Source: Anaeromyxobacter sp. (lineage in GTDB: Bacteria > Myxococcota > Myxococcia > Myxococcales > Anaeromyxobacteraceae). From it: a stretch of DNA of 64,000 nucleotides. This document shows positions 1-64,000 of this stretch, in pieces. Below the pieces are notes generated by a model. That model ran no database searches, was not told the origin of the DNA, and saw only the letters and a list, made by a program, of their open reading frames with translations. The DNA lies in NCBI GenBank assembly GCA_049840735.1, contig JASGJN010000021.1, positions 192,001-256,000 of the forward strand, written 5' to 3'. Positions within the stretch are counted from its first letter, which is position 1. Each line of letters opens with the position of its first letter. Both the position numbers and the translations under genes were made by a program.

Positions 1-651
1 GAACCTGGCGAGCGCCTTGATCGTCTGGGGAGGTACCCAGCGAACCGCGATCGCGAGCAGCGAACCCAGCGACAGCGTGTCGACCCTGCATGGGGTGAAG
101 CCATACACGTAGTCGCCCGAGATGCCCCGCGTCAGGAGAAGCCAGCGGAGCGCGGGAGCCGCGAGAATGAGGGCCCCGAGGACGAACACGAGACCTCTCC
201 GGCGCAGAAGCCAGACCAGGAGCGGCCACAGGACATAGAACTGCTCCTCCACCGCAAGCGACCAGGCGACGCTCAAGATGCTGGGCGCCGGACCTCGGGG
301 AACGAGGTTCTGGACGTAGAGCAGGTACTCCCAGATCGGAGTCGCCGCCGTGTCGAAGCGGAGGGCGGGGACCCGGGGCGCGACGGCGAAGACGAAGAAG
401 AGCCAGGCGAGGTAGAGCGGAAGGATCCGGAGTGCCCGCCGAGCGTAGAAGTTCCGGAAGAAGTGCGGATCGTCGCGAGTGTCGAGAAGGATCCCGGTGA
501 TCAGAAACCCGGAGAGGACGAAGAAGAGATCGACCCCCATCCAGCCAAACGGAATCACGAGCCGGAGCGGGGAATGGATGGACAGGACCAGGAGCACGGC
601 AAGGCCCCGGGCGCCGTCGAGCTCGGGGAGATGACCACCGTAGGTCAGCAC
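1..651 (-). CDS. Acyltransferase family 3 (OafA/YrhL-like), runs off the window edge
   Basis: Manual minus-strand translation gives LPELDGARGLAVLLV...GWMGVDLFFVLSGFLIT...FYARRALRILPLY, the typical family motifs. The GTG start at 651 is tentative. Confidence 0.85.
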   Translation of the reverse strand, partial: MLTYGGHLPELDGARGLAVLLVLSIHSPLRLVIPFGWMGVDLFFVLSGFLITGILLDTRDDPHFFRNFYARRALRILPLYLAWLFFVFAVAPRVPALRFDTAATPIWEYLLYVQNLVPRGPAPSILSVAWSLAVEEQFYVLWPLLVWLLRRRGLVFVLGALILAAPALRWLLLTRGISGDYVYGFTPCRVDTLSLGSLLAIAVRWVPPQTIKALARF

Positions 652-738
652 CCCGGCACGCGAAAGCTCCGACGTGCACGCCTCCTCCGGGCGGAGCGTT
701 GGTCGCGGCGTTGTCGTCACGGGTGATCCTGTGGTCGC

Positions 739-2037
739 GTGGAGGAGCCCCAGCCTGATGGCGAGCGTCGCGATCAAGTTACCAGAGGAGTGGAGGACCT
801 GGCAGGTGCGAGCGGACCAGGTGCCTGGCCGGTTTGGGCGCGCGCACGGAATGCGATAACCTTTGCCGTGCCTTCGCTCCCGCTCGCCAGGTTTCGGTCC
901 CTTGACGCCGTCCGGGCGCTGGCCGCGGTGAGCGTGCTGGTGACGCACTGGTCGGGCTGGTTCCTCACGCCACCGGACGACGCGCTGTCCTGGCTGGCGG
1001 CGAGGTGGAACGAGCTCTTCGCCGCCGTGTTCTGGGCGGCACGAGGTATCCACCCTGGCGTGGTCGTCTTCATCGTGCTGAGCGGCTTCTGCATTCATCT
1101 GCCACAGGCCCGGCGCACTAGTGCCCTGCCGGACCGGTCCTTCTGGAAGACGTATGCCCGGCGCCGGGCGCTCCGGATCCTGCCGGTCTACTGGGTGGGC
1201 GTGGTGCTGGGTGCGCTGGCACTGATCGTCGTGACGGCGATGGGCGTCGCGTCGGCCTCACCCTTCGCGGACACGAGCTGGTCGCCAGGAGACCTCACCG
1301 CACGCCTGCTGCTCGCAAACGGCGTGCGCCCGGGACCCGATCTCGGGAACGGTCCGCTGGATACGGTCGCCGCAGAGGCCGTCCTCTACTGCGTCTACCC
1401 CGTGCTGCTCGCACTCCGGCGCCGCTGGGGCTGGAAGAGCGTGTTCGCGATGAGTGCGCTGCTCCAGGGCATCGCCGTATTGGCACTGCGGTCGGGTTGG
1501 GAGCCTCGCTGGATCGGTGCAAGCGCCCTCACCTTCCATCTCTACTGGGCCATGGGGGCACTCGCGGCAGAACGCTTCTGCCGGGCGGATCCCGCCCGGC
1601 ACGCGAGGCCGTGGTCGGTCCTGGTGTTTGGCTTCTATCTCGTGGTGGCCCACGTCGTCAGGGTCCGGGGCGCCCACCTTGTCGCGACCGCGGTCCTGGG
1701 ACTGGCTGCCGCGTTCGCGCTGTACGAGCTGATGGTCCTTGAGCGCACGCGCCAGGCGGGCGCGCCCATGAAGGCGCTCGCGTGGATCGGCGAGCGGAGC
1801 TACAGCCTCTACGCCATCCACGCACCGCTCCTGGTGGTCACCTGGGTGCTGCTGGCAACGGCTGGCCTGCCCCCTTCGCTGGCCCGCCCTGCGCTCCTCG
1901 TGGCGGTGCTGGCGGGGACGCTGCTGACGTACGCGTGCGTGGAAAGCCCGTCGCACCGCTGGGCAAAGGGGCCCATGCGCAGCGAGGCGTCGACGCCGCT
2001 GAACGGAGAAGCCGCGGGCGCTCCGCGACTACGCTGA
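739..2037 (+). CDS. Acyltransferase family 3, multi-pass membrane protein
   Basis: LDAVRALAAVSVLVTH, GVVVFIVLSGF, RRALRILPVYW and IGERSYSLYAIH motifs. The true start may be further downstream. Confidence 0.85.
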   Translation: MEEPQPDGERRDQVTRGVEDLAGASGPGAWPVWARARNAITFAVPSLPLARFRSLDAVRALAAVSVLVTHWSGWFLTPPDDALSWLAARWNELFAAVFWAARGIHPGVVVFIVLSGFCIHLPQARRTSALPDRSFWKTYARRRALRILPVYWVGVVLGALALIVVTAMGVASASPFADTSWSPGDLTARLLLANGVRPGPDLGNGPLDTVAAEAVLYCVYPVLLALRRRWGWKSVFAMSALLQGIAVLALRSGWEPRWIGASALTFHLYWAMGALAAERFCRADPARHARPWSVLVFGFYLVVAHVVRVRGAHLVATAVLGLAAAFALYELMVLERTRQAGAPMKALAWIGERSYSLYAIHAPLLVVTWVLLATAGLPPSLARPALLVAVLAGTLLTYACVESPSHRWAKGPMRSEASTPLNGEAAGAPRLR

Positions 2038-2940
2038 GGCCTTCGAGGCGTACACGACGGCGCGTCGCAGGTAGGGTGGTTCGAGCACCTGGGAGTGCAC
2101 GATCACGTAGCCGCGAGACGGAGCGACGCGGCATCCCATGGAGGCGAGGGTCCTCGACAAGGTTTCGAAGTCACCCTGCCGATGGTAGGTGCACACCGAG
2201 AGTGCCAGCCGCGGCGCACTCTGGATGAGCCTTCGTGCCCCGGCCAGGACTTCGTGTTCCCCGCCCTCTACATCGGCCTGGATGAAGTCGGGAACGTCAG
2301 CCTGGACGCGGAAGAAGTCGTCCAGTGATACGGCCCCCGGCCGCGACTGGGCGCCCACGAATGCACTGACGATCTCGACGCGGTCGCGCCATGGAGAGAG
2401 CGTTCGAGCCAGCGGCTCCTGCCACTTCGGGTCTGGCTCGAAGACCCAGAGCCTTCGCAGCGAGGGAAGGATCGAGAGCGCGAATATCCCGTCGGAGGCC
2501 CCGATGAGCACGGCAGCATCACCCGTCGCGGGACACCCCGGCCCGTGCCGGTACCTGTGGGGCGAGCGCTCGTCCTGTTCGTAGAGCGCCTCGGCAACGG
2601 CGAAGCGCACCGCCGGAGCCGTGTAGTGCGCAGGGAAGTAGACCCGCTGACCGCGGACCACCGCGTACGGGAGACGGTCCTCGACTCCGGTCTCGACGTC
2701 CGCTGCGAGGTAGTCGCCCACCCACGCGTACGGGATCATCCGCAGCGGGCCGGCCTGGAGGGCCTCCACGACCTCACGGACCTCAGGGTCACTCGCTCCC
2801 CGGTGCAGATGAACGATGTCCCTGGCCAGCACTCCGGCCTGTACCCGCAGCCGGTGGTGATGGTAGCGGATGTGAAGCGCCTGGAGCCCTGGGACGGCCT
2901 TGAGGGCTCGCTTCATGGCTGCGAGCGCAGAGCCTGACAC
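2029..2940 (-). CDS. FkbM-family methyltransferase
   Basis: IGASDGIF, VFEPD, SLDDFF and FIQADVEGGEHEVLAG motifs, plus a C-terminal VCTYH. The start may be the ATG at 2916. Confidence 0.75.
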   Translation of the reverse strand: MSGSALAAMKRALKAVPGLQALHIRYHHHRLRVQAGVLARDIVHLHRGASDPEVREVVEALQAGPLRMIPYAWVGDYLAADVETGVEDRLPYAVVRGQRVYFPAHYTAPAVRFAVAEALYEQDERSPHRYRHGPGCPATGDAAVLIGASDGIFALSILPSLRRLWVFEPDPKWQEPLARTLSPWRDRVEIVSAFVGAQSRPGAVSLDDFFRVQADVPDFIQADVEGGEHEVLAGARRLIQSAPRLALSVCTYHRQGDFETLSRTLASMGCRVAPSRGYVIVHSQVLEPPYLRRAVVYASKASA

Positions 2941-3018
2941 GGTGGGAACGTATCACGGGACCGTTCCAGCGGCCCACCTGGCCCCGCGCGAGCATCCCGT
3001 GCCCGCTTGGCGCCACCA

Positions 3019-3426
3019 TCAAGTTGGCGGGAACGGCGCCTTTGCCCGCTCCACGCTGGCCACGGGGGCTCGAGGTCGCTCCTGGCAGGCCCGGAGGGTG
3101 AGCGCGAAGAGCGCGCCGAGCACGAGTGCAACCACGACGCGGGCCCCATGGCGCTTCCGATCGCGCTCGCGACGCCGATGATCGCGCGCCTCGACCGGCC
3201 GCCGTGTGACCCCCTGCGAGGAGCCAGCTTCCTGCGGATAGGGCCAGTGCCAGCCTCGCCGGCGGCATACCCCGCAAGAGTGGAAGCGGATCGGTGTGAT
3301 CTTCCGCAGGAAGCGCTCGAAAGGCGTGTGCGCGCGCGACCGGCGGATCCGCCGGGATCCGCAGTGGGCGCAGCGAGGCCCGCTCGGTGATGCTGCGGTG
3401 TCCCGATCCACGGTCACGCTCCCCAT
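3019..3426 (-). CDS. Small zinc-ribbon protein with a C-terminal transmembrane helix
   Basis: CAHCGSRRIRRS...CGVCRRRGWH, then a basic stretch and the hydrophobic VVVALVLGALFAL. Paralog of the neighbouring gene. Confidence 0.65.
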   Translation of the reverse strand: MGSVTVDRDTAASPSGPRCAHCGSRRIRRSRAHTPFERFLRKITPIRFHSCGVCRRRGWHWPYPQEAGSSQGVTRRPVEARDHRRRERDRKRHGARVVVALVLGALFALTLRACQERPRAPVASVERAKAPFPPT

Positions 3427-3514
3427 CGACGCCAAGGCCCTGACCGTCTCGCGGTCCGGGGGGCTGCGAGAGTAGGTCGGGGTGACCACACAGTCAACGC
3501 GGCGCCTCGGCCGT

Positions 3515-3889
3515 TCACTCTGCTGCAGGAGGAGTGACGAGCGCGGCGCGCTGCTGGCAACCATGCAGGTAGAAGGCAGCGCCCGTGCCCATGCCGAGCG
3601 CGATCACCAGCGACAGCAACGTCTGACGGCGGCGTCTCCACCGACTCGCCTGGTCGCGAGCCTCGACCTGCCGCGAGGCCAGACCTCGCTCCCGCTGATC
3701 CTGGGGAGCGAGCGCCAGCTCGCCTGTGTGCCACCCCCGATGGCCGCAGCCGCGGCAGAAGTGCAGGTGCAGCGGGGTGAGCTCGCGGATGCTGCGCTCC
3801 CACAGGCCGCGGGGCATCGACCGCCGGACATCACGGGATCCGCAACGGCGACAGACGAAGACGGCGGGGGGCGTGGCCTTGGCATCCAC
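3515..3889 (-). CDS. Small zinc-ribbon protein with a C-terminal transmembrane helix
   Basis: CRRCGSRDVRRS...CRGCGHRGWH, then RWRRRR and LLSLVIALGMGTGAAFYL. GTG at 3889 follows a GAGAAGGG RBS-like sequence. Confidence 0.65.
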   Translation of the reverse strand: MDAKATPPAVFVCRRCGSRDVRRSMPRGLWERSIRELTPLHLHFCRGCGHRGWHTGELALAPQDQRERGLASRQVEARDQASRWRRRRQTLLSLVIALGMGTGAAFYLHGCQQRAALVTPPAAE

Positions 3890-3903
3890 CGGGTGATCCC
3901 TTC

Positions 3904-6426
3904 TCACGGACCGGAGCCGGGAAGCAAGGGGTCGGGGTTCCCGAGAAGCCGGCGCCGCCGACGATCGGCTTCTGCCTCCGCCGCAGCTCGACGGGCCTGC
4001 TGGATGCGATCCTGGAATGAGGGCCGGCCCGCGAGCGCGGTGGCCCGCTCCAGGTGCTGGATGGCGTCGTCGTAGCGGTGGGCCTGCAGGCACAGGTCGG
4101 ACAGGAACACCAGCGGCCCAGCCTCGCCGGAGAGCATGGCCACGCCGCTCTCCGCGCGCCGGATGGCCTCGCCGATCCGGCCCTGGTCCCGGAGCGCGCG
4201 GGCCACGAGGAACTCGCGGTCCGCCGCCTCGCGGGTGTTCCCCGGCTGGATCCTCTCGGCCATCCGGATCGCCTCGGAGAAGCGGCCGGCACCACGTGCG
4301 CGATCAGAGAGGTAGGTGAGGAGCACCGACGATCCCGTGATCTGCTCTGCTCCTCGGCGGGCCTCCTCGAGCGCGTCGGCTGGCCGGCCGAGGCGCTCCA
4401 GTGCGTCGGCCGCGACGCGGTAAGCCTGCGGGTCCGCAGGAGGGAGCGCCTGCCGCGCGCGCGCGGCGTCAAGCGCGCCCAGTGGGTCTCCAGACGCCAA
4501 CGAGGCGACGGCCAGCGAACCCAGGGCGCGCGGCTCGAAGTAGGTGTCGTATGCCATGCGGAAGACTTCTCTCGCGGCGGCGGGCTCACGGGTCAGCATG
4601 AGGTCCCCAAGCTCCATCAGTCCGTCGGGCGTCGGGAGTGCCACCTCCGCCAACGCCACGGGGCTACGCCACCACTCCGTTGCCTCCGCGAGCGCCATGG
4701 GGTCTTGAAGGGCCACGGCGAGCCGGTACTCGCGCCTGGCCTCCGGATCCCGGTGCAACGCGGCAAGGCACCTGCCGGCGAATCGGTGGGGCTCAGCGGC
4801 GGTCGGCGCCAGCAACATGGCCCGCTGGAGCCAGGCCAGCGCCTCCGGGCAGCGCCCCGCCGCCGCCAGGTGGGCGCCCGCCCTGGCCTGGGGGAGGTAG
4901 TCCGCCGGGCGCCAGCGCGCCACGCGAGCGCTCCAGGCCAGCGTGCCGTCGAGCCCGGCCGTCGGTGTGCTGTCCCGCTCGGCCCCGGCTCGCCGGCCGG
5001 CCATCGCCATCCCGAGCCCAGCAGCCACGCAGGCTCCCAGCGCGGCCGCGAGCCCAAGCCTCCTCCAACCCTGGGAGAGACACTCCCGCTCCGGCTCGGC
5101 CAGGAGGCCGAGCGCCACGCCGAAGGCGACGAGCGTGGCCGGCAACTCGAAGGAGAAGTCGGCGACCTCGTGAATGAGCAACGATGCCACACCGGCCAGC
5201 AGCGCTGCGTGCGACGGGGGTCTGTCGCGAGCGAACACGGCGCGGGCCAGGATCCAGGCCACGCCGGCGAGGAAGAGCACCCCGCCGGGCAGGCCCAGCT
5301 CGATGACGAGCTGCAGCCACTCGTTCTCGAGGTGCGTGTACGTGACCGGCGCCTCGTCGCGCTTGTACGCAGGGAAGCTCGTCTCGAAGGCGCTCCGGCC
5401 GATGCCGACGACCGGAAAGTCACCGACCATCCGTGCAGCGGGCGCCCACAGGCGGATCTTCGAATCTTCCGGCGCGGCCACGACGGACCGGAGCTCCCCC
5501 ACGATTGGCGTGGCCGCCAGGTAGGCCGAGGCCGCGACGCCGGCCACGAGCGCGCAGGGAATCGCCCACTGGAGCAGAGCGTTCCGTGACCAGGAGGCGT
5601 CGCGCCGTGCAGCCGCGCGCCTGGCCATCCAGAAGACCACCACTCCGGCCATGAACGCCGCAATTCCCCCTCGAGAGAGCGAGAGAAGGACCGCGGCTGT
5701 CGAGGCCGCGAATACGACCAGCCAGGCGCCGCGGTGCTCCCTCGATTCGAGGGCCATGCCCAGCGCGGCAAAGGCAGTGAGGCCGAGGAAGCCGGCGACA
5801 TGGTTGGCGTTGACCAAGGGGAATGTCGGCGCCAGCAGCTGGGTCCAGCCGAGCAGGGCGCCAAAGAGCATGGTCGCCACGACCAGCGCGGCGCCGCTGG
5901 CCAGGCCAGAGAGGATCAATCGTCGGCGGCGCCCCGTGTTGGCGAAGCTGGCGGCGGCCCAGAACGCAGCCACGAACGCAACCCCGAGCATGACGCCGCG
6001 GCCTGTCGCCGCCGGCTCCAACGAAAGCGCTCGGGCCGCAGGGTACGCGCCGAGCGGCGCCAGGGACGAGCGGAAGAGCTGGTCGGTGCTTGGCGAAAGC
6101 AACGCGATCCAGGACGGCGGGAGCGGGATCAGCTGCAGGGCGCTCACCAGCGGCAGCGCCAGGAGCGGCAGCAGCTGTATCGGCGCGCCCCGACGCGCGG
6201 CCATCGCAGCCACCGCACAACCAAGCAGGACCACGGCCAGCGCGGTCTCGAGGAGGAGCCGCGGGCGGCCACCGAGGAGCGCCAGGCTCGCGCAGAGCAA
6301 CGCGACGATCCCGCTGGCCGCGAAGGACGACCGGGTGCGCCCTGGGTATGACTCACGGCTTCGAGGCAAGCGCTCCCATCCTAGCGGTGGTGCATCTTGC
6401 GACGCCAGGGGCCGGCTCGACTTCAA
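3904..6426 (-). CDS. O-antigen ligase-like (Wzy_C) membrane protein with C-terminal TPR repeats
   Basis: Many TM helices, N-A-N-H, SLSRGG, GIGRSAF and HLENEWLQ motifs, followed by TPR-like helices. Confidence 0.8.
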   Translation of the reverse strand: MKSSRPLASQDAPPLGWERLPRSRESYPGRTRSSFAASGIVALLCASLALLGGRPRLLLETALAVVLLGCAVAAMAARRGAPIQLLPLLALPLVSALQLIPLPPSWIALLSPSTDQLFRSSLAPLGAYPAARALSLEPAATGRGVMLGVAFVAAFWAAASFANTGRRRRLILSGLASGAALVVATMLFGALLGWTQLLAPTFPLVNANHVAGFLGLTAFAALGMALESREHRGAWLVVFAASTAAVLLSLSRGGIAAFMAGVVVFWMARRAAARRDASWSRNALLQWAIPCALVAGVAASAYLAATPIVGELRSVVAAPEDSKIRLWAPAARMVGDFPVVGIGRSAFETSFPAYKRDEAPVTYTHLENEWLQLVIELGLPGGVLFLAGVAWILARAVFARDRPPSHAALLAGVASLLIHEVADFSFELPATLVAFGVALGLLAEPERECLSQGWRRLGLAAALGACVAAGLGMAMAGRRAGAERDSTPTAGLDGTLAWSARVARWRPADYLPQARAGAHLAAAGRCPEALAWLQRAMLLAPTAAEPHRFAGRCLAALHRDPEARREYRLAVALQDPMALAEATEWWRSPVALAEVALPTPDGLMELGDLMLTREPAAAREVFRMAYDTYFEPRALGSLAVASLASGDPLGALDAARARQALPPADPQAYRVAADALERLGRPADALEEARRGAEQITGSSVLLTYLSDRARGAGRFSEAIRMAERIQPGNTREAADREFLVARALRDQGRIGEAIRRAESGVAMLSGEAGPLVFLSDLCLQAHRYDDAIQHLERATALAGRPSFQDRIQQARRAAAEAEADRRRRRLLGNPDPLLPGSGP

Positions 6427-6496
6427 GTGCCGATTCTTCTAGGATTCTCGCCCCGAGCGGCCACCCCGCCCCCTGCGCAGCGACCCCAAGGAGCCC

Positions 6497-8701
6497 ATGG
6501 CTGCAGAGCAGAGCGAACCCCGCGAGACCGAGTCACTCGACCTTCACGCGTACTGGCGCACGATCGTCCGCCGGCGGTGGATGATCGTCCCGTTCTTCCT
6601 GGCCACGGTCGCGGTGACGGCGTTCGTCACGCTGCGCCAGACCAAGATCTACGACGCGACCTGCACCATCGTGATCGACCTCGCGGCGCCCCGGGTTCTG
6701 GAGAAGGAGCAGGTCCAGGACGTGGTGGAGTCCGGCACCGGTGGCTACTGGTACAGCCGCGAGTACTACGAGACACAGTACAAGGTCATCGCCAGCCGAG
6801 CGGTCGCCCAGCGCGTCGCGGACAGACTCCAGCTGGCGACCAATGCTCGATTCCTTGGCGTGCCGGAGGGGAGCGTCGGCCCGGGCAATCCCGCTCGCGA
6901 TCCAGTCGGGCTCTTGCAGAAGGGGCTGAAGATCGAGCCCGTGAAGGAGTCGCGGATCGTGCGGCTGCGATTCGAAGACCCGGATCCGGCCTTGGCAGCG
7001 CAGATAGCGAACGGGTTCGCCGAGGCGTATATCGCCGAGAACCTCTCGGTCAAGACCACGACCACCGCCAGCGCCTCCGAGTGGCTGGAGGAGCAGCTGG
7101 CCGAGCTGGAGCAGAAGCTCGACGAGAGCGGCAAGGCGCTGTTCGACTTCAAGAAGGCGCACGACATCGTCGCCGCCACCTGGGATGACCGGCAGGGCAT
7201 GGTCAGCCAGCGCATGACCGCCATCAACGACGCGCTCACGAAGGCCCGGGTGCGCAAGGCTGAGCTGGAGGCGCGCAACCAGTCGGTCGACGCTCTTGCC
7301 GCTGCGCTCGCCCAGGATCGGCTGGACGCCATCGCCAACGAGCTTCAGCTCCTGAACGTCAACCCCGCGATCGAGAACCTCAAGCTCAAGTACTATGACG
7401 TGGCGACCGAGTGCGCCGACCTGAAGGTGAAGTACCTGCAGGACCATCCCAAGCTGGAGGCCTGCGAGCAGAAGCGGGCGCTCATCAAGGCGGGGCTCGA
7501 GCGCGAGGTCAAGGGCACCCTCGACGCGGCTCGGAGCGAGTATCAGGAGGTCTCGCGCTCGGAGCGAAACCTCACCAAGCTGCTGGACGACGCCAAGGCC
7601 GATGCGTTCGGACTGAATCAGTACGAGCGCGACTATCTCGAACTCAAGCGGTCCTATGACAACAACCAGCGGCTCTACGAGCTGGTCCTGAAGCGCCTGA
7701 AGGACACGAGCGTCACCGGCATGTTGCAGGTGTCCAACGTCCGTATCCTGGATCGTGCGCGGCCCGGCGCAGCGCCGGTCCGTCCGTCGCCCAGGAAGAA
7801 CATCGGGCTGGCCATCATCCTGGGCATCATCGGAGGGATCGCGCTGGCCTTCGCCGCGGAAGCCGTCGACACCAGCATCACGAGCCAGGAGCAGATCGAG
7901 GAGAAGCTCGGCCTCACCTTCCTGGGCATCGTGCCGCGCATCCCTCCCAACAAGGATGGCACGCCGCAAGACCTCATCGTCCATACCCAGCCCAAGTCCG
8001 CCGCGGCGGAGTGTGTTCGGGCGGTGCGGACCAACCTCCTCTTCATGTCGCCGGAGAAGCCGCTTCGGACCATCCTCGTCACCTCCAGCGGCCCGCAGGA
8101 GGGGAAGACAACCACGGTCACCTCCCTCGCAGTGACCATGACCACGAGCGGCAACCGGGTCCTGATCGTGGACGCGGACATGCGCCGGCCCCGCCTCCAC
8201 CGCATCTTCGGGGTCAAGAGCGAGGTGGGGCTCTCGTCGCTCATCCTGGGCGAGGGATCCATCGACGAAGCGGTCATCGAGACCGCCATCCCGAATCTGT
8301 CGATCCTGCCGTGCGGCCCCGTGCCCCCCAACCCGGCGGAACTGCTCCACACGGCCTCGTTCGCCCGGCTGTTGAACGCGCTGGCCGAGCGATATGACCG
8401 GATCATCCTGGACTCCCCGCCCGTCGGCGTGGTCGCGGATGCAGTCGTGATCTCCACGCGCGTGGACGGTGCGCTGGTGGTGCTCAAGGCCGGTACCACC
8501 TCGCGCGAGGTCGCGCGGCAGTCCGTTCGCCAGTTGCGGGACGTCAACGCGCCCCTGTTCGGCGCGGTGCTCAACGACCTGGATCTGGAAGACCAGAAGT
8601 ACGGTCAGTACTCCTACTACTACCGGTACGGCTACTACTACGGCGACAGTCGCCGCGACGACAAGGGTGGCCGTGCGGACGCCGGCCCTACCGCGGCCTG
8701 A
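6497..8701 (+). CDS. wzc: Polysaccharide co-polymerase with fused BY-kinase (Wzc/GumC)
   Basis: Two TM segments around a coiled coil, Walker A GPQEGKTT, DADMRRP, IILDSPP and a C-terminal Tyr cluster YGQYSYYYRYGYYY. Confidence 0.93.
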   Translation: MAAEQSEPRETESLDLHAYWRTIVRRRWMIVPFFLATVAVTAFVTLRQTKIYDATCTIVIDLAAPRVLEKEQVQDVVESGTGGYWYSREYYETQYKVIASRAVAQRVADRLQLATNARFLGVPEGSVGPGNPARDPVGLLQKGLKIEPVKESRIVRLRFEDPDPALAAQIANGFAEAYIAENLSVKTTTTASASEWLEEQLAELEQKLDESGKALFDFKKAHDIVAATWDDRQGMVSQRMTAINDALTKARVRKAELEARNQSVDALAAALAQDRLDAIANELQLLNVNPAIENLKLKYYDVATECADLKVKYLQDHPKLEACEQKRALIKAGLEREVKGTLDAARSEYQEVSRSERNLTKLLDDAKADAFGLNQYERDYLELKRSYDNNQRLYELVLKRLKDTSVTGMLQVSNVRILDRARPGAAPVRPSPRKNIGLAIILGIIGGIALAFAAEAVDTSITSQEQIEEKLGLTFLGIVPRIPPNKDGTPQDLIVHTQPKSAAAECVRAVRTNLLFMSPEKPLRTILVTSSGPQEGKTTTVTSLAVTMTTSGNRVLIVDADMRRPRLHRIFGVKSEVGLSSLILGEGSIDEAVIETAIPNLSILPCGPVPPNPAELLHTASFARLLNALAERYDRIILDSPPVGVVADAVVISTRVDGALVVLKAGTTSREVARQSVRQLRDVNAPLFGAVLNDLDLEDQKYGQYSYYYRYGYYYGDSRRDDKGGRADAGPTAA

Positions 8702-8713
8702 GGTAGCGACGCG

Positions 8714-9487
8714 ATGAAGGCGGTGATCCTGTGCGGTGGTCAGGGAACGCGGATTCGCGACGCCAGCGAGCTGCTTCCGAAGCCCATGCTTCCCATCGGC
8801 GGAAAGCCCATCGTCTGGCACATCATGAAGGGCTACGCCCAGCACGGGGTGGATCGTTTCGTGCTCTGCCTGGGGCACAAGGGCTGGCTGATCAAGGAGT
8901 TCTTCCTGAACTACCGGGCCATGACCGCCGACCTCACCGTGACGCTGGGGGCTCCCGACCTCGAGCTCCATGGGCGCTCCGACGAGGATGGGTGGCAGGT
9001 CACGCTGGCCGAGACCGGCGAGCTCACGCAGACAGCCGGTCGGATCGCCGCGATCAAGCGGTACGTGGGTGACGAGGAGCTGTTCCTGCTCACGTACGGT
9101 GACGGCGTCTCGGACGTTGACGTCCGCGCCACGGTGGAGTTCCACCGGCGACACGGGAAGATCGCCACCGTCACCGCGGTGCGGCCGCCCGGTCGATTCG
9201 GCGAGCTGCGAGTCGTCGCCGGGAAGGTCACGGAGTTCAACGAGAAGCCGCAGGCCTCCGAGGGCTTCATCAGCGGCGGCTTCTTCGTGCTGGACGCGCG
9301 TCGGGTATGGCCGTTCCTGACCGGTGACGTCCCCTTCGAGCGTGAGCCCCTGCAGGCCCTGGCTCGGGCTGGTGAACTCGTGGCCTACCAGCACCCGGGA
9401 TTCTGGCAGCCGATGGACACGGCGCGCGAGTACGCGCTCCTCAACGAGCTGTGGGCAGCAAACCGCGCGCCCTGGAAGACCTGGTGA
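8714..9487 (+). CDS. rfbF: Glucose-1-phosphate cytidylyltransferase
   Basis: KAVILCGGQGTRI, PKPM, LTYGDGVSD and GFWQPMDT motifs. Confidence 0.93.
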   Translation: MKAVILCGGQGTRIRDASELLPKPMLPIGGKPIVWHIMKGYAQHGVDRFVLCLGHKGWLIKEFFLNYRAMTADLTVTLGAPDLELHGRSDEDGWQVTLAETGELTQTAGRIAAIKRYVGDEELFLLTYGDGVSDVDVRATVEFHRRHGKIATVTAVRPPGRFGELRVVAGKVTEFNEKPQASEGFISGGFFVLDARRVWPFLTGDVPFEREPLQALARAGELVAYQHPGFWQPMDTAREYALLNELWAANRAPWKTW

Positions 9488-10596
9488 TGAGCGCGTTCGA
9501 CCGCGGTGCCCTGGTGGACGCGTACCTTGGCCGTCGGGTGCTGGTCACCGGCCACACGGGCTTCAAGGGAAGCTGGCTCACCGCGTGGCTTTCGGAGCTG
9601 GGGGCCGAGGTCACCGGGTACGCGCTGCCGCCTGATACCGAACCGTCGATCTTCGGTGCCATCGGCGCTGCCGCCTTGTGCCGGAGCATCACCGGGGACG
9701 TGCGGGACGCCGACCGGCTGGCGCGCGAGGTTGCCGCCTTCCGGCCGCAGGTTGTCTTCCACCTGGCCGCGCAGCCCCTGGTGCGTCGCTCGTACCGAGA
9801 CCCGCTGGCCACGTTCCACACGAACGTGCTGGGAACGGCCAACCTTCTCGAGGCAATCCGGCGCTCGGGCCACGCCTGCGCCGTGGTCGTGGTGACCACC
9901 GACAAGTGCTACGACAACCGGGAATCCGACCTGGGCTACCGCGAGGATGATCGCCTCGGCGGTCATGATCCATACGCCGCCTCAAAGGCCGCCGCCGAGC
10001 TCGTCGTGGAGAGCTATCGCCGCTCGTTCTTCCCGGTCGAGCAGCAGGCCGTGCGCCTGGCAAGTGCACGGGCGGGGAACGTGATCGGCGGCGGCGACTG
10101 GTCGGCGGATCGCCTGGTCGTGGATGCCGTGCGGGCGCTCGAGGCCGGCCGGCCCGTCACCGTCAGGAACCCGCGATCGGTCAGACCCTGGCAGCACGTG
10201 CTCGAGCCGCTCGGGGGGTACCTGCTGCTCGGTGCGATGCTGGCGCGCGCGACGCCGGATCGCGCGGGCGCCCTCTGTCAGGCCTGGAACTTCGGCCCCC
10301 GCCCGCGTGACGCGCGCTCGGTGGGCGAGCTTGCGACGAAGCTGGTGGAGGTCTGGGGCTCGGGTGCGTGGGAAGAGCGGCCGGAGCCGAACGGGCCGCA
10401 CGAGGCGCGTGTGCTCCGCCTGTCCATCGAGAAGGCCGAGCGCGAACTCGGCTGGACGCCTCGCTGGCCGTTCGATGAGGCGGTGAAACGCACCGTTGAA
10501 TGGTACAGGGCCCACCGCACGATGGGCCCAGAGGCGCTGCTCGAGTTCACGCGCGAGCAGATCCGGGCCTACGAGAGCACCCCGGGCCAGGCGTGA
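9487..10596 (+). CDS. rfbG: CDP-glucose 4,6-dehydratase
   Basis: VTGHTGFKGSWL, HLAAQPLVRRSY, TTDKCY, RAGNVIGGGDW and RPWQHVLEPL. Start overlaps the rfbF stop (TGATG). Confidence 0.93.
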   Translation: MSAFDRGALVDAYLGRRVLVTGHTGFKGSWLTAWLSELGAEVTGYALPPDTEPSIFGAIGAAALCRSITGDVRDADRLAREVAAFRPQVVFHLAAQPLVRRSYRDPLATFHTNVLGTANLLEAIRRSGHACAVVVVTTDKCYDNRESDLGYREDDRLGGHDPYAASKAAAELVVESYRRSFFPVEQQAVRLASARAGNVIGGGDWSADRLVVDAVRALEAGRPVTVRNPRSVRPWQHVLEPLGGYLLLGAMLARATPDRAGALCQAWNFGPRPRDARSVGELATKLVEVWGSGAWEERPEPNGPHEARVLRLSIEKAERELGWTPRWPFDEAVKRTVEWYRAHRTMGPEALLEFTREQIRAYESTPGQA

Positions 10597-11507
10597 GCAC
10601 AAGGATCCTCATCACGGGCGCGTCGGGGTTCATCGGAGCCCACGTCGCCGGTCTGGCGGTGCGCCGCGGACTGGAGGTCCATGCGCTGGGCCGGTCCCCG
10701 ATCCCTGCCGCGAAGCGCACCTGGTCAGCCGATCTGCGAGATCTGACGGCGCTGCGTCGGGTGGTCGCCGAGGTCCGGCCCCGCGCGATCGTGCACCTGG
10801 CTGCGGGAGGCGTGGCCTACGGCACCGGCTCGGTCAGCGACCTGCTCGCCGTGAACACCCTGGCCTCTACCGTGCTCGTCGAGGCCAGCGGCGAGCTGGC
10901 GGAGCCGGCGCCGGTGATCATGGCGGGGTCCGGATTCGAGTACCGGCCGCAGGAGCGCCCGCATCGCGAGGACGATGCCCTGGGGTCCACCAGTCCTTAC
11001 GCCCTGAGCAAGATCGCCGCCGTCGAGGCAGCGCGTCTCCTCTCCGGGAAGGTGAGCGTCACCGTGCTCCGGCTGTTCGGGGTGTACGGGCCAGGGGAGC
11101 GTCCACCGCGGATTGTGCCGGCGGTCGTGGAGAGCGCCCGTCGGGGGTGTCCGATCGAGCTGACCTCGGGCGAGCAGGTGCGGGACTACGCCTACGTCGG
11201 GGATGTCGCCGAGGCCTTCCTCCGGTTCGTGGAGCTCGATCCCTCGCCGGGATTGCGCGTCGTGAACGTTGGCGCCGGGGTCCCCGTGCCGCTGAGAGTC
11301 ATGGTCGAGGCGCTGGCGGGCGCGCTCGCGCGGAAGGGAGTCGAGGCGCAGCTGCGCTTTGGCGCCAAGGCGCAGCGCGCGGACGAGCGATCCGTCTACG
11401 CCCCTGACATCTCGCTGCTCAGGGAGACGCTGGGGTGGGGCCCGTCCACGCCCCTGGACGAGGGGCTCGAACGCACCGTGGAGGCGATGCTTGTCCAGCC
11501 TGAATGA
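10593..11507 (+). CDS. NAD-dependent epimerase/reductase (SDR), probably a CDP-4-keto-6-deoxyhexose reductase
   Basis: TGASGFIG, YALSK and VYGPGE motifs. GTGA overlap with rfbG. Confidence 0.8.
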   Translation: MSTRILITGASGFIGAHVAGLAVRRGLEVHALGRSPIPAAKRTWSADLRDLTALRRVVAEVRPRAIVHLAAGGVAYGTGSVSDLLAVNTLASTVLVEASGELAEPAPVIMAGSGFEYRPQERPHREDDALGSTSPYALSKIAAVEAARLLSGKVSVTVLRLFGVYGPGERPPRIVPAVVESARRGCPIELTSGEQVRDYAYVGDVAEAFLRFVELDPSPGLRVVNVGAGVPVPLRVMVEALAGALARKGVEAQLRFGAKAQRADERSVYAPDISLLRETLGWGPSTPLDEGLERTVEAMLVQPE

Positions 11508-11910
11508 CGTCGAGCTGATCCCCCGGGCCTACCGCACCGATCCGAGGGGCTGGCTCCTGAAGGTGATCGACGGAGGGGAAGCAGGTCTGCCCGCCCGCGA
11601 GCACGAGGTCTACCTCACGCTGGCGCGACCGGGAGAGAGCCGCGGGGGGCATTTCCACCGGGCCGCCAGCGAGTGGTTCACGGTGGTCCAGGGTGCCGCC
11701 GACCTCGAGCTCGCCGACGTCGACACGGGGGCACGGCGCGTGATCCCGCTGGACGCAGCCCAGCCGACGACCGTCAGGGTTCCTCCAGGCGTAGCCCACA
11801 TCTTCCGGACGACGGGCCAGCGTGAGCTGCTGCTCGTCGCATTCACCGACCGGCGATACGAGCCTTCGGACACGGTCCCCTTTGCCTTCGACCGGGGGAG
11901 TGCCCTGTGA
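11491..11910 (+). CDS. Cupin-fold sugar epimerase/isomerase (WxcM/FdtA-like)
   Basis: DPRGWL, RGGHFH...EWF and VPPGVAH cupin motifs. The TTG start is tentative. Confidence 0.75.
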   Translation: MSSLNDVELIPRAYRTDPRGWLLKVIDGGEAGLPAREHEVYLTLARPGESRGGHFHRAASEWFTVVQGAADLELADVDTGARRVIPLDAAQPTTVRVPPGVAHIFRTTGQRELLLVAFTDRRYEPSDTVPFAFDRGSAL

Positions 11911-13130
11911 CGGTCTCCGGGTTCGCCGGGCTCCGCGTCGCCTTCGTCTGTGACAGCCTCTCCCCGGAGGCGTCCGGGGGGCTGGTGGCGCGCCGGATGA
12001 TCTCGGCGCTCGTCGGCTGGGGGGCGCAGGTGCACGCGCTGGGCATCCGACCCAGCCGCGGCGGCCTGGTCCCCATCCCGGGCGCAGCGCTGCGGGAGGT
12101 CGCGCCCCGCGGGCCGATCGATCGTTCCCTGCAGCACTTCCTCCGTGGGCCGCTCGTTGCTGCCGCGACGGCGATGATGGAGGAGAGCGCGGCGCAGGTG
12201 GTGCACCTGGCCTCGCTGGAGTACGCCAAGCCCCGGTTCATCCTCGAGGAGGCGAGGCGGCGTGGCGCGCGCGTCGTCGTGCAGCCCTGGGTGCACAACT
12301 TCTACTGCGAGCAAGGTTACGACCTCCTCGGTGGCGGCGCGTGCGGGCGATGCGCCGGCGGGGCATTCCATCGTTCATGGGCGTCGGGTTGCGCGGCGGG
12401 AGTCGGGCAGGCGCTGCTCCACGGGACTGGGCGTGTGCTGCTGAGACGCGCGGTGTTGCAGGCAGACGCCGCGTACAGCACCAACACCCAGCTGGACTCG
12501 CGCCTGCGCGCCTACGGCCTTCCGCCCGAGCGGATTGTGCGGGGGCCGCTGCCCTTTCCAGGCGATCGGATCGAGGCACGCCACTGCGAGGACGGAGAGG
12601 AGTTCGTCTTTCACGGTCAGGCAAAGGCGATGAAGGGCTTTCCCTTGCTGGGCGAGATCGTCCGCCGGTGCTCCGGGGTGCGCTTCGGGATCTACCCGCT
12701 GGACGTGACGCCGGCGGTTCGCCAGCGCGCGGGGCTGGCCGAGCCGCTGCAAGCCGGCGTGCGGTTCGACGGCGACATCCGCTGGTCGACGGGGTTGGCC
12801 GCGCGGGTGGCGCGGGCACGGGGTGTCCTGCTGCCGAGCGTCTGGCCGAGCACGACGGAGTACGCGCTCCTCGAGGCCCTGGGGTGGGCGAAGCCGGTCA
12901 TCGCCTTCGACGTCGGCGTGAACCGGGACATCCTGGTCCACCGCGAGAACGCCATGGTCGTTCCAGCCGGAGATGTCGACGCCTACGCCGCGGCGATCCG
13001 GGAGCTGGACGCCGATCCGGCCCTGCGCCGCCGGGTCGGTGCCGGCGGGCGGCGGTTGTTCGACGCGCTCACCGCCGACGCGCCCCTGGCCACGGCGCTG
13101 GCTGCGGCGTACGGGATCGAGGCGGGATGA
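11907..13130 (+). CDS. Glycosyltransferase, GT4-like
   Basis: LLPSVW...LLEALGWAKPVIAFD and VPAGDVDA motifs. Carries a Cys-rich insert. Confidence 0.8.
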   Translation: MTVSGFAGLRVAFVCDSLSPEASGGLVARRMISALVGWGAQVHALGIRPSRGGLVPIPGAALREVAPRGPIDRSLQHFLRGPLVAAATAMMEESAAQVVHLASLEYAKPRFILEEARRRGARVVVQPWVHNFYCEQGYDLLGGGACGRCAGGAFHRSWASGCAAGVGQALLHGTGRVLLRRAVLQADAAYSTNTQLDSRLRAYGLPPERIVRGPLPFPGDRIEARHCEDGEEFVFHGQAKAMKGFPLLGEIVRRCSGVRFGIYPLDVTPAVRQRAGLAEPLQAGVRFDGDIRWSTGLAARVARARGVLLPSVWPSTTEYALLEALGWAKPVIAFDVGVNRDILVHRENAMVVPAGDVDAYAAAIRELDADPALRRRVGAGGRRLFDALTADAPLATALAAAYGIEAG

Positions 13131-14695
13131 GCGCGCCCGCGGCTGGCTCGCGCGCGGACGCTGAAGCGGGAGCCCTCGGCGGCAAGGAGGGTCGCCGCCG
13201 CGTGGCGTGGCTCAACCTGTTCTTCAACTACGCCAATCTGGCCGTGACGCTCGTGAGCGGCATCCTGCTGGTGCCGGCGTACCTGAGGTCCTTCAGCCTC
13301 GGCACGTACGGCGCCTGGCTCGCGTCCGGCAACGTGCTCGGCATGGTGGGCGTGGTCGACGGCGGCGTGAACCTGGTCCTCTCGCAGCAGCTGGCCGCGC
13401 AGGCCGCTCGGGGCGACAAGGCGGGCTTTGCGCGCACCGTATCCGCGGGGCTGGGCGTGACCGCCGCGTCGGGGTTGCTCGTCGTCGGCCTGGGGCTGCT
13501 GCTGTCTCCGCATGTCCCGGGCTGGGTCAAGTGCCCGGCCGCCGACGCGGGGGCGCTGCGGTGGGCCTTCATGGTGGCCGCGGTCGGCACGGGGGCGTCC
13601 CTGCTGGCGCAGGGGCTGGGAGGTGTGCTCCAGGCGTGGGAGGCTCCCCGCGCGGCGGGTCTTGCCAACGTCACCGCCAGCGTGCTCGGGCTCGTCGCCA
13701 CCATCGTGGCCCTTGCGCTGGGGTGGGGGGTCACGTCGCTCGCGGTGGGCATGGCGATGCGCGGGGGGGCGGGTGTGCTTCTGGCCGGCGCGGCGGTCGT
13801 TCTCGGCTGGCGGCGCGCCAGGCTGCCACGGTTCCGGCTCGAACCGGCCGCGGCGGGCGCGCTGCTGCGGGCCTCGGCGCCTGTCTTCGCGAGTCGCGTC
13901 GGGACAGCGCTCCTCTCGAACTCCGAGTCCCTGATCCTGGCGGTGATCGCGAGCCCGACCCTGGCGGGCGTGGTCGCGTTGACGGGGCGGATCCACGGCT
14001 TCGCGGGCCTGCTGCTGGCGCCCATCGGCTCCTCGGCCTTCGCGGGCGTGGCCCGTCTCCAGGCGGCCGCACCACACGAGCGCGTCCGTGAGGTCCTTCG
14101 CGAGCTCTTCGGGCTTTCGGGCGCGGTCACGGCGTTGCTCCTGGGCGGCGCCGTTGCGGTCAACCCCGGCTTCGTGGGCCTGTGGGTGGGTGGGGACGCG
14201 TTCGGGGGCGAGCTGCTGAGCCTGGCCCTGGCGGTCTCGGCGGCGTGCACGGCGCGGTTCGGCCTCACCAACCTGATGCTGAACGCCCTGGGGCGTCCGA
14301 GCGGCGCCGCGTGGATCGCGCTGATCGAGGCCGCCGCCCGGATCCCATTGACCGTGGTGTTGGTGCATCACCTGGGGGCGATTGGACTCCCGATCGCCGC
14401 CATCGCCACGGCCGTCGGGGTCAGCGGCGTCCTGTATGCGGGGCAGCTCCGCGTGGCCCTTGGAGGAGACGGCTTCAGGGTGCTGACCGCAGGGGTGGGA
14501 ACGCCAGTCGTGGCGCTAGGCCTGGGCGCAGCGGGGGCCGCGGTTTGGGTGGCGACCACCTGGCTCGGGTGGGTGGCGGGTGGAGCGTTCGTCGGAGTGG
14601 TGCTTGCGGCGACGGTGCTCGGCCTGTCCTGGCCAGCACGGTCGGCGGCGGCGAGGCTGCTCGCGAGGCCCGGGATGGACGGAGGCCTGCGGTGA
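13127..14695 (+). CDS. wzx: Polysaccharide flippase (Wzx, MOP superfamily)
   Basis: About 14 hydrophobic helices, a YGAWL motif near the N-terminus, ATGA overlap with the upstream gene, and cluster position. Confidence 0.75.
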   Translation: MSAPAAGSRADAEAGALGGKEGRRRVAWLNLFFNYANLAVTLVSGILLVPAYLRSFSLGTYGAWLASGNVLGMVGVVDGGVNLVLSQQLAAQAARGDKAGFARTVSAGLGVTAASGLLVVGLGLLLSPHVPGWVKCPAADAGALRWAFMVAAVGTGASLLAQGLGGVLQAWEAPRAAGLANVTASVLGLVATIVALALGWGVTSLAVGMAMRGGAGVLLAGAAVVLGWRRARLPRFRLEPAAAGALLRASAPVFASRVGTALLSNSESLILAVIASPTLAGVVALTGRIHGFAGLLLAPIGSSAFAGVARLQAAAPHERVREVLRELFGLSGAVTALLLGGAVAVNPGFVGLWVGGDAFGGELLSLALAVSAACTARFGLTNLMLNALGRPSGAAWIALIEAAARIPLTVVLVHHLGAIGLPIAAIATAVGVSGVLYAGQLRVALGGDGFRVLTAGVGTPVVALGLGAAGAAVWVATTWLGWVAGGAFVGVVLAATVLGLSWPARSAAARLLARPGMDGGLR

Positions 14696-16111
14696 GGCAG
14701 CTCAGGGGAATCCTCCCGGAGGCACCGCGGCCTGTCGCGTCCGCGACGCCGGCAGTGCGCGACGCGGCAGACGATCCCGGTCTGGGCCATCGCACGATCC
14801 GCTTCCTGTTCTGGATCGCGGCACTTCCCGTCCTCTTCGTGGTCCTCTGCCTGCAGATCCCGCAAGAGGCCGTGCCGCCCGAGTTTGGGATCGTGGCCTC
14901 CGCGGTCGTGTGCGGGGTCTGGCTCTGGGCCATCGGCCTGCTCCTCCGCCGCTACAGGCTCCGGTTCCCGGTCCGGCTTTCGACGGTGGCGCTCATCGCC
15001 GCCGCGAAGGTGGCCGTCGGTCTCTGGTACTGGCACACCTACCTCTACGACCTGGAGTCGGGCCGACCCCGCATCGAGTTCGTGCAGCTCGAGAGCTACG
15101 GCGAGCGGCGTGCGGACGTGGAGTCGCTCTTCCAGATCATCCGCATCTTCGATCAGTCAGGGGTCCACTACATCACGCCCGCGGAGGCGAACCTCTCCAT
15201 CAACAACCGGCCCCCCGCCCATGTCTCGGCGATCATCGTCCGGGCCTTCGGCGAGCAGGTCCCGGCCCTCTTCCCGTTCCACGCCTTGCTGGCCGCCGCG
15301 GCGGCGATCGCACTGACCCTCACGGCCCGCCTCCTGGGCGTCCAGGGCGCACGACTCCGGACATGCGCTCTCGTGCTCCTGCTCTGGCCCTACAGCTGGC
15401 AGGTCGCCATGGCGGGCAAGGACCTGATGCTGATGGCGCTGGTGGGCATCTGCGCAGCGGTGCTGGTGGCGGGAGAGCGGGTAGGGACGAAGTTCCCGTG
15501 GGGCGTCCTCTACGCGTTCTGCGTTCTCCCGCTCTTCCGCCCCGTCTACGCGCTGGTCTGCGCGGCGCTGGGGACGTCACTCCTGCTGCGCAGGAAGGTC
15601 TCCCTGGTCGTCAAGTTCTTCGGGCTCCTGCTGGTGGTCGGCCTGGGGGCAGGACTGACGCTGGGCCTTTCGCTCGAGGAGAACGTGGCCCAGCACGCCA
15701 CCTGGGCGCCGAACGAGAGCCGGCTGCTCACGGTACCGATCTTCGGAAAGAATCGTCTTCGGCCTGGGCACGCCGTTCCCATGGACCCAGGTGGCCGACG
15801 GCTGGTGGAAGTACCCGATGGTCTTCCTCTTCGCGCAACAGGTGATGACACTTGCCACCTTGGCGTGCATCCTCCACTCCGCGGGGGTGAAGGTCATCCG
15901 TCGTGTCCCCGACCTCGGCGTGCTGCTCGGCGTCGGCCTGCTCGTGGGCGGCCTCGCCGTTCCCAACACCCAGGCGCTGTACGTCCAGGTGGGCGTGATC
16001 GCGATGGTGCCCTTTGCCGTCGCGCAGGCGAGGCGGTCATTCGACTATTTCGTGCGGGCGTCCCTGGCGGCCTTCGTCGCCGGCAACGCCCTCTGGGTGT
16101 TGATCCGCTGA
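14692..16111 (+). CDS. Putative Wzy-type polymerase; +1 frameshift near 15750, likely a sequencing error
   Basis: Multi-TM protein with a periplasmic loop. Removing one A from GAATC at 15750-15754 joins IFGK to IVFGLGTPFPW and the 15791-16111 frame. Confidence 0.6.
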
Positions 16112-16118
16112 GGCACAC

Positions 16119-17303
16119 ATGAGCCTGCTCGATGGCCTGCGGCGCGGGACCGCTTACAGGATCTGGCGAAGCTGGCGCGGCGGGCAGCAGCTGCGCCAGT
16201 TCGAGGAGCTGATCCGGCGAGCCCCGGGGGCGCCGCCCTTCGAGCTGACCGACGCCCGGGCGCGGTTGGACGCGCGCCGCCAGGACCGCAGGCCCCTCGG
16301 CGCCACGGCGCGATTCGCGGTCTTCGGCACGAATCACTGGGAGCAGAATGGGCTCTGGCCCGCGCTGCGGACCGTCGGCGCCGAGGTCTTCTTCGACTAC
16401 CTGGCTGCTCCAGCGGCGCGCGCCGGCGATGGAGGAAAGGCGCTCGGGCGGTCCTTCCTCAGGGTCCTCGACGACGCCGAGCGCTCAGGAGGGCCCATCT
16501 CCCTGGTCTTCTTCTACGCCGCGGGCTTCTGGCTGGATGACGCCATGCTGGCGGAGCTGCGCGCTCGCGGAATCTGGACCGTGCTCCTCGCCCTCGATGA
16601 CAAGCAACAGCTCTTCGCTCCCCCACGCGAGGGCGTGCGCGAGTGGCAGGCGCGAGCAGCGCGCGGGGTCGATCTCTACTGGACGACGTGGCGGAGCGCG
16701 ATCGATTGGCTGGCCGCCGAGGGCGCCACCCCCTGGTACGCCCCCGCCGGCGCAGATCCCCGGCTCTTCCGGCCGGTCCCGGCGCGGCGAGACCTCGACG
16801 TGGTGTGGGTCGGCCGTGGTTACGGTCCCAGGTACGACCTCGTCCGCTCACTCAGACGCCGCGGGTTCGCGGTGCAGGCATACGGCCCAGGCTGGGAGGG
16901 CGGCCCAGTGCCATTCGAGGAGATGATGGCGCTGTATGGGCGGGCCGCGGTGGTGCTCGGAATGGGAGGCGTCGGGCAGACTGACGCATTCAAGCACCTC
17001 AAGGGCAGGGACTTCGAGGTGCCAATGAGCGGCGCGCTCTACCTGACCAGCTTCAATCCAGAGCTCACGGACCACTTCCGCGTCGGCGAGGAGATCCTGT
17101 GCTACAGCTCTGTCGCCGAGTGCGCCGACGTGCTGCGCTGGGTGCTGGCGCGGCCGGATCTTGCAGAACGGATCCGCGCAGCGGCGAGGGCGCGGAGCTT
17201 GAGGGATCACACGTGGGACGCTCGGATGCGAACCATGCTGGACCTGCTGGGCTCTGAGCGAGCGGGTCGTCCGGGCGCAGGGCTTGGAGGGACGAGACCA
17301 TGA
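16119..17303 (+). CDS. Glycosyltransferase, CgeB/Glyco_trans_1_2-like
   Basis: YGPGW, KGRDFEVPMSG, FRVGEEI and RDHTWDARM motifs. Confidence 0.8.
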   Translation: MSLLDGLRRGTAYRIWRSWRGGQQLRQFEELIRRAPGAPPFELTDARARLDARRQDRRPLGATARFAVFGTNHWEQNGLWPALRTVGAEVFFDYLAAPAARAGDGGKALGRSFLRVLDDAERSGGPISLVFFYAAGFWLDDAMLAELRARGIWTVLLALDDKQQLFAPPREGVREWQARAARGVDLYWTTWRSAIDWLAAEGATPWYAPAGADPRLFRPVPARRDLDVVWVGRGYGPRYDLVRSLRRRGFAVQAYGPGWEGGPVPFEEMMALYGRAAVVLGMGGVGQTDAFKHLKGRDFEVPMSGALYLTSFNPELTDHFRVGEEILCYSSVAECADVLRWVLARPDLAERIRAAARARSLRDHTWDARMRTMLDLLGSERAGRPGAGLGGTRP

Positions 17304-18277
17304 GCGGATCATCCAGGAAGTTGCGCGACCGGCTGGTTCACCGCGTACCCCTCCACATCCCCGGCTTCGATAGATTCACGAGCATCGGGGCGCCCCAGCA
17401 CGACGCGCCAGCGGTGATGCTGTGGAACAGCCCGCGGGACTCGCGCGAATGGTATGCGGGATTCCGGGATCGGGTGCTGGGCCAGCTCGGGAGCGGCCGT
17501 CACCTCCCCATCTATCGGATGAGCCACGGCGAGTACATCGCGATGGTCGGCTATCGCGATCGCCCGCTGGGCCGGGTCCGCAGGCTCGTGAGCAAGCTCC
17601 TCGGGAAGCAGAAGGCCTTCAAGAGTGGCGATCCGCTCTACGGCTGGGAGCAGTACACCTCGGAGGAGCTGGCGGAGGTGCGACGCCGCCTCCCCGGACT
17701 GCTGAAGCAGCTCGCCGGCGAGGGCATCCTGGCCATCGCGCTGTATCCGGAGGCCCCTGGATACGCACCGTTCCTGGCGCCGGCGCTGGACTACCTCGAT
17801 GGGCTCGGCATCGACCTCTCCGACGCGAACGCGGCGCCGTTCTATTTCGTCTATGCCCTGCTGCTGGGGCCGGACGCGGCCGAGGTGTTTCGCGGTCGGA
17901 GCGTCCTGATCGTCACGGGACCCACCCACGAGAAGTTCGAGAAGCTCGACCGGGCGCTTCGGGCGCGTGGAGTGCGCGACGTGACCTTCCTCCCCTGTCA
18001 TCCGCAGAAGTCGATGTTCGACAAGATCGATGTTGCCAGCATCGAGCGGCCAGTGGACGTGGTCCTCGTCGGGGCCGGCGTGGGTGCCGCCAACGTTCTT
18101 GATCAGCTCCGGCCGCTGGGCGCAGTGTGCATCGACGCCGGTTACTGCCTGACCGTCCTGGGTGAGCCCAACCTTCCGCGGCGCGCGTACGCCCTGCCGG
18201 ACGCGGACTTCGACCGGTACGCGCTGGCAGACGTTCCGCCCGAGCTGGCAAGTCGGGCGCGCGGTGGCGGCGCCTAG
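17300..18277 (+). CDS. Hypothetical protein, possibly a GT-D-fold glycosyltransferase
   Basis: RMSHGE, RSVLIVT and DVVLVGAGVGA...AVCIDAG resemble DUF1792/GT-D motifs. Confidence 0.5.
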   Translation: MSGSSRKLRDRLVHRVPLHIPGFDRFTSIGAPQHDAPAVMLWNSPRDSREWYAGFRDRVLGQLGSGRHLPIYRMSHGEYIAMVGYRDRPLGRVRRLVSKLLGKQKAFKSGDPLYGWEQYTSEELAEVRRRLPGLLKQLAGEGILAIALYPEAPGYAPFLAPALDYLDGLGIDLSDANAAPFYFVYALLLGPDAAEVFRGRSVLIVTGPTHEKFEKLDRALRARGVRDVTFLPCHPQKSMFDKIDVASIERPVDVVLVGAGVGAANVLDQLRPLGAVCIDAGYCLTVLGEPNLPRRAYALPDADFDRYALADVPPELASRARGGGA

Positions 18278-18280
18278 CCC

Positions 18281-19424
18281 GTGGGGTACTCGTCTCCAGA
18301 GGTGCTGTGGATCGGGCCGGTCGTCGGCGAGGCAACCATGCTCCGGTCTGCGGCCGTGAGCCCCGCCGCGAATCGGTGGCAGTCGGGCCTGCTGAAGGGG
18401 CTCGAGGCCACGGGGTGTCTGCGCCGGCTGCTCACCCACGTACCAGTGCGTGTCTGGCCGCGCGGGCCCATCCGCAGCGCTGCCCCGGACGTGGCCCAGG
18501 GCTTCCTGGGCGGTCGCGTCCAGGGAGTCAGGACCTGGAACTGGCCAGGCGCGAGGGAGGCGGGGGTCGCCGCTGCACTGTGGGCGGCAGTCAAGGACGA
18601 GCTCGAGGCGGGGCGCGGCTCCGCTTCGGTGATCATGACCTACAACGCGCCCGCCGCGTATGCGTGGATCGCTCGTCGAGCCCAGGCGCGGTATCGATCC
18701 CGCTGGGTACCGGTGATCGCCGATGTCCCCGACCATCCCGCCGCTCATCGACGGCACGTCGAGCGCGTGGCGCACGCCGAGGCCCACGTGTTGCTGTCGT
18801 GGAGCGCCTACGAGGCCTCCTCGATGGCGAAGCTGCACCTCGACGGTGGCGTCGAGGGCACGCGCCCCAGGGCTCTTGCTGCCGAGCCGCCCGCGTTCCT
18901 GTTCAGCGGAGCCATGTCGAGCTACGGAGGTGTGGAGCTCGTCCTCCGGGCCTTCGAGCTCCTGCGAGACCTGCCGGCCCAGCTCTGGATTCTGCGGCAA
19001 GGGTCACAACGAGCTGGTCGGGCGGGCCGTGGCGCGAGATTCGCGCATTCGCTTCTTCGGGCTCGTACCGGAGGCCGAGCTGGAGCGCCTGGCCGGATTG
19101 GCGACCGCATTCCTCAACCCACGGCCTCCTGAGCTGACGGCGAGCGCGCACAACTTCCCTTCCAAGGTTCTCGAGTACCTGTCCTACGGTCACCCGGTGG
19201 TGAGCACGTGGACGCCGGGCCTTTCGCCGGAGTACCGCGATGTGCTGGTGCTGACGGACGCTCGGGCGGAGGATCTCGCTCTACGCATGCGCGAGGTCGT
19301 GGCCTGGGACGAGGGAACGCGAGCCTCGTACCGGAGCCGTGCCCAGGCCTTCCTCGCCTCACGCACCTGGACCGCGCAGGCCCAGCGGCTGGCAACCTTC
19401 CTGACCGAGGTCGTGAACAGATGA
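18281..19424 (+). CDS. Glycosyltransferase, GT4-like; +1 frameshift near 18990, likely a sequencing error
   Basis: The N-terminal half (FLFSGAM) joins CGKG...NFPSKVLEYLSYGHPVVST if one T is removed from GATTC at 18988-18992. Confidence 0.75.
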
Positions 19425-20578
19425 GCGACCGATCGTTCGAGGTCGTCCACAACATCCCTAGCCCGTACCGGCTTCACCTGTTCCGAACGCTCGGGGAGGA
19501 ACTTGCCGTTCGCGGATACCGGTTCCGGGTCCACTTCATGGCCGCTGGCCATGCGGACCGGCAGCACTGGAAGTTGAGTGCGCCCGACCTCGGCTTCGAG
19601 CATCGGTTCTGGCCGGATCTTCCTCTCCGTGTGCGAGGAAAGGCCTGGCACCTGAACCCCACGCTCCTGGCGCACCTCGTGGGGTCAGCGCCCGACGTGT
19701 TGATGGTCGGAGGGCCGTGGGACTCCCTGACCGCGATGCTCGGGTCGGCCGTTCGGCGGGCGCGGCTCCGGGTGGCCTGGTTCGAGGGGAATACCTCCAC
19801 CCCGGGGCGGGTGGCCGGGCTGCCGGTGTTGTTCAAGCGTGCGCTGCTCGCGGGTTACCACCGGTTCGCCGTGCCGGGGCGCGAGGGGGTTGCCTTCGCA
19901 CGCCTCATCGCGGGACCTGCGGCAGAGAGGCGTTCCCTCGTCCTGCCCAACATCGTGGATGAGAAGCGCTTCCGCGAAGAGCGGCCCCAAGAGGCCGCCG
20001 CGGTGAGGGCTGAACTCGGGGTGCGGGCAGGGGAGAGGCTGGCGATCTGGCCGGCCCGGCTCATCCGGGCGAAGGGCGTCCCCGAGTTCCTGTCGAACCT
20101 GCACCCCACGTACCTCGAGGGATGGCGGCTGGCCATCATCGGCGAGGGTCCGCTGGAACGAACCGCTCGACAGATATGCAGCGAGCGCGGGCTCTCGGAG
20201 AGGGTCGTCTTCAAGCCCTCGATCCCTTACGAACGGATGCCGGCGGCGTACCAAGCCGCCGATCTCTTCGTGCTGCCCTCGCTCAATGACCAGAATCCGC
20301 TGTCGGTGGTGGAGGCGATGCACAGCGGGTTGCCGATCCTCGTCTCGACGCGCATCGGTAATCACCCGGAGGCGCTGGGGGACGGGGCGAACGGTTGGTC
20401 CTTCGACCCTGCGGATGGCGCGGCGGCGCGCGCCGCTGCTGCTGCGGCCTTCGGCAGCCCCGAGGCTGAGCTGCGCCAGCGCGGCGAGGTCTCGCGTCGC
20501 AAGGCGTTTGAGCACTGGAACAGCAGGTCCACCGTGACGCGCTTCCTTTCAGGACTGCTTGGAGAGCGTGACGAGTGA
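19421..20578 (+). CDS. Glycosyltransferase, GT4
   Basis: NIPSPYR and ADLFVLPSLNDQNPLSVVEAMHSGLPI motifs. Confidence 0.85.
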   Translation: MSDRSFEVVHNIPSPYRLHLFRTLGEELAVRGYRFRVHFMAAGHADRQHWKLSAPDLGFEHRFWPDLPLRVRGKAWHLNPTLLAHLVGSAPDVLMVGGPWDSLTAMLGSAVRRARLRVAWFEGNTSTPGRVAGLPVLFKRALLAGYHRFAVPGREGVAFARLIAGPAAERRSLVLPNIVDEKRFREERPQEAAAVRAELGVRAGERLAIWPARLIRAKGVPEFLSNLHPTYLEGWRLAIIGEGPLERTARQICSERGLSERVVFKPSIPYERMPAAYQAADLFVLPSLNDQNPLSVVEAMHSGLPILVSTRIGNHPEALGDGANGWSFDPADGAAARAAAAAAFGSPEAELRQRGEVSRRKAFEHWNSRSTVTRFLSGLLGERDE

Positions 20579-21678
20579 TCCTGGCCATCGATGGGGTCGG
20601 GGCGAAGCACGGCGGCGCCGCCACGGTGCTGCTCGAGGTCCTGGGCGCCGCCCTTCGTCACGGGGCGGCGGACGTGCTGCTGTTCTGCTCTCCTGCCGGA
20701 CTCCGCCGCTTCGCGCTCCCGACCGACCCTCGGCTCCACGTGCGAGAGGTCTCGCTCGGCGAGCGCGGGCCAGGAGGCCGGATCCTGTGGCACCGCCGCG
20801 GTGTAGCGGCGGCGCTGCGCCGACACCCGGCCGACGCAGTCGTCTTCCTGTCGGGTGGCGGGGTGGCACCCCGGGGCCTGCGAGCGGTGACCTTCATCCA
20901 GCAGTCGCTGCCGTTCTGTCCCGAGGCCCTGGCGCGGTTGGGATGGGCTGGGCGCCTGCGGTTCCGGGCCATCCGACAGGAAATGGCGGCGTCGGTCCGT
21001 CACGCAGCGGAGGTCGTGGTTCAGACGCCCACGATGCAGGCTTGGGTCGAGAGCGCGTTCCAGCTCGCGCCGGGGAAGGTGCGAGTGCTGCCGCCTGGCC
21101 CTCCCGGACTCCTGCCCACCGCGAGCCCATCGGCCGTCGCAGCCGCAATGGCGCGGGTGCCACCGGACAGGCGCCTCCTCTACGTCGGGAACGACTCCCC
21201 CTACAAGAACCTGGAGGTGCTCGTTCGGGCCCTGCGTCGGATACGCGAGCAGTGGCCCGAGACGACGCTCTTCGCGACGGTCGGCGGCGATCACCCGATG
21301 ACCCGGGAACCGGGGGTGATTGGACTCTCCTACCTCCAGGGAGGTGAACTGCGCGCCGCCTACGAAGGGGCCACGGCGCTGGTGCTCCCTTCGCTCGTCG
21401 AGACGGTCGGACTCCCCTTGCTGGAAGCGTCCGGCTGCGGCACGCCGGTCGTGGTCGCGGATCGCCCGTACGCGCACGACGTGTGTTCGGATGCCGCGGC
21501 CTACTTCGATCCCCTCGATCCGGATGCGCTGGTGAAGGCTCTGCTGCGCGTCCTGGGGGACCCGAACCTCAGGCGGCGCCTTGGTGGGTGCGGTCGCGAG
21601 CTCGCGCAGGCGCGAAGCGGCGGGCGACCTTACGACCGGCTGGTAGAGCTGGCGCTCGTCCCGCCCGCGCAGACTTGA
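20575..21678 (+). CDS. Glycosyltransferase, GT4
   Basis: PYKNLE and LVLPSLVETVGLPLLEA...YFDPLD motifs. Confidence 0.85.
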   Translation: MILAIDGVGAKHGGAATVLLEVLGAALRHGAADVLLFCSPAGLRRFALPTDPRLHVREVSLGERGPGGRILWHRRGVAAALRRHPADAVVFLSGGGVAPRGLRAVTFIQQSLPFCPEALARLGWAGRLRFRAIRQEMAASVRHAAEVVVQTPTMQAWVESAFQLAPGKVRVLPPGPPGLLPTASPSAVAAAMARVPPDRRLLYVGNDSPYKNLEVLVRALRRIREQWPETTLFATVGGDHPMTREPGVIGLSYLQGGELRAAYEGATALVLPSLVETVGLPLLEASGCGTPVVVADRPYAHDVCSDAAAYFDPLDPDALVKALLRVLGDPNLRRRLGGCGRELAQARSGGRPYDRLVELALVPPAQT

Positions 21679-21723
21679 GCTGGCTACCTACCCCGCTTCG
21701 GGGTCCTGTGCTAGGGAACCCAC

Positions 21724-22494
21724 GTGCCCGTGCCGGTCCGATTCAAGGTGGCGATGGCAGGCTTGCTCTGTCGTCCTGGAGTGGGCGCGCTCATCGCGCG
21801 CCTCTTCTCGGATCGGATCCCGGTTGGCGGGCTGAGGTTGGACACGCACTCGCCGGAGATCACCCCAGGCACGAAGGCCCAGCTGTTCTGGCGATTGTAT
21901 GAGCGGGCAGAGCTGCGAATGGTCGCCCGCTACTTCCCCCGGGACCTTGACGTCGTGGAGCTGGGCGCGAGCATCGGGATGATCTCCATCCACCTCGCGC
22001 GGCGGCTGGGTGCGGGCCGGCGCATGGTCTCCGTGGAGGCCAATCCAGCGCTGACCCGCCTGGTCGAGGCCAATGTCCGCGAGCATGCACCTCACGCACG
22101 GCTCGAGGTGGTCGGCGCGGCCATCGACTACCCGAGCGACGGGCGCCGAGAAGCGAGGTTCCACGTCGCGACCAGGAACGTCGACTCCCGGCTGTCCACG
22201 GCGCCTGGGGCCCGCACCGTCCCGGTTCCCACCATCACGCTCAGCGGGCTGCTCGATCGGCACGGGCTCGAGCGCTTCGCGCTCGTCTCCGACATCGAGG
22301 GTGCCGAGGCGGCCATCCTGTTCGAAGACCCTGCCGCACTGGGCGGCTGCGAGTGGTTGCTCATCGAGCTTCACCAGACGATGCATCGGGGGCGCAGCGT
22401 GTCCGTGGACGACATGGTGACGCGGCTTGGTGAGCTCGGCTTCGCCCTGGTCGCACGCCGCGGTCCCGTTGTGGTCGCTCAGCGCCGAAAGTGA
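21724..22494 (+). CDS. FkbM-family methyltransferase
   Basis: VVELGASIG, VEANP, SDIEGAE and LIELH motifs. Confidence 0.8.
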   Translation: MPVPVRFKVAMAGLLCRPGVGALIARLFSDRIPVGGLRLDTHSPEITPGTKAQLFWRLYERAELRMVARYFPRDLDVVELGASIGMISIHLARRLGAGRRMVSVEANPALTRLVEANVREHAPHARLEVVGAAIDYPSDGRREARFHVATRNVDSRLSTAPGARTVPVPTITLSGLLDRHGLERFALVSDIEGAEAAILFEDPAALGGCEWLLIELHQTMHRGRSVSVDDMVTRLGELGFALVARRGPVVVAQRRK

Positions 22495-22504
22495 GGGAGC
22501 TCCG

Positions 22505-24655
22505 GTGAACCAGGTCGTCCAGGAAGTCCGCTCCGGCATCACCTCCGTCCGAGAGATCCCGGCGCCGATCGCCCCGCCCGGCCACGTCGTGGTCGCGAAC
22601 GCCAGGTCCCTGATCTCCGCCGGCACGGAGCGCTACGTCGTCGAGCTGGCCCGCAAGAGCCTCATCGGCAAGGCGCGGCAGCGTCCTGACCAGGTCCGGC
22701 GCGTCCTCCAGAAGATCCGCGACGAGGGCCTGCTCACCACGATGCAGCAGGTCCGCGCCAAGCTCGACGAGCCCATGCCGCTGGGCTACTCCACCGCCGG
22801 GGTCGTGCTCGAGTGCGGCAGGGGCGTCTCGGAGCTGAAGCCAGGAACCGGGTGGCCACCGCCGGCCCGCACGCAGGCGTGATCGCCATTGGCAGGAACC
22901 TGTGCGCCTCCATCCCCGCGAACGTCACCTTCGAGCAGGCGGCGTTCACGTCGGTCGCGACGATCGGGATGGAGGGCGTGCGCCTGGCCAGGGTCACGCT
23001 CGGCGAGCGCGTCCTGGTCATCGGCCTCGGGCTCATCGGCCAGATCTGCGTGGCGCTCCTCAAGGCCAACGGGTGCCGGGTCTTCGGCATCGACGTCGAC
23101 CCGGCCAAGCTCGAGCTGGCGCGCGCGTTCGGTGCGGATGAGGTCGCGATCGGCTCCCCCGCCGACGCCATCAAGCGGTTCGGGGGCGGGGTGGGCGTCG
23201 ACGCGGTGGTGATCACCGCCGCGACCGCCAGCAACGGCCCCGTCGAGCTCGCGGCCGAGGTCTGCCGGCCCCGCGGGCGCATCGTGCTGGTCGGCGTGGT
23301 CGGCCTGAACCTCCCGCGGCCCCCCTTCTTCCAGAAGGAGCTGGAGTTCACTGTCTCGGGGTCGCTGGGCCCGGGCCGGTGGGACGCAACCTACGAGGAG
23401 AAGGGCATCGACTACCCGCTGGGCCAGGTCCGCTGGACCGCGCAGCGGAACATGCAGGCGGTGCTGGACCTCATCTCGTCCGGGAAGCTGCCCGTCGAGA
23501 AGCTCGTCTCGCACCGCTTCCCCATCGAGCGGGCCGCGGAGGCGTACGAATCTCATCACGGCCGGTCAGACCCCGTTCCTGGGGGTGGTGCTCGACTACG
23601 GCGAGCCGGAGCGGACCCCTTCGCGGCGCGTGGACCTCGGGCCGAGGGCGCCGGCGACCGGCGAGGTCGGCGTGAGCTTCATCGGCGCCGGGAACTTCGC
23701 GCGCCTCATCCTCCTCCCGGCGCTGGAGCGGCTGGGCGGCTTCGGCCTGCGCGGGCTCTGCACGGCCAAGGGCCTCTCCGCCGAGCACTCCGGGCGCGGC
23801 AAGGGGTTCGCCTTCGCGACCACCGACGCCCAGGAGAATCTGGTCGGATGCCGGGACGCAGGCCGTGTTCATCGCCACGCGGCACGACCTCCACGCCGAC
23901 CTGGTCATCGCGGCCCTGCGGGCCGGCAAGCAGGTCTTCGTCGAGAAGCCGCTCTGCATCCGGCCGGAGGAGCTGGCCGAGATCGGCCGGACCGTGACCG
24001 AGCTGGGCGAGCAGTGCCCGCTCCTGATGGTCGGCTTCAACCGGCGCTTCGCCCCGGCGACCGCCGCACTGCGCGGCCACTTCGCCGACGCGGGGCCGCT
24101 CAGCGTCTCCTACCGGTTCGCGCCCGGAGCCATCCCGCCGGAGCACTGGACGCAGGACGAGGACGTGGGCGGAGGCCGCATCGTCGGCGAGGCCTGCCAC
24201 GCCATCGACACCTGCGTGGCGCTGACGGGCAGCCTGCCCGTGCGCGTGCACGCCGAGTCGGTCGCCAGGGCCGGCGGTCTCGAGACCACCGACGACCGGG
24301 TCTTCATCACGCTGCGCCACGAGAACGGCAGCATCTCGAGCCTCTCCTACCAGGCCGGGGGGATCGGGGCTTCCCCTCCGAGCGGATCGAGGTGTTCGGC
24401 GGCGGCCGGACGGCCGTGCTCGACGCATGGGACCGGCTGGAGCTCTGGCGCGGGGGGCGAGCCGCGCGCTCGAGCGCCGGACGGGACAAGGGGCACCGCT
24501 CAGAGCTGGAGGCCTTCCTCGCGGCCTGCCGGAGCGGAGGGCCGTCTCCGATCCCCTGGGCTCATGTCCACGGGGTGGCTGAGGCCACGCTCGCGGCGGT
24601 CCGCAGCCTGCGCGAAGGCTTGCCCCAGGATTGCGGGGCCGGCTCCTTCGGCTAA
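22505..24655 (+). CDS. Bi-domain oxidoreductase (Zn-ADH-like plus Gfo/Idh/MocA); four apparent frameshifts
   Basis: SLISAGTE, PLGYS, GLGLIGQ, RWTAQRNM, IGAGNFA, FVEKPL, VGFNRRF and GGGRIVGEACH are spread over three frames, with shifts near 22845, 23550, 23838 and 24360. Confidence 0.8.
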
Positions 24656-24681
24656 CCTCCGTCGCTCGGAGCACCCAGCCC

Positions 24682-27600
24682 GTGTGCGGCATCGCCGGCA
24701 TCTTCCACTACGCTGATCCGGCCCACCCGGTGGACCGCTCGCTGCTCGAGCGGATGACGCGCGCGCTCGCGCATCGCGGCCCGGACGGCGAGGGCTTCCA
24801 CGTGGACGGGCCGCTTGGGCTCGGCCACCGCCGCCTGGCCATCGTGGACCTGACGCCGACGGGCGCCCAGCCGATGGCCAGCCCCGACCGCGCGCGCTGG
24901 ATCACCTACAACGGCGAGTTCTACGACCACGCGGACCACCGCGAAGCCCTCTCGCGGCGGCACGCCTTCCGCGGGCGTTCCGACACCGAGACCATGCTGG
25001 CCCTCCTGAGCGAGCGTGGGCCGGAGGCGCTGGGCGGCATCTCCGCGATCTTCGGCCTGGCGTTCTGGGACGGGTCAGCGCGCACGCTCACGCTCGCGCG
25101 CGACGCGCTGGGCGTGAAGCAGGTCTATTTCCATGACGACGGGTGCCGGCTGATCTTCGCGAGCGAGATCAAGGCGCTCCTGGAAGACCCCAAGGTCGCC
25201 CGGGCGCTCGATCCCGAGGCCGTCAACCAGTTCCTGCACTTTCACACTCCGCTCTTCGAGCGGACCTTCTTCCGCACCATCCGGCAGGTGCAGCCGGGCG
25301 AGTTCCTGCAATGGCGGGTGGGTGCGAGCCCGCGAAGGGCTCGGTTCTGGGAGCTGCGGGGCCCGGAGGATGTCGCAGGGCGGCCGCAGGAGGTGGTCTC
25401 GGCCCTCGGCGAACGCCTCTCCGGCGTCGTCGCCCAGCAATTGATGTCCGACGTCCCCGTCGGCACCTTCTTCAGCGGTGGCATCGACTCCAGCGCCGTC
25501 GCCAGCTACGCGGCGCGCGCCGGCCAGCGTCCGCAGTGCTTCGGGGTCCACTTCGCGGATCAGGGCGTCATCGACGAGCGCCCATACCAGGAGGCGGCGG
25601 CGAAGGCGCTGGGCCTGGAGCTCGAGCTGCTCACGCTGGACGGGACGAGCTTCGCCGAGGACCTCCCCAGGCTGCTGCGGCAGCAGGACCAGCCGGTGAT
25701 CGGCCCCGCGCTGATCCCCATGTTCCACGTGAGCCGGCTCGCCGCGCGCAAGGTGAAGGTGTGCCTCGGCGGCCAGGCGGCCGACGAGCTCTTCGGCGGC
25801 TACGCGCGCTACGGGCTCACCCACCCGCTGCGGACCGTGGCCTCGATGCTCCGGGGTGGCGGGGGCCAGGTGATCGGCTCGGCCGGTCCCCGCGTCGGCG
25901 GGAACCTCCGGCGCCAGCTCCTGGATCCGCGGACCTTCAGGCGAGCGGTGAAGGGCCTCGGGAAGCTCCTCGACTGGCAGGACCTCTACTTCAGCAACTT
26001 CTGCAAGGTCCCCGAGTCCACCTGGGCCTCGCTGTTCGAGGCGGAGGGGATCGTCTCGCGGGAGAGCTGCTGGGAGATCTTCCGCGAGACGGTCCGACGC
26101 TCGCCGCTCCGCGATCCGGCCAGCCGCGTCATGCACTGGGACCTGCAGGCGTACCTGCCCGGCCTGTTCCAGCAGGACGATCGGATGAGCATGGCGAGCG
26201 GGCTGGAGTCGCGCGTGCCCTTCGCCGACCCTCGCCTGGTCGAGTTCGCGTTCAGCGTCCCCTTCGAGCTGAAGGTCCGTGAAGGCGCCTCCAAGTGGCT
26301 GCTCCGCCGCGCGGTCGCGGACGTATTGCCCGAGCTGGTCCTGGGTCGCCGGAAGGTGGGCTTCGACACACCGGTCGAGCAGTGGATGTCGGGCCCGCAC
26401 GCGGGGTTCGTGCGGGAGACGCTCCTGTCGCGCCCGGCCCGGCAGCGCGGCCTCTGGCGACCCGCCGTGCTCGAGCAGTGGCTCTCACAGCCCGGGCGCG
26501 ACCTGTGGCCGGACATCGTCTGGAAGGCGCTCTGCATCGAGCTCTGGGCTCAGCAGCTCCTGGACAGCCCGCGGCGGGGCGAGTCGGCGGCCGTTCCGGA
26601 GGTGCAGGGCACCAGCGCCCAGGCGGCTGCGCCGGCCACGGCCGCGGAGCGCCCCGGATTCACGGCGACGCTGCGCGAGCTGCGCGAGCTCGGACCGGGG
26701 GGACTGGCGTTCCGGCTCAAGTGGGAAGCCAAGCTGCGGTCAGGCCTGCTCGCCCGGGGGGAGGCGCCGCTCACGCCGCTGGCTCCCGCGAACACGCCGG
26801 AGACCGCCGCGCTCACGGGCAGGTTGCCGTTCCAGGCGCAGGCCGTCGCCTCGCTCATGCGGGATCGCATGCCCGCGGCCGACCGCGCCCGCCTGGTCGA
26901 GACGGCGGAGCGGGCCGCGCTGGGCGAGATCCGCGCGTTCGGACGCTGGGACGCGTTCTACGGCCGGCCACCAGACTGGCACCTCAACCCGGTCAACGGC
27001 CGGCGCTGGCCGGCCAATCGCCACTGGTCGAAGGTCCTGCGCGACGAGCGTCGGGTAGGCGACATCAAGCTGTCCTGGGAGATCGGGCGCTTCCCGCACG
27101 CCTACGCCATCGCCCGGGCGGGCACGCACGCCGGGCCACGGCCGGATCTCCAGGCGGCGCTGGCCGACCAGCTCGTCCGCTTCGAGGCGGAGAACCCCTT
27201 CCCGCTCGGCGCCCACTGGGCCTCCGGCCAGGAGATCGCGTTCCGGCTGATGGCCTGGCTCTTCGCGCTGGGCGCGAGCGGGCCGGACGGTGCGGTGGGC
27301 TCGGCGGGCCCGCTGATCGCGCGCGCGCTCCATGGCGGCGCGGCCTTCATCGAGCGCCACCTCGAGTACACGCTGAAGGCCGTCTACAACAACCACCTGC
27401 TGTCGGAGGCGCTGGCCTTGCTCCTCGCCGGCGAGCTGCTCCCCACGGCCCCCGACGCGGAGCGGTGGCGGGACCGTGGCCTCGCCCTGCTGACCGGGCA
27501 GGCCGATCGCCAGTTCTACGAGGACGGCGGCTACATCCAGCAGTCGCACAACTACGAGCGCGTCGCCCTGCAGGACTATCTCTGGGCGACCGCGCTCCTC

Positions 27601-28767
27601 CGCCAGGCTGGCCGGGAAGTCCCCGCGCCCTGGCTCGGGGCGATGGGGCGGGCGGTCGACTTCCTGTTCGCCCAGCAGAACCCGATCGACGGGCGCCTGC
27701 CCAACTACGGCGCCAACGACGGCGCGCTGCCCTCGCCGCTCACCAGCTGCGACTACTCCGACTTCCGTCCGACCCTCCAGGCCGCTTCGCTCGCGAGCCG
27801 CGGCGAGCGGCTCTATGACTCGGGCCCGTGGGACGAGGAGGCGGCGTGGCTGCTGGGGTCCGCGGCGCTCGAGGCGCCGCTCCGGGCGCACCCGCGGCGC
27901 TCCGTGTCCTTCCGGCCCACCGGCTTCCACGTCCTGAGGGGCGACGACCCGAGCACGTTCGCGGCCTTCCGCTGCGGCACGGTCCGTGACCGCTTCTCGC
28001 AGATCGACATGCTCAGCCTCGACGTCTGGTGGCGCGGCCAGAACGTGATCGTGGACCCGGGTTCGTACCACTACAACGGCGCGGACCGCTGGCACGAGCA
28101 CTTCATGTGCACGCCTTCGCACAGCACCGTCGTGGTGGACGGCCGCGATCAGATGCTGCACTACCGCCGCTTCAAGAACCTCTACTGGACCGAGGCGGAG
28201 CTGCTGGGGTTCGACGACCAGCCTGCGTTCACGCTCGCCGAGGGCCGGCACTTCGGCTATCGGCGGCATCCAGGCCAGATCGTCCACGGCCGCTCGGTGC
28301 TGCACGTGAAGGACGGCCTCTGGATCGTCGCCGACCGCCTGACCGGCGCGGGCGAGCACCACGCCCGGCTCCACTGGCTGGGCGGCGAGCACGAGTGGGC
28401 GTACGACCATCAGGCCGCCTGCTTGACGCTCACCACGCCCGCAGGTCCGTTCTACATCTCGATCTTCGATGCGGAGGGCCTGCCGCTCGCCGGCTCGGTC
28501 GTCGCCGGCCAGTCGGATCCCCCGAGGGGCTGGCTCTCGCGTTACTACGGGGAAAAGCGCCCGGTGCCCTCCCTGGCCATCGAGCGCCACGCCGTGGTAC
28601 CCATCGTGGCCGTGTCGCTCCTCTCCGCCGGGCGCCCTCGGGTCGAGGTCGCGGGCGAGCGCTGGACCGCGAAGCTGGAAGACCTCGAGGTCCAGTTCAC
28701 GCTGGCTGACGGAAGGTTCAAGGACGTGCGCATCTCGCGCGCGGGCGCACGGCCAGGGCAGGCGTGA
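24682..28767 (+). CDS. Glutamine-dependent amidotransferase (AsnB-like) fused to a heparinase II/III-like domain
   Basis: N-terminal MCGIAG, HRGPD, SGGIDS, DELFGGY and DRMSMASGLESRVPF. After an Ala-rich linker come GDIKLSWE, NNHLLSEA and VDPGSYHY...SHSTV. One continuous frame. Confidence 0.85.
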   Translation: MCGIAGIFHYADPAHPVDRSLLERMTRALAHRGPDGEGFHVDGPLGLGHRRLAIVDLTPTGAQPMASPDRARWITYNGEFYDHADHREALSRRHAFRGRSDTETMLALLSERGPEALGGISAIFGLAFWDGSARTLTLARDALGVKQVYFHDDGCRLIFASEIKALLEDPKVARALDPEAVNQFLHFHTPLFERTFFRTIRQVQPGEFLQWRVGASPRRARFWELRGPEDVAGRPQEVVSALGERLSGVVAQQLMSDVPVGTFFSGGIDSSAVASYAARAGQRPQCFGVHFADQGVIDERPYQEAAAKALGLELELLTLDGTSFAEDLPRLLRQQDQPVIGPALIPMFHVSRLAARKVKVCLGGQAADELFGGYARYGLTHPLRTVASMLRGGGGQVIGSAGPRVGGNLRRQLLDPRTFRRAVKGLGKLLDWQDLYFSNFCKVPESTWASLFEAEGIVSRESCWEIFRETVRRSPLRDPASRVMHWDLQAYLPGLFQQDDRMSMASGLESRVPFADPRLVEFAFSVPFELKVREGASKWLLRRAVADVLPELVLGRRKVGFDTPVEQWMSGPHAGFVRETLLSRPARQRGLWRPAVLEQWLSQPGRDLWPDIVWKALCIELWAQQLLDSPRRGESAAVPEVQGTSAQAAAPATAAERPGFTATLRELRELGPGGLAFRLKWEAKLRSGLLARGEAPLTPLAPANTPETAALTGRLPFQAQAVASLMRDRMPAADRARLVETAERAALGEIRAFGRWDAFYGRPPDWHLNPVNGRRWPANRHWSKVLRDERRVGDIKLSWEIGRFPHAYAIARAGTHAGPRPDLQAALADQLVRFEAENPFPLGAHWASGQEIAFRLMAWLFALGASGPDGAVGSAGPLIARALHGGAAFIERHLEYTLKAVYNNHLLSEALALLLAGELLPTAPDAERWRDRGLALLTGQADRQFYEDGGYIQQSHNYERVALQDYLWATALLRQAGREVPAPWLGAMGRAVDFLFAQQNPIDGRLPNYGANDGALPSPLTSCDYSDFRPTLQAASLASRGERLYDSGPWDEEAAWLLGSAALEAPLRAHPRRSVSFRPTGFHVLRGDDPSTFAAFRCGTVRDRFSQIDMLSLDVWWRGQNVIVDPGSYHYNGADRWHEHFMCTPSHSTVVVDGRDQMLHYRRFKNLYWTEAELLGFDDQPAFTLAEGRHFGYRRHPGQIVHGRSVLHVKDGLWIVADRLTGAGEHHARLHWLGGEHEWAYDHQAACLTLTTPAGPFYISIFDAEGLPLAGSVVAGQSDPPRGWLSRYYGEKRPVPSLAIERHAVVPIVAVSLLSAGRPRVEVAGERWTAKLEDLEVQFTLADGRFKDVRISRAGARPGQA

Positions 28768-29999
28768 GAATCCTCGTCGTCCACCAGTTCTACCTGCAGC
28801 CTGGAGAGCCTGGCGGCTCCCGCTTCAACGAGCTCGCGCGGATGTGGGCCGGCGCAGGGCACCAGGTCACCGTCATCGCGGGGACCGTCAACTACAACAC
28901 CGGCAAGGCGCCCGCCAGGTACCGCGGCCGCTGGAACACGCGCGAGCAGGACGGCGACGTGACCATCTGGCGGTGTCACGTCCCGGAGAGCTACGGCAAG
29001 AGCTACCTCGGCCGGATGTGGGCGTTCTTCGCGTTCACCCTCTCGGCCGCCACAGCGGCGCTGCGGTGTGCCAAGGCGGACGTGGTGATCGCCACCTCGC
29101 CGCCGCTGGTCGCCGTGATCCCGGGGTGGCTGGCGGCGAAGCGGCACCGCGCCAGGTTCATCTTCGAGATGCGCGACCTCTGGCCGGAGAGCGCCATCAC
29201 CACCGGCGTGCTGCGCCGGGGCTCGCTCCTGGCGCGCCTGCTCTACGGGCTCGAGCGCTGGGGCTGCCGGGTGGCCGACCGGATCAACGTGCTCACGCCC
29301 GCCTTCCGCGAAGACCTGATCCAGCGGAAGCTGGCCACCGCGGATCGCATCGTGTTCGTGCCCAACGGCGCCGACCTCGATCTGTTCCAGCCGGGTCCGG
29401 CCGACGCGGCGCTCCGGGAGGAGCTGGGGTGGAAGGACCGCTTCGTGGTGATGTACGCCGGGGCGCACGGGCGCGCCAACGCGGTGGATCAGCTGGTCCG
29501 GGCCGCGGAGCTGCTCCGGGCGCACCCCGACATCTGCATCGCCTCGGTGGGCGACGGGCCGGAGCGCGCGCGCGCCGAGCGCGCGGCGCAGGAGAAGGGG
29601 CTCACCAACATCATCTTCCACGGCCCGCAGCCCAAGGAGCGGATGCCGGCCCTGGTCCGCGCCTGCGACGCGGGCGCGGCCGTCCTCCAGAACAACCCCA
29701 CCTTCCGGACCGTCTATCCGAACAAGGTCTTCGACTACATGGCCTGCGAGCGGCCCACGCTCCTCGCGATCGACGGCGTCGCCCGCGAGCTGGTCTGCGA
29801 CCAGGCGGGGGCCGGGGTGTTCGCCGAGCCGGAGAATGCGGCCGCCCTCGCCGACGCGATCCTGCGCCTGGCCGGCGACCCTGCGGGGCGCGCGGCCATG
29901 GCCCGCCGCGGTCGCGAGTGGGTGGTGGCCAACGCCGGGCGGGACGCGCTCGCGGTCCGCTACCTCGAGATCATGCAGGGGCTCACCGGACAGGCATGA
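28764..29999 (+). CDS. Glycosyltransferase GT4, WbuB-like
   Basis: TSPPL, EMRDLWPES, VPNGAD, YAGAHGRAN and PNKVFDYMA motifs. Confidence 0.88.
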   Translation: MRILVVHQFYLQPGEPGGSRFNELARMWAGAGHQVTVIAGTVNYNTGKAPARYRGRWNTREQDGDVTIWRCHVPESYGKSYLGRMWAFFAFTLSAATAALRCAKADVVIATSPPLVAVIPGWLAAKRHRARFIFEMRDLWPESAITTGVLRRGSLLARLLYGLERWGCRVADRINVLTPAFREDLIQRKLATADRIVFVPNGADLDLFQPGPADAALREELGWKDRFVVMYAGAHGRANAVDQLVRAAELLRAHPDICIASVGDGPERARAERAAQEKGLTNIIFHGPQPKERMPALVRACDAGAAVLQNNPTFRTVYPNKVFDYMACERPTLLAIDGVARELVCDQAGAGVFAEPENAAALADAILRLAGDPAGRAAMARRGREWVVANAGRDALAVRYLEIMQGLTGQA

Positions 30000-30649
30000 G
30001 CGCGCCGGGTCGCCAGCGCGGGTGGCCGCTCGTGGGGAAGGTCGCCCTGGACCGGACCGCGGCGTTGCTGGCGCTGCTCCTGACCGCGCCGCTGCTCCTG
30101 GTCACGTGCGCCGCGGTGCGCGTCACCCTGGGCCGGCCGGTGCTCTTCGCGCAGCAGCGGCCCGGGCGAGGCTCCGTTCCGTTCCGCTGTCTCAAGCTGC
30201 GCACCATGCGCGAGGCGGTGGACCGGCACGGGACACCGCTCCCGGACGGCGCGCGCCTCACGCGGCTGGGCCGGTTCCTGCGCGCGACCAGCATCGACGA
30301 GCTGCCGCAGCTCATCAACGTGCTGCGCGGGGAGCTCAGCCTCGTCGGGCCACGGCCGCTGCTGATGCAGTACCTGACGCGCTACAGCAGCGAGCAGGCC
30401 CGGCGCCACGACGTGCTCCCGGGGATCACCGGGTGGGCGCAGGTGAACGGCCGGAACGCGATCTCCTGGAAGGAGAAGTTCGCGCTGGACGTTTGGTACG
30501 TGGACCACTGGACATTGGGGCTCGACCTGAAGATCCTGTGGCTCACCGTCGTACACCTGCTCAGGCGAGACGGGATCTCGCGCGAGGGTCACGCCACGAT
30601 GCCGGAGTTCATGGGCGAAGCCGACGACGCCGACCGGGGGCAGGCATGA
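29996..30649 (+). CDS. Initiating phosphoglycosyl transferase (PglC-like)
   Basis: KLRTM, SIDELPQLINVLRGELSLVGPRP and PGITGWAQVNGRN motifs. Confidence 0.92.
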   Translation: MSAPGRQRGWPLVGKVALDRTAALLALLLTAPLLLVTCAAVRVTLGRPVLFAQQRPGRGSVPFRCLKLRTMREAVDRHGTPLPDGARLTRLGRFLRATSIDELPQLINVLRGELSLVGPRPLLMQYLTRYSSEQARRHDVLPGITGWAQVNGRNAISWKEKFALDVWYVDHWTLGLDLKILWLTVVHLLRRDGISREGHATMPEFMGEADDADRGQA

Positions 30650-31293
30650 GCCGTCCGTTCCTGCTGGTGTACGGCTCTGGCGGCCACGGAAAGGTGGTCG
30701 CGGACGTGGCCGAGCTCGCCGGCTTCGAGGTGGTCGGGTTCCTGGACGACGCCGAGGCGAGGCAAGGTACGCAGATATGGGACCTCCCGGTGCTCTCGCT
30801 CGACGCGGCGCTCCGTGAACAATCCCGCTGGCCGGGCGTCTCGGTGGCGCTCGGGGTGGGCGACAACGCCGCCCGCGAGCGGTGCGCCAGCCGCGCCGCC
30901 GAGGCAGGGCTCCCCATCGTCACCCTGGTGCACCCGCGCGCCAACGTCGCGCGGCGCGTCAAGCTCGGCGAGGGCGTGGTGGTCATGTCCGGCGCCAGCA
31001 TCAACCCGGACGCGCGCCTCGGGGCGGGCTGCATCGTCAACACCGGCGCGGTGGTCGAGCACGACTGCTGGCTGGGAGACTTCGTCCACCTGTCACCCAA
31101 CGCCGCGCTCGGCGGCGCGGTGGTGATCGGCGATCGCGCCCACCTCGGGTTGGGAGCCGTCGTCCTGCCCGGCCTGAGGGTCGGCGCGAACAGCCGGGTC
31201 GGCGCCGGCGCGGCCGTGATCCGCAACGTCTCGGAAGGCGCCACGGCGGTGGGAGTCCCCGCCCAGTCCGCGGCCAAGGTGCGCAGCGCGTGA
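30646..31293 (+). CDS. Sugar N/O-acetyltransferase (PglD/NeuD-like, hexapeptide repeats)
   Basis: GSGGHGKVV, GVGDNAAR, VNTGAVVEHDC and GVPA motifs. Confidence 0.9.
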   Translation: MSRPFLLVYGSGGHGKVVADVAELAGFEVVGFLDDAEARQGTQIWDLPVLSLDAALREQSRWPGVSVALGVGDNAARERCASRAAEAGLPIVTLVHPRANVARRVKLGEGVVVMSGASINPDARLGAGCIVNTGAVVEHDCWLGDFVHLSPNAALGGAVVIGDRAHLGLGAVVLPGLRVGANSRVGAGAAVIRNVSEGATAVGVPAQSAAKVRSA

Positions 31294-32414
31294 AACGCAT
31301 CTACCTGTCGGTGCCGCACATGGGCGGTCGCGAGGAGCAGTACGTCGGCGAGGCGTTCGCCTCCAACTGGCTCTCCACCGTCGGCCCCAACCTCGAGGCC
31401 TTCGAGCGCTCGTTCGAGGAGCGCCTCGGCATCCCGGCGGTGGCGCTGGGCAGCGGCACGGCGGCGCTGCACCTCGCCTTGCGCCTCCTGGAGGTCGGCC
31501 CGGGTGACGAGGTGGTCTGCCCGACGCTTACCTTCGTGGCCAGCGTGAACCCGGTCCGCTACCTGGGGGCGGAGCCCGTCTTCATCGACAGCGACCCGGC
31601 CACCTGGATGATGGATCCGCGCCTGCTCGACGAGGCGCTGGCCCGCAAGGCGGCCGCCGGACGGCTGCCCAAGGCCGTGATCGTGGTCCACCTCTACGGC
31701 CAGTCCGCCGACATGGATCCGATCCTGGCCTCCTGCGCCCGCCATGGCGTGCCCGTCATCGAGGACGCGGCCGAGGCCCTCGGGACCACGTACAAGGGCC
31801 GGCCGGCGGGGAGCCTGGGCGCGCTGGGGATCTTCTCCTTCAACGGGAACAAGATCATCACCACCACCGGCGGCGGCATGCTGGCGAGCCCGCGGCGGGA
31901 CTGGGTGGACAAGGCGCGGTTCTGGTCCCAGCAGGCGCGCGACCCGGGCGTCGCCTACGAGCACACGGAGATGGGCTACAACTACCGCCTCTCCAACGTG
32001 CTCGCCGGGATCGGGCGGGGCCAGCTGGAGGTGCTGGACGACCGCGTCGCCCAGCGGCGCGCGGTGGCCTTCCGCTACCGGGACGCCTTCGCAGACGTGC
32101 CCGGCCTGGGCTTCATGCCCCAGGCCCCCTACGGCCTCCACACCAACTGGCTCTCCTGCTTCCTGGTCGACGAGGCCAGGTTCGGCGCTTCGCGCGACGA
32201 CATCATCGCGGCGCTGAGCGCCCGCAACATCGAGTCCCGCCCGCTCTGGAAGCCCATGCACCTGCAGCCGCTCTATGCGGCGGCAGAGCGGTTCGGCGGC
32301 GACGTCGCGGCCGACCTCTTCCGGCGCGGGCTCTGTCTCCCGAGCTCCAGCAGCCTCTCGGACGAGGAGCAGCAGCTCGTCATCTCCATCGTGCGTGGGT
32401 GCGCCGCGCGCTGA
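31290..32414 (+). CDS. DegT/DnrJ-family aminotransferase (PglE-like)
   Basis: IYLSVPHM, SGTAALHLAL, EDAAEALG, SFNGNKIITTTGGG and GYNYRLSN motifs. Confidence 0.92.
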   Translation: MKRIYLSVPHMGGREEQYVGEAFASNWLSTVGPNLEAFERSFEERLGIPAVALGSGTAALHLALRLLEVGPGDEVVCPTLTFVASVNPVRYLGAEPVFIDSDPATWMMDPRLLDEALARKAAAGRLPKAVIVVHLYGQSADMDPILASCARHGVPVIEDAAEALGTTYKGRPAGSLGALGIFSFNGNKIITTTGGGMLASPRRDWVDKARFWSQQARDPGVAYEHTEMGYNYRLSNVLAGIGRGQLEVLDDRVAQRRAVAFRYRDAFADVPGLGFMPQAPYGLHTNWLSCFLVDEARFGASRDDIIAALSARNIESRPLWKPMHLQPLYAAAERFGGDVAADLFRRGLCLPSSSSLSDEEQQLVISIVRGCAAR

Positions 32415-32420
32415 GGACGC

Positions 32421-33524
32421 ATGAAGATCATCCACGTGGTCGGCGCCCGGCCGAACTTCATGAAGATCGCGCCGGTGATGAAGGCCATCGCCGCGGCCGG
32501 CTTCGCCGAGCAGAAGCTCGTGCACACCGGGCAGCACTACGACGTCGCCATGTCGGACGTCTTCTTCACCGACCTGGGCATGCCGGTCCCAGACCTCCAC
32601 CTCGGGGTCGGGTCCGGCTCGCACGCGGAGCAGACGGCCAAGGTGATGGTTGGGTTCGAGCGGATCTGCCTCGACGAGCGGCCGGACCTGGTGGTGGTGG
32701 CCGGGGACGTCAACTCGACCCTGGCCTGCGCCATCGACTGCGCCAAGCTGCGGATCCCCTGCGCGCACGTCGAGGCCGGCCTGCGGTCGTTCGATCCCGA
32801 CATGCCGGAGGAGGTGAACCGCATCGTCACCGACCGGCTCTGCGAGATCCTGCTCACGCCCTCCTCCGACGGCGACGAGAACCTGCGCCGCGAGGGGACG
32901 CAGGAGGACCGCATCTTCCGGGTCGGGAACGTGATGATCGACACGCTCCTCGCGCACCTGCCGCGGGCGCGCGCCACGCAGAGCCCCACAAGGCTCGGCC
33001 TCTCTCCTGGCGAGTACGCCGTCCTGACCCTCCACCGTCCGTCCAACGTGGACTCGCCCGCGACGCTGGCGGGCCTGCTCGGCGCCATCGAGCGCATCCA
33101 GGCCGAGCTCCCGGTCGTGTTCCCGGTGCATCCCAGGACCCGCAAGCGCATGTCGGAGTCCGGGCTCGACGGCCGCCTGGAGGCGATGAAGGCGCTCCGG
33201 CTGTGCGAGCCGCTCGGCTACCTCGAGTTCCTGGGGCTCACCTCCCAGGCCAAGCTGGTGCTGACCGACTCCGGTGGACTGCAGGAGGAGACCACCGCGC
33301 TCGGGATCCCGTGTCTCACCATCCGCGAGAACACGGAGCGGCCCGTCACCATCACCGAGGGCACCAACACACTCGTAGGGGTGGACCCGGGGCGGATCGT
33401 GGCCGAGGCGCAGGCGGTGCTGTCCGGCGGCGGCAAGGCAGGCCGCGTTCCAGCGCTCTGGGATGGACGGGCCAGCGAGCGGATCGCGACCGTCCTGCGG
33501 ACGTGGCTCGAGGCGAGACATTGA
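32421..33524 (+). CDS. wecB: UDP-N-acetylhexosamine 2-epimerase (non-hydrolysing)
   Basis: VGARPNFMK, HTGQHYD, HVEAGLRS, TDSGGLQEE and TERP motifs. Confidence 0.9.
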   Translation: MKIIHVVGARPNFMKIAPVMKAIAAAGFAEQKLVHTGQHYDVAMSDVFFTDLGMPVPDLHLGVGSGSHAEQTAKVMVGFERICLDERPDLVVVAGDVNSTLACAIDCAKLRIPCAHVEAGLRSFDPDMPEEVNRIVTDRLCEILLTPSSDGDENLRREGTQEDRIFRVGNVMIDTLLAHLPRARATQSPTRLGLSPGEYAVLTLHRPSNVDSPATLAGLLGAIERIQAELPVVFPVHPRTRKRMSESGLDGRLEAMKALRLCEPLGYLEFLGLTSQAKLVLTDSGGLQEETTALGIPCLTIRENTERPVTITEGTNTLVGVDPGRIVAEAQAVLSGGGKAGRVPALWDGRASERIATVLRTWLEARH

Positions 33525-33618
33525 TCCCCGGCAAGTGGCCGGGGCATTCCTGGGCAACCTGGGTATGGTGGAACCCTCACTTCTGTAAGTGAAGGGTCTC
33601 TGGTACTGATCGCGCCTC

Positions 33619-35526
<1,908 letters not shown>

Positions 35527-35562
35527 CCTGACCAGCCTCGAGCGGAACGCGATCGGGGCTGG

Positions 35563-35674
35563 GCTTCGACTCCGCGAGCGCTGCGGGCTCGCTACGCCCT
35601 CGCTACGCCCAGCCCGAACGGAAGCCCGTTCGCCCTGAGCGTAGCCCCGGTGTGAGCCGCGGCGGAGTCGAAGC
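35563..35674. repeat. Palindromic repeat, inverted dimer (locus A)
   Basis: Left arm GCTTCGACTCCGC...GCTACGCCCAGCCCGAACGG (35563-35621). Inverted right arm CCGTTCGCCCTGAGCGTAGC...GCGGAGTCGAAGC (35626-35674). Confidence 0.85.
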
Positions 35675-35996
35675 GCGGCGGAAGGCAGCCTGGAGCGTGA
35701 GCATGGGTCGCACTCCGGTGTGGAGGAGTGCGCGTGATCGTTTGCGCGGGTGCGGCAAAGGTTCACGCCGGGTTTCTCCCGATGGACCTCCGCGGGGCTA
35801 TGCGCTACGACGTGCCCCGGGGAAGCACCAATAGAACCTGTTGGGTGCGACAAACCGGTGGGCCAGGGGCCCTTCCGAGTTGGCGCCCCCGCTGTGTCGA
35901 ATCGATCGCCGGCGATGCCGCCGGCCCGAACCTGCCCGGGGGGGACAGGATGAGCCTCATGGTGGAAGTGCGGTGCGACGCGCGGCGGGAGACGCC

Positions 35997-37472
35997 GTGA
36001 GCGCCTCCTTGATTGCCTTCATCTCCGCGGCGGCCATCGGTACGGCCCTGACGCCCGCGATCCGCGATCTCGCCCATCGCTGCGGCTGGCTCGACCACGC
36101 CCTGACGTCGCGGAAGATCCACGGCAAGCCGATCCCGCGCCTGGGCGGCGTGGGGATCGTCCTCGCGTTCTTCATGTCCCTCGGCGCCATGCTGGTCTTC
36201 GACGCCGACGTGGCCGGCCGGTTCTTCGCCCAGCCGGGCAAGGCGTTTGGCCTCTTCGCGGGTGGTCTCGGGATCGCCGCCCTGGGGATCGTGGACGACG
36301 TCCGCGGCGTTCGCGCGCGCCACAAGTTCCTGGTCCAGCTCGCCATGGCGGCGCTGGTGTACGCCCTGGGCTACCGGATCGACCAGATCGCCAATCCGTT
36401 CGGCCCGCCCATCCCGCTGGGCCTGCTGGGCCTCCCCTTCACCGTCTTCTGGATCACCGGCGTCATCAACGCCCTCAACCTGATCGACGGCCTCGATGGA
36501 CTGGCCGGTGGTGTGGCCCTGATGGCCGTCGGGACCATCTTCGCCGTGGCCACCGGGGCCGGTGAGCCGCTGATGATGCTGTTCGCCGCGGCCCTCGGCG
36601 GCGCGGTGCTCGGCTTCCTGTTCTTCAACTTCAACCCCGCGTCCATCTTCATGGGCGACACCGGCAGCATGTTCCTGGGGTTCATCCTGGCCACCACCAG
36701 CATCGCGACCAACACCAAGTCCGCGACCGGTGGCATCGCCCTGGTGATCCCCATCGTGGCGCTCGGGCTGCCGATCGGCGACACGCTGCTGGCCATGGGC
36801 CGGCGCGCTGTCCGGGGCGTCCCGGTGTTCACGCCGGACCGGGGTCACATCCACCATCGGCTGCTCGACCGCGGCCTCTCGCACCGCCAGGCGGTCCTGA
36901 CCCTGTATGCCGTCTCCCTCACGCTCGGCCTCGGCTCGGTGTCGCTCGCCTGGCTGCCTGGCCGCGTCGCGCCGGTGATCCTGGCCGCGCTCGGTCTCGC
37001 CGGCTTCGCCTTCCTGCGCTGGCTCGGGTTCTTCGATCACCGCGCAACCAAGGCGCTGCTCGAGCAGCGGCGCCGCAACCTGGAGCTCCGGGCCGCGCTG
37101 CGCGAGATCGCGGAGTCGCTGGAGTACGCCGAGACGCCCGGCGAGGTCTGGGGCGAGCTGCAGCGCGCCGCCAAGCCGCTGGGCGCATCCGCCATCGCCC
37201 TGCGCCTGGAGGACATGGACGGAGAGGGCAGCGAGTTCTCCGTCGGATTCGAGAACGGGCACGCGGGGCTCCTGCACGCCCGCTTCGGACTCAACGTGGA
37301 GCGGCCCGGAAGCCGGCGCATCGAGCTGGGCTGGACGGATGGGCGCCGGAGCCTCGATCGCGATACGGAGAGCGCGATCGAGCAGCTGTCGGATGACGTG
37401 GCGGGCGCGATCGAGCGGATCGAGAAGGCGCAGGACGAGCGGCGTCGCTTCTCCCTGCGCCTCGTCGGCTGA
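35997..37472 (+). CDS. wecA: WecA-like undecaprenyl-phosphate GlcNAc-1-P transferase with a soluble C-terminal extension
   Basis: RKIH...PRLGG, GIVDD, NALNLIDGLDGLA, FNFNPASIFMGDTGS and DRGHIHHRL motifs. Confidence 0.9.
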   Translation: MSASLIAFISAAAIGTALTPAIRDLAHRCGWLDHALTSRKIHGKPIPRLGGVGIVLAFFMSLGAMLVFDADVAGRFFAQPGKAFGLFAGGLGIAALGIVDDVRGVRARHKFLVQLAMAALVYALGYRIDQIANPFGPPIPLGLLGLPFTVFWITGVINALNLIDGLDGLAGGVALMAVGTIFAVATGAGEPLMMLFAAALGGAVLGFLFFNFNPASIFMGDTGSMFLGFILATTSIATNTKSATGGIALVIPIVALGLPIGDTLLAMGRRAVRGVPVFTPDRGHIHHRLLDRGLSHRQAVLTLYAVSLTLGLGSVSLAWLPGRVAPVILAALGLAGFAFLRWLGFFDHRATKALLEQRRRNLELRAALREIAESLEYAETPGEVWGELQRAAKPLGASAIALRLEDMDGEGSEFSVGFENGHAGLLHARFGLNVERPGSRRIELGWTDGRRSLDRDTESAIEQLSDDVAGAIERIEKAQDERRRFSLRLVG

Positions 37473-37623
37473 CGGCCAACGGCGTCGAAGGGTCCGTCCT
37501 CCTTCACTGTTCCGCGTTGGCGAGTACCACGCGTCATGTGGTACACAGCACGTGCGTCCGGGAGACCTCGGTGGGACCCCTCTCGTTCGGAGGGCCGACG
37601 CGACCTCGCCAGGAGTAGCCCCC

Positions 37624-39201
37624 ATGCGGATCACGGTGTCTTCGCGTGCGCTCGCGCTGTTCATGAGCGTGCAGCCCATCTGGTGGATGCCGGCTGCTGC
37701 GTTCGCTCAGACGATCGGCGAGGGCACTGCCCGCGAGTCCGCGGACAGGGCACCATTCAGTGGGAGATCCACAGGCGAACAGGGCCTCCCCCCCGACGAG
37801 TTCTCCCGTGATGAGCTGAGCCCGCCTGCGCAAAGCTCGGCGCTGCCGGAGCAGAGCGCGCCGGTCGCGATCGACGAGCCCCTGGACCCGAACAAGTACG
37901 TTCTAGGCCATGGCGATGTCCTGGAGTTGAACTTCTGGGGCGTCCAGAACGTCACCTTGCGTGCCGTGGTGGATCTCGAAGGTCGGCTCTTCATTCCGAA
38001 GGTCGGCTATTTCAAGGTGGGCGGGCGCACCCTGACGGCCGCGAGGACCCAGCTCACATCCGCGGTCGCGCGCTACTACCGCCTCACGTTCGACATGTCG
38101 GTGGCCCAGCCGAGAGCCTTTCTCGTGCAGGTGGTCGGCGCGGTGCGCCACCCGGGGGCCTACTCCGCCAGGGCGGTCGAGCGCGTCTCGGTGGCACTTC
38201 GGAAGGCCGGTGGACTCGGAGAGCGGGCCTCCTCGCGGCGGATCGAGATCCAGCACCGCGATGGCTCGCTCGGCACGGCTGATTTGCAGTTGTTCCAGCA
38301 GTCCGGTGACGTGAAGTACGACCCCTACTTGCTGGACGGGGACGTGGTCCGGGTTCCGTTCGAGGACCTCGTCGTCGAGGTGTCGGGCGCGGTGAACAGG
38401 CCGGGCCGGTACGAACTGGTGGGATCGCGTGACATGAAGGAGCTCACCGACCTCGCCGGCGGGGTCTCCTCGGGTGCAACGGAAGCACTGCCCGTGCAGC
38501 TCATCCGTCGCGGACCAGACGACCGCCAAAACCTCACCTCGGTCTACATGAAGGATGGTTGGGCATCCACCCCGCTGGAGCGTGAGGACCGCGTGAAGGT
38601 TCCCAGCTTCCAGGACGTCCAGCAATCCGTCCTCGTGGTTGGAGCCATCGGGAACGCAGCCACGATCGAGGACGCCGCGGCGAGCCGACGGCTCTCCTTC
38701 GTCCAGGGAGACACGGTGGGTTCCCTGATCGAGCGCGCGGGAGGTGCCGGTCCGCAGGCCGACCTCGCCACCGCTTACGTGATCAGGGGCTCCCGCGTGG
38801 TCCCCGTGAACCTGTTCGCCCTGATCCTGGAGGGGAACCGGTCCGCGGACCAGCAGGTCGAGCTCGGAGACACCGTCGTCGTCCCCTTCCGGCGTCGCGG
38901 CGTCCTCGTCGAGGGCGCGGTGTTCGCGCCCGGGACCTATCCGTACAACCCGAGCTTCAAGGTGCCCGAGTATCTCGCCCTCGCGGGTGGGCCGAACCGG
39001 TTTGCCCAGGACCTCGAGTCGGTGAGGTTGGTGTCGCCGACCGGCGAGATGAAGCCCTACAGCCCCGGTTTGACGGTCGAGCCGGGATCGGCCCTGGTGG
39101 TCCCGGAGCGAAACTTCTCCCGTGCGGAGATCGTGCAGATCGGTCTCAGCGTCGCGGGAATCCTGCTCAGCGGTGTTGCGGTTGTACTCGCGGTGAGATG
39201 A
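37624..39201 (+). CDS. Polysaccharide export protein with multiple SLBB domains (OPX, Wza/KpsD-like)
   Basis: YVLGHGDVL Poly_export motif, repeated V.V.GAV..PG SLBB units and a C-terminal hydrophobic helix. Start uncertain. Confidence 0.82.
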   Translation: MRITVSSRALALFMSVQPIWWMPAAAFAQTIGEGTARESADRAPFSGRSTGEQGLPPDEFSRDELSPPAQSSALPEQSAPVAIDEPLDPNKYVLGHGDVLELNFWGVQNVTLRAVVDLEGRLFIPKVGYFKVGGRTLTAARTQLTSAVARYYRLTFDMSVAQPRAFLVQVVGAVRHPGAYSARAVERVSVALRKAGGLGERASSRRIEIQHRDGSLGTADLQLFQQSGDVKYDPYLLDGDVVRVPFEDLVVEVSGAVNRPGRYELVGSRDMKELTDLAGGVSSGATEALPVQLIRRGPDDRQNLTSVYMKDGWASTPLEREDRVKVPSFQDVQQSVLVVGAIGNAATIEDAAASRRLSFVQGDTVGSLIERAGGAGPQADLATAYVIRGSRVVPVNLFALILEGNRSADQQVELGDTVVVPFRRRGVLVEGAVFAPGTYPYNPSFKVPEYLALAGGPNRFAQDLESVRLVSPTGEMKPYSPGLTVEPGSALVVPERNFSRAEIVQIGLSVAGILLSGVAVVLAVR

Positions 39202-39217
39202 GCAGCCTGGCGCGGTA

Positions 39218-41252
39218 GTGGTCCGCGGTGGATCCCGGCGCGCGCGGGTTCTTCCTTCCTGCGTGCACTCGCCGGCAGCTTGGACTGTGCACCGTGTCAC
39301 GGGCGGTCGCCCATCCAGCGGGGGTGTTGAGCCCGAGTCGAAGCGGCCAAGGCCGACCGGGACGCATCGGGTGTTGATCGGCGCCGCCGTCCTGACCCTC
39401 TTCCTGGTTTCGCCCATAGTGAAGCTGCCCGTCACGGTATGCGGGGCGGTGCCGTACTGCAAGCTGGAGGCTGGCCGCGGCGAACAGGGTCGGGGGCGCT
39501 CGGGCCCGCCACCGCGAACGCAGTCCCGAAGCCCCGTGCCGAAGGGCTCGCGAGGTGCGCTCCCGGAGGACGCGAATGGGCGTACGGGCCTTGACGATCC
39601 GTGGCGGGGCTCCGATGCCACCCAGCCGGCGAGCCAGCTGCCTGACGACGGCTGGGCGCTGCAGGGGACCTTCGCCGTCAAGGGGGTGGTGAGCCACTCC
39701 ATCCCCAGGGTCCAGTTCGTCCCGGTTGCGCGGGTGGGTGGCGACTCCACCCCGGACGCGCTGGATGCGTCCACGGGTGAGCTCGCGCGGCCCATCGGGA
39801 GCGGCATCGACGTCCGCTCACTCGGTGCCCGGGGAAATGGCGAGGCAGACGACACCTCGCCCATCCAGGAAGCCATCAACGCGGCCTCGTTCTCCCCGAC
39901 AAAGATCGTCTACATCCCAGCTGGAACCTACAGGTACGAGCGCCTGTACCTCTTCCACGATCCCGAGCTGAACCCGGGCTTCAACCAGGAGCGATCGGGA
40001 GAGATCACGCTCCAAGGCGAGGGGATCTCGCCGGAGAACGGCGGGACGGGCGGAACGGTCCTGCGCACGAGGGTTCGATCCGGAAGCGGCCTCATCGTGA
40101 GCCCGCAGCGCGCTGATGCCACTCCGTATGCCGCGCGCGACTTCACCGCACGTGGAATCAGCTTCGAGGGGGCGACGGACGGCTTCCTGGTCGAGGCGGC
40201 TGGCGTGCCGAGCGCACGATTCGTGGAGTGCCAGTTCGTGCAGGAGAACGCTGCGGGCTCCGCGCTCTACCTGTCCACCGCCTACTTCGGTGCGCTGGAG
40301 CACTGTCGATTCCGCAACACGGCGACCGGAGTGAAGACCGGGGCCGCTGTCCAGTTCGGCACTTCCGCGTTCGCTGGGCTCTTCCGGATCGCGGACTCCA
40401 ACATCGCCGGCTACGCTTACGGACTGCGTCACACGACCGGTGGCTGGCAGAACATGACCATCCGGTCGTCCGAGGTCGTCGGCTCGCGCTACGGCGTGTT
40501 CGTCGAGGCAAACGCCTCCATCGATCTCCTCACGCTGGATGACGTCTACTTCGAGGGCGAGGCCACCTCCTTCGTCGCGGAGGCGCCAGGGGCGCAGCGG
40601 ATCAGGAACCTGATCGTCAACGGGCTCTGGGCGCTTGGCGCGAGCCTCACGGGCCCGGCCATCGCGCTGAACGCGCCCAACTCGAATCGTGCTCCAGGGC
40701 ATCAACGCCCAGGATCAGGACACGCCCTTTCTCCACATCGGCGCAGTTCCGGAGGGCGGGCGGGCCGGGTACATGGTGTCCAGCGCGAACTTCCCGAGGA
40801 CGCGCGGAGCGGAGGCGCCCGTCGTCCTCTTCACGGGCATCATCCCGGTCATCAACGGCGTGGACTACGCGAGCGCCGATCCCCGCGTTGCGCTCTACGG
40901 GCCGAGCGCGCGGCCCATCGAGTTCCAGTCGAGCTTCGCAGGAAGCTCGCAGATCACCACCGGGCGCCTGAACCTCTCACACCTGGCGACCTTCCCTGAC
41001 GCGAGCGGCGTCATCCGACACGCTTCGGCAGGTTACCCGGGCGCGGTCGTCATCACCGCCAAGGGACCGGTCACCTTCCTGCTCCCGGACGCAGGGGTGC
41101 CGCAGGGCTTTGGCGTGTACGTCAAGAGCGGGTTGCAGGGTTCGGCCACAGTCGAGGTCAGGAACCAGGGCGACGAACTCCCGCTTGCCCTGCTGCGGCC
41201 GGGGGAGGCGCAGTGGTTCTTCTTCGACGGTGAACGAGGCTCCTGGATGTAG
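39218..41252 (+). CDS. Right-handed beta-helix protein (pectate_lyase_3-like); +1 frameshift near 40685
   Basis: DVRSLGARGNGEADDTSPIQEAINAA...VYIPAGTY. Removing one A from GAATC at 40684-40688 joins the 40689-41252 frame. Start uncertain (39218 to ~39690). Confidence 0.7.
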
Positions 41253-41409
41253 CAGGGGTACCCCCAGGCACTCCTGGAGTGCGGCTACGCGCCTCCTCGA
41301 CGCAGCGCCATCCGCCGGGATAGACTCGGAAATTGCTGCGGTAACTCCGGGTGGGACGCACGGGAAGGGGTTCCGCGGCCAGCCGCCACGTACCAGCGCG
41401 GGAACAGCC

Positions 41410-42507
41410 TTGAAGAAGAATCAGATCGTCATCGCGGGCTCCGCAGGTGTCCCCGCGAGGTACGGCGGGTTCGAGACGCTCGCCGCTTGCCTCTGCGAGC
41501 GCCTCGGTCCCGTCGCGCCCAGCACGCGATTCGCAGTCTACTGCAGCAGCGGACTCTACCCTGAGCGCTCGCGCGACTACTTCGGTGCGGAGCTGCGCTA
41601 CATGCCGCTCCGGCCAACGGGCTGGCAGAGCATGCTGTACGACGCTGTCTCCATGATCCACGCGCTGATGCGGCGCGCGGACACCATCCTCCTGCTCGGG
41701 GTGTCTGGCGCCTTCATTCTGCCCCTGATCCGCCTCGTCTCGAACGTCCGCATCGTGACGAACGTGGACGGTCTCGAGTCGCGCCGGAAGAAGTGGGGTC
41801 CAGTCGCGCGCTGGCTCCTGCGTGCGCTGGAGTGGTGCGCCGTTCGCTTCTCGCATGTCGTGATCGCCGACAACGAGGGGATCCGGGAGCACCTGGCCGC
41901 GACGTACGGAGCCAGTGGAGCCCTCGTGATCGCCTACGGTGGCGACCACCTGGCTGCAGAGCACGCGGCGGCGGATGCGCCGCTCGAGGCGCCATACGCG
42001 CTGGTCCTTGCCCGGATCGAGCCCGAGAACAACATCCACCAGATCCTCGAGGCCTTCGAGGATCAGGCGCTCCAGGATCGGATGACGCTCGTCGCGATCG
42101 GGAACTGGGATGCGAGCGACTACGGGAGGAACCTCCGCCAGCGCTACGGGTGCCGGAGGGGGTACGCGCTGCTCGACCCCGTCTACGATCGCGACAAGGT
42201 GCGCGCGTACCGGTCACATGCCCGCTGCTACATCCACGGTCACTCTGCTGGCGGGACGAATCCGTCACTCGTGGAGGCCATGTTCTTCCCGGTTCCGATC
42301 GTGGCGTACGAGTGCACGTTCAATCGGCACACGATGGAAGGCCAGGGGGCCTACTTCGCGGACGCGACGGCGCTGAACGCGTGGCTGCGGAGGCTCGCGA
42401 TGGACGGAGGAAGCGCCGAGACGTCCGGGGTCATGAAGCTCGCAGCCGAGCGTTACACCTGGAGCCGGATCGCGGCCGAGTACGCGCGCGTGCTCGCGGC
42501 GAGGTGA
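41410..42507 (+). CDS. Glycosyltransferase, DUF1972/RgpA-like GT4
   Basis: GVPARYGGFET, NVDGLE, ARIEPENN and HGHSAGGTNPSLVEAM motifs. Confidence 0.9.
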   Translation: MKKNQIVIAGSAGVPARYGGFETLAACLCERLGPVAPSTRFAVYCSSGLYPERSRDYFGAELRYMPLRPTGWQSMLYDAVSMIHALMRRADTILLLGVSGAFILPLIRLVSNVRIVTNVDGLESRRKKWGPVARWLLRALEWCAVRFSHVVIADNEGIREHLAATYGASGALVIAYGGDHLAAEHAAADAPLEAPYALVLARIEPENNIHQILEAFEDQALQDRMTLVAIGNWDASDYGRNLRQRYGCRRGYALLDPVYDRDKVRAYRSHARCYIHGHSAGGTNPSLVEAMFFPVPIVAYECTFNRHTMEGQGAYFADATALNAWLRRLAMDGGSAETSGVMKLAAERYTWSRIAAEYARVLAAR

Positions 42508-42515
42508 GCACGAAC

Positions 42516-43643
42516 ATGAAGCCACGCATCATTTGCATCATCGGCACGCGGCCCGAGGCAATCAAGATGGCCCCCGTCGTGCTCGCGCTGCGCCGCGCGG
42601 GCTTCGACGCGCCGATCCTGGCCACCGCCCAGCACCGGGACCTGCTCGACCAGATGCTCGCGGTGTTCCGGCTGAAGCCGGAGTGGGACCTGGACGCGAT
42701 GACTCCGCGGCAGGGGCTGTCCGAGCTGCTTGCGCGAATCCTGCCACGGCTCGATCAGCTCATCCGTTCCAGCGGCGCAGCCGCGGTGCTCGGGCAGGGC
42801 GACACGACCACGGTGCTGGGGGCCGCGATCGCTGCCTTCCACGCTGGGGTGCCCTTCGGGCACGTGGAAGCTGGGCTGCGGAGCGGGTCGCTCGCCGCAC
42901 CGTTCCCGGAAGAGGGAAACCGGCGCCTCGCGAGTGTCCTGACGGAGTGGCACTTCGCGCCGACCGAAACGGCTGGCGCTGCCCTTCGTGCGGAGGGTGT
43001 CGCTCACGACAAGGTGCACGTGGTGGGGAACTCGGTCATCGACGCGCTGCTCGGGATGGCCGACCGTCCGGATCTTCCCTGGCCGGCGAGCGTCCCCGCC
43101 CTCTCTCCGACGCAAAGGCTCGTGCTGGTGACGCTGCACCGCCGCGAGAACTTCGGCGCGCCTATCCAGGCGATCCTCGGCGCGCTACGCGAGTTCGCGA
43201 GCCGGCACGAGGATGCCGTGTTCGTCTACCCGGTGCACCCGAACCCCAACGTCTTCGGGCCGGCCCGCGATGCGCTCGGCGGTTTGCCGAACGTGCACCT
43301 CATCGAACCGGTCGAGTACCCGACGATGGTCAACCTCCTCCGGCGCTCCTACCTGGTCTTGACCGACAGCGGTGGTCTGCAGGAAGAGGGGCCGGCGCTG
43401 GGCAAGCCCGTGCTGGTGTTCCGTGAGGTGACGGAGCGCCCCGAGGCCGTGGCGGCTGGTGGCGTGAGGCTCGTGGGAGCCGATCCGGCGAAGTTCCTCG
43501 CCGAGGCAGAGGCGCTCTGGACCTCGAGCGCCGCCTACGGCGTGATGGCCAAGCCCCGATTTCCCTACGGCGAGGGGCGCACGGCGGAGCGGATCGTGGA
43601 CATCTTGGGCCGCCGCTTTCACGGGCCGACGGCGGACGAGTGA
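42516..43643 (+). CDS. wecB: UDP-N-acetylglucosamine 2-epimerase (second copy)
   Basis: GTRPEAIKMAP, QGDTTT, HVEAGLRS, TLHRREN and TDSGGLQEE motifs. Confidence 0.93.
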   Translation: MKPRIICIIGTRPEAIKMAPVVLALRRAGFDAPILATAQHRDLLDQMLAVFRLKPEWDLDAMTPRQGLSELLARILPRLDQLIRSSGAAAVLGQGDTTTVLGAAIAAFHAGVPFGHVEAGLRSGSLAAPFPEEGNRRLASVLTEWHFAPTETAGAALRAEGVAHDKVHVVGNSVIDALLGMADRPDLPWPASVPALSPTQRLVLVTLHRRENFGAPIQAILGALREFASRHEDAVFVYPVHPNPNVFGPARDALGGLPNVHLIEPVEYPTMVNLLRRSYLVLTDSGGLQEEGPALGKPVLVFREVTERPEAVAAGGVRLVGADPAKFLAEAEALWTSSAAYGVMAKPRFPYGEGRTAERIVDILGRRFHGPTADE

Positions 43644-45025
43644 GCGCGGCACCGCTGGCATGGCCACATGTGTTGACGGCCCGCCTGAGGAGTCTGCTCG
43701 CGTCTCCGCTCGGGAGGCGCGTCGGCGGGGGTGTCCTGTGGTCGCTCGTCGGCGGGTTCTTAGGGCGCGGGGCCGTGGTCCTGTCCGGGATCGTCACCGC
43801 CCGGATCCTGGGGAAGGCGGACTTCGGCGCGCTCGGGGTCATCCAGAACACCATCCTGATGTTCGGGGTCTTCGCCGGCTTCGGCATGGGGCTCACGGCG
43901 ACCAAGTTCGTGGCGGAGCATCGGCAGGTCGACCCGCGGCTGGCGGGGCAGTGCCTCACGCTCACCGCGATCGTCGCGATGGTCACCGGCGTGGTCGCCA
44001 CCGGCGCGCTGTGGGGCGTGGGCCCCTGGCTGGCGGACAGCATGCTGTCCGCCCCACACCTCGCGCCCGCGCTGCGGGTGAGCTCGCTGGTGTTCCTCTT
44101 CACCGCGGTCCAGGGCGCCTTGACCGGAGCGCTCGCCGGGTTCGAGGCATTCAAGGTCACGGCCTGGGTGAACGTGTGGACGGGCCTGGTGGGACTTGTG
44201 GTGAACACAGCGCTCGTCTTGTGGGCAGGATTCGACGGCGCTGTGTGGGGGCTCGTCCTGGCTTCCCTGGTGGGCTGCGTGGCCACCGCCGCAGCGGTGT
44301 GGAGGGAAGCGCGGAGGGCGTCCGTCCCGCTCGGCCTCTCGCGAGCCGCGGCGCCCTGGCGGATCCTGCTCGGCTACAGCGTGCCGGCCGTGCTCTCGCA
44401 GGCGCTGGTCGGCCCCGTGCGCTGGATGTGCAGCGTGATGCTCGTGAACACGGCCAGCGGGTTCGCAGAGATGGGGGTCTTCAACGCTGCGAACCAGTGG
44501 AGCCAGGTCGTGCTGTTCCTGTCCGCCACGGTCTCCAACGTCACCATCCCCAGTCTCGCGGAGCGGCTCGGGCGTCGGGACCACGGCTCCTCGCTGCGCG
44601 TGCTCAAAGGTACGGTTGCGGCGACCGCGCTCGTGGTCCTGCCCATCGTGATCGTTGCGTCGCTGGCGAGCCCGCTCGTCATGCGCGCCTACGGACCCGG
44701 GTTCGCCCAGGGTTGGCCGACGATGGTGGTGGCGTTCGCGACGGCCGGCCTCCTGGCGGTGCAGTCCCCGATCGGCAACGTCATCCAGGCCTCGGGCCGC
44801 ATGTGGCCGGGCATGGTCATGAACCTGTGCTGGGGCGCTGCCTACGTCGCGTTCACCTGGCTGTGCTTGCCGCTTGGCGCTCTTGGGCTGGCGCTGGCTG
44901 GCCTGGCCGCGTATGCGCTCCACGGCGTCTGGACGACGCTGTACGCGCGCAGGATCTTCGCCGAGTATTCGGCGTTGGCCGGATCGTCCCCAGCTCCATC
45001 GAGCGCAGGCGTGATCCCCAGGTGA
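43640..45025 (+). CDS. wzx: Polysaccharide flippase (second Wzx)
   Basis: ARILGKADFG...GMGLTATKFVAE and EMGVFNAA motifs, with about 12 TM helices. Confidence 0.85.
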   Translation: MSAAPLAWPHVLTARLRSLLASPLGRRVGGGVLWSLVGGFLGRGAVVLSGIVTARILGKADFGALGVIQNTILMFGVFAGFGMGLTATKFVAEHRQVDPRLAGQCLTLTAIVAMVTGVVATGALWGVGPWLADSMLSAPHLAPALRVSSLVFLFTAVQGALTGALAGFEAFKVTAWVNVWTGLVGLVVNTALVLWAGFDGAVWGLVLASLVGCVATAAAVWREARRASVPLGLSRAAAPWRILLGYSVPAVLSQALVGPVRWMCSVMLVNTASGFAEMGVFNAANQWSQVVLFLSATVSNVTIPSLAERLGRRDHGSSLRVLKGTVAATALVVLPIVIVASLASPLVMRAYGPGFAQGWPTMVVAFATAGLLAVQSPIGNVIQASGRMWPGMVMNLCWGAAYVAFTWLCLPLGALGLALAGLAAYALHGVWTTLYARRIFAEYSALAGSSPAPSSAGVIPR

Positions 45026-45134
45026 ACGCCGGGCGCGAGGCCCTCACGGCCCCGGGAACGCTTGTTCACTGGGGGCACGTGATCTAGACAGTCGGCGGCC
45101 GGGCTCTCCTTCGGAGCCGCGGCACGAGGTGAAG

Positions 45135-46382
45135 ATGACAGAGCCGGTCGAGAGCCGCTCCCCCGCGCCCGCGCACTTCCGCGAGCAGCAACCCGTGGGC
45201 TTTCGTATGAGCCTCATCGAAGTGGCCATGCTCCTCGGCCGACACCGTCGGGTGCTCTTGCTGGCGCCCATCGCCGCCGCGATCATCGCCGCCGTCGTGA
45301 CGGCGTTCGTGCCGAGGACCTACCTTGGGGTGGCGCGGATCCTCCCGCCCCAGCAGAACCAGCCCAGCGCGGCGGCGCTGCTGGGCCAGGCCGCCGGTGG
45401 TCTCGCGGGGTTGGCTGGTGGCGCGCTCGGGATGAAGAGCCCGAGCGACCTCTACATCGGCATCCTCAAGAGCGACACGGTCGCGAACGCGATGATCGAT
45501 CGTTTCGGGCTGATGGAGCGCTACGAGGAGAAGCTGCGTGAGGACGCCCGGCGGACGCTGGCGGCGAACGCGCGGTTCTCCGCCGACAAGACCGGGATCA
45601 TCACGGTGGAGGTAGAAGCTCGGGATCCGCAGCTGGCGGCCGACCTCGCCAACGGCTTCGTCGAGGAGCTGAACACCGTCACCAACAAGCTGGCGATCAC
45701 GGAGGCTTCGCAGCGGCGGGTGTTCTTCGAGCGACAGCTCGTGCAGACCAAGGAGAAGCTGTCGGAGGCGGAGGTGGCCCTCCGGCGCGCCATCGATGCT
45801 GGCGGGATCGTCAGCGTCGACGCCCAGAGCCGCTCCACGCTGGAGACGGTCGCCAGGCTTCGCGCGCAGGTCAGCGCCAAGCTCGTCCAGATCGGGGGCA
45901 TCCGTGCATACGCTGCCGAGGGCAATCCGGATCTGCTTCGAGCCGAGCGCGAGCTCGCGGCCCTGAAGGCCGAGCTCGCGCGGCTGGAGTCCGGCGCCAC
46001 CGTAGCCGACCCGGCGCTCTCCGCCGCGGATGCCACCCCAGGGCACGGCGTCGAGACGATCAGGCTCCTCAGGGAGGTGAAGTACCACGAGGTCCTCCTC
46101 GAGCTGGTGGCGAAGCAGTACGAGCTGGCGAGGGCGGAGGAGAGCAGGGACTCGCCCACCGTCCAGCTCCTGGACAAGGCTGCGCCGCCGGAGCGTCGCT
46201 TCAAGCCGAAGCGCACCCTCCTGGTGGCGGGTGCGGCCCTGGCTGCACTCCTCGTGGCCGCCGTGGCGATCATCTGCCGTGGGGCGTGGTCGGCCCAGTT
46301 CTCGGACCCGTCGGCGCGCACGCGGCTGGAGGGCCTTCGGGAGGCGTGGGGGTTGTCTCGCCGGGCCGGACGGGGCGACTGA
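45135..46382 (+). CDS. wzz: Chain-length determinant (Wzz/GumC, GNVR-type) without a kinase domain
   Basis: N- and C-terminal TM helices, DPQLAADLAN, a coiled coil and LDKAAPPERRFKPKR. Confidence 0.85.
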   Translation: MTEPVESRSPAPAHFREQQPVGFRMSLIEVAMLLGRHRRVLLLAPIAAAIIAAVVTAFVPRTYLGVARILPPQQNQPSAAALLGQAAGGLAGLAGGALGMKSPSDLYIGILKSDTVANAMIDRFGLMERYEEKLREDARRTLAANARFSADKTGIITVEVEARDPQLAADLANGFVEELNTVTNKLAITEASQRRVFFERQLVQTKEKLSEAEVALRRAIDAGGIVSVDAQSRSTLETVARLRAQVSAKLVQIGGIRAYAAEGNPDLLRAERELAALKAELARLESGATVADPALSAADATPGHGVETIRLLREVKYHEVLLELVAKQYELARAEESRDSPTVQLLDKAAPPERRFKPKRTLLVAGAALAALLVAAVAIICRGAWSAQFSDPSARTRLEGLREAWGLSRRAGRGD

Positions 46383-46383
46383 A

Positions 46384-47445
46384 ATGGAAGCCACGCGGAC
46401 GCTTGGCTCAGCGCAGGCTGCCGAGGTCGACGGCCGGTCGGCCTTCGTACTGTGCCATCCCCGGGATCGAAATGACGCCACGTTCAGGTATCTGCGCGTG
46501 GTCGAACGGGCGCTCGCGATGGCTGGGTACCGTTGCCGCGGCATCGTCGAGTCACTCGAGTCGGTCCGGGACGGAGACCTGGTCTTCACCATCAGCTGCA
46601 TTTACGCCCTCAAGGTGCTGCTCAGCCGGAAGCGGGTGAAGCTGGTGCACTGGTTCCAGGGCGTGGAGCCGGAGGAGCGCCGCTTCCTGCACGGGGGGGT
46701 GAAGGGCGTCCTGCAGGGGTGGCTCTGGTCCCTGCTGGAGCGCTGGACGCTGCGGAGGGCCACCTTGCCCTTGTTCGTGTCCCAGGAGATGGCCGAGCAC
46801 TACGGCTGCAAGTACGGCTTCCGCGGCGAGCACTTCGTGATGCCCTGCTACAACGCCGATCTCGACCCACAGGCGTTCGAGGACAAGTACGGCGCGCTCC
46901 GGCTCGTCTACGCAGGGTCGATGCATCCCTGGCAGCGTGTGGGCGATGTGGTCGAGGTCTATCGCGAGCTGAAGCGCTCCGTCCCGGATGTCACGCTCAC
47001 GATCCTGACACGGGAGCTGGAACAGGCCCGCGCCCTGTGCGCTCGCCGCGGGGTCCCCGAGGTCCAGGTTCGCTCCGTGCCGGCCGACCGCGTCGCGGCC
47101 GAGCTCCGGCCCTTTTCCTTTGGCTTCATCCTGCGCGGCGAGATGGCGATTAACCGAGTGAGCACGCCGACGAAGCTGAGCTCGTACATGGCTGCTGGCG
47201 TCATTCCGGTCCTGACGAGCGCCACGCCGGCGCTGGTGAGGGCCGTCCAGTCCACCACGTTCCGGATCGCCGTCGGCGCTGACGCGCCCACGGCGGAGAC
47301 CGCGGACGAGATACGAAAGCTCTACTGGACCGGCATCCGGCCGGAGCAGGTTCTTCGCGACTACCGGGCCGTCTTCGGTGACCTGTTCGATGACGAGACG
47401 AACGCCGTGACGCTCTGTGGGCTCCTCCGGCGCCTATGCTCCTGA
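46384..47445 (+). CDS. Putative glycosyltransferase (GT-B)
   Basis: VYAGSMHPWQ and NRVSTPTKLSSYMAAGVIP motifs. Confidence 0.75.
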   Translation: MEATRTLGSAQAAEVDGRSAFVLCHPRDRNDATFRYLRVVERALAMAGYRCRGIVESLESVRDGDLVFTISCIYALKVLLSRKRVKLVHWFQGVEPEERRFLHGGVKGVLQGWLWSLLERWTLRRATLPLFVSQEMAEHYGCKYGFRGEHFVMPCYNADLDPQAFEDKYGALRLVYAGSMHPWQRVGDVVEVYRELKRSVPDVTLTILTRELEQARALCARRGVPEVQVRSVPADRVAAELRPFSFGFILRGEMAINRVSTPTKLSSYMAAGVIPVLTSATPALVRAVQSTTFRIAVGADAPTAETADEIRKLYWTGIRPEQVLRDYRAVFGDLFDDETNAVTLCGLLRRLCS

Positions 47446-48737
47446 GCCTGCGGATCTACCTGTACGGAGCCTGTCTCTGGGGGCTCCTCTGCCTGCCCGG
47501 AGCAGGGCTGGGTCCGGCTGCACCGGCGATCCTGGCGGTCATCGATGCGATGCCGCTGCTGCTCCTCGCGGTGAGCCTCGCGTCGTGGCGGGCATGGGAG
47601 CGAACGAGGCTGAGCCTCCTGCAGCTTCTCGGTATCGCACTGCTGGCAGGGCTGGCCGTGGCGAACGTGGCCGTGACCGCGCTGTCGAGCGGATCCGTGC
47701 TGGATGGGGTCAAGTATCTGGCAGCGCTGGCTCGACCGCTGACGCTCCTCGCCGCGCTCGGGCTGCACCGCGCGGCCTCGGACGCCAGCGGCGAGGATCG
47801 CGCCGTATATCGGTCGGTGCTCCTGCGCGACCTGCGCGTCATCGTGGTCGTCCACTTTGCGGCAGCAGCGGTCCAGCGCGTGTTCCCAGGCGTGGGAGAG
47901 CGGCTGATCCCGTTGGTGTCCGAGACGCAGTCCGGGCTGGCTGCGCTGGCCGAACACGACGTCAGCGGCTTCTTCCCGAACTCGATCGACTTCTCATATC
48001 TGACGGTGGCTGCATACCTTGTGCTCCATGCCGAACGCATGTTCGTCGAGCGCCGCCGCCCGCCGCTGTGGTCGACGGTCGTCTTCGGTGCCTTCGCCGC
48101 CGCCTCCGGGAGTGACGCGTCCGTGGTCTGCTTCGCCATGGTCGTGGCGGCCGGATGGCTCGCGCCCTTGCCCACGGCGAAGCGCCGGCGGATGGCTGGG
48201 GGGGCAGCGGTGTTAGGCGCGCTCGTCGCGGCAGCCACGGCGGGCATCTGGCAAGGCGCGCTCCTGCTCAAGATCGACAACATGATGCTGAGCAGGTTCG
48301 GGCTGTTGTTCGTCAGCACGCCACTCATGATCGCAGAGCATCCAGGCGTGCTCCTGACCGGGCTCGGCGGTGACTTCCACGTGATCGAGGCCGCCATCAA
48401 GGCGCTGCCCCAGGTGCCGCTCGTCTTCACCTACGATGACGTGACGCAGGTCATCAACGACGTCTTCTGGGTCGGGCTCATGCTCTCGCTCGGCGCGCCG
48501 CTCGCCCTCGCCTACGTCCTCTCCTGGCGCTCCCTGTTCAATGGTGCCTGCTCGCTGCCGACGGCGTCACGCGCGATCTCGCCCGCGAGCGTCGTGCTCG
48601 CGATCGTCATCTTCGCGGGCTTCTTCAACCAGATCCTGCTGGTTCGCTCGTTCTATTCGGCGCTCTGCGTCGGGCTCTTCGCCCTGCGCTATGCGCCGCG
48701 GCCGTGCGGCGACCAGGTGGCGGAGGTCACGTCATGA
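47436..48737 (+). CDS. Putative Wzy polymerase (second)
   Basis: About 11 TM helices with two loops (SGFFPNS), located between glycosyltransferase genes. Confidence 0.6.
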   Translation: MLLSLRIYLYGACLWGLLCLPGAGLGPAAPAILAVIDAMPLLLLAVSLASWRAWERTRLSLLQLLGIALLAGLAVANVAVTALSSGSVLDGVKYLAALARPLTLLAALGLHRAASDASGEDRAVYRSVLLRDLRVIVVVHFAAAAVQRVFPGVGERLIPLVSETQSGLAALAEHDVSGFFPNSIDFSYLTVAAYLVLHAERMFVERRRPPLWSTVVFGAFAAASGSDASVVCFAMVVAAGWLAPLPTAKRRRMAGGAAVLGALVAAATAGIWQGALLLKIDNMMLSRFGLLFVSTPLMIAEHPGVLLTGLGGDFHVIEAAIKALPQVPLVFTYDDVTQVINDVFWVGLMLSLGAPLALAYVLSWRSLFNGACSLPTASRAISPASVVLAIVIFAGFFNQILLVRSFYSALCVGLFALRYAPRPCGDQVAEVTS

Positions 48738-50071
48738 ACCCCGGCGAGCGCTCATCCTTGCCACGGAACGTCGAGGCACCGCGCAGGTGGATCCTCGTCT
48801 CCGCGCATCACTGTGCTCCGGAGATGGGAAGCGAGCATGCGGTCGGGTGGAACTACGTGAAGCGCCTCGCTCGGGTTCACGACCTGCTGCTCATCACGCA
48901 GGACAACGAGTTCAGGCCCGCGATCGAGCAGGCGCTGGCCGGTTTGGACACCGCCGGCCACAGGGTGGAACCGCACTTCGTCCGGCACGGCGCCCGGAGC
49001 GACGGCCGGAAGAACAACCTTCGCGTCTTCTATTACCTGACCTACATCCTCTACCAGTGGCGCGTGCTCCGCCTGGCGCAGGCGCTCTGCGGTCGGCGCG
49101 ATGTCCGAGCGATCCATCACCTCACCATCGTCGGCTTCAGGGAACCGGGATTCCTCTGGCTCCTCCAGAAGCCCTTCGTTTGGGGGCCGGTCGGCGGGCT
49201 GGTGTTCACCCCGCCGGGCCTCTTCGACCTGCTCTCGCCAAAGATGCGCGCGTTCCAGGTCATCCGGAACCTGATCACGGCTGCGCAGTTCCACTGCAGC
49301 CTCCGCGTCAGGCTCGCCTTCCGGAAGGCCACCCGCAACGGCCGCTTCATCGCAGCCACGGAGGACATCGGGCGCAGGTTCACCGCGGCCCTGGGTGGGG
49401 ACTACGTCCGGATACCGGAGACGGGGGCTGAGCCCTCCGCGTCGCAGCTTGGGCTCGACCGCCAGGCCATGGAGCGCCCCCTGCGCTTGCTGTGGGTGGG
49501 TGCGCTCATCGACATCAAGCCCATGGAGCCATTGCTCGAGGCAATCGCCTCGATCGAGGGGCACAGGGCCCGGATCCAGCTGGATGTCGTGGGCGACGGC
49601 GACTCCGCCGAGCGCTACCGCGAGTGCGCCACGCGGCTCCGTGTGAATGCGGTCTTCCACGGGTGGAAGCCGCACGCGGAGGTCCAGCGCATGTACGGAG
49701 GCGCCGATCTCTTCGTGCTCTTCAGCCTCAAGGACCTGACCACGAACGTGGTCTTCGAGGCGCTCGGGCAAGGCGTGCCGGTGCTGTGCCTGGATCATCA
49801 CGGCTACTCGGAGATCGTCGACGCCGGTTGCGGGTACAAGCTGCCGATCACCGGTCGCGACGGGGTCGTCCTCGCAGCGGCCACGGTGCTGCGGCAGGCG
49901 CTGGCCGAGCCGCAGCAGCTCGAATCGCTGCGCGCAGGAGCATTGGCCCGCGCGCGGGAGTTCTCCTGGGATCGGAATGTGGCACAGGTGAGCGCGATCT
50001 ACGCCGAGCTCGCGGGAGGTGGCGAACCCAGGCCCGCTGCCGCCGGTGAGCCAGGGGGAGCACGACCGTGA
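48734..50071 (+). CDS. Glycosyltransferase, GT4
   Basis: GSEHAVGW, PFVWGPVGG and VVFEALGQGVPVLCLD motifs. Confidence 0.85.
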   Translation: MNPGERSSLPRNVEAPRRWILVSAHHCAPEMGSEHAVGWNYVKRLARVHDLLLITQDNEFRPAIEQALAGLDTAGHRVEPHFVRHGARSDGRKNNLRVFYYLTYILYQWRVLRLAQALCGRRDVRAIHHLTIVGFREPGFLWLLQKPFVWGPVGGLVFTPPGLFDLLSPKMRAFQVIRNLITAAQFHCSLRVRLAFRKATRNGRFIAATEDIGRRFTAALGGDYVRIPETGAEPSASQLGLDRQAMERPLRLLWVGALIDIKPMEPLLEAIASIEGHRARIQLDVVGDGDSAERYRECATRLRVNAVFHGWKPHAEVQRMYGGADLFVLFSLKDLTTNVVFEALGQGVPVLCLDHHGYSEIVDAGCGYKLPITGRDGVVLAAATVLRQALAEPQQLESLRAGALARAREFSWDRNVAQVSAIYAELAGGGEPRPAAAGEPGGARP

Positions 50072-51315
50072 AGGTGTTGCAGATCAACAACAGCGAGGCG
50101 CTCGTCGGTGGCTCGGAGCGCGTCTACCACCTCACGTCCGAGTTGCTGGCCAGGAGCGGGCACCAGGTCTGCAGTCTCTCGTGTGGCGAGGCGCCAGCCG
50201 GCACCCAGAAGCGGGCGTACCTCCTGCGCAGGAACGGTTACTACGGTCGCTCCCCCATTGACGCTGTGCGAAATGCCGTGCAGTTCCTCCACCGTCGGGA
50301 GGCAGCCACGCTGCTCGAGGAGGTGCTGCGCGTCGAGCAGCCGGACGTGGCGCACCTGCACATCTTCTACGGGCAGCTGACCTCCGCGATCCTGCCGGTG
50401 CTCCGGCGGCACCGGATCCCGACGGTGATGAGCGTGCACGAGTACCGGCTCGTCTGTCCGGTCTCAAGCATGTTCAGGCCGGGGCACGGAGTCTGCGAGG
50501 AGTGCAGCGGCGGACGCTACTGGAGTGCCGTTCGCCACGCCTGCAACCGCGGGAGCAGGGCTGCCAGCCTCCTGTCGGCGGCCGAGTGCTACTGGCGGGA
50601 CAGGCGGATTCCGTACCCGGCACACATCGATCACTTCGTGATGGTGTCGGAGTTCTGCCGCCGGAAGCACGTCGAGCACCTGCCGGAGCTCGAATCGAGA
50701 TCATCGACCATCTACAACTTCGTGGACGAGGCCGCCATCGTGGCCCCCGTATCGCCAGCGGAGCCCCGATACGTGCTCTACGCAGGTCGGCTCGCGCCCG
50801 AGAAGGGCGTCGAGGTCCTGCTCGAAGCAGCCTCGCGCATCGGAGGACTCGAGGTCCGGATTGCGGGGACCGGCCCGTTGCTGGTCGAGCTGCAGGAACG
50901 CTGGCGGGGCGTGGCGAACATCCGCTTCCTAGGTCACCTCGGAGGCTCCGACCTGCGCGAACAGCTCTCGAGAGCGGCCTTCGTCGTCGTGCCGTCGATC
51001 TGGTTCGAGAACAACCCGATGTCAGTGCTCGAGAGCTTCGCGGCCGGGACACCCGTCATCGGCAGCGACATCGGCGGGATTCCAGAGCTGGTCGTCGACG
51101 ACGACACGGGCATTCTCGTGAAGCCAGGGGACGCCAGCTCGCTCGAAGCAGGGCTGCGTCGAGCGCTCGCGCTCGAGGGCGGCCAGCTCTGGGACATGAA
51201 GCGGCGCTGCCAGGCGCTCGTGCGCGCCAGGCACAGCCCGGCCTCACACCTCAGCGCACTGCTGGCCGTGTACCGCACTGCGGCCGAGGCGAAAGGTGTG
51301 ACGTTGGCGTGCTGA
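50068..51315 (+). CDS. Glycosyltransferase, GT4 with a Cys-rich insert
   Basis: GGSE, HEYRLVCP, GRLAPEKG and PSIWFENNPMSVLES motifs. Confidence 0.88.
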   Translation: MKVLQINNSEALVGGSERVYHLTSELLARSGHQVCSLSCGEAPAGTQKRAYLLRRNGYYGRSPIDAVRNAVQFLHRREAATLLEEVLRVEQPDVAHLHIFYGQLTSAILPVLRRHRIPTVMSVHEYRLVCPVSSMFRPGHGVCEECSGGRYWSAVRHACNRGSRAASLLSAAECYWRDRRIPYPAHIDHFVMVSEFCRRKHVEHLPELESRSSTIYNFVDEAAIVAPVSPAEPRYVLYAGRLAPEKGVEVLLEAASRIGGLEVRIAGTGPLLVELQERWRGVANIRFLGHLGGSDLREQLSRAAFVVVPSIWFENNPMSVLESFAAGTPVIGSDIGGIPELVVDDDTGILVKPGDASSLEAGLRRALALEGGQLWDMKRRCQALVRARHSPASHLSALLAVYRTAAEAKGVTLAC

Positions 51316-51449
51316 CCTGCCCGCGCTGAGCAGGAGACTGGCCAAGGCCAGAGCCCCACAGGCGTCCATGCCTGGTAGCCGAGTGGGAGCCCATGCTAAC
51401 CGTAAGCCCCGTCCCGGACGGCGCTGACCCGCAGGATGGCACCACGGCC

Positions 51450-52337
51450 ATGACGACCAACCGCAAAGGCATCATTCTCGCTGGCGGTGCCGGCACCCGG
51501 CTCCACCCTGCGACGCTGTCGCTCTCCAAGCAGCTCCTGCCGGTCTACGACAAGCCGATGGTCTACTACCCGCTCAGCGCGCTGATGCTGGCGGGCATCC
51601 GGGAGGTGCTTGTCATCTCGACCCCGCGGGACACGGCCTCGTTCCAGGACCTGCTCGGGGACGGTAGCCGCTGGGGCATGCGCTTCGAGTACAAGGTCCA
51701 GCCCAGCCCGGACGGTCTGGCGCAGGCCTTCATCCTGGGCGCCGACTTCGTACGCGGCGGTCCCTCGGCGCTGGTGCTCGGCGACAACATCTTCTTCGGC
51801 CACGAGTTCCACAGCCTGCTCGAGGCGGCCGACGAGCGGCGCCACGGCGCCTCGGTCTTCGCGTACCTGGTGAACGATCCCGAACGCTACGGCGTGGTCG
51901 AGTTCGATGCGAAGCGGCGCGCGATCTCCATCGAGGAGAAGCCGAAGCAGCCCAAGTCCCGCTACGCGGTGACGGGCCTCTACTTCTACGACGAGCAGGT
52001 GGCCGAGCTGGCGAAGCAGGTCAAGCCCTCGGCGCGGGGCGAGCTGGAGATCACCGATCTCAACCGCATGTATCTCGAGCAGGGCAGCCTGTCCGTCGAG
52101 ATCATGGGCCGAGGCTACGCCTGGCTGGACACCGGCACGCACGATTCGCTGCTGGAGGCGGGGCAGTTCATCGCCACGCTGGAGAAGCGGCAGGGCTTGA
52201 AGGTGTCCTGCCCGGAGGAGATCGCCTGGCGGAATGGGTGGATCGACGACACCGCGCTCGAGAACCTGGCGGCGGCGCTGGGCAAGTCAGGTTACGGGGC
52301 TTACCTGCGCTCGCTTCTCGGGACGCAGGTGTTCTGA
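51450..52337 (+). CDS. rmlA: Glucose-1-phosphate thymidylyltransferase
   Basis: [36 protein letters not shown] and WLDTGTH motifs. Confidence 0.96.
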
Positions 52338-52885
52338 TGAAGATCACGCCGACGGCCATCCCCGACGTGCTCGTGGTCGAGCCGCGGGTCTTCGGCGACG
52401 CGCGCGGGTTCTTCTACGAGAGCTTCAACCGGAGGATCCTGGAGGAGGCCATCGGCCGCTCCCTGGACTTCGTGCAGGACAACCACAGCCGCTCCGCCCG
52501 TGGCGTGCTGCGAGGTCTGCATTACCAGCAGCCTCATCCGCAGGGAAAGCTGGTGCGCGTGGTCCAGGGCGAGGTCTTCGACGTCGCCGTGGATCTGCGC
52601 CGCAGCTCACCGACCTTCGGGGGCTGGGTGGGCGAGCGCCTCTCGGCCGAGGACAAGAAGCAGCTCTGGATCCCGGAGGGCTTCGCACACGGCTTCGTCG
52701 TGCTCTCGGAGTCCGCCGAGTTCCTCTACAAGACCACCGACTACTGGCACCCGGAGTCGGAGCGCTGCATCCGCTGGGACGATCAGCGCCTCGCGATCGA
52801 GTGGCCGGTCGCCGGCCTCACTCCGATGGTTTCGTCAAAGGACGCGGCGGGCCTGGCCTTCGACGCGGCCCCGCATTTCGACTGA
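52337..52885 (+). CDS. rmlC: dTDP-4-dehydrorhamnose 3,5-epimerase
   Basis: FGDARGFF, QDNHSRS, VLRGLHYQ and GFAHGF motifs. Confidence 0.96.
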   Translation: MKITPTAIPDVLVVEPRVFGDARGFFYESFNRRILEEAIGRSLDFVQDNHSRSARGVLRGLHYQQPHPQGKLVRVVQGEVFDVAVDLRRSSPTFGGWVGERLSAEDKKQLWIPEGFAHGFVVLSESAEFLYKTTDYWHPESERCIRWDDQRLAIEWPVAGLTPMVSSKDAAGLAFDAAPHFD

Positions 52886-52898
52886 GGGGGCTCCGAGC

Positions 52899-52946
52899 AT
52901 GTAGGTGGTGCTGACCGGAGGCCCTGCCTTCATCGGCTTGAACCTC
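52899..52946 (+). pseudogene. Remnant 5' end of an NAD-dependent sugar dehydratase (rmlB-like)
   Basis: After a GAGGGGG RBS the frame reads M*VVLTGGPAFIGLNL, a decayed form of the M-x-ILVTGGAGFIGSN motif. Confidence 0.55.
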
Positions 52947-53132
52947 GGTTCTGGAGGAACGACGCCCCGCCGATTTGAAGGTGGGCGGCCTGGGTGCGAA
53001 ACCCGGGTCTCGTGGACCGCACCGAATCCCACCCTGGATTTTCGAGCAAGACGCCGCCGGACCTCATAGTTTCCTCTCGGGGGGGAGCTCGGGGAGGTCC
53101 GCTTGGCGCTTCGCGGCCGCCGTGCTGAGGCG

Positions 53133-53351
53133 ATGTTGGCCGTGGTGCTCCTGGGAGCGCTCGGCTGCAGCTTGGTTTGCGCCTGGGCCGGCGCACTGAT
53201 CGGTCCGGGGCTGGGCACCTTCGGCGCCGCTGCGGGCCTTTGCCTGCCGGGTGTGGCGCTGGGGCTGAGGTCCTGGCGTCGGAGGAGGAGGTCGCGGCCC
53301 TCCGTCTCCGCCTCCCTTCGCCCTTCTCTTGGCGCCGCGAACAAACGGTAA
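53133..53351 (+). CDS. Small hypothetical membrane protein
   Basis: Two hydrophobic segments and an Arg-rich tail, with GAGG upstream of the ATG. Confidence 0.35.
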   Translation: MLAVVLLGALGCSLVCAWAGALIGPGLGTFGAAAGLCLPGVALGLRSWRRRRRSRPSVSASLRPSLGAANKR

Positions 53352-53457
53352 CGCGGCGCGCACGGCCGTCCCACGATTCCGGTCCAGCATGGACTTTGTG
53401 ACGTAGGGACCCTTCGGGGTATTCGCGCCTGCGACAGAACGTGCCTAACTGGACTCA

Positions 53458-53673
53458 ATGCGAGCTCACGACCCGCAGCATGCATGGCTTCTTCGCGAGT
53501 GCTGGCGCTGCCTGGGGCTGATGGTGGCCGGCGCGTGGCTCGCTGCGGCCATGAACCCTGAGCTGGGGCAGCCGGGTGTCGTGCTGGGGCTCGCTATTGC
53601 GCTGGTGACTCACGCACCAATCCCGCGGACGGCGATCGCCCGCTCGCGGCCCCACCTGCACGTCGTACGGTGA
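53458..53673 (+). CDS. Small hypothetical membrane protein
   Basis: Two hydrophobic segments and a basic tail ending RPHLHVVR. Confidence 0.35.
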   Translation: MRAHDPQHAWLLRECWRCLGLMVAGAWLAAAMNPELGQPGVVLGLAIALVTHAPIPRTAIARSRPHLHVVR

Positions 53674-53764
53674 CCACCGCTCCGGCGCGCGGGCTTCACG
53701 GCCGTACGTTCCCGCGGCGAGGCTGCTGCGCAGGTAACTGTCAGTGAAGCCGCCGCGAGCTCGT

Positions 53765-53816
53765 GCTTCGACTCCGCGAGCCGGCTGTGCCGGCTCGCTA
53801 CGCTCAGCACGAACGG
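53765..53816 (+). repeat. Palindromic repeat, single arm (locus B)
   Basis: GCTTCGACTCCGC-GAGCCGGC-TGT-GCCGGCTC-GCTACGCTCAGCACGAACGG. Confidence 0.85.
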
Positions 53817-54064
53817 GGGCTGGGCTCCGGGGAGTGACTCCCGCCTACGCCGTTGGCCTGCGGCGGTCGGCTTCGGCCCACCTCCCAGCCCCCGCGACAC
53901 GTTGCCCACCCGCCGGCTAGGCCGGCGCCGCGCGCGCGCACAACCTGCGTCGCTTCTACGTGCTTCACCCGATCGGAAGCCAAGTTTGCGCTTCCGGCGC
54001 CTGGTCGCGGGGTGAACATCGCGACAAGGTTTCGATCGCCGGATTCCAGCGTTCGGACGCCACG

Positions 54065-54093
54065 TTGACACCTCGTGTTGGCTCGCAGACGAT
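54065..54093 (+). promoter_or_regulatory. Candidate sigma70-type promoter of the hyd operon
   Basis: Perfect TTGACA, a 17-nt spacer and GACGAT as a weak -10, about 55 nt upstream of the hydA ATG. Confidence 0.5.
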
Positions 54094-54146
54094 CCGCGCG
54101 CGCCGCCATCCGGGCGGTCGTTTCGCCAGCCAGAACGGACGCACGA

Positions 54147-57100
54147 ATGTTCACGCCCGTCCTCCCCGAGTCGAAGAAGGTCAAGGTCACGGTCAACGGT
54201 CGCGAGCTCCTGCTCGCCCCGGGCCTGACGCTCCTGCGCGCGCTGCTGCAGGAGGGCATCCACGTCCCGCACCTCTGCTTCGACACGCGCCTGGAGCGGT
54301 CGATCGGCAACTGCGGCCTGTGCGTGGTCGAGCTGCGCAACGAGGCGCGCGACGTGAAGGCCTGCCAGACGCCGGTCAAGGCGGGCATGGAGGTCGTCAC
54401 CGACACGCCCAAGCTCCAGGCCTACCGCCGCATCCGCCTGGAGCAGCTGCTGGGGCAGCACGACGCCGACTGCGTCGCGCCCTGCGTCCAGACCTGCCCG
54501 GCCCACATCGACATCCAGACCTACCTGCACCAGGTCTCCAGCGGGAACATCGAGGCCGCCCTCCGCGTCATCAAGGAGCGAAACCCGTTCCCCTCGGCCT
54601 GCGGCCGCGTCTGCCCGCACACCTGCGAGGCGCAGTGCCGGCGCAACCTGGTGGACGCCCCGGTGGCCATCAACCACGTGAAGCGCTTCGTGGCCGACTG
54701 GGACATGGCCCGCGAGACGCCCTTCATCCCGCAGGCCTCGGCCCCCTCGGGCCGGAAGATCGCCATCCTGGGCGCGGGCCCCTCCGGCCTCTCCGCCGCC
54801 TACTACGCGGCCATCCACGGCCACGAGGTCACGGTCTTCGAGCGCCTGCCGGAGCCGGGCGGGATGATGCGCTACGGCATCCCGGAGTACCGGCTGCCGA
54901 AGAAGGTCCTGGACGCCGAGATCGACGTGATCCGCGCCCTGGGCGTGAAGATCCTCACCGGCAAGTCGCTGGGCACGCACCTCCGCCTGGAGGAGCTGCA
55001 GAAGACCTACGACGCGGTCTACCTGGCCATCGGCTCCTGGCGCGCCACGCCCATGCAGATCGAGGGCGAGACCACCGAGGGCGTGTGGCTGGGCATCCAG
55101 TACCTGGAGGCCGTCACCAAGGGTGACAGGGTGCCGCGCGCCGACCGCGTGGTGGTGATCGGCGGCGGCAACACCGCCATCGACTGCGCCCGCACGGCGC
55201 TGCGCCGCGGCGCCAAGAGCGTGCAGCTGGTCTACCGCCGCACCCGCGACGAGATGCCGGCCGCGCCCTACGAGGTGGAGGAGGCGCTCCACGAGGGCGT
55301 GGAGATGCTCTTCCTGGCCGCGCCCAGCAAGATCGAGAAGACCAACGGCCACCTGACGCTGCACTGCATCCGCATGGCGCTGGGCGAGCCCGACCGCTCC
55401 GGCCGCCGCCGGCCGGTGCCGGTGGACGGCAGCGAGTTCCAGCTGGAGGCCGACCAGATCGTCGGCGCCATCGGCCAGAGCACCAACACCCAGTTCCTCT
55501 ACAACGACCTGCCGGTCCAGCTGAACAAGTGGGGCGACATCCAGGTCAGCGGCAAGACCATGCAGTCGTCGGTGGAGAAGGTCTTCGCCGGCGGGGACTG
55601 CGTGACCGGCCCGGCTACCGTGATCCAGGCGGTGGCGGCGGGGCGCGCCGCGGCCGAGTCGATGCACGAGCTGCTCTCCAAGGGGTTCGTCTCCGAGCGC
55701 TCCGACAGCTACGCCTGCAGCCGCGGCCGGCTGGAGGACCTGCCCCGCTACGAGTTCGAGGAGCTGCCCAGGTCGAGCCGCGCGCCCATGCCGGCGCTGG
55801 TCCCGACCGAGCGCATCCGCTCCTTCGTCGAGGTGGAGACGGGCATCAGCGAGGCCGAGGCGCGCGCCGAGTCCTCGCGCTGCCTGGAGTGCGGCTGCTC
55901 CGAGCGCGTCAGCTGCGAGCTGCGCAGCGAGGCCACCGCCCACGGCATCGAGCACAAGCCGCCGGTGGCCCGCCTCGAGCACTTCGCCATCGTGAAGGAC
56001 CACCCCTTCATCCTCCGCGACCACAACAAGTGCATCTCCTGCGGGCGGTGCGTGGCGGCCTGCGCCGACATCATCGGGCCGGACGTGCTCAACCTGTACG
56101 TGAAGCGCGGCCGGATGCTGGTGGGCACCAAGAGCGGTCTGCCGCTCAACGACACCGACTGCGTCTCCTGCGGCCAGTGCGTGAACAGCTGCCCCTGCGG
56201 CGCGCTGGAGTACCGGCGCGAGCGCGACCAGGTGTTCCGCGCCCTCAACGACAAGAAGAAGCTGGTGATGGGCTTCGTGGCGCCGGCGGTCCGCTCGGTG
56301 ATCTCGACCCACTTCGGCGTGCCCTTCAACGAGGTGGGCGGCTTCATGGCGGGCCTGCTGCGCAAGCTGGGCTTCGCCAAGGTCTTCGACTTCGTCTTCG
56401 CGGCCGACCTCACCATCGTGGAGGAGACCACCGAGTTCCTGAACCGGGCCGACGAGGGCGGGAAGTTCCCGCAGTTCACCTCCTGCTGCCCGGGCTGGGT
56501 CAACTTCGTGGAGCGCCGCTACCCGGGGCTGATCGAGCACTTCTCCACCTGCAAGTCGCCGCAGCAGATGATGGGCTCGACGGTGAAGGCCCACTATCCG
56601 AAGTGGGCCGGCCAGGACCTGAAGCGCGACGAGATGTTCCTGGTCTCGGTGGTCCCCTGCCTGGCCAAGAAGGTCGAGGCGGCGCGGCCGGAGTTCGCGC
56701 CGGACGGCGTCCGCGACGTGGACGCGGTGCTGACCACCTCCGAGCTGATCGAGATGATCACGCTGGCCGGCATCGACCCGCGGGAGGTCCAGCCGGGCGA
56801 GTTCGACGAGCCCTACAAGCAGGTCTCCGGCGCGGGCATGCTCTTCGGCTCCACCGGCGGCGTGGCCGAGGCGGCGCTGCGCATGGCGGCCGAGAAGGCC
56901 ACCGGGAAGGTGCTGGAGAAGCTGGACTTCGAGGAGGTCCGCGGCCTGACCGGCTTCAAGGAGGCCACGGTCCAGCTGGGCGAGGCCAAGGTCCGCCTGG
57001 CGGTCATCTCCGGCCTCAAGAACGCCATCCCGGTGCTGGAGCAGATCAAGGCCGGCAAGGACGTGGGCTACGACCTCATCGAGGTCATGACCTGCCCCGG

Positions 57101-57596
57101 CGGCTGCATCGGCGGCGCAGGCCACCCGGTCCCGGTGGCGGTGGGCGAGATGAAGGCCCGCCAGGACGTGCTCATCGACATCGACCGCACCTCCAAGCTG
57201 CGCAAGAGCCAGGAGAACCCGGACATCCTCCGCCTCTACGAGGAGTTCTACGGCGAGCCCAACTCGCACCTGGCCCACCGGCTGCTGCACACGCATTACA
57301 CGCCGCGCGGCGGCGACGCCAGGGCGCACAAGGCGGTCGTGAACCCGTCCGACTCGGCCTTCCGCACGCACGAGCTGCAGATCTGCTTCTGCGACGTCTG
57401 CGCGGGGAAGGGCTCTGCCCAGCTCTTCGACACGCTGACGGAGAAGGTCCGCGACGGCGGCCTGGAGCCGATGGTCGAGGTGAAGCCGGTCCGGCTCTCC
57501 GAGAAGCACGCCACCAAGGAGGTCTACGTCACGCTGGACGGGCAGCAGACGGGCGTGGAGCAGCTGCAGGCCATTCACCGGCTGGTGAGGGCGTAG
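54147..57596 (+). CDS. hydA: [FeFe]-hydrogenase catalytic subunit with an embedded GltD-like FAD/NAD(P) module and a C-terminal thioredoxin-like domain
   Basis: [2Fe-2S] domain, then a GltD block (APC..CPAH, CGRVC...CE..C, GAGPSG, GGGNTAID), 2x[4Fe-4S] motifs, and H-cluster motifs TSCCPGW, PCLAKKVE and EVMTCPGGCIGGAGHP. Small-subunit motif LLHTHY. Confidence 0.95.
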   Translation: MFTPVLPESKKVKVTVNGRELLLAPGLTLLRALLQEGIHVPHLCFDTRLERSIGNCGLCVVELRNEARDVKACQTPVKAGMEVVTDTPKLQAYRRIRLEQLLGQHDADCVAPCVQTCPAHIDIQTYLHQVSSGNIEAALRVIKERNPFPSACGRVCPHTCEAQCRRNLVDAPVAINHVKRFVADWDMARETPFIPQASAPSGRKIAILGAGPSGLSAAYYAAIHGHEVTVFERLPEPGGMMRYGIPEYRLPKKVLDAEIDVIRALGVKILTGKSLGTHLRLEELQKTYDAVYLAIGSWRATPMQIEGETTEGVWLGIQYLEAVTKGDRVPRADRVVVIGGGNTAIDCARTALRRGAKSVQLVYRRTRDEMPAAPYEVEEALHEGVEMLFLAAPSKIEKTNGHLTLHCIRMALGEPDRSGRRRPVPVDGSEFQLEADQIVGAIGQSTNTQFLYNDLPVQLNKWGDIQVSGKTMQSSVEKVFAGGDCVTGPATVIQAVAAGRAAAESMHELLSKGFVSERSDSYACSRGRLEDLPRYEFEELPRSSRAPMPALVPTERIRSFVEVETGISEAEARAESSRCLECGCSERVSCELRSEATAHGIEHKPPVARLEHFAIVKDHPFILRDHNKCISCGRCVAACADIIGPDVLNLYVKRGRMLVGTKSGLPLNDTDCVSCGQCVNSCPCGALEYRRERDQVFRALNDKKKLVMGFVAPAVRSVISTHFGVPFNEVGGFMAGLLRKLGFAKVFDFVFAADLTIVEETTEFLNRADEGGKFPQFTSCCPGWVNFVERRYPGLIEHFSTCKSPQQMMGSTVKAHYPKWAGQDLKRDEMFLVSVVPCLAKKVEAARPEFAPDGVRDVDAVLTTSELIEMITLAGIDPREVQPGEFDEPYKQVSGAGMLFGSTGGVAEAALRMAAEKATGKVLEKLDFEEVRGLTGFKEATVQLGEAKVRLAVISGLKNAIPVLEQIKAGKDVGYDLIEVMTCPGGCIGGAGHPVPVAVGEMKARQDVLIDIDRTSKLRKSQENPDILRLYEEFYGEPNSHLAHRLLHTHYTPRGGDARAHKAVVNPSDSAFRTHELQICFCDVCAGKGSAQLFDTLTEKVRDGGLEPMVEVKPVRLSEKHATKEVYVTLDGQQTGVEQLQAIHRLVRA

Positions 57597-57599
57597 GAT

Positions 57600-58110
57600 C
57601 CCTGGCCTTCGACTCCGCTGCCGCCTGCGGCGGCAGCTACGCTCAGGCCGAACGGGGCCGGGCGGAAGTGGCTCAGGCCGAACGGGGCCGGGCGGAGTCG
57701 GGCGGGAGCAGGGTCAGGCCGAGCGGGGCCGGGCGCAGGTCGGGCGGGTGGCGGTTCAGGCCGAACGGGGCCGGGCGGAGGTCGGGCGGGAGCAGGGTCA
57801 GGCCGAACGGGGTCGGGCGGGAGCGGGCTCAGGCCGAACGGGGCCGGGCGGAGGTCGGGCGGGAGCAGGGTCAGGCCGAGCGGGGCCGGGCGCAGGTCGG
57901 GCGGGAGCAGGGTCAGGCCGAGCGGGGCCGGGCGGAGGTCGGGCGGGAGCAGGGTCAGGCCGAACGGGGCCGGGCTCAGGTCGGGCGGGTGGCGGTTCAG
58001 GCCGAACGAGGCCGGGCGCAGGCGGGGCAGAAATGGCTCAGGCCGAACGGACACGGCAACCCCGTTCGCCCTGAGCGTAGCGAGCCCGCAGGGCTCGCGG
58101 AGTCGAAGGG
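57600..58110. repeat. Palindromic repeat, inverted dimer enclosing a tandem array (locus C)
   Basis: Left arm 57606-57655, 11 TCAGGCCGARCG cores mostly 42 nt apart, and an inverted right arm at 58062-58110. Confidence 0.92.
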
Positions 58111-58170
58111 CAGGGAAGAGAAGTCGGCGGGTGCTGAGGGGCGCGCCGCCGGGGAACGGGAACGAAGGGC

Positions 58171-59544
58171 ATGGACGTCGTGATCGACGAGGGCCGGATC
58201 GAGGCCCAGCTGGCTGCGCCCCCGCCGGACGCTGCGCAGGTGGCCGCGATCCTGGCTCGCGCCCGCGAGCTGAAGGGGCTGGGGCCGGAGGACGTCGCCG
58301 CGCTGACGCGCCTCGAGGCGCCGGAGGCGCTGGAGCAGCTCTTCGCCGCCGCCGCCCACGTCAAGGAGACCATCTACGGGCCGCGCGTGGTGCTCTTCGC
58401 GCCGCTCTACGTCTCCAACGTCTGCGCCAACGAGTGCAGCTACTGCGCCTTCCGGCTCAGCCACGACCTGCCGCGCCGCGGCCTCTCCACCGACGAGGTC
58501 ACCCGCGAGGTCGAGGCGCTGGTGCGCCAGGGCCACAAGCGGCTCCTGATCGTCTCCGGCGAGGCGCTCTCCAACCGCTACTTCGACGAGCTGCTGGAGG
58601 CCATCCGGGCCGCCTACGCGGTCAAGCTGGGCAACGGCGAGATCCGGCGCATCAACGTCAACGTGGCGCCGCTGGACGTGGCCCGCTTCAAGCGGCTCAA
58701 GGAAGCGGACATCGGCACCTACCAGCTCTTCCAGGAGACCTACCACCTCCCCACCTACCAGACGGTCCACCGCAAGGGGCCGAAGCGCGACTACGCCTAC
58801 CGGCTCGACACCATGGATCGCGCCATGGAGGCGGGGATCGACGACGTGGGGATCGGCGTCCTGCTGGGCCTGCACGACTGGCGCTTCGAGCTCTTGGCCA
58901 TGCTGCAGCACGTGGCCCACCTCGAGCGGCGCTTCGGCGTGGGGCCGCACACCATCAGCGTCCCGCGCCTGGAGCCGGCCGACGGCTCCTCCATCTCCCG
59001 CCTGCCGCCCTGGGCGGTGAGCGACGAGGACTTCCTCAAGCTGGTGGCCATCCTGCGCCTGGCGGTGCCCTACACCGGCATCATCCTCTCCACCCGCGAG
59101 CAGCCGGAGCTGCGCCGCCGCGCGCTGGCGCTGGGCGTCTCGCAGATCTCCGCCGGCAGCCGCACCGACGTGGGCGGCTACAGCGAGCTCTCCACCAGCC
59201 CGGGGCAGTTCCAGCTGGGCGACCACCGCAGCCTGGAGGAGGTGGTCCGGGACCTTGCGGAGATGGGCTACGTGCCCTCCTTCTGCACCGCCTGCTACCG
59301 GCTGGGCCGCACCGGCCAGGACTTCATGGACCTGGCCAAGCCGGGCGCCATCAAGAACCACTGCGACCCCAACGCGCTCTCCACGCTGGTCGAGTACCTC
59401 TGCGATCACGCCTCGCCCGACACGGTCCGCATCGGGCGCGGCCTGGTGGCGGAGCGGCTGGCGCACATGGACGACAAGCGCCGGCGGCTCACCGAGAGGC
59501 TGGTGTCCAAGGTGGAGGCGGGCCAGCGCGACGTGCTGGTGTAG
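58171..59544 (+). CDS. hydG: H-cluster maturase HydG (radical SAM)
   Basis: LFAPLYVSNVCANECSYC, LFQETYH, PHTISVPR and the C-terminal CTAC-x22-C motif. Confidence 0.95.
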   Translation: MDVVIDEGRIEAQLAAPPPDAAQVAAILARARELKGLGPEDVAALTRLEAPEALEQLFAAAAHVKETIYGPRVVLFAPLYVSNVCANECSYCAFRLSHDLPRRGLSTDEVTREVEALVRQGHKRLLIVSGEALSNRYFDELLEAIRAAYAVKLGNGEIRRINVNVAPLDVARFKRLKEADIGTYQLFQETYHLPTYQTVHRKGPKRDYAYRLDTMDRAMEAGIDDVGIGVLLGLHDWRFELLAMLQHVAHLERRFGVGPHTISVPRLEPADGSSISRLPPWAVSDEDFLKLVAILRLAVPYTGIILSTREQPELRRRALALGVSQISAGSRTDVGGYSELSTSPGQFQLGDHRSLEEVVRDLAEMGYVPSFCTACYRLGRTGQDFMDLAKPGAIKNHCDPNALSTLVEYLCDHASPDTVRIGRGLVAERLAHMDDKRRRLTERLVSKVEAGQRDVLV

Positions 59545-59546
59545 CC

Positions 59547-60950
59547 ATGGTCGCCACGCGGACAGAGTCGGACCTGCTCGGCACGCGCGAGCTGCCGGCG
59601 GACGCGCTGCACGGCATCCACACCGCCCGGGCGCTGGAGAACTTCCCGCTGGCGGGCCGGCCGGTGCACCCGGCCCTGGCCCGCGCCTACGGCGTGGTGA
59701 AGTGGGCCTGCGCCCAGACCAACGAGGCGCTGGGCGTCTGGACCGGCCAGCCGGAGAAGGCCCGCGCCATCCTGGCCGCCTGCCGCGAGCTAGCCGAGGG
59801 GGCGCTGGCGCACGAGATCGTGGTCGACGCGCTGCAGGGCGGCGCGGGCACCAGCACCAACATGAACGTGAACGAGGTGCTGGCCAACCGCGCCTTGATC
59901 CTGCTGGGCCAGGCGCCGGGCCGGTACGACCTCGTCTCCCCCACCGACGATCTCAACCGCCACCAGTCCACCAATGACACCTACCCGACCGCCCTGCGCC
60001 TCGCCGCGATCTGGGGCGTGCGGGCGCTGGAGGCGGAGGTGGTCCGGTTGCAGGAGGCCTTCCAGGCCGCCGAGCGGCGCACCGAGCACGTGGTCAAGAT
60101 CGGCCGCACCGAGGGGATGGACGCGGTGCTGCTCACGCTGGGGCGCGAGCTGGGCGCCTACGCCGAGGCCGTGAACCGCGACCGCTGGCGGCTCTCCAAG
60201 TGCGAGGAGCGGCTGCGGGTGGTGAACCTGGGCGGCACGGCGGTGGGGACGGCGCTGGCGGCGCCGCGCGCCTACGTGTTCCGCGTGGTGGAGGCGCTGC
60301 GCGACCTCTCCGGCGTGGGCTTCGCGCGGGCCGAGAACCTGGTCGAGGCCACGCAGAACGCCGACGTCTTCGTGGAGGTGATGGGGCTCCTGAAGGCCCA
60401 CGCCACCTCGCTCTTCAAGGTCGCGAACGACCTGCGCCTGCTGGCCTCCGGCCCGGAGGCCGGGCTGGGCGAGCTCAAGCTCCCGGCCCAGCAGGCCGGC
60501 TCCTCGATCATGCCGGGCAAGGTGAACCCGGTCATCCCGGAGGCGGTGGCCCAGGCGGCCATGCGCGTCTTCGGCGAGGAGGCGGCGCTCTCGCTGGCCT
60601 GCGCGCAGGGCTCGCTGGAGCTGAACCCGTTCCTGCCGCTGGTAGCGGTGACGCTGCTCGACAGCCTGGACCTGCTGACCCGCACCGACCGCATCTTCCG
60701 CGAGCGCTGCGTGGCCGGGCTGGAGGCGGACGAGGCCCGCTGCCGGGCGCACCTCGAGTCCTCGACCGCCACCGCCACCGCGCTCCTGCCCGCGCTGGGC
60801 TACGAGCGCGCCACCGCGGCGGTGGCCCAGGCCAGGGCGGAGGGGCGGACGCTGCGCGCGGTGGTGGTGGGGAACGGCTGGATGACCGAGGCGGCCTTCG
60901 ACGCCGCCATCGCGCCGGAGGCCGTCAACCGGCTGGGGTTCGGATCATGA
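59547..60950 (+). CDS. aspA: Aspartate ammonia-lyase
   Basis: GIHTARALENF, QGGAGTSTNMNVNEV, QSTND and GSSIMPGKVNP motifs. Confidence 0.92.
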   Translation: MVATRTESDLLGTRELPADALHGIHTARALENFPLAGRPVHPALARAYGVVKWACAQTNEALGVWTGQPEKARAILAACRELAEGALAHEIVVDALQGGAGTSTNMNVNEVLANRALILLGQAPGRYDLVSPTDDLNRHQSTNDTYPTALRLAAIWGVRALEAEVVRLQEAFQAAERRTEHVVKIGRTEGMDAVLLTLGRELGAYAEAVNRDRWRLSKCEERLRVVNLGGTAVGTALAAPRAYVFRVVEALRDLSGVGFARAENLVEATQNADVFVEVMGLLKAHATSLFKVANDLRLLASGPEAGLGELKLPAQQAGSSIMPGKVNPVIPEAVAQAAMRVFGEEAALSLACAQGSLELNPFLPLVAVTLLDSLDLLTRTDRIFRERCVAGLEADEARCRAHLESSTATATALLPALGYERATAAVAQARAEGRTLRAVVVGNGWMTEAAFDAAIAPEAVNRLGFGS

Positions 60951-62453
60951 ACGTGGTGCAGCAGCCGGCGCCGCCGCCCAAGGGGCAGCGCACGCACATC
61001 GGCCTCTTCGGCCGGCGCAACGTGGGCAAGTCCAGCCTGCTCAACGCGCTGGTCCGGCAGAGCGTCTCCATCGTCTCCGACCAGGCGGGCACCACCACCG
61101 ACCCGGTGGAGAAGCCCTTCGAGCTGCAGCCGCTGGGGCCCGTGCAGTTCATCGACACCGCCGGCATCGACGACGTGGGCGCGCTGGGCGAGCTGCGCGT
61201 CGCGAAGACGCGGCAGGTGATCGACCGGACCGACCTGGCCCTGCTGGTGACCGAGCCGGGCGTCTGGGGCGAGTACGAGCGGTCGCTGTGGGAGGAGCTG
61301 CAGCGGCGGGGCGTCGCCACGATCGTGGTGGTCAACAAGAGCGATCTGGCCCTGGCCTTCGACTCCGCTGCCGGCTTCGCCGGCAGCTACGCTCAGGCCG
61401 AACGGGGAGGCGGCGGCGAGGCGCAGGCCGAACGGGGAGGCGGCGGCGAGGCGCAGGCCGAGCGGGGGGGCGGTGGCGAGGCGCAGGCCGAGCGGGGGGG
61501 CGGTGGCGAGGCTCAGGCCGAACGGGGGGGCGGCTATGCTCAGGCCGAACGGAGCGGTGTCTCCGGTTCGACCAGCCTCAACACCGTTCCCCCTGAGCGT
61601 AGCGAGCCCGCAGGGCTCGCGGAGTCGAAGGGTCGAACGGGATTCGATTGCCGTCTCCGCCCACACCGGCGCCGGCCTCGACGCCCTCCGCGGCGAGCTG
61701 CTGGCCCGCGTGCCCCCCGAGTGCCTCCGCCCGCCCAGCATCCTGGGCGACCTGGTGGGCCCGGGCGAGCTGGCGGTGCTGGTGGTCCCCATCGACAAGG
61801 AGGCCCCCGCCGGCCGGCTGATCCTCCCCCAGGTGCAGTCCATCCGCGACCTGCTCGACAGCGACGCGATGTGCCTGGTGGTGAAGGAGCGCGAGCTGAA
61901 GGTGGCGCTGGAGCGGCTCAACCGGCCGCCGAAGCTGGTGGTCACCGACTCGCAGGCCTTCCTCAAGGTCTCGGCCGACGTGCCGAAGGGCGTGCCGCTC
62001 ACCAGCTTCTCGATCCTCTTCGCCCGCTACCGCGGCGACCTGGTCAAGCAGGTGGAGGGGGCGCTGGCGGTGGACGGGCTCCGCTCCGGCGACCGCGTCC
62101 TGGTGGCCGAGGCCTGCGGCCACCACCCCATCGGCGAGGACATCGGCCGGGTGAAGATCCCGCGCTGGCTGACCCAGTACACCGGCGCCAACCTCGAGTT
62201 CGTCCACACGCAGGGGCACGACTTCCCGGCCGACCTGCCCAGCTACAAGCTGGTGATCCACTGCGGCGCCTGCACGCTCAACCGGCGCGAGGTCACCGGC
62301 CGGCTGCGCCGCTGCGCCGACGCCGGCGTGCCGGTCACCAACTACGGCGTGGTCATCGCCCACAGCCTGGGCATCCTGGACCGCGTGCTGGACCCGTTCC
62401 CGGCCGCGCAGGAGGCGCTGCGGGCGGCGAAGGCGCGGCAGGAGACCGCGTGA
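60947..62453 (+). CDS. hydF: H-cluster maturation GTPase HydF with a repeat-derived ~95-aa insertion; +1 shift at ~61643, likely a sequencing error
   Basis: GRRNVGKSS, TTTD, DTAG, NKSD, then the insertion, then VSAHTG, GRLILPQ, ACGHH and HCGAC. Confidence 0.92.
61350..61632. repeat. Palindromic repeat, inverted dimer enclosing a 30-nt tandem array, inside hydF (locus D)
   Basis: Left arm starts CCCTGGCCTTCGACTCCGC. Six CAGGCCGARCGG cores at 61394, 61424, 61454, 61484, 61514 and 61541. The right arm (61584-61632) is nearly identical to that of locus C. Confidence 0.92.
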
Positions 62454-63545
62454 TCCCCTGCCCTTCGACTCCGCCGGGGCCGGGGGCCCCGGCTACGCTC
62501 AGGGCGAACGGACTCCTCGAGCGACTCGAGCAGGAGCACGCGCTCGCGCGCGACGAGCTCATCACCCTGCTCGAGACCCCCGGCCTCGACGCCCCGCTGC
62601 TCGCCGCCGCCGACCGCGTCCGGCGCGCCAGCGTGGGCGACGAGGTCCACCTGCGCGGCCTGATCGAGTTCTCCAACCAGTGCGCGCGCAACTGCCTCTA
62701 CTGCGGCCTGCGCAAGGACAACCGCTCGCTCACGCGCTACCGGCTCACGCCGGACCAGGTCCTCGACCTGGCCCGCAAGGCGGTGGGCTACGGCTACCGC
62801 ACCGTGGTGCTCCAGTCCGGCGAGGGGACGCTCTATCGCCACGAGGAGCTGTGCGAGCTCCTGCGGGCCATCCACGGCCTGGGCGTGGCCATCACGCTCT
62901 CCCTCGGCGAGAAGACCCGCGCCCAGTACGAGGCCTACCGGGCCGCCGGGGCGGATCGCTACCTGCTCCGCATCGAGACCACCGACCGCGACCTCTATCA
63001 CCGGCTCGATCCCGGGCATGTCCTTCGACGACCGGGTGCGCTGCCTGCGCGACCTGCGCGAGCTGGGCTACGAGGTGGGCACCGGCTGCCTGGTGGGGCT
63101 GCCCGGCCAGACCCTGGCCTCGCTGGCGGACGACCTGCTCTTCTTCCAGGCCATCGACGCCGACATGATTGGCCTGGGCCCGTTCATCCCCAACCCGCGC
63201 ACGCCGCTGGGGAACGAGCCGGTGGGCAGCCTGGAGCTGGCGCTGCGGGTGATGGCCCTGGCGCGCCTGCTGCGCCCCGACGCCAACATCCCGGCCACCA
63301 CCGCGATGGAGACGCTCGACCCTGGCCGCGGCCGCGTGCGGGCGCTCAAGGGCGGGGCCAACGTGGTGATGCCCAACGTCACCGAGGGTGACGCCCGGCG
63401 GCTCTACGCGCTCTACCCCGGCAAGGCCTGCGCCGGCGAGGACCCGCAGGCCTGCAACGGCTGCCTGGGCAACACCATCGAGGCCATCGGCCGGACCATC
63501 TCGACGGGACAGGGGTTCCGGCGCGGGCGCGCGCCGCAGGCCTGA
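62450..63545 (+). CDS. hydE: H-cluster maturase HydE (radical SAM); +1 frameshift near 63012
   Basis: RGLIEFSNQCARNCLYCGLR, VVLQSGE, RYLLRIET, DMIGLGPFIP, PATTA, GANVVMPN and YALYPGK. GTGA overlap with the hydF stop. Confidence 0.92.
62461..62511 (+). repeat. Palindromic repeat, single arm within the 5' end of hydE (locus E)
   Basis: CCCTTCGACTCCGC-CGGGGCC-GGG-GGCCCCG-GCTACGCTCAGGGCGAACGG, 51 nt long. Confidence 0.9.
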
Positions 63546-63554
63546 GCGCCGCGC

Positions 63555-64000
63555 CTACTTCGCCCCCATCTCCGGCCACGCCTTCACGGCCAGGAAATAG
63601 GCGGCGCCGCCCTTCTCGCCGGTGACCATGTGCAGGAGCCGCTGCCCCTTCTCCACGCTCAGCGTGGACTGGGTGTTGCGGGCCACCAGCGCCACCTCGA
63701 GGGTGACCAGGTTGGGCTTCTCGTCCTGCAGCGTGAGCCCGGCCACGTCGCCGTCGGGCAGGTTCACGAAGACGGTCTTGCCCTTCACCAGCGTGAGCTG
63801 CTCCTCGCGCACCTGCTCCCAGGTCTGGTAGGCCAGCTTGGAGAACTGGCGCTGCAGGTCGTTGAGCTTCGCGTCGATCTTGCCGGGCGTGGCCCGCGAG
63901 CCCTTGATCAGCCGGACGTGCACCGGGACGTCGGCGCGCGCGGCCGCGGGGACGGCGAGGGCCAGGAGGGCGAGGGCGAGGGCGGTGGCGAGGCGGCGGC
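63555..64000 (-). CDS. Hypothetical exported protein; start lies beyond the window
   Basis: The frame stays open to the edge and reads RRLATALALALLALAVPAARA-DVPV, a signal peptide ending in A-x-A. Converges on hydE. Confidence 0.65.
   Translation of the reverse strand, partial: RRLATALALALLALAVPAAARADVPVHVRLIKGSRATPGKIDAKLNDLQRQFSKLAYQTWEQVREEQLTLVKGKTVFVNLPDGDVAGLTLQDEKPNLVTLEVALVARNTQSTLSVEKGQRLLHMVTGEKGGAAYFLAVKAWPEMGAK

Follow-up and report, generated by a model that had tools for sequence, protein, structure and literature searches.

Can a maturase gene that carries a palindromic repeat inside its GTPase domain, and that is assembled in two reading frames, still encode an intact protein? 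The question is raised by hydF near the end of the window, the whole 64,000-nucleotide stretch of DNA analysed here (G000:C21:192001-256000), which belongs to a 6.67 Mb assembly of ~74% GC in 26 contigs. A complete operon composed of a multidomain [FeFe] hydrogenase gene, hydG, an aspartate ammonia-lyase family gene, hydF, and hydE closes the window (Table 1), with codon usage fully adapted throughout 54147-63545 (GC3 0.96-1.0). The gene, a single copy in the genome, is assigned to HydF (TIGR03918) by the motifs G1 to G5, the dimerisation and tetramerisation domains, and the hyd operon setting, all of which are present. From the ATG at 60947, the N-terminal frame reaches the end of NKSD at 61345, AVSAHTG starts at 61650 in the +1 frame, and the hydF stop is overlapped by the GTG start of hydE at 62450. 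As assembled, the single reading frame is interrupted by a +1 break, and the annotated product of the locus (P0051) is a 305-aa fragment. None of the 36 other genomes of the genus searched contained hydF, hence the operon is probably accessory.

Table 1. Genes and hairpin-repeat features of the hyd operon and its surroundings (window positions, unless a contig is named)
Feature	Position	Strand	Evidence or remark
Upstream operon genes	54147..60950	+	each in a single frame
Multidomain [FeFe] hydrogenase gene (hydA)	54147, ends 57596	+	one frame
Intergenic sister copy, inverted dimer with longer tail array	57600..58115	+	between hydA and hydG
hydG	58171-59544	+	one frame
Aspartate ammonia-lyase family gene (aspA)	59547-60950	+	one frame
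hydF 5' part, G1 to G4 (GRRNVGKS, TTT, DTAG, NKSD)	60947..61345	+	TIGR03918 positions 3-128, E 8e-53; GC3 0.99
Left monomer: CTTCGACTCCG, variable hairpin, CTACGCTCAG, GC-CGAACGG	61350..61405	+	one arm of the inverted dimer
Tail tandem array, periods 30, 30, 30, 30, 27; six tail units	61391..61552	+	TRF period 30, 5.4 copies
Right inverted monomer	61582..61641	-	+ strand encodes PERSEPAGLAESKGRT; 54 nt 96% identical to sister copy end
GATTC, where one base was probably inserted in error at a GATC; likely place of the +1 break	61641..61645	+	genome-wide motif statistics
hydF 3' part, G5 (VSAHTG), dimerisation and tetramerisation domains	61644..62453	+	TIGR03918 145-392, E 9e-104; PF18128, PF18133; GC3 1.0
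hydE	62450..63545	+	TIGR03956 in two frames; own +1 break near 63015, few bases past a GATC
Hairpin-repeat monomer forming the first ~20 codons of hydE	62456..62511	+	HydE model starts at residue 23; next in-frame start only at 62633
Small GIY-YIG gene (L025, L209)	G000:C21:263786-264070		PF01541; ~8 kb past window end, 10 kb from hydF insert

The interval between G4 and G5 is filled, at 61350-61641, by an inverted dimer of a REP-like hairpin repeat with an internal tandem array. The head of the left monomer, from CTTCGACTCCG through the hairpin to CTACGCTCAG, spans 61357-61396, and the core of the right monomer lies at 61593-61630 on the minus strand. The array encodes (AQAERGGGGE)x4-AQAERGGGY-AQAER, AQAERGGGGE and PERSEPAGLAESK being among the peptides of the insert, and ~95-97 aa would most likely be added overall to HydF. 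An earlier note, made from the sequence alone, had described an inverted-dimer copy between NKSD and VSAHTG; its coordinates, its peptide, and the stop-free N-terminal frame were found to be correct, and mapping of the tail units returned the same array periods. Within the window, the core 12-mer of the repeat has 9 matches, compared with a shuffle mean of 1.3, a count of 9 being reached by 0/100 shuffles. The insert is a real inverted dimer of a genome-wide family of REP-like hairpins, the tail of which has been tandemly expanded. The host flanks at 61341-61346 and 61646-61651 pair in the RNA fold and add 6 pairs to the element stem, possibly by chance.

Genome-wide, 487 long and 32 short monomers were counted at 355 loci, with 71 inverted pairs. 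Monomers have the form XY-CTTCGACTCCG, variable hairpin, CTACGCTCAG-X'Y'-CGAACGG, in which the outer dinucleotides XY and X'Y' are complementary in 405/419 monomers, through several pair types. The exact pattern was matched 359 times in this genome, the highest count among 37 genomes of the genus, and was found in 20 of the other 36. Tail arrays are frequent (23 array rows with periods of 20-57, two arrays being counted on both strands). Further copies in the window are an inverted dimer at 35557-35680 and a monomer at 53760-53816, upstream of the hydrogenase gene. As expected of REP/REPIN elements, the family is a high-copy hairpin with conserved pairing that occurs as monomers, inverted dimers, and arrays. 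More specific identities were rejected: that of a GTAG/CGTC REP because the tag is not the rule (within 12 nt upstream of 13 and 30 of 483 monomers, respectively), that of a RAYT-linked REPIN because no copy lies within 1.5 kb of the six Y1 transposase (PF01797) matches, that of an SRM because its degenerate motif matched 0/355 element loci, and that of a MITE because 28/34 dimers had no flanking direct repeat, five having 2 nt and one 3 nt. Rfam returned nothing at E up to 1 over 57500-62700, and a search of open-access papers yielded no description of the repeat family or of HydF inserts.

The earlier note had also claimed that the insert expanded under frame selection, and this claim held only in part. 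The sister copy, though intergenic, has periods of 30, 41, 42, 42, 31, 42, 42, 42, 21, 21, and 41, with 8/11 being multiples of three, and arrays are common in the family, so that periods are a weak argument for frame selection; the hydF array comprises no more than two period events that are independent. The changes among array units are more telling: according to the codon table, none of the four variable columns alters the encoded residue in the N-terminal hydF frame, nor does one TAC to TAT change, and the break is thereby placed 3' of the array. Of these variable columns, however, two also vary naturally across the element family, and the right monomer has one non-synonymous change with respect to the common form, in our reading. 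The description of the insert in the earlier note as a variable-length linker goes further than the sequence of a single strain allows. Both the N-terminal and the C-terminal hydF frames are stop-free across the insert, hence the frames alone do not fix the break at GATTC.

The break itself was assessed against the frame switches of the whole genome, which a codon-usage model flagged in 969 of 5318 predicted genes, false calls included. GATTC or GAATC occurred within 20 nt of 191 of the 413 high-confidence +1 switches, compared with 113 of 20000 random in-gene positions. In clearly coding DNA, +1 switches were found at 80/134 GATTC and 124/204 GAATC sites, compared with 182/11676 GATC sites, and in congener loci (222 kb) they were marked by 0/6 GATTC/GAATC sites. 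The infB gene (C13:170152-171896) is likewise spread over three frames, and one of its breaks coincides exactly with such a site, within the NKID motif. This enrichment and the splitting of infB indicate that GATC sites have gained spurious bases in the assembly, presumably through an effect of methylation on long-read base calling. The presence of GATTC at 61641-61645, and of the same error pattern in other genes, had been put forward in the earlier note and is borne out by these counts. Frameshift findings from this assembly (G000) consequently need caution, many genes being falsely broken. Further insertion sites in the window were located at 15752, 23549, 23847, and 40686, and ATT codons are 8-fold commoner after G than after C, which suggests GATC to GATT miscalls.

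At a single site the evidence is more balanced. About 1.75% of GATC sites carry the insertion, a rate that rises to 3.9% in the sequence context of the hydF site (31/795). The tail following the element end reads GATC in 109 cases and GATTC in 11, and GATTC or GAATC occurs in or beside 30/380 element loci; with a per-site error rate of only 1.75-3.9%, these occurrences leave room for a true GATTC. The posterior for an error ranged from 0.17 to 0.90 depending on prior and rate, and from 0.51 to 0.98 when the synonymous changes were assumed to contribute a factor of five. A near-identical HydF was not found in any other assembly. On these sequence data, it is probable that the +1 break in hydF is an assembly error, GATC having been read as GATTC.

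The other mid-gene copies show how the family behaves in coding DNA. From the 355 loci, 20 with coding signal on both sides were selected; 14 remained once three whose upstream frame contains a stop and three at gene ends or boundaries had been removed. The frame is kept in 11 of them and shifted by +1 in three, with none at +2 (binomial P 7e-4). The three +1 copies are those in hydF at GATTC, in larC at a G9 run, and in lhr near G5/C5 runs, and three such cases in 14 are more than would be expected from the average error rate. Among the host proteins are a secretin with AMIN domains, which carries two copies, RecG, in which the insert is an 84-aa dimer, and DUF748, DUF2126, TPR, FHA, and Omp85 proteins. 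Parallels occur in other genomes as well: in the larC comparison, for which 15/21 loci were parsable, the linker is 12-34 aa long in 13 other rows and reaches 101 aa in G021 (L270, G021:C1:2857800-2860300), where it is encoded in frame by an inverted dimer of the element family plus a 72-nt array, while the element lies in frame in recG in three other genomes, among 13 other loci listed. As with RPEs, copies of one repeat hence lie both in intergenic DNA and, with the frame kept, within unrelated genes, and linkers and loops are where the family persists in frame. The proposal of the earlier note, that of a mobile-type palindromic element probably inserted in frame in an RPE-like manner, is supported by the 11 mid-gene copies that keep the frame. 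Across genomes of the genus, the larC linker contains differing repeat-derived peptides (L258, L260, L265, L267, and L270) of up to 101 aa in frame, and the N-terminal linker of RecG (L210-L223) ranges from 78 to 143 aa, with the element at varied positions and orientations in four genomes.

In HydF, the interval concerned is 21 residues long in most homologues and 11-12 in the sister clade of the window protein (SH-aLRT 95 in a quick tree of 121 rows). The replacement of ~20 native residues, as proposed in the earlier note, fits the former figure but is overstated; judging from the sister clade, only ~7 would have been lost, if the ancestor resembled it. The modal G4-G5 length was found in 149/160 HydF DNA loci, none of which is frameshifted there. 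Long insertions (at least 15 aa) were surveyed in the 143 near-full-length proteins among 150 HydF representatives, a set that over-samples odd proteins and in which some short insertions may be alignment noise; 25/48 fell between G4 and G5, from 22 proteins, compared with 2.9 expected under uniformity. The G4-G5 interval is the commonest insertion site of HydF. Another cluster of long insertions occurs at reference positions 95-104, before G4 (P0142, P0167, P0182, P0212, P0242, and P0254), and two sister-clade proteins (P0024 and P0028) carry a ~20-aa insert in the third HydF domain, after GHDFP.

Other in-frame inserts at the same site were found in P0030 (99-aa gap), P0044 (74), and P0082 (70). 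A peptide-level test for coding by an inverted repeat gave 0/100 shuffles for P0030 and P0082, was marginal for P0044 (4/100), and failed for P0078, P0089, P0064, and P0096; the insert of the window HydF, a known inverted dimer, also failed it (38/100), so the test is of low power. In L034, no inverted repeat at the locus is longer than the one formed by the +33-aa G4-G5 insert. Four near-identical proteins, represented by P0138, contain a ~90-aa tandem repeat in this interval; a short member of the cluster, considered as an empty site, was rejected, being an N-terminal truncation. A single record, P0169, accommodates a whole DUF559 endonuclease domain (residues 132-300, E 4e-37), with repeat-like peptides at both sides. 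Searching the homologue insert peptides against the 160 loci by tblastn gave chance-level matches only. The empty site that the earlier note had hoped for in close relatives did not emerge, the 36 congeners being without hydF and the best homologues ~76% identical.

Structure prediction with the insert, also envisaged in the earlier note, returned a confident HydF fold: in the AlphaFold2 model of the read-through protein, 304/501 residues have a pLDDT of 90 or more, the best fold matches are HydF, and residues 143-217 fall under 50. The insert is thereby predicted to form a disordered loop. According to PMC5431965, the GTPase domain of HydF must be active for hydrogenase maturation; this being the only hydF in the genome, an intact operon implies that the insert is tolerated.

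We favour, with a probability of roughly 0.78, the reading that hydF is intact and carries an in-frame, tolerated passenger insert, the +1 break being a GATC to GATTC assembly error. The element would have arrived after the hyd operon entered the lineage, as the absence of hydF from the congeners suggests, taking the place of ~7 codons in a G4-G5 loop that was short to begin with, and with no target duplication. Its tail array may have grown by slippage or unequal recombination, as in other copies, and the insert would have survived through keeping the frame at the point of the GTPase fold most tolerant of extra sequence, where it would make a disordered loop. A small GIY-YIG nuclease, the gene of which is flanked by the hairpin family, may spread or maintain that family.

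A true extra base would mean instead that the insertion knocked out hydF and that decay has begun in a hyd operon gained by horizontal transfer, hydE being broken too. Two of the five operon genes do break as assembled, the operon is absent from the congeners as judged by hydF, real GATTC tails may exist (11/120), and the odds turn towards a true break when the prior is flat and the synonymous changes are given no weight. However, the motif at the break is the dominant error of this assembly and splits infB too, frame switches are modelled in so many genes (false calls included) that two of five is not unusual, and hydA, hydG, and aspA are unbroken. Both halves of hydF retain a GC3 of 0.99-1.0 and all the G motifs, and no mid-gene copy is at +2, which makes decay an unlikely explanation. 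It is still harder to reconcile with the data that a repeat copy from elsewhere in the genome was joined into hydF by misassembly. The hundreds of family copies and the lack of a near-identical HydF in another assembly would permit it, but the sister copy differs from the insert both in its left hairpin and in its array unit (30 nt in hydF), the insert is shorter than 300 bp in a 26-contig assembly with long-read-like errors, and in-frame parallels exist in recG and larC of other genomes; moreover, without the element G4 and G5 would be only 4-5 residues apart, compared with 11-12 in the shortest close homologues. Misassembly is therefore very improbable. Slightly less remote, though improbable, is a functional insert, in which an acidic Gly/Ala loop or a long mRNA hairpin tunes the level or activity of HydF, or a real break is recoded. 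The insert RNA folds far better than shuffles (z -4.1, 0/100), and at both ends of the element-coded stretch the model has short helices beside the nucleotide site. Any inverted dimer would nevertheless be expected to fold strongly, the G4-G5 inserts of other HydFs have no sequence in common with this one, 149/160 loci have the plain length, and no promoter- or terminator-like site was found at the insert. Ribosomal bypass between two GAT triplets was rejected, as G4 and G5 would then be three residues apart, presumably too few for the fold.

The nuclease that may spread the hairpin family is encoded close by. Three GIY-YIG genes are encoded in the genome, one of which, 10 kb from the hydF insert, sits among 14 repeat monomers. 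Homologues were searched in 151 genomes and the best 30 loci retained: among the 14 at E <=1e-28 (own genome included), the element was present in 9 by the strict pattern and in 12 by a pattern relaxed after viewing these loci, and in 0/16 of the weaker ones. These associations suggest that the GIY-YIG nuclease moves or maintains the family. As assembled, this small gene has no stop until 345 codons, its frame continuing through the downstream repeats. A broader and distinctly tentative reading, which we consider possible though improbable on balance, is that the G4-G5 loop of HydF acts across phyla as a landing pad for unrelated nuclease-linked hairpin systems (the family described here with its GIY-YIG link, further palindromic repeats, and an entire DUF559 cassette flanked by repeats) and as a standing source of in-frame protein sequence, this hairpin family being moved by the GIY-YIG gene 10 kb away. 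If so, the loop would accept ~100-150 residues, even a whole domain, with H-cluster maturation kept. Provided that the hydF frame is intact, the insert marks a natural permissive site that could carry tags or spin labels to probe the role of the HydF GTPase.

In-frame palindromic inserts are already known from RPEs and intragenic REPs, and by analogy the HydF insert would work alike; the surprise expressed in the earlier note is thus reduced, the insert being real while similar cases occur in other genes of the genome and genus and the HydF loop repeatedly takes long inserts. RPEs, as summarised in PMC10969869 (Ogata 2000, 2002), are about 150 bp long, encode a conserved peptide, and lie in ORFs in nearly half of the cases. 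The likeness is one of layout, in that a palindromic repeat occurs between genes and in frame in unrelated ones, adding a peptide; in contrast, the hairpin family is mid-gene at only 14/355 loci, uses several frames, and in hydF forms a dimer with an internal tandem array. GTAG/CGTC REPs, as presented in PMC3733652 (Di Nocera 2013), form intragenic clusters encoding 43-82 aa and often strike DNA-repair genes; the two families share monomers and inverted dimers, a mostly intergenic location, and hits in repair genes (here RecG and Lhr), whereas the present one lacks the tag as a rule and a Y1 transposase neighbour. If the frame is intact, the ~97-aa insert would be among the longer repeat-coded ones recorded, relative to that range, and would lie inside a catalytic domain that PMC5431965 describes as essential for hydrogenase maturation. 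The Ssn system, with its NTS/SRM hairpins (Chenal 2025, PMC11893778), resembles the present one in having a stand-alone GIY-YIG gene of ~95 aa flanked by a high-copy hairpin, but the SRM pattern is lacking at all element loci and GIY-YIG is known here from a PF01541 match; the locus represents a candidate nuclease-hairpin pair outside the published Ssn motif. Finally, the G' subdomain of EF-G, which according to PMC3150367 comprises 90-120 aa between G4 and G5, is an insertion of similar length in the same interval of a P-loop GTPase; it is old, folded, and functional, whereas the HydF insert appears recent, repeat-derived, and predicted to be disordered.
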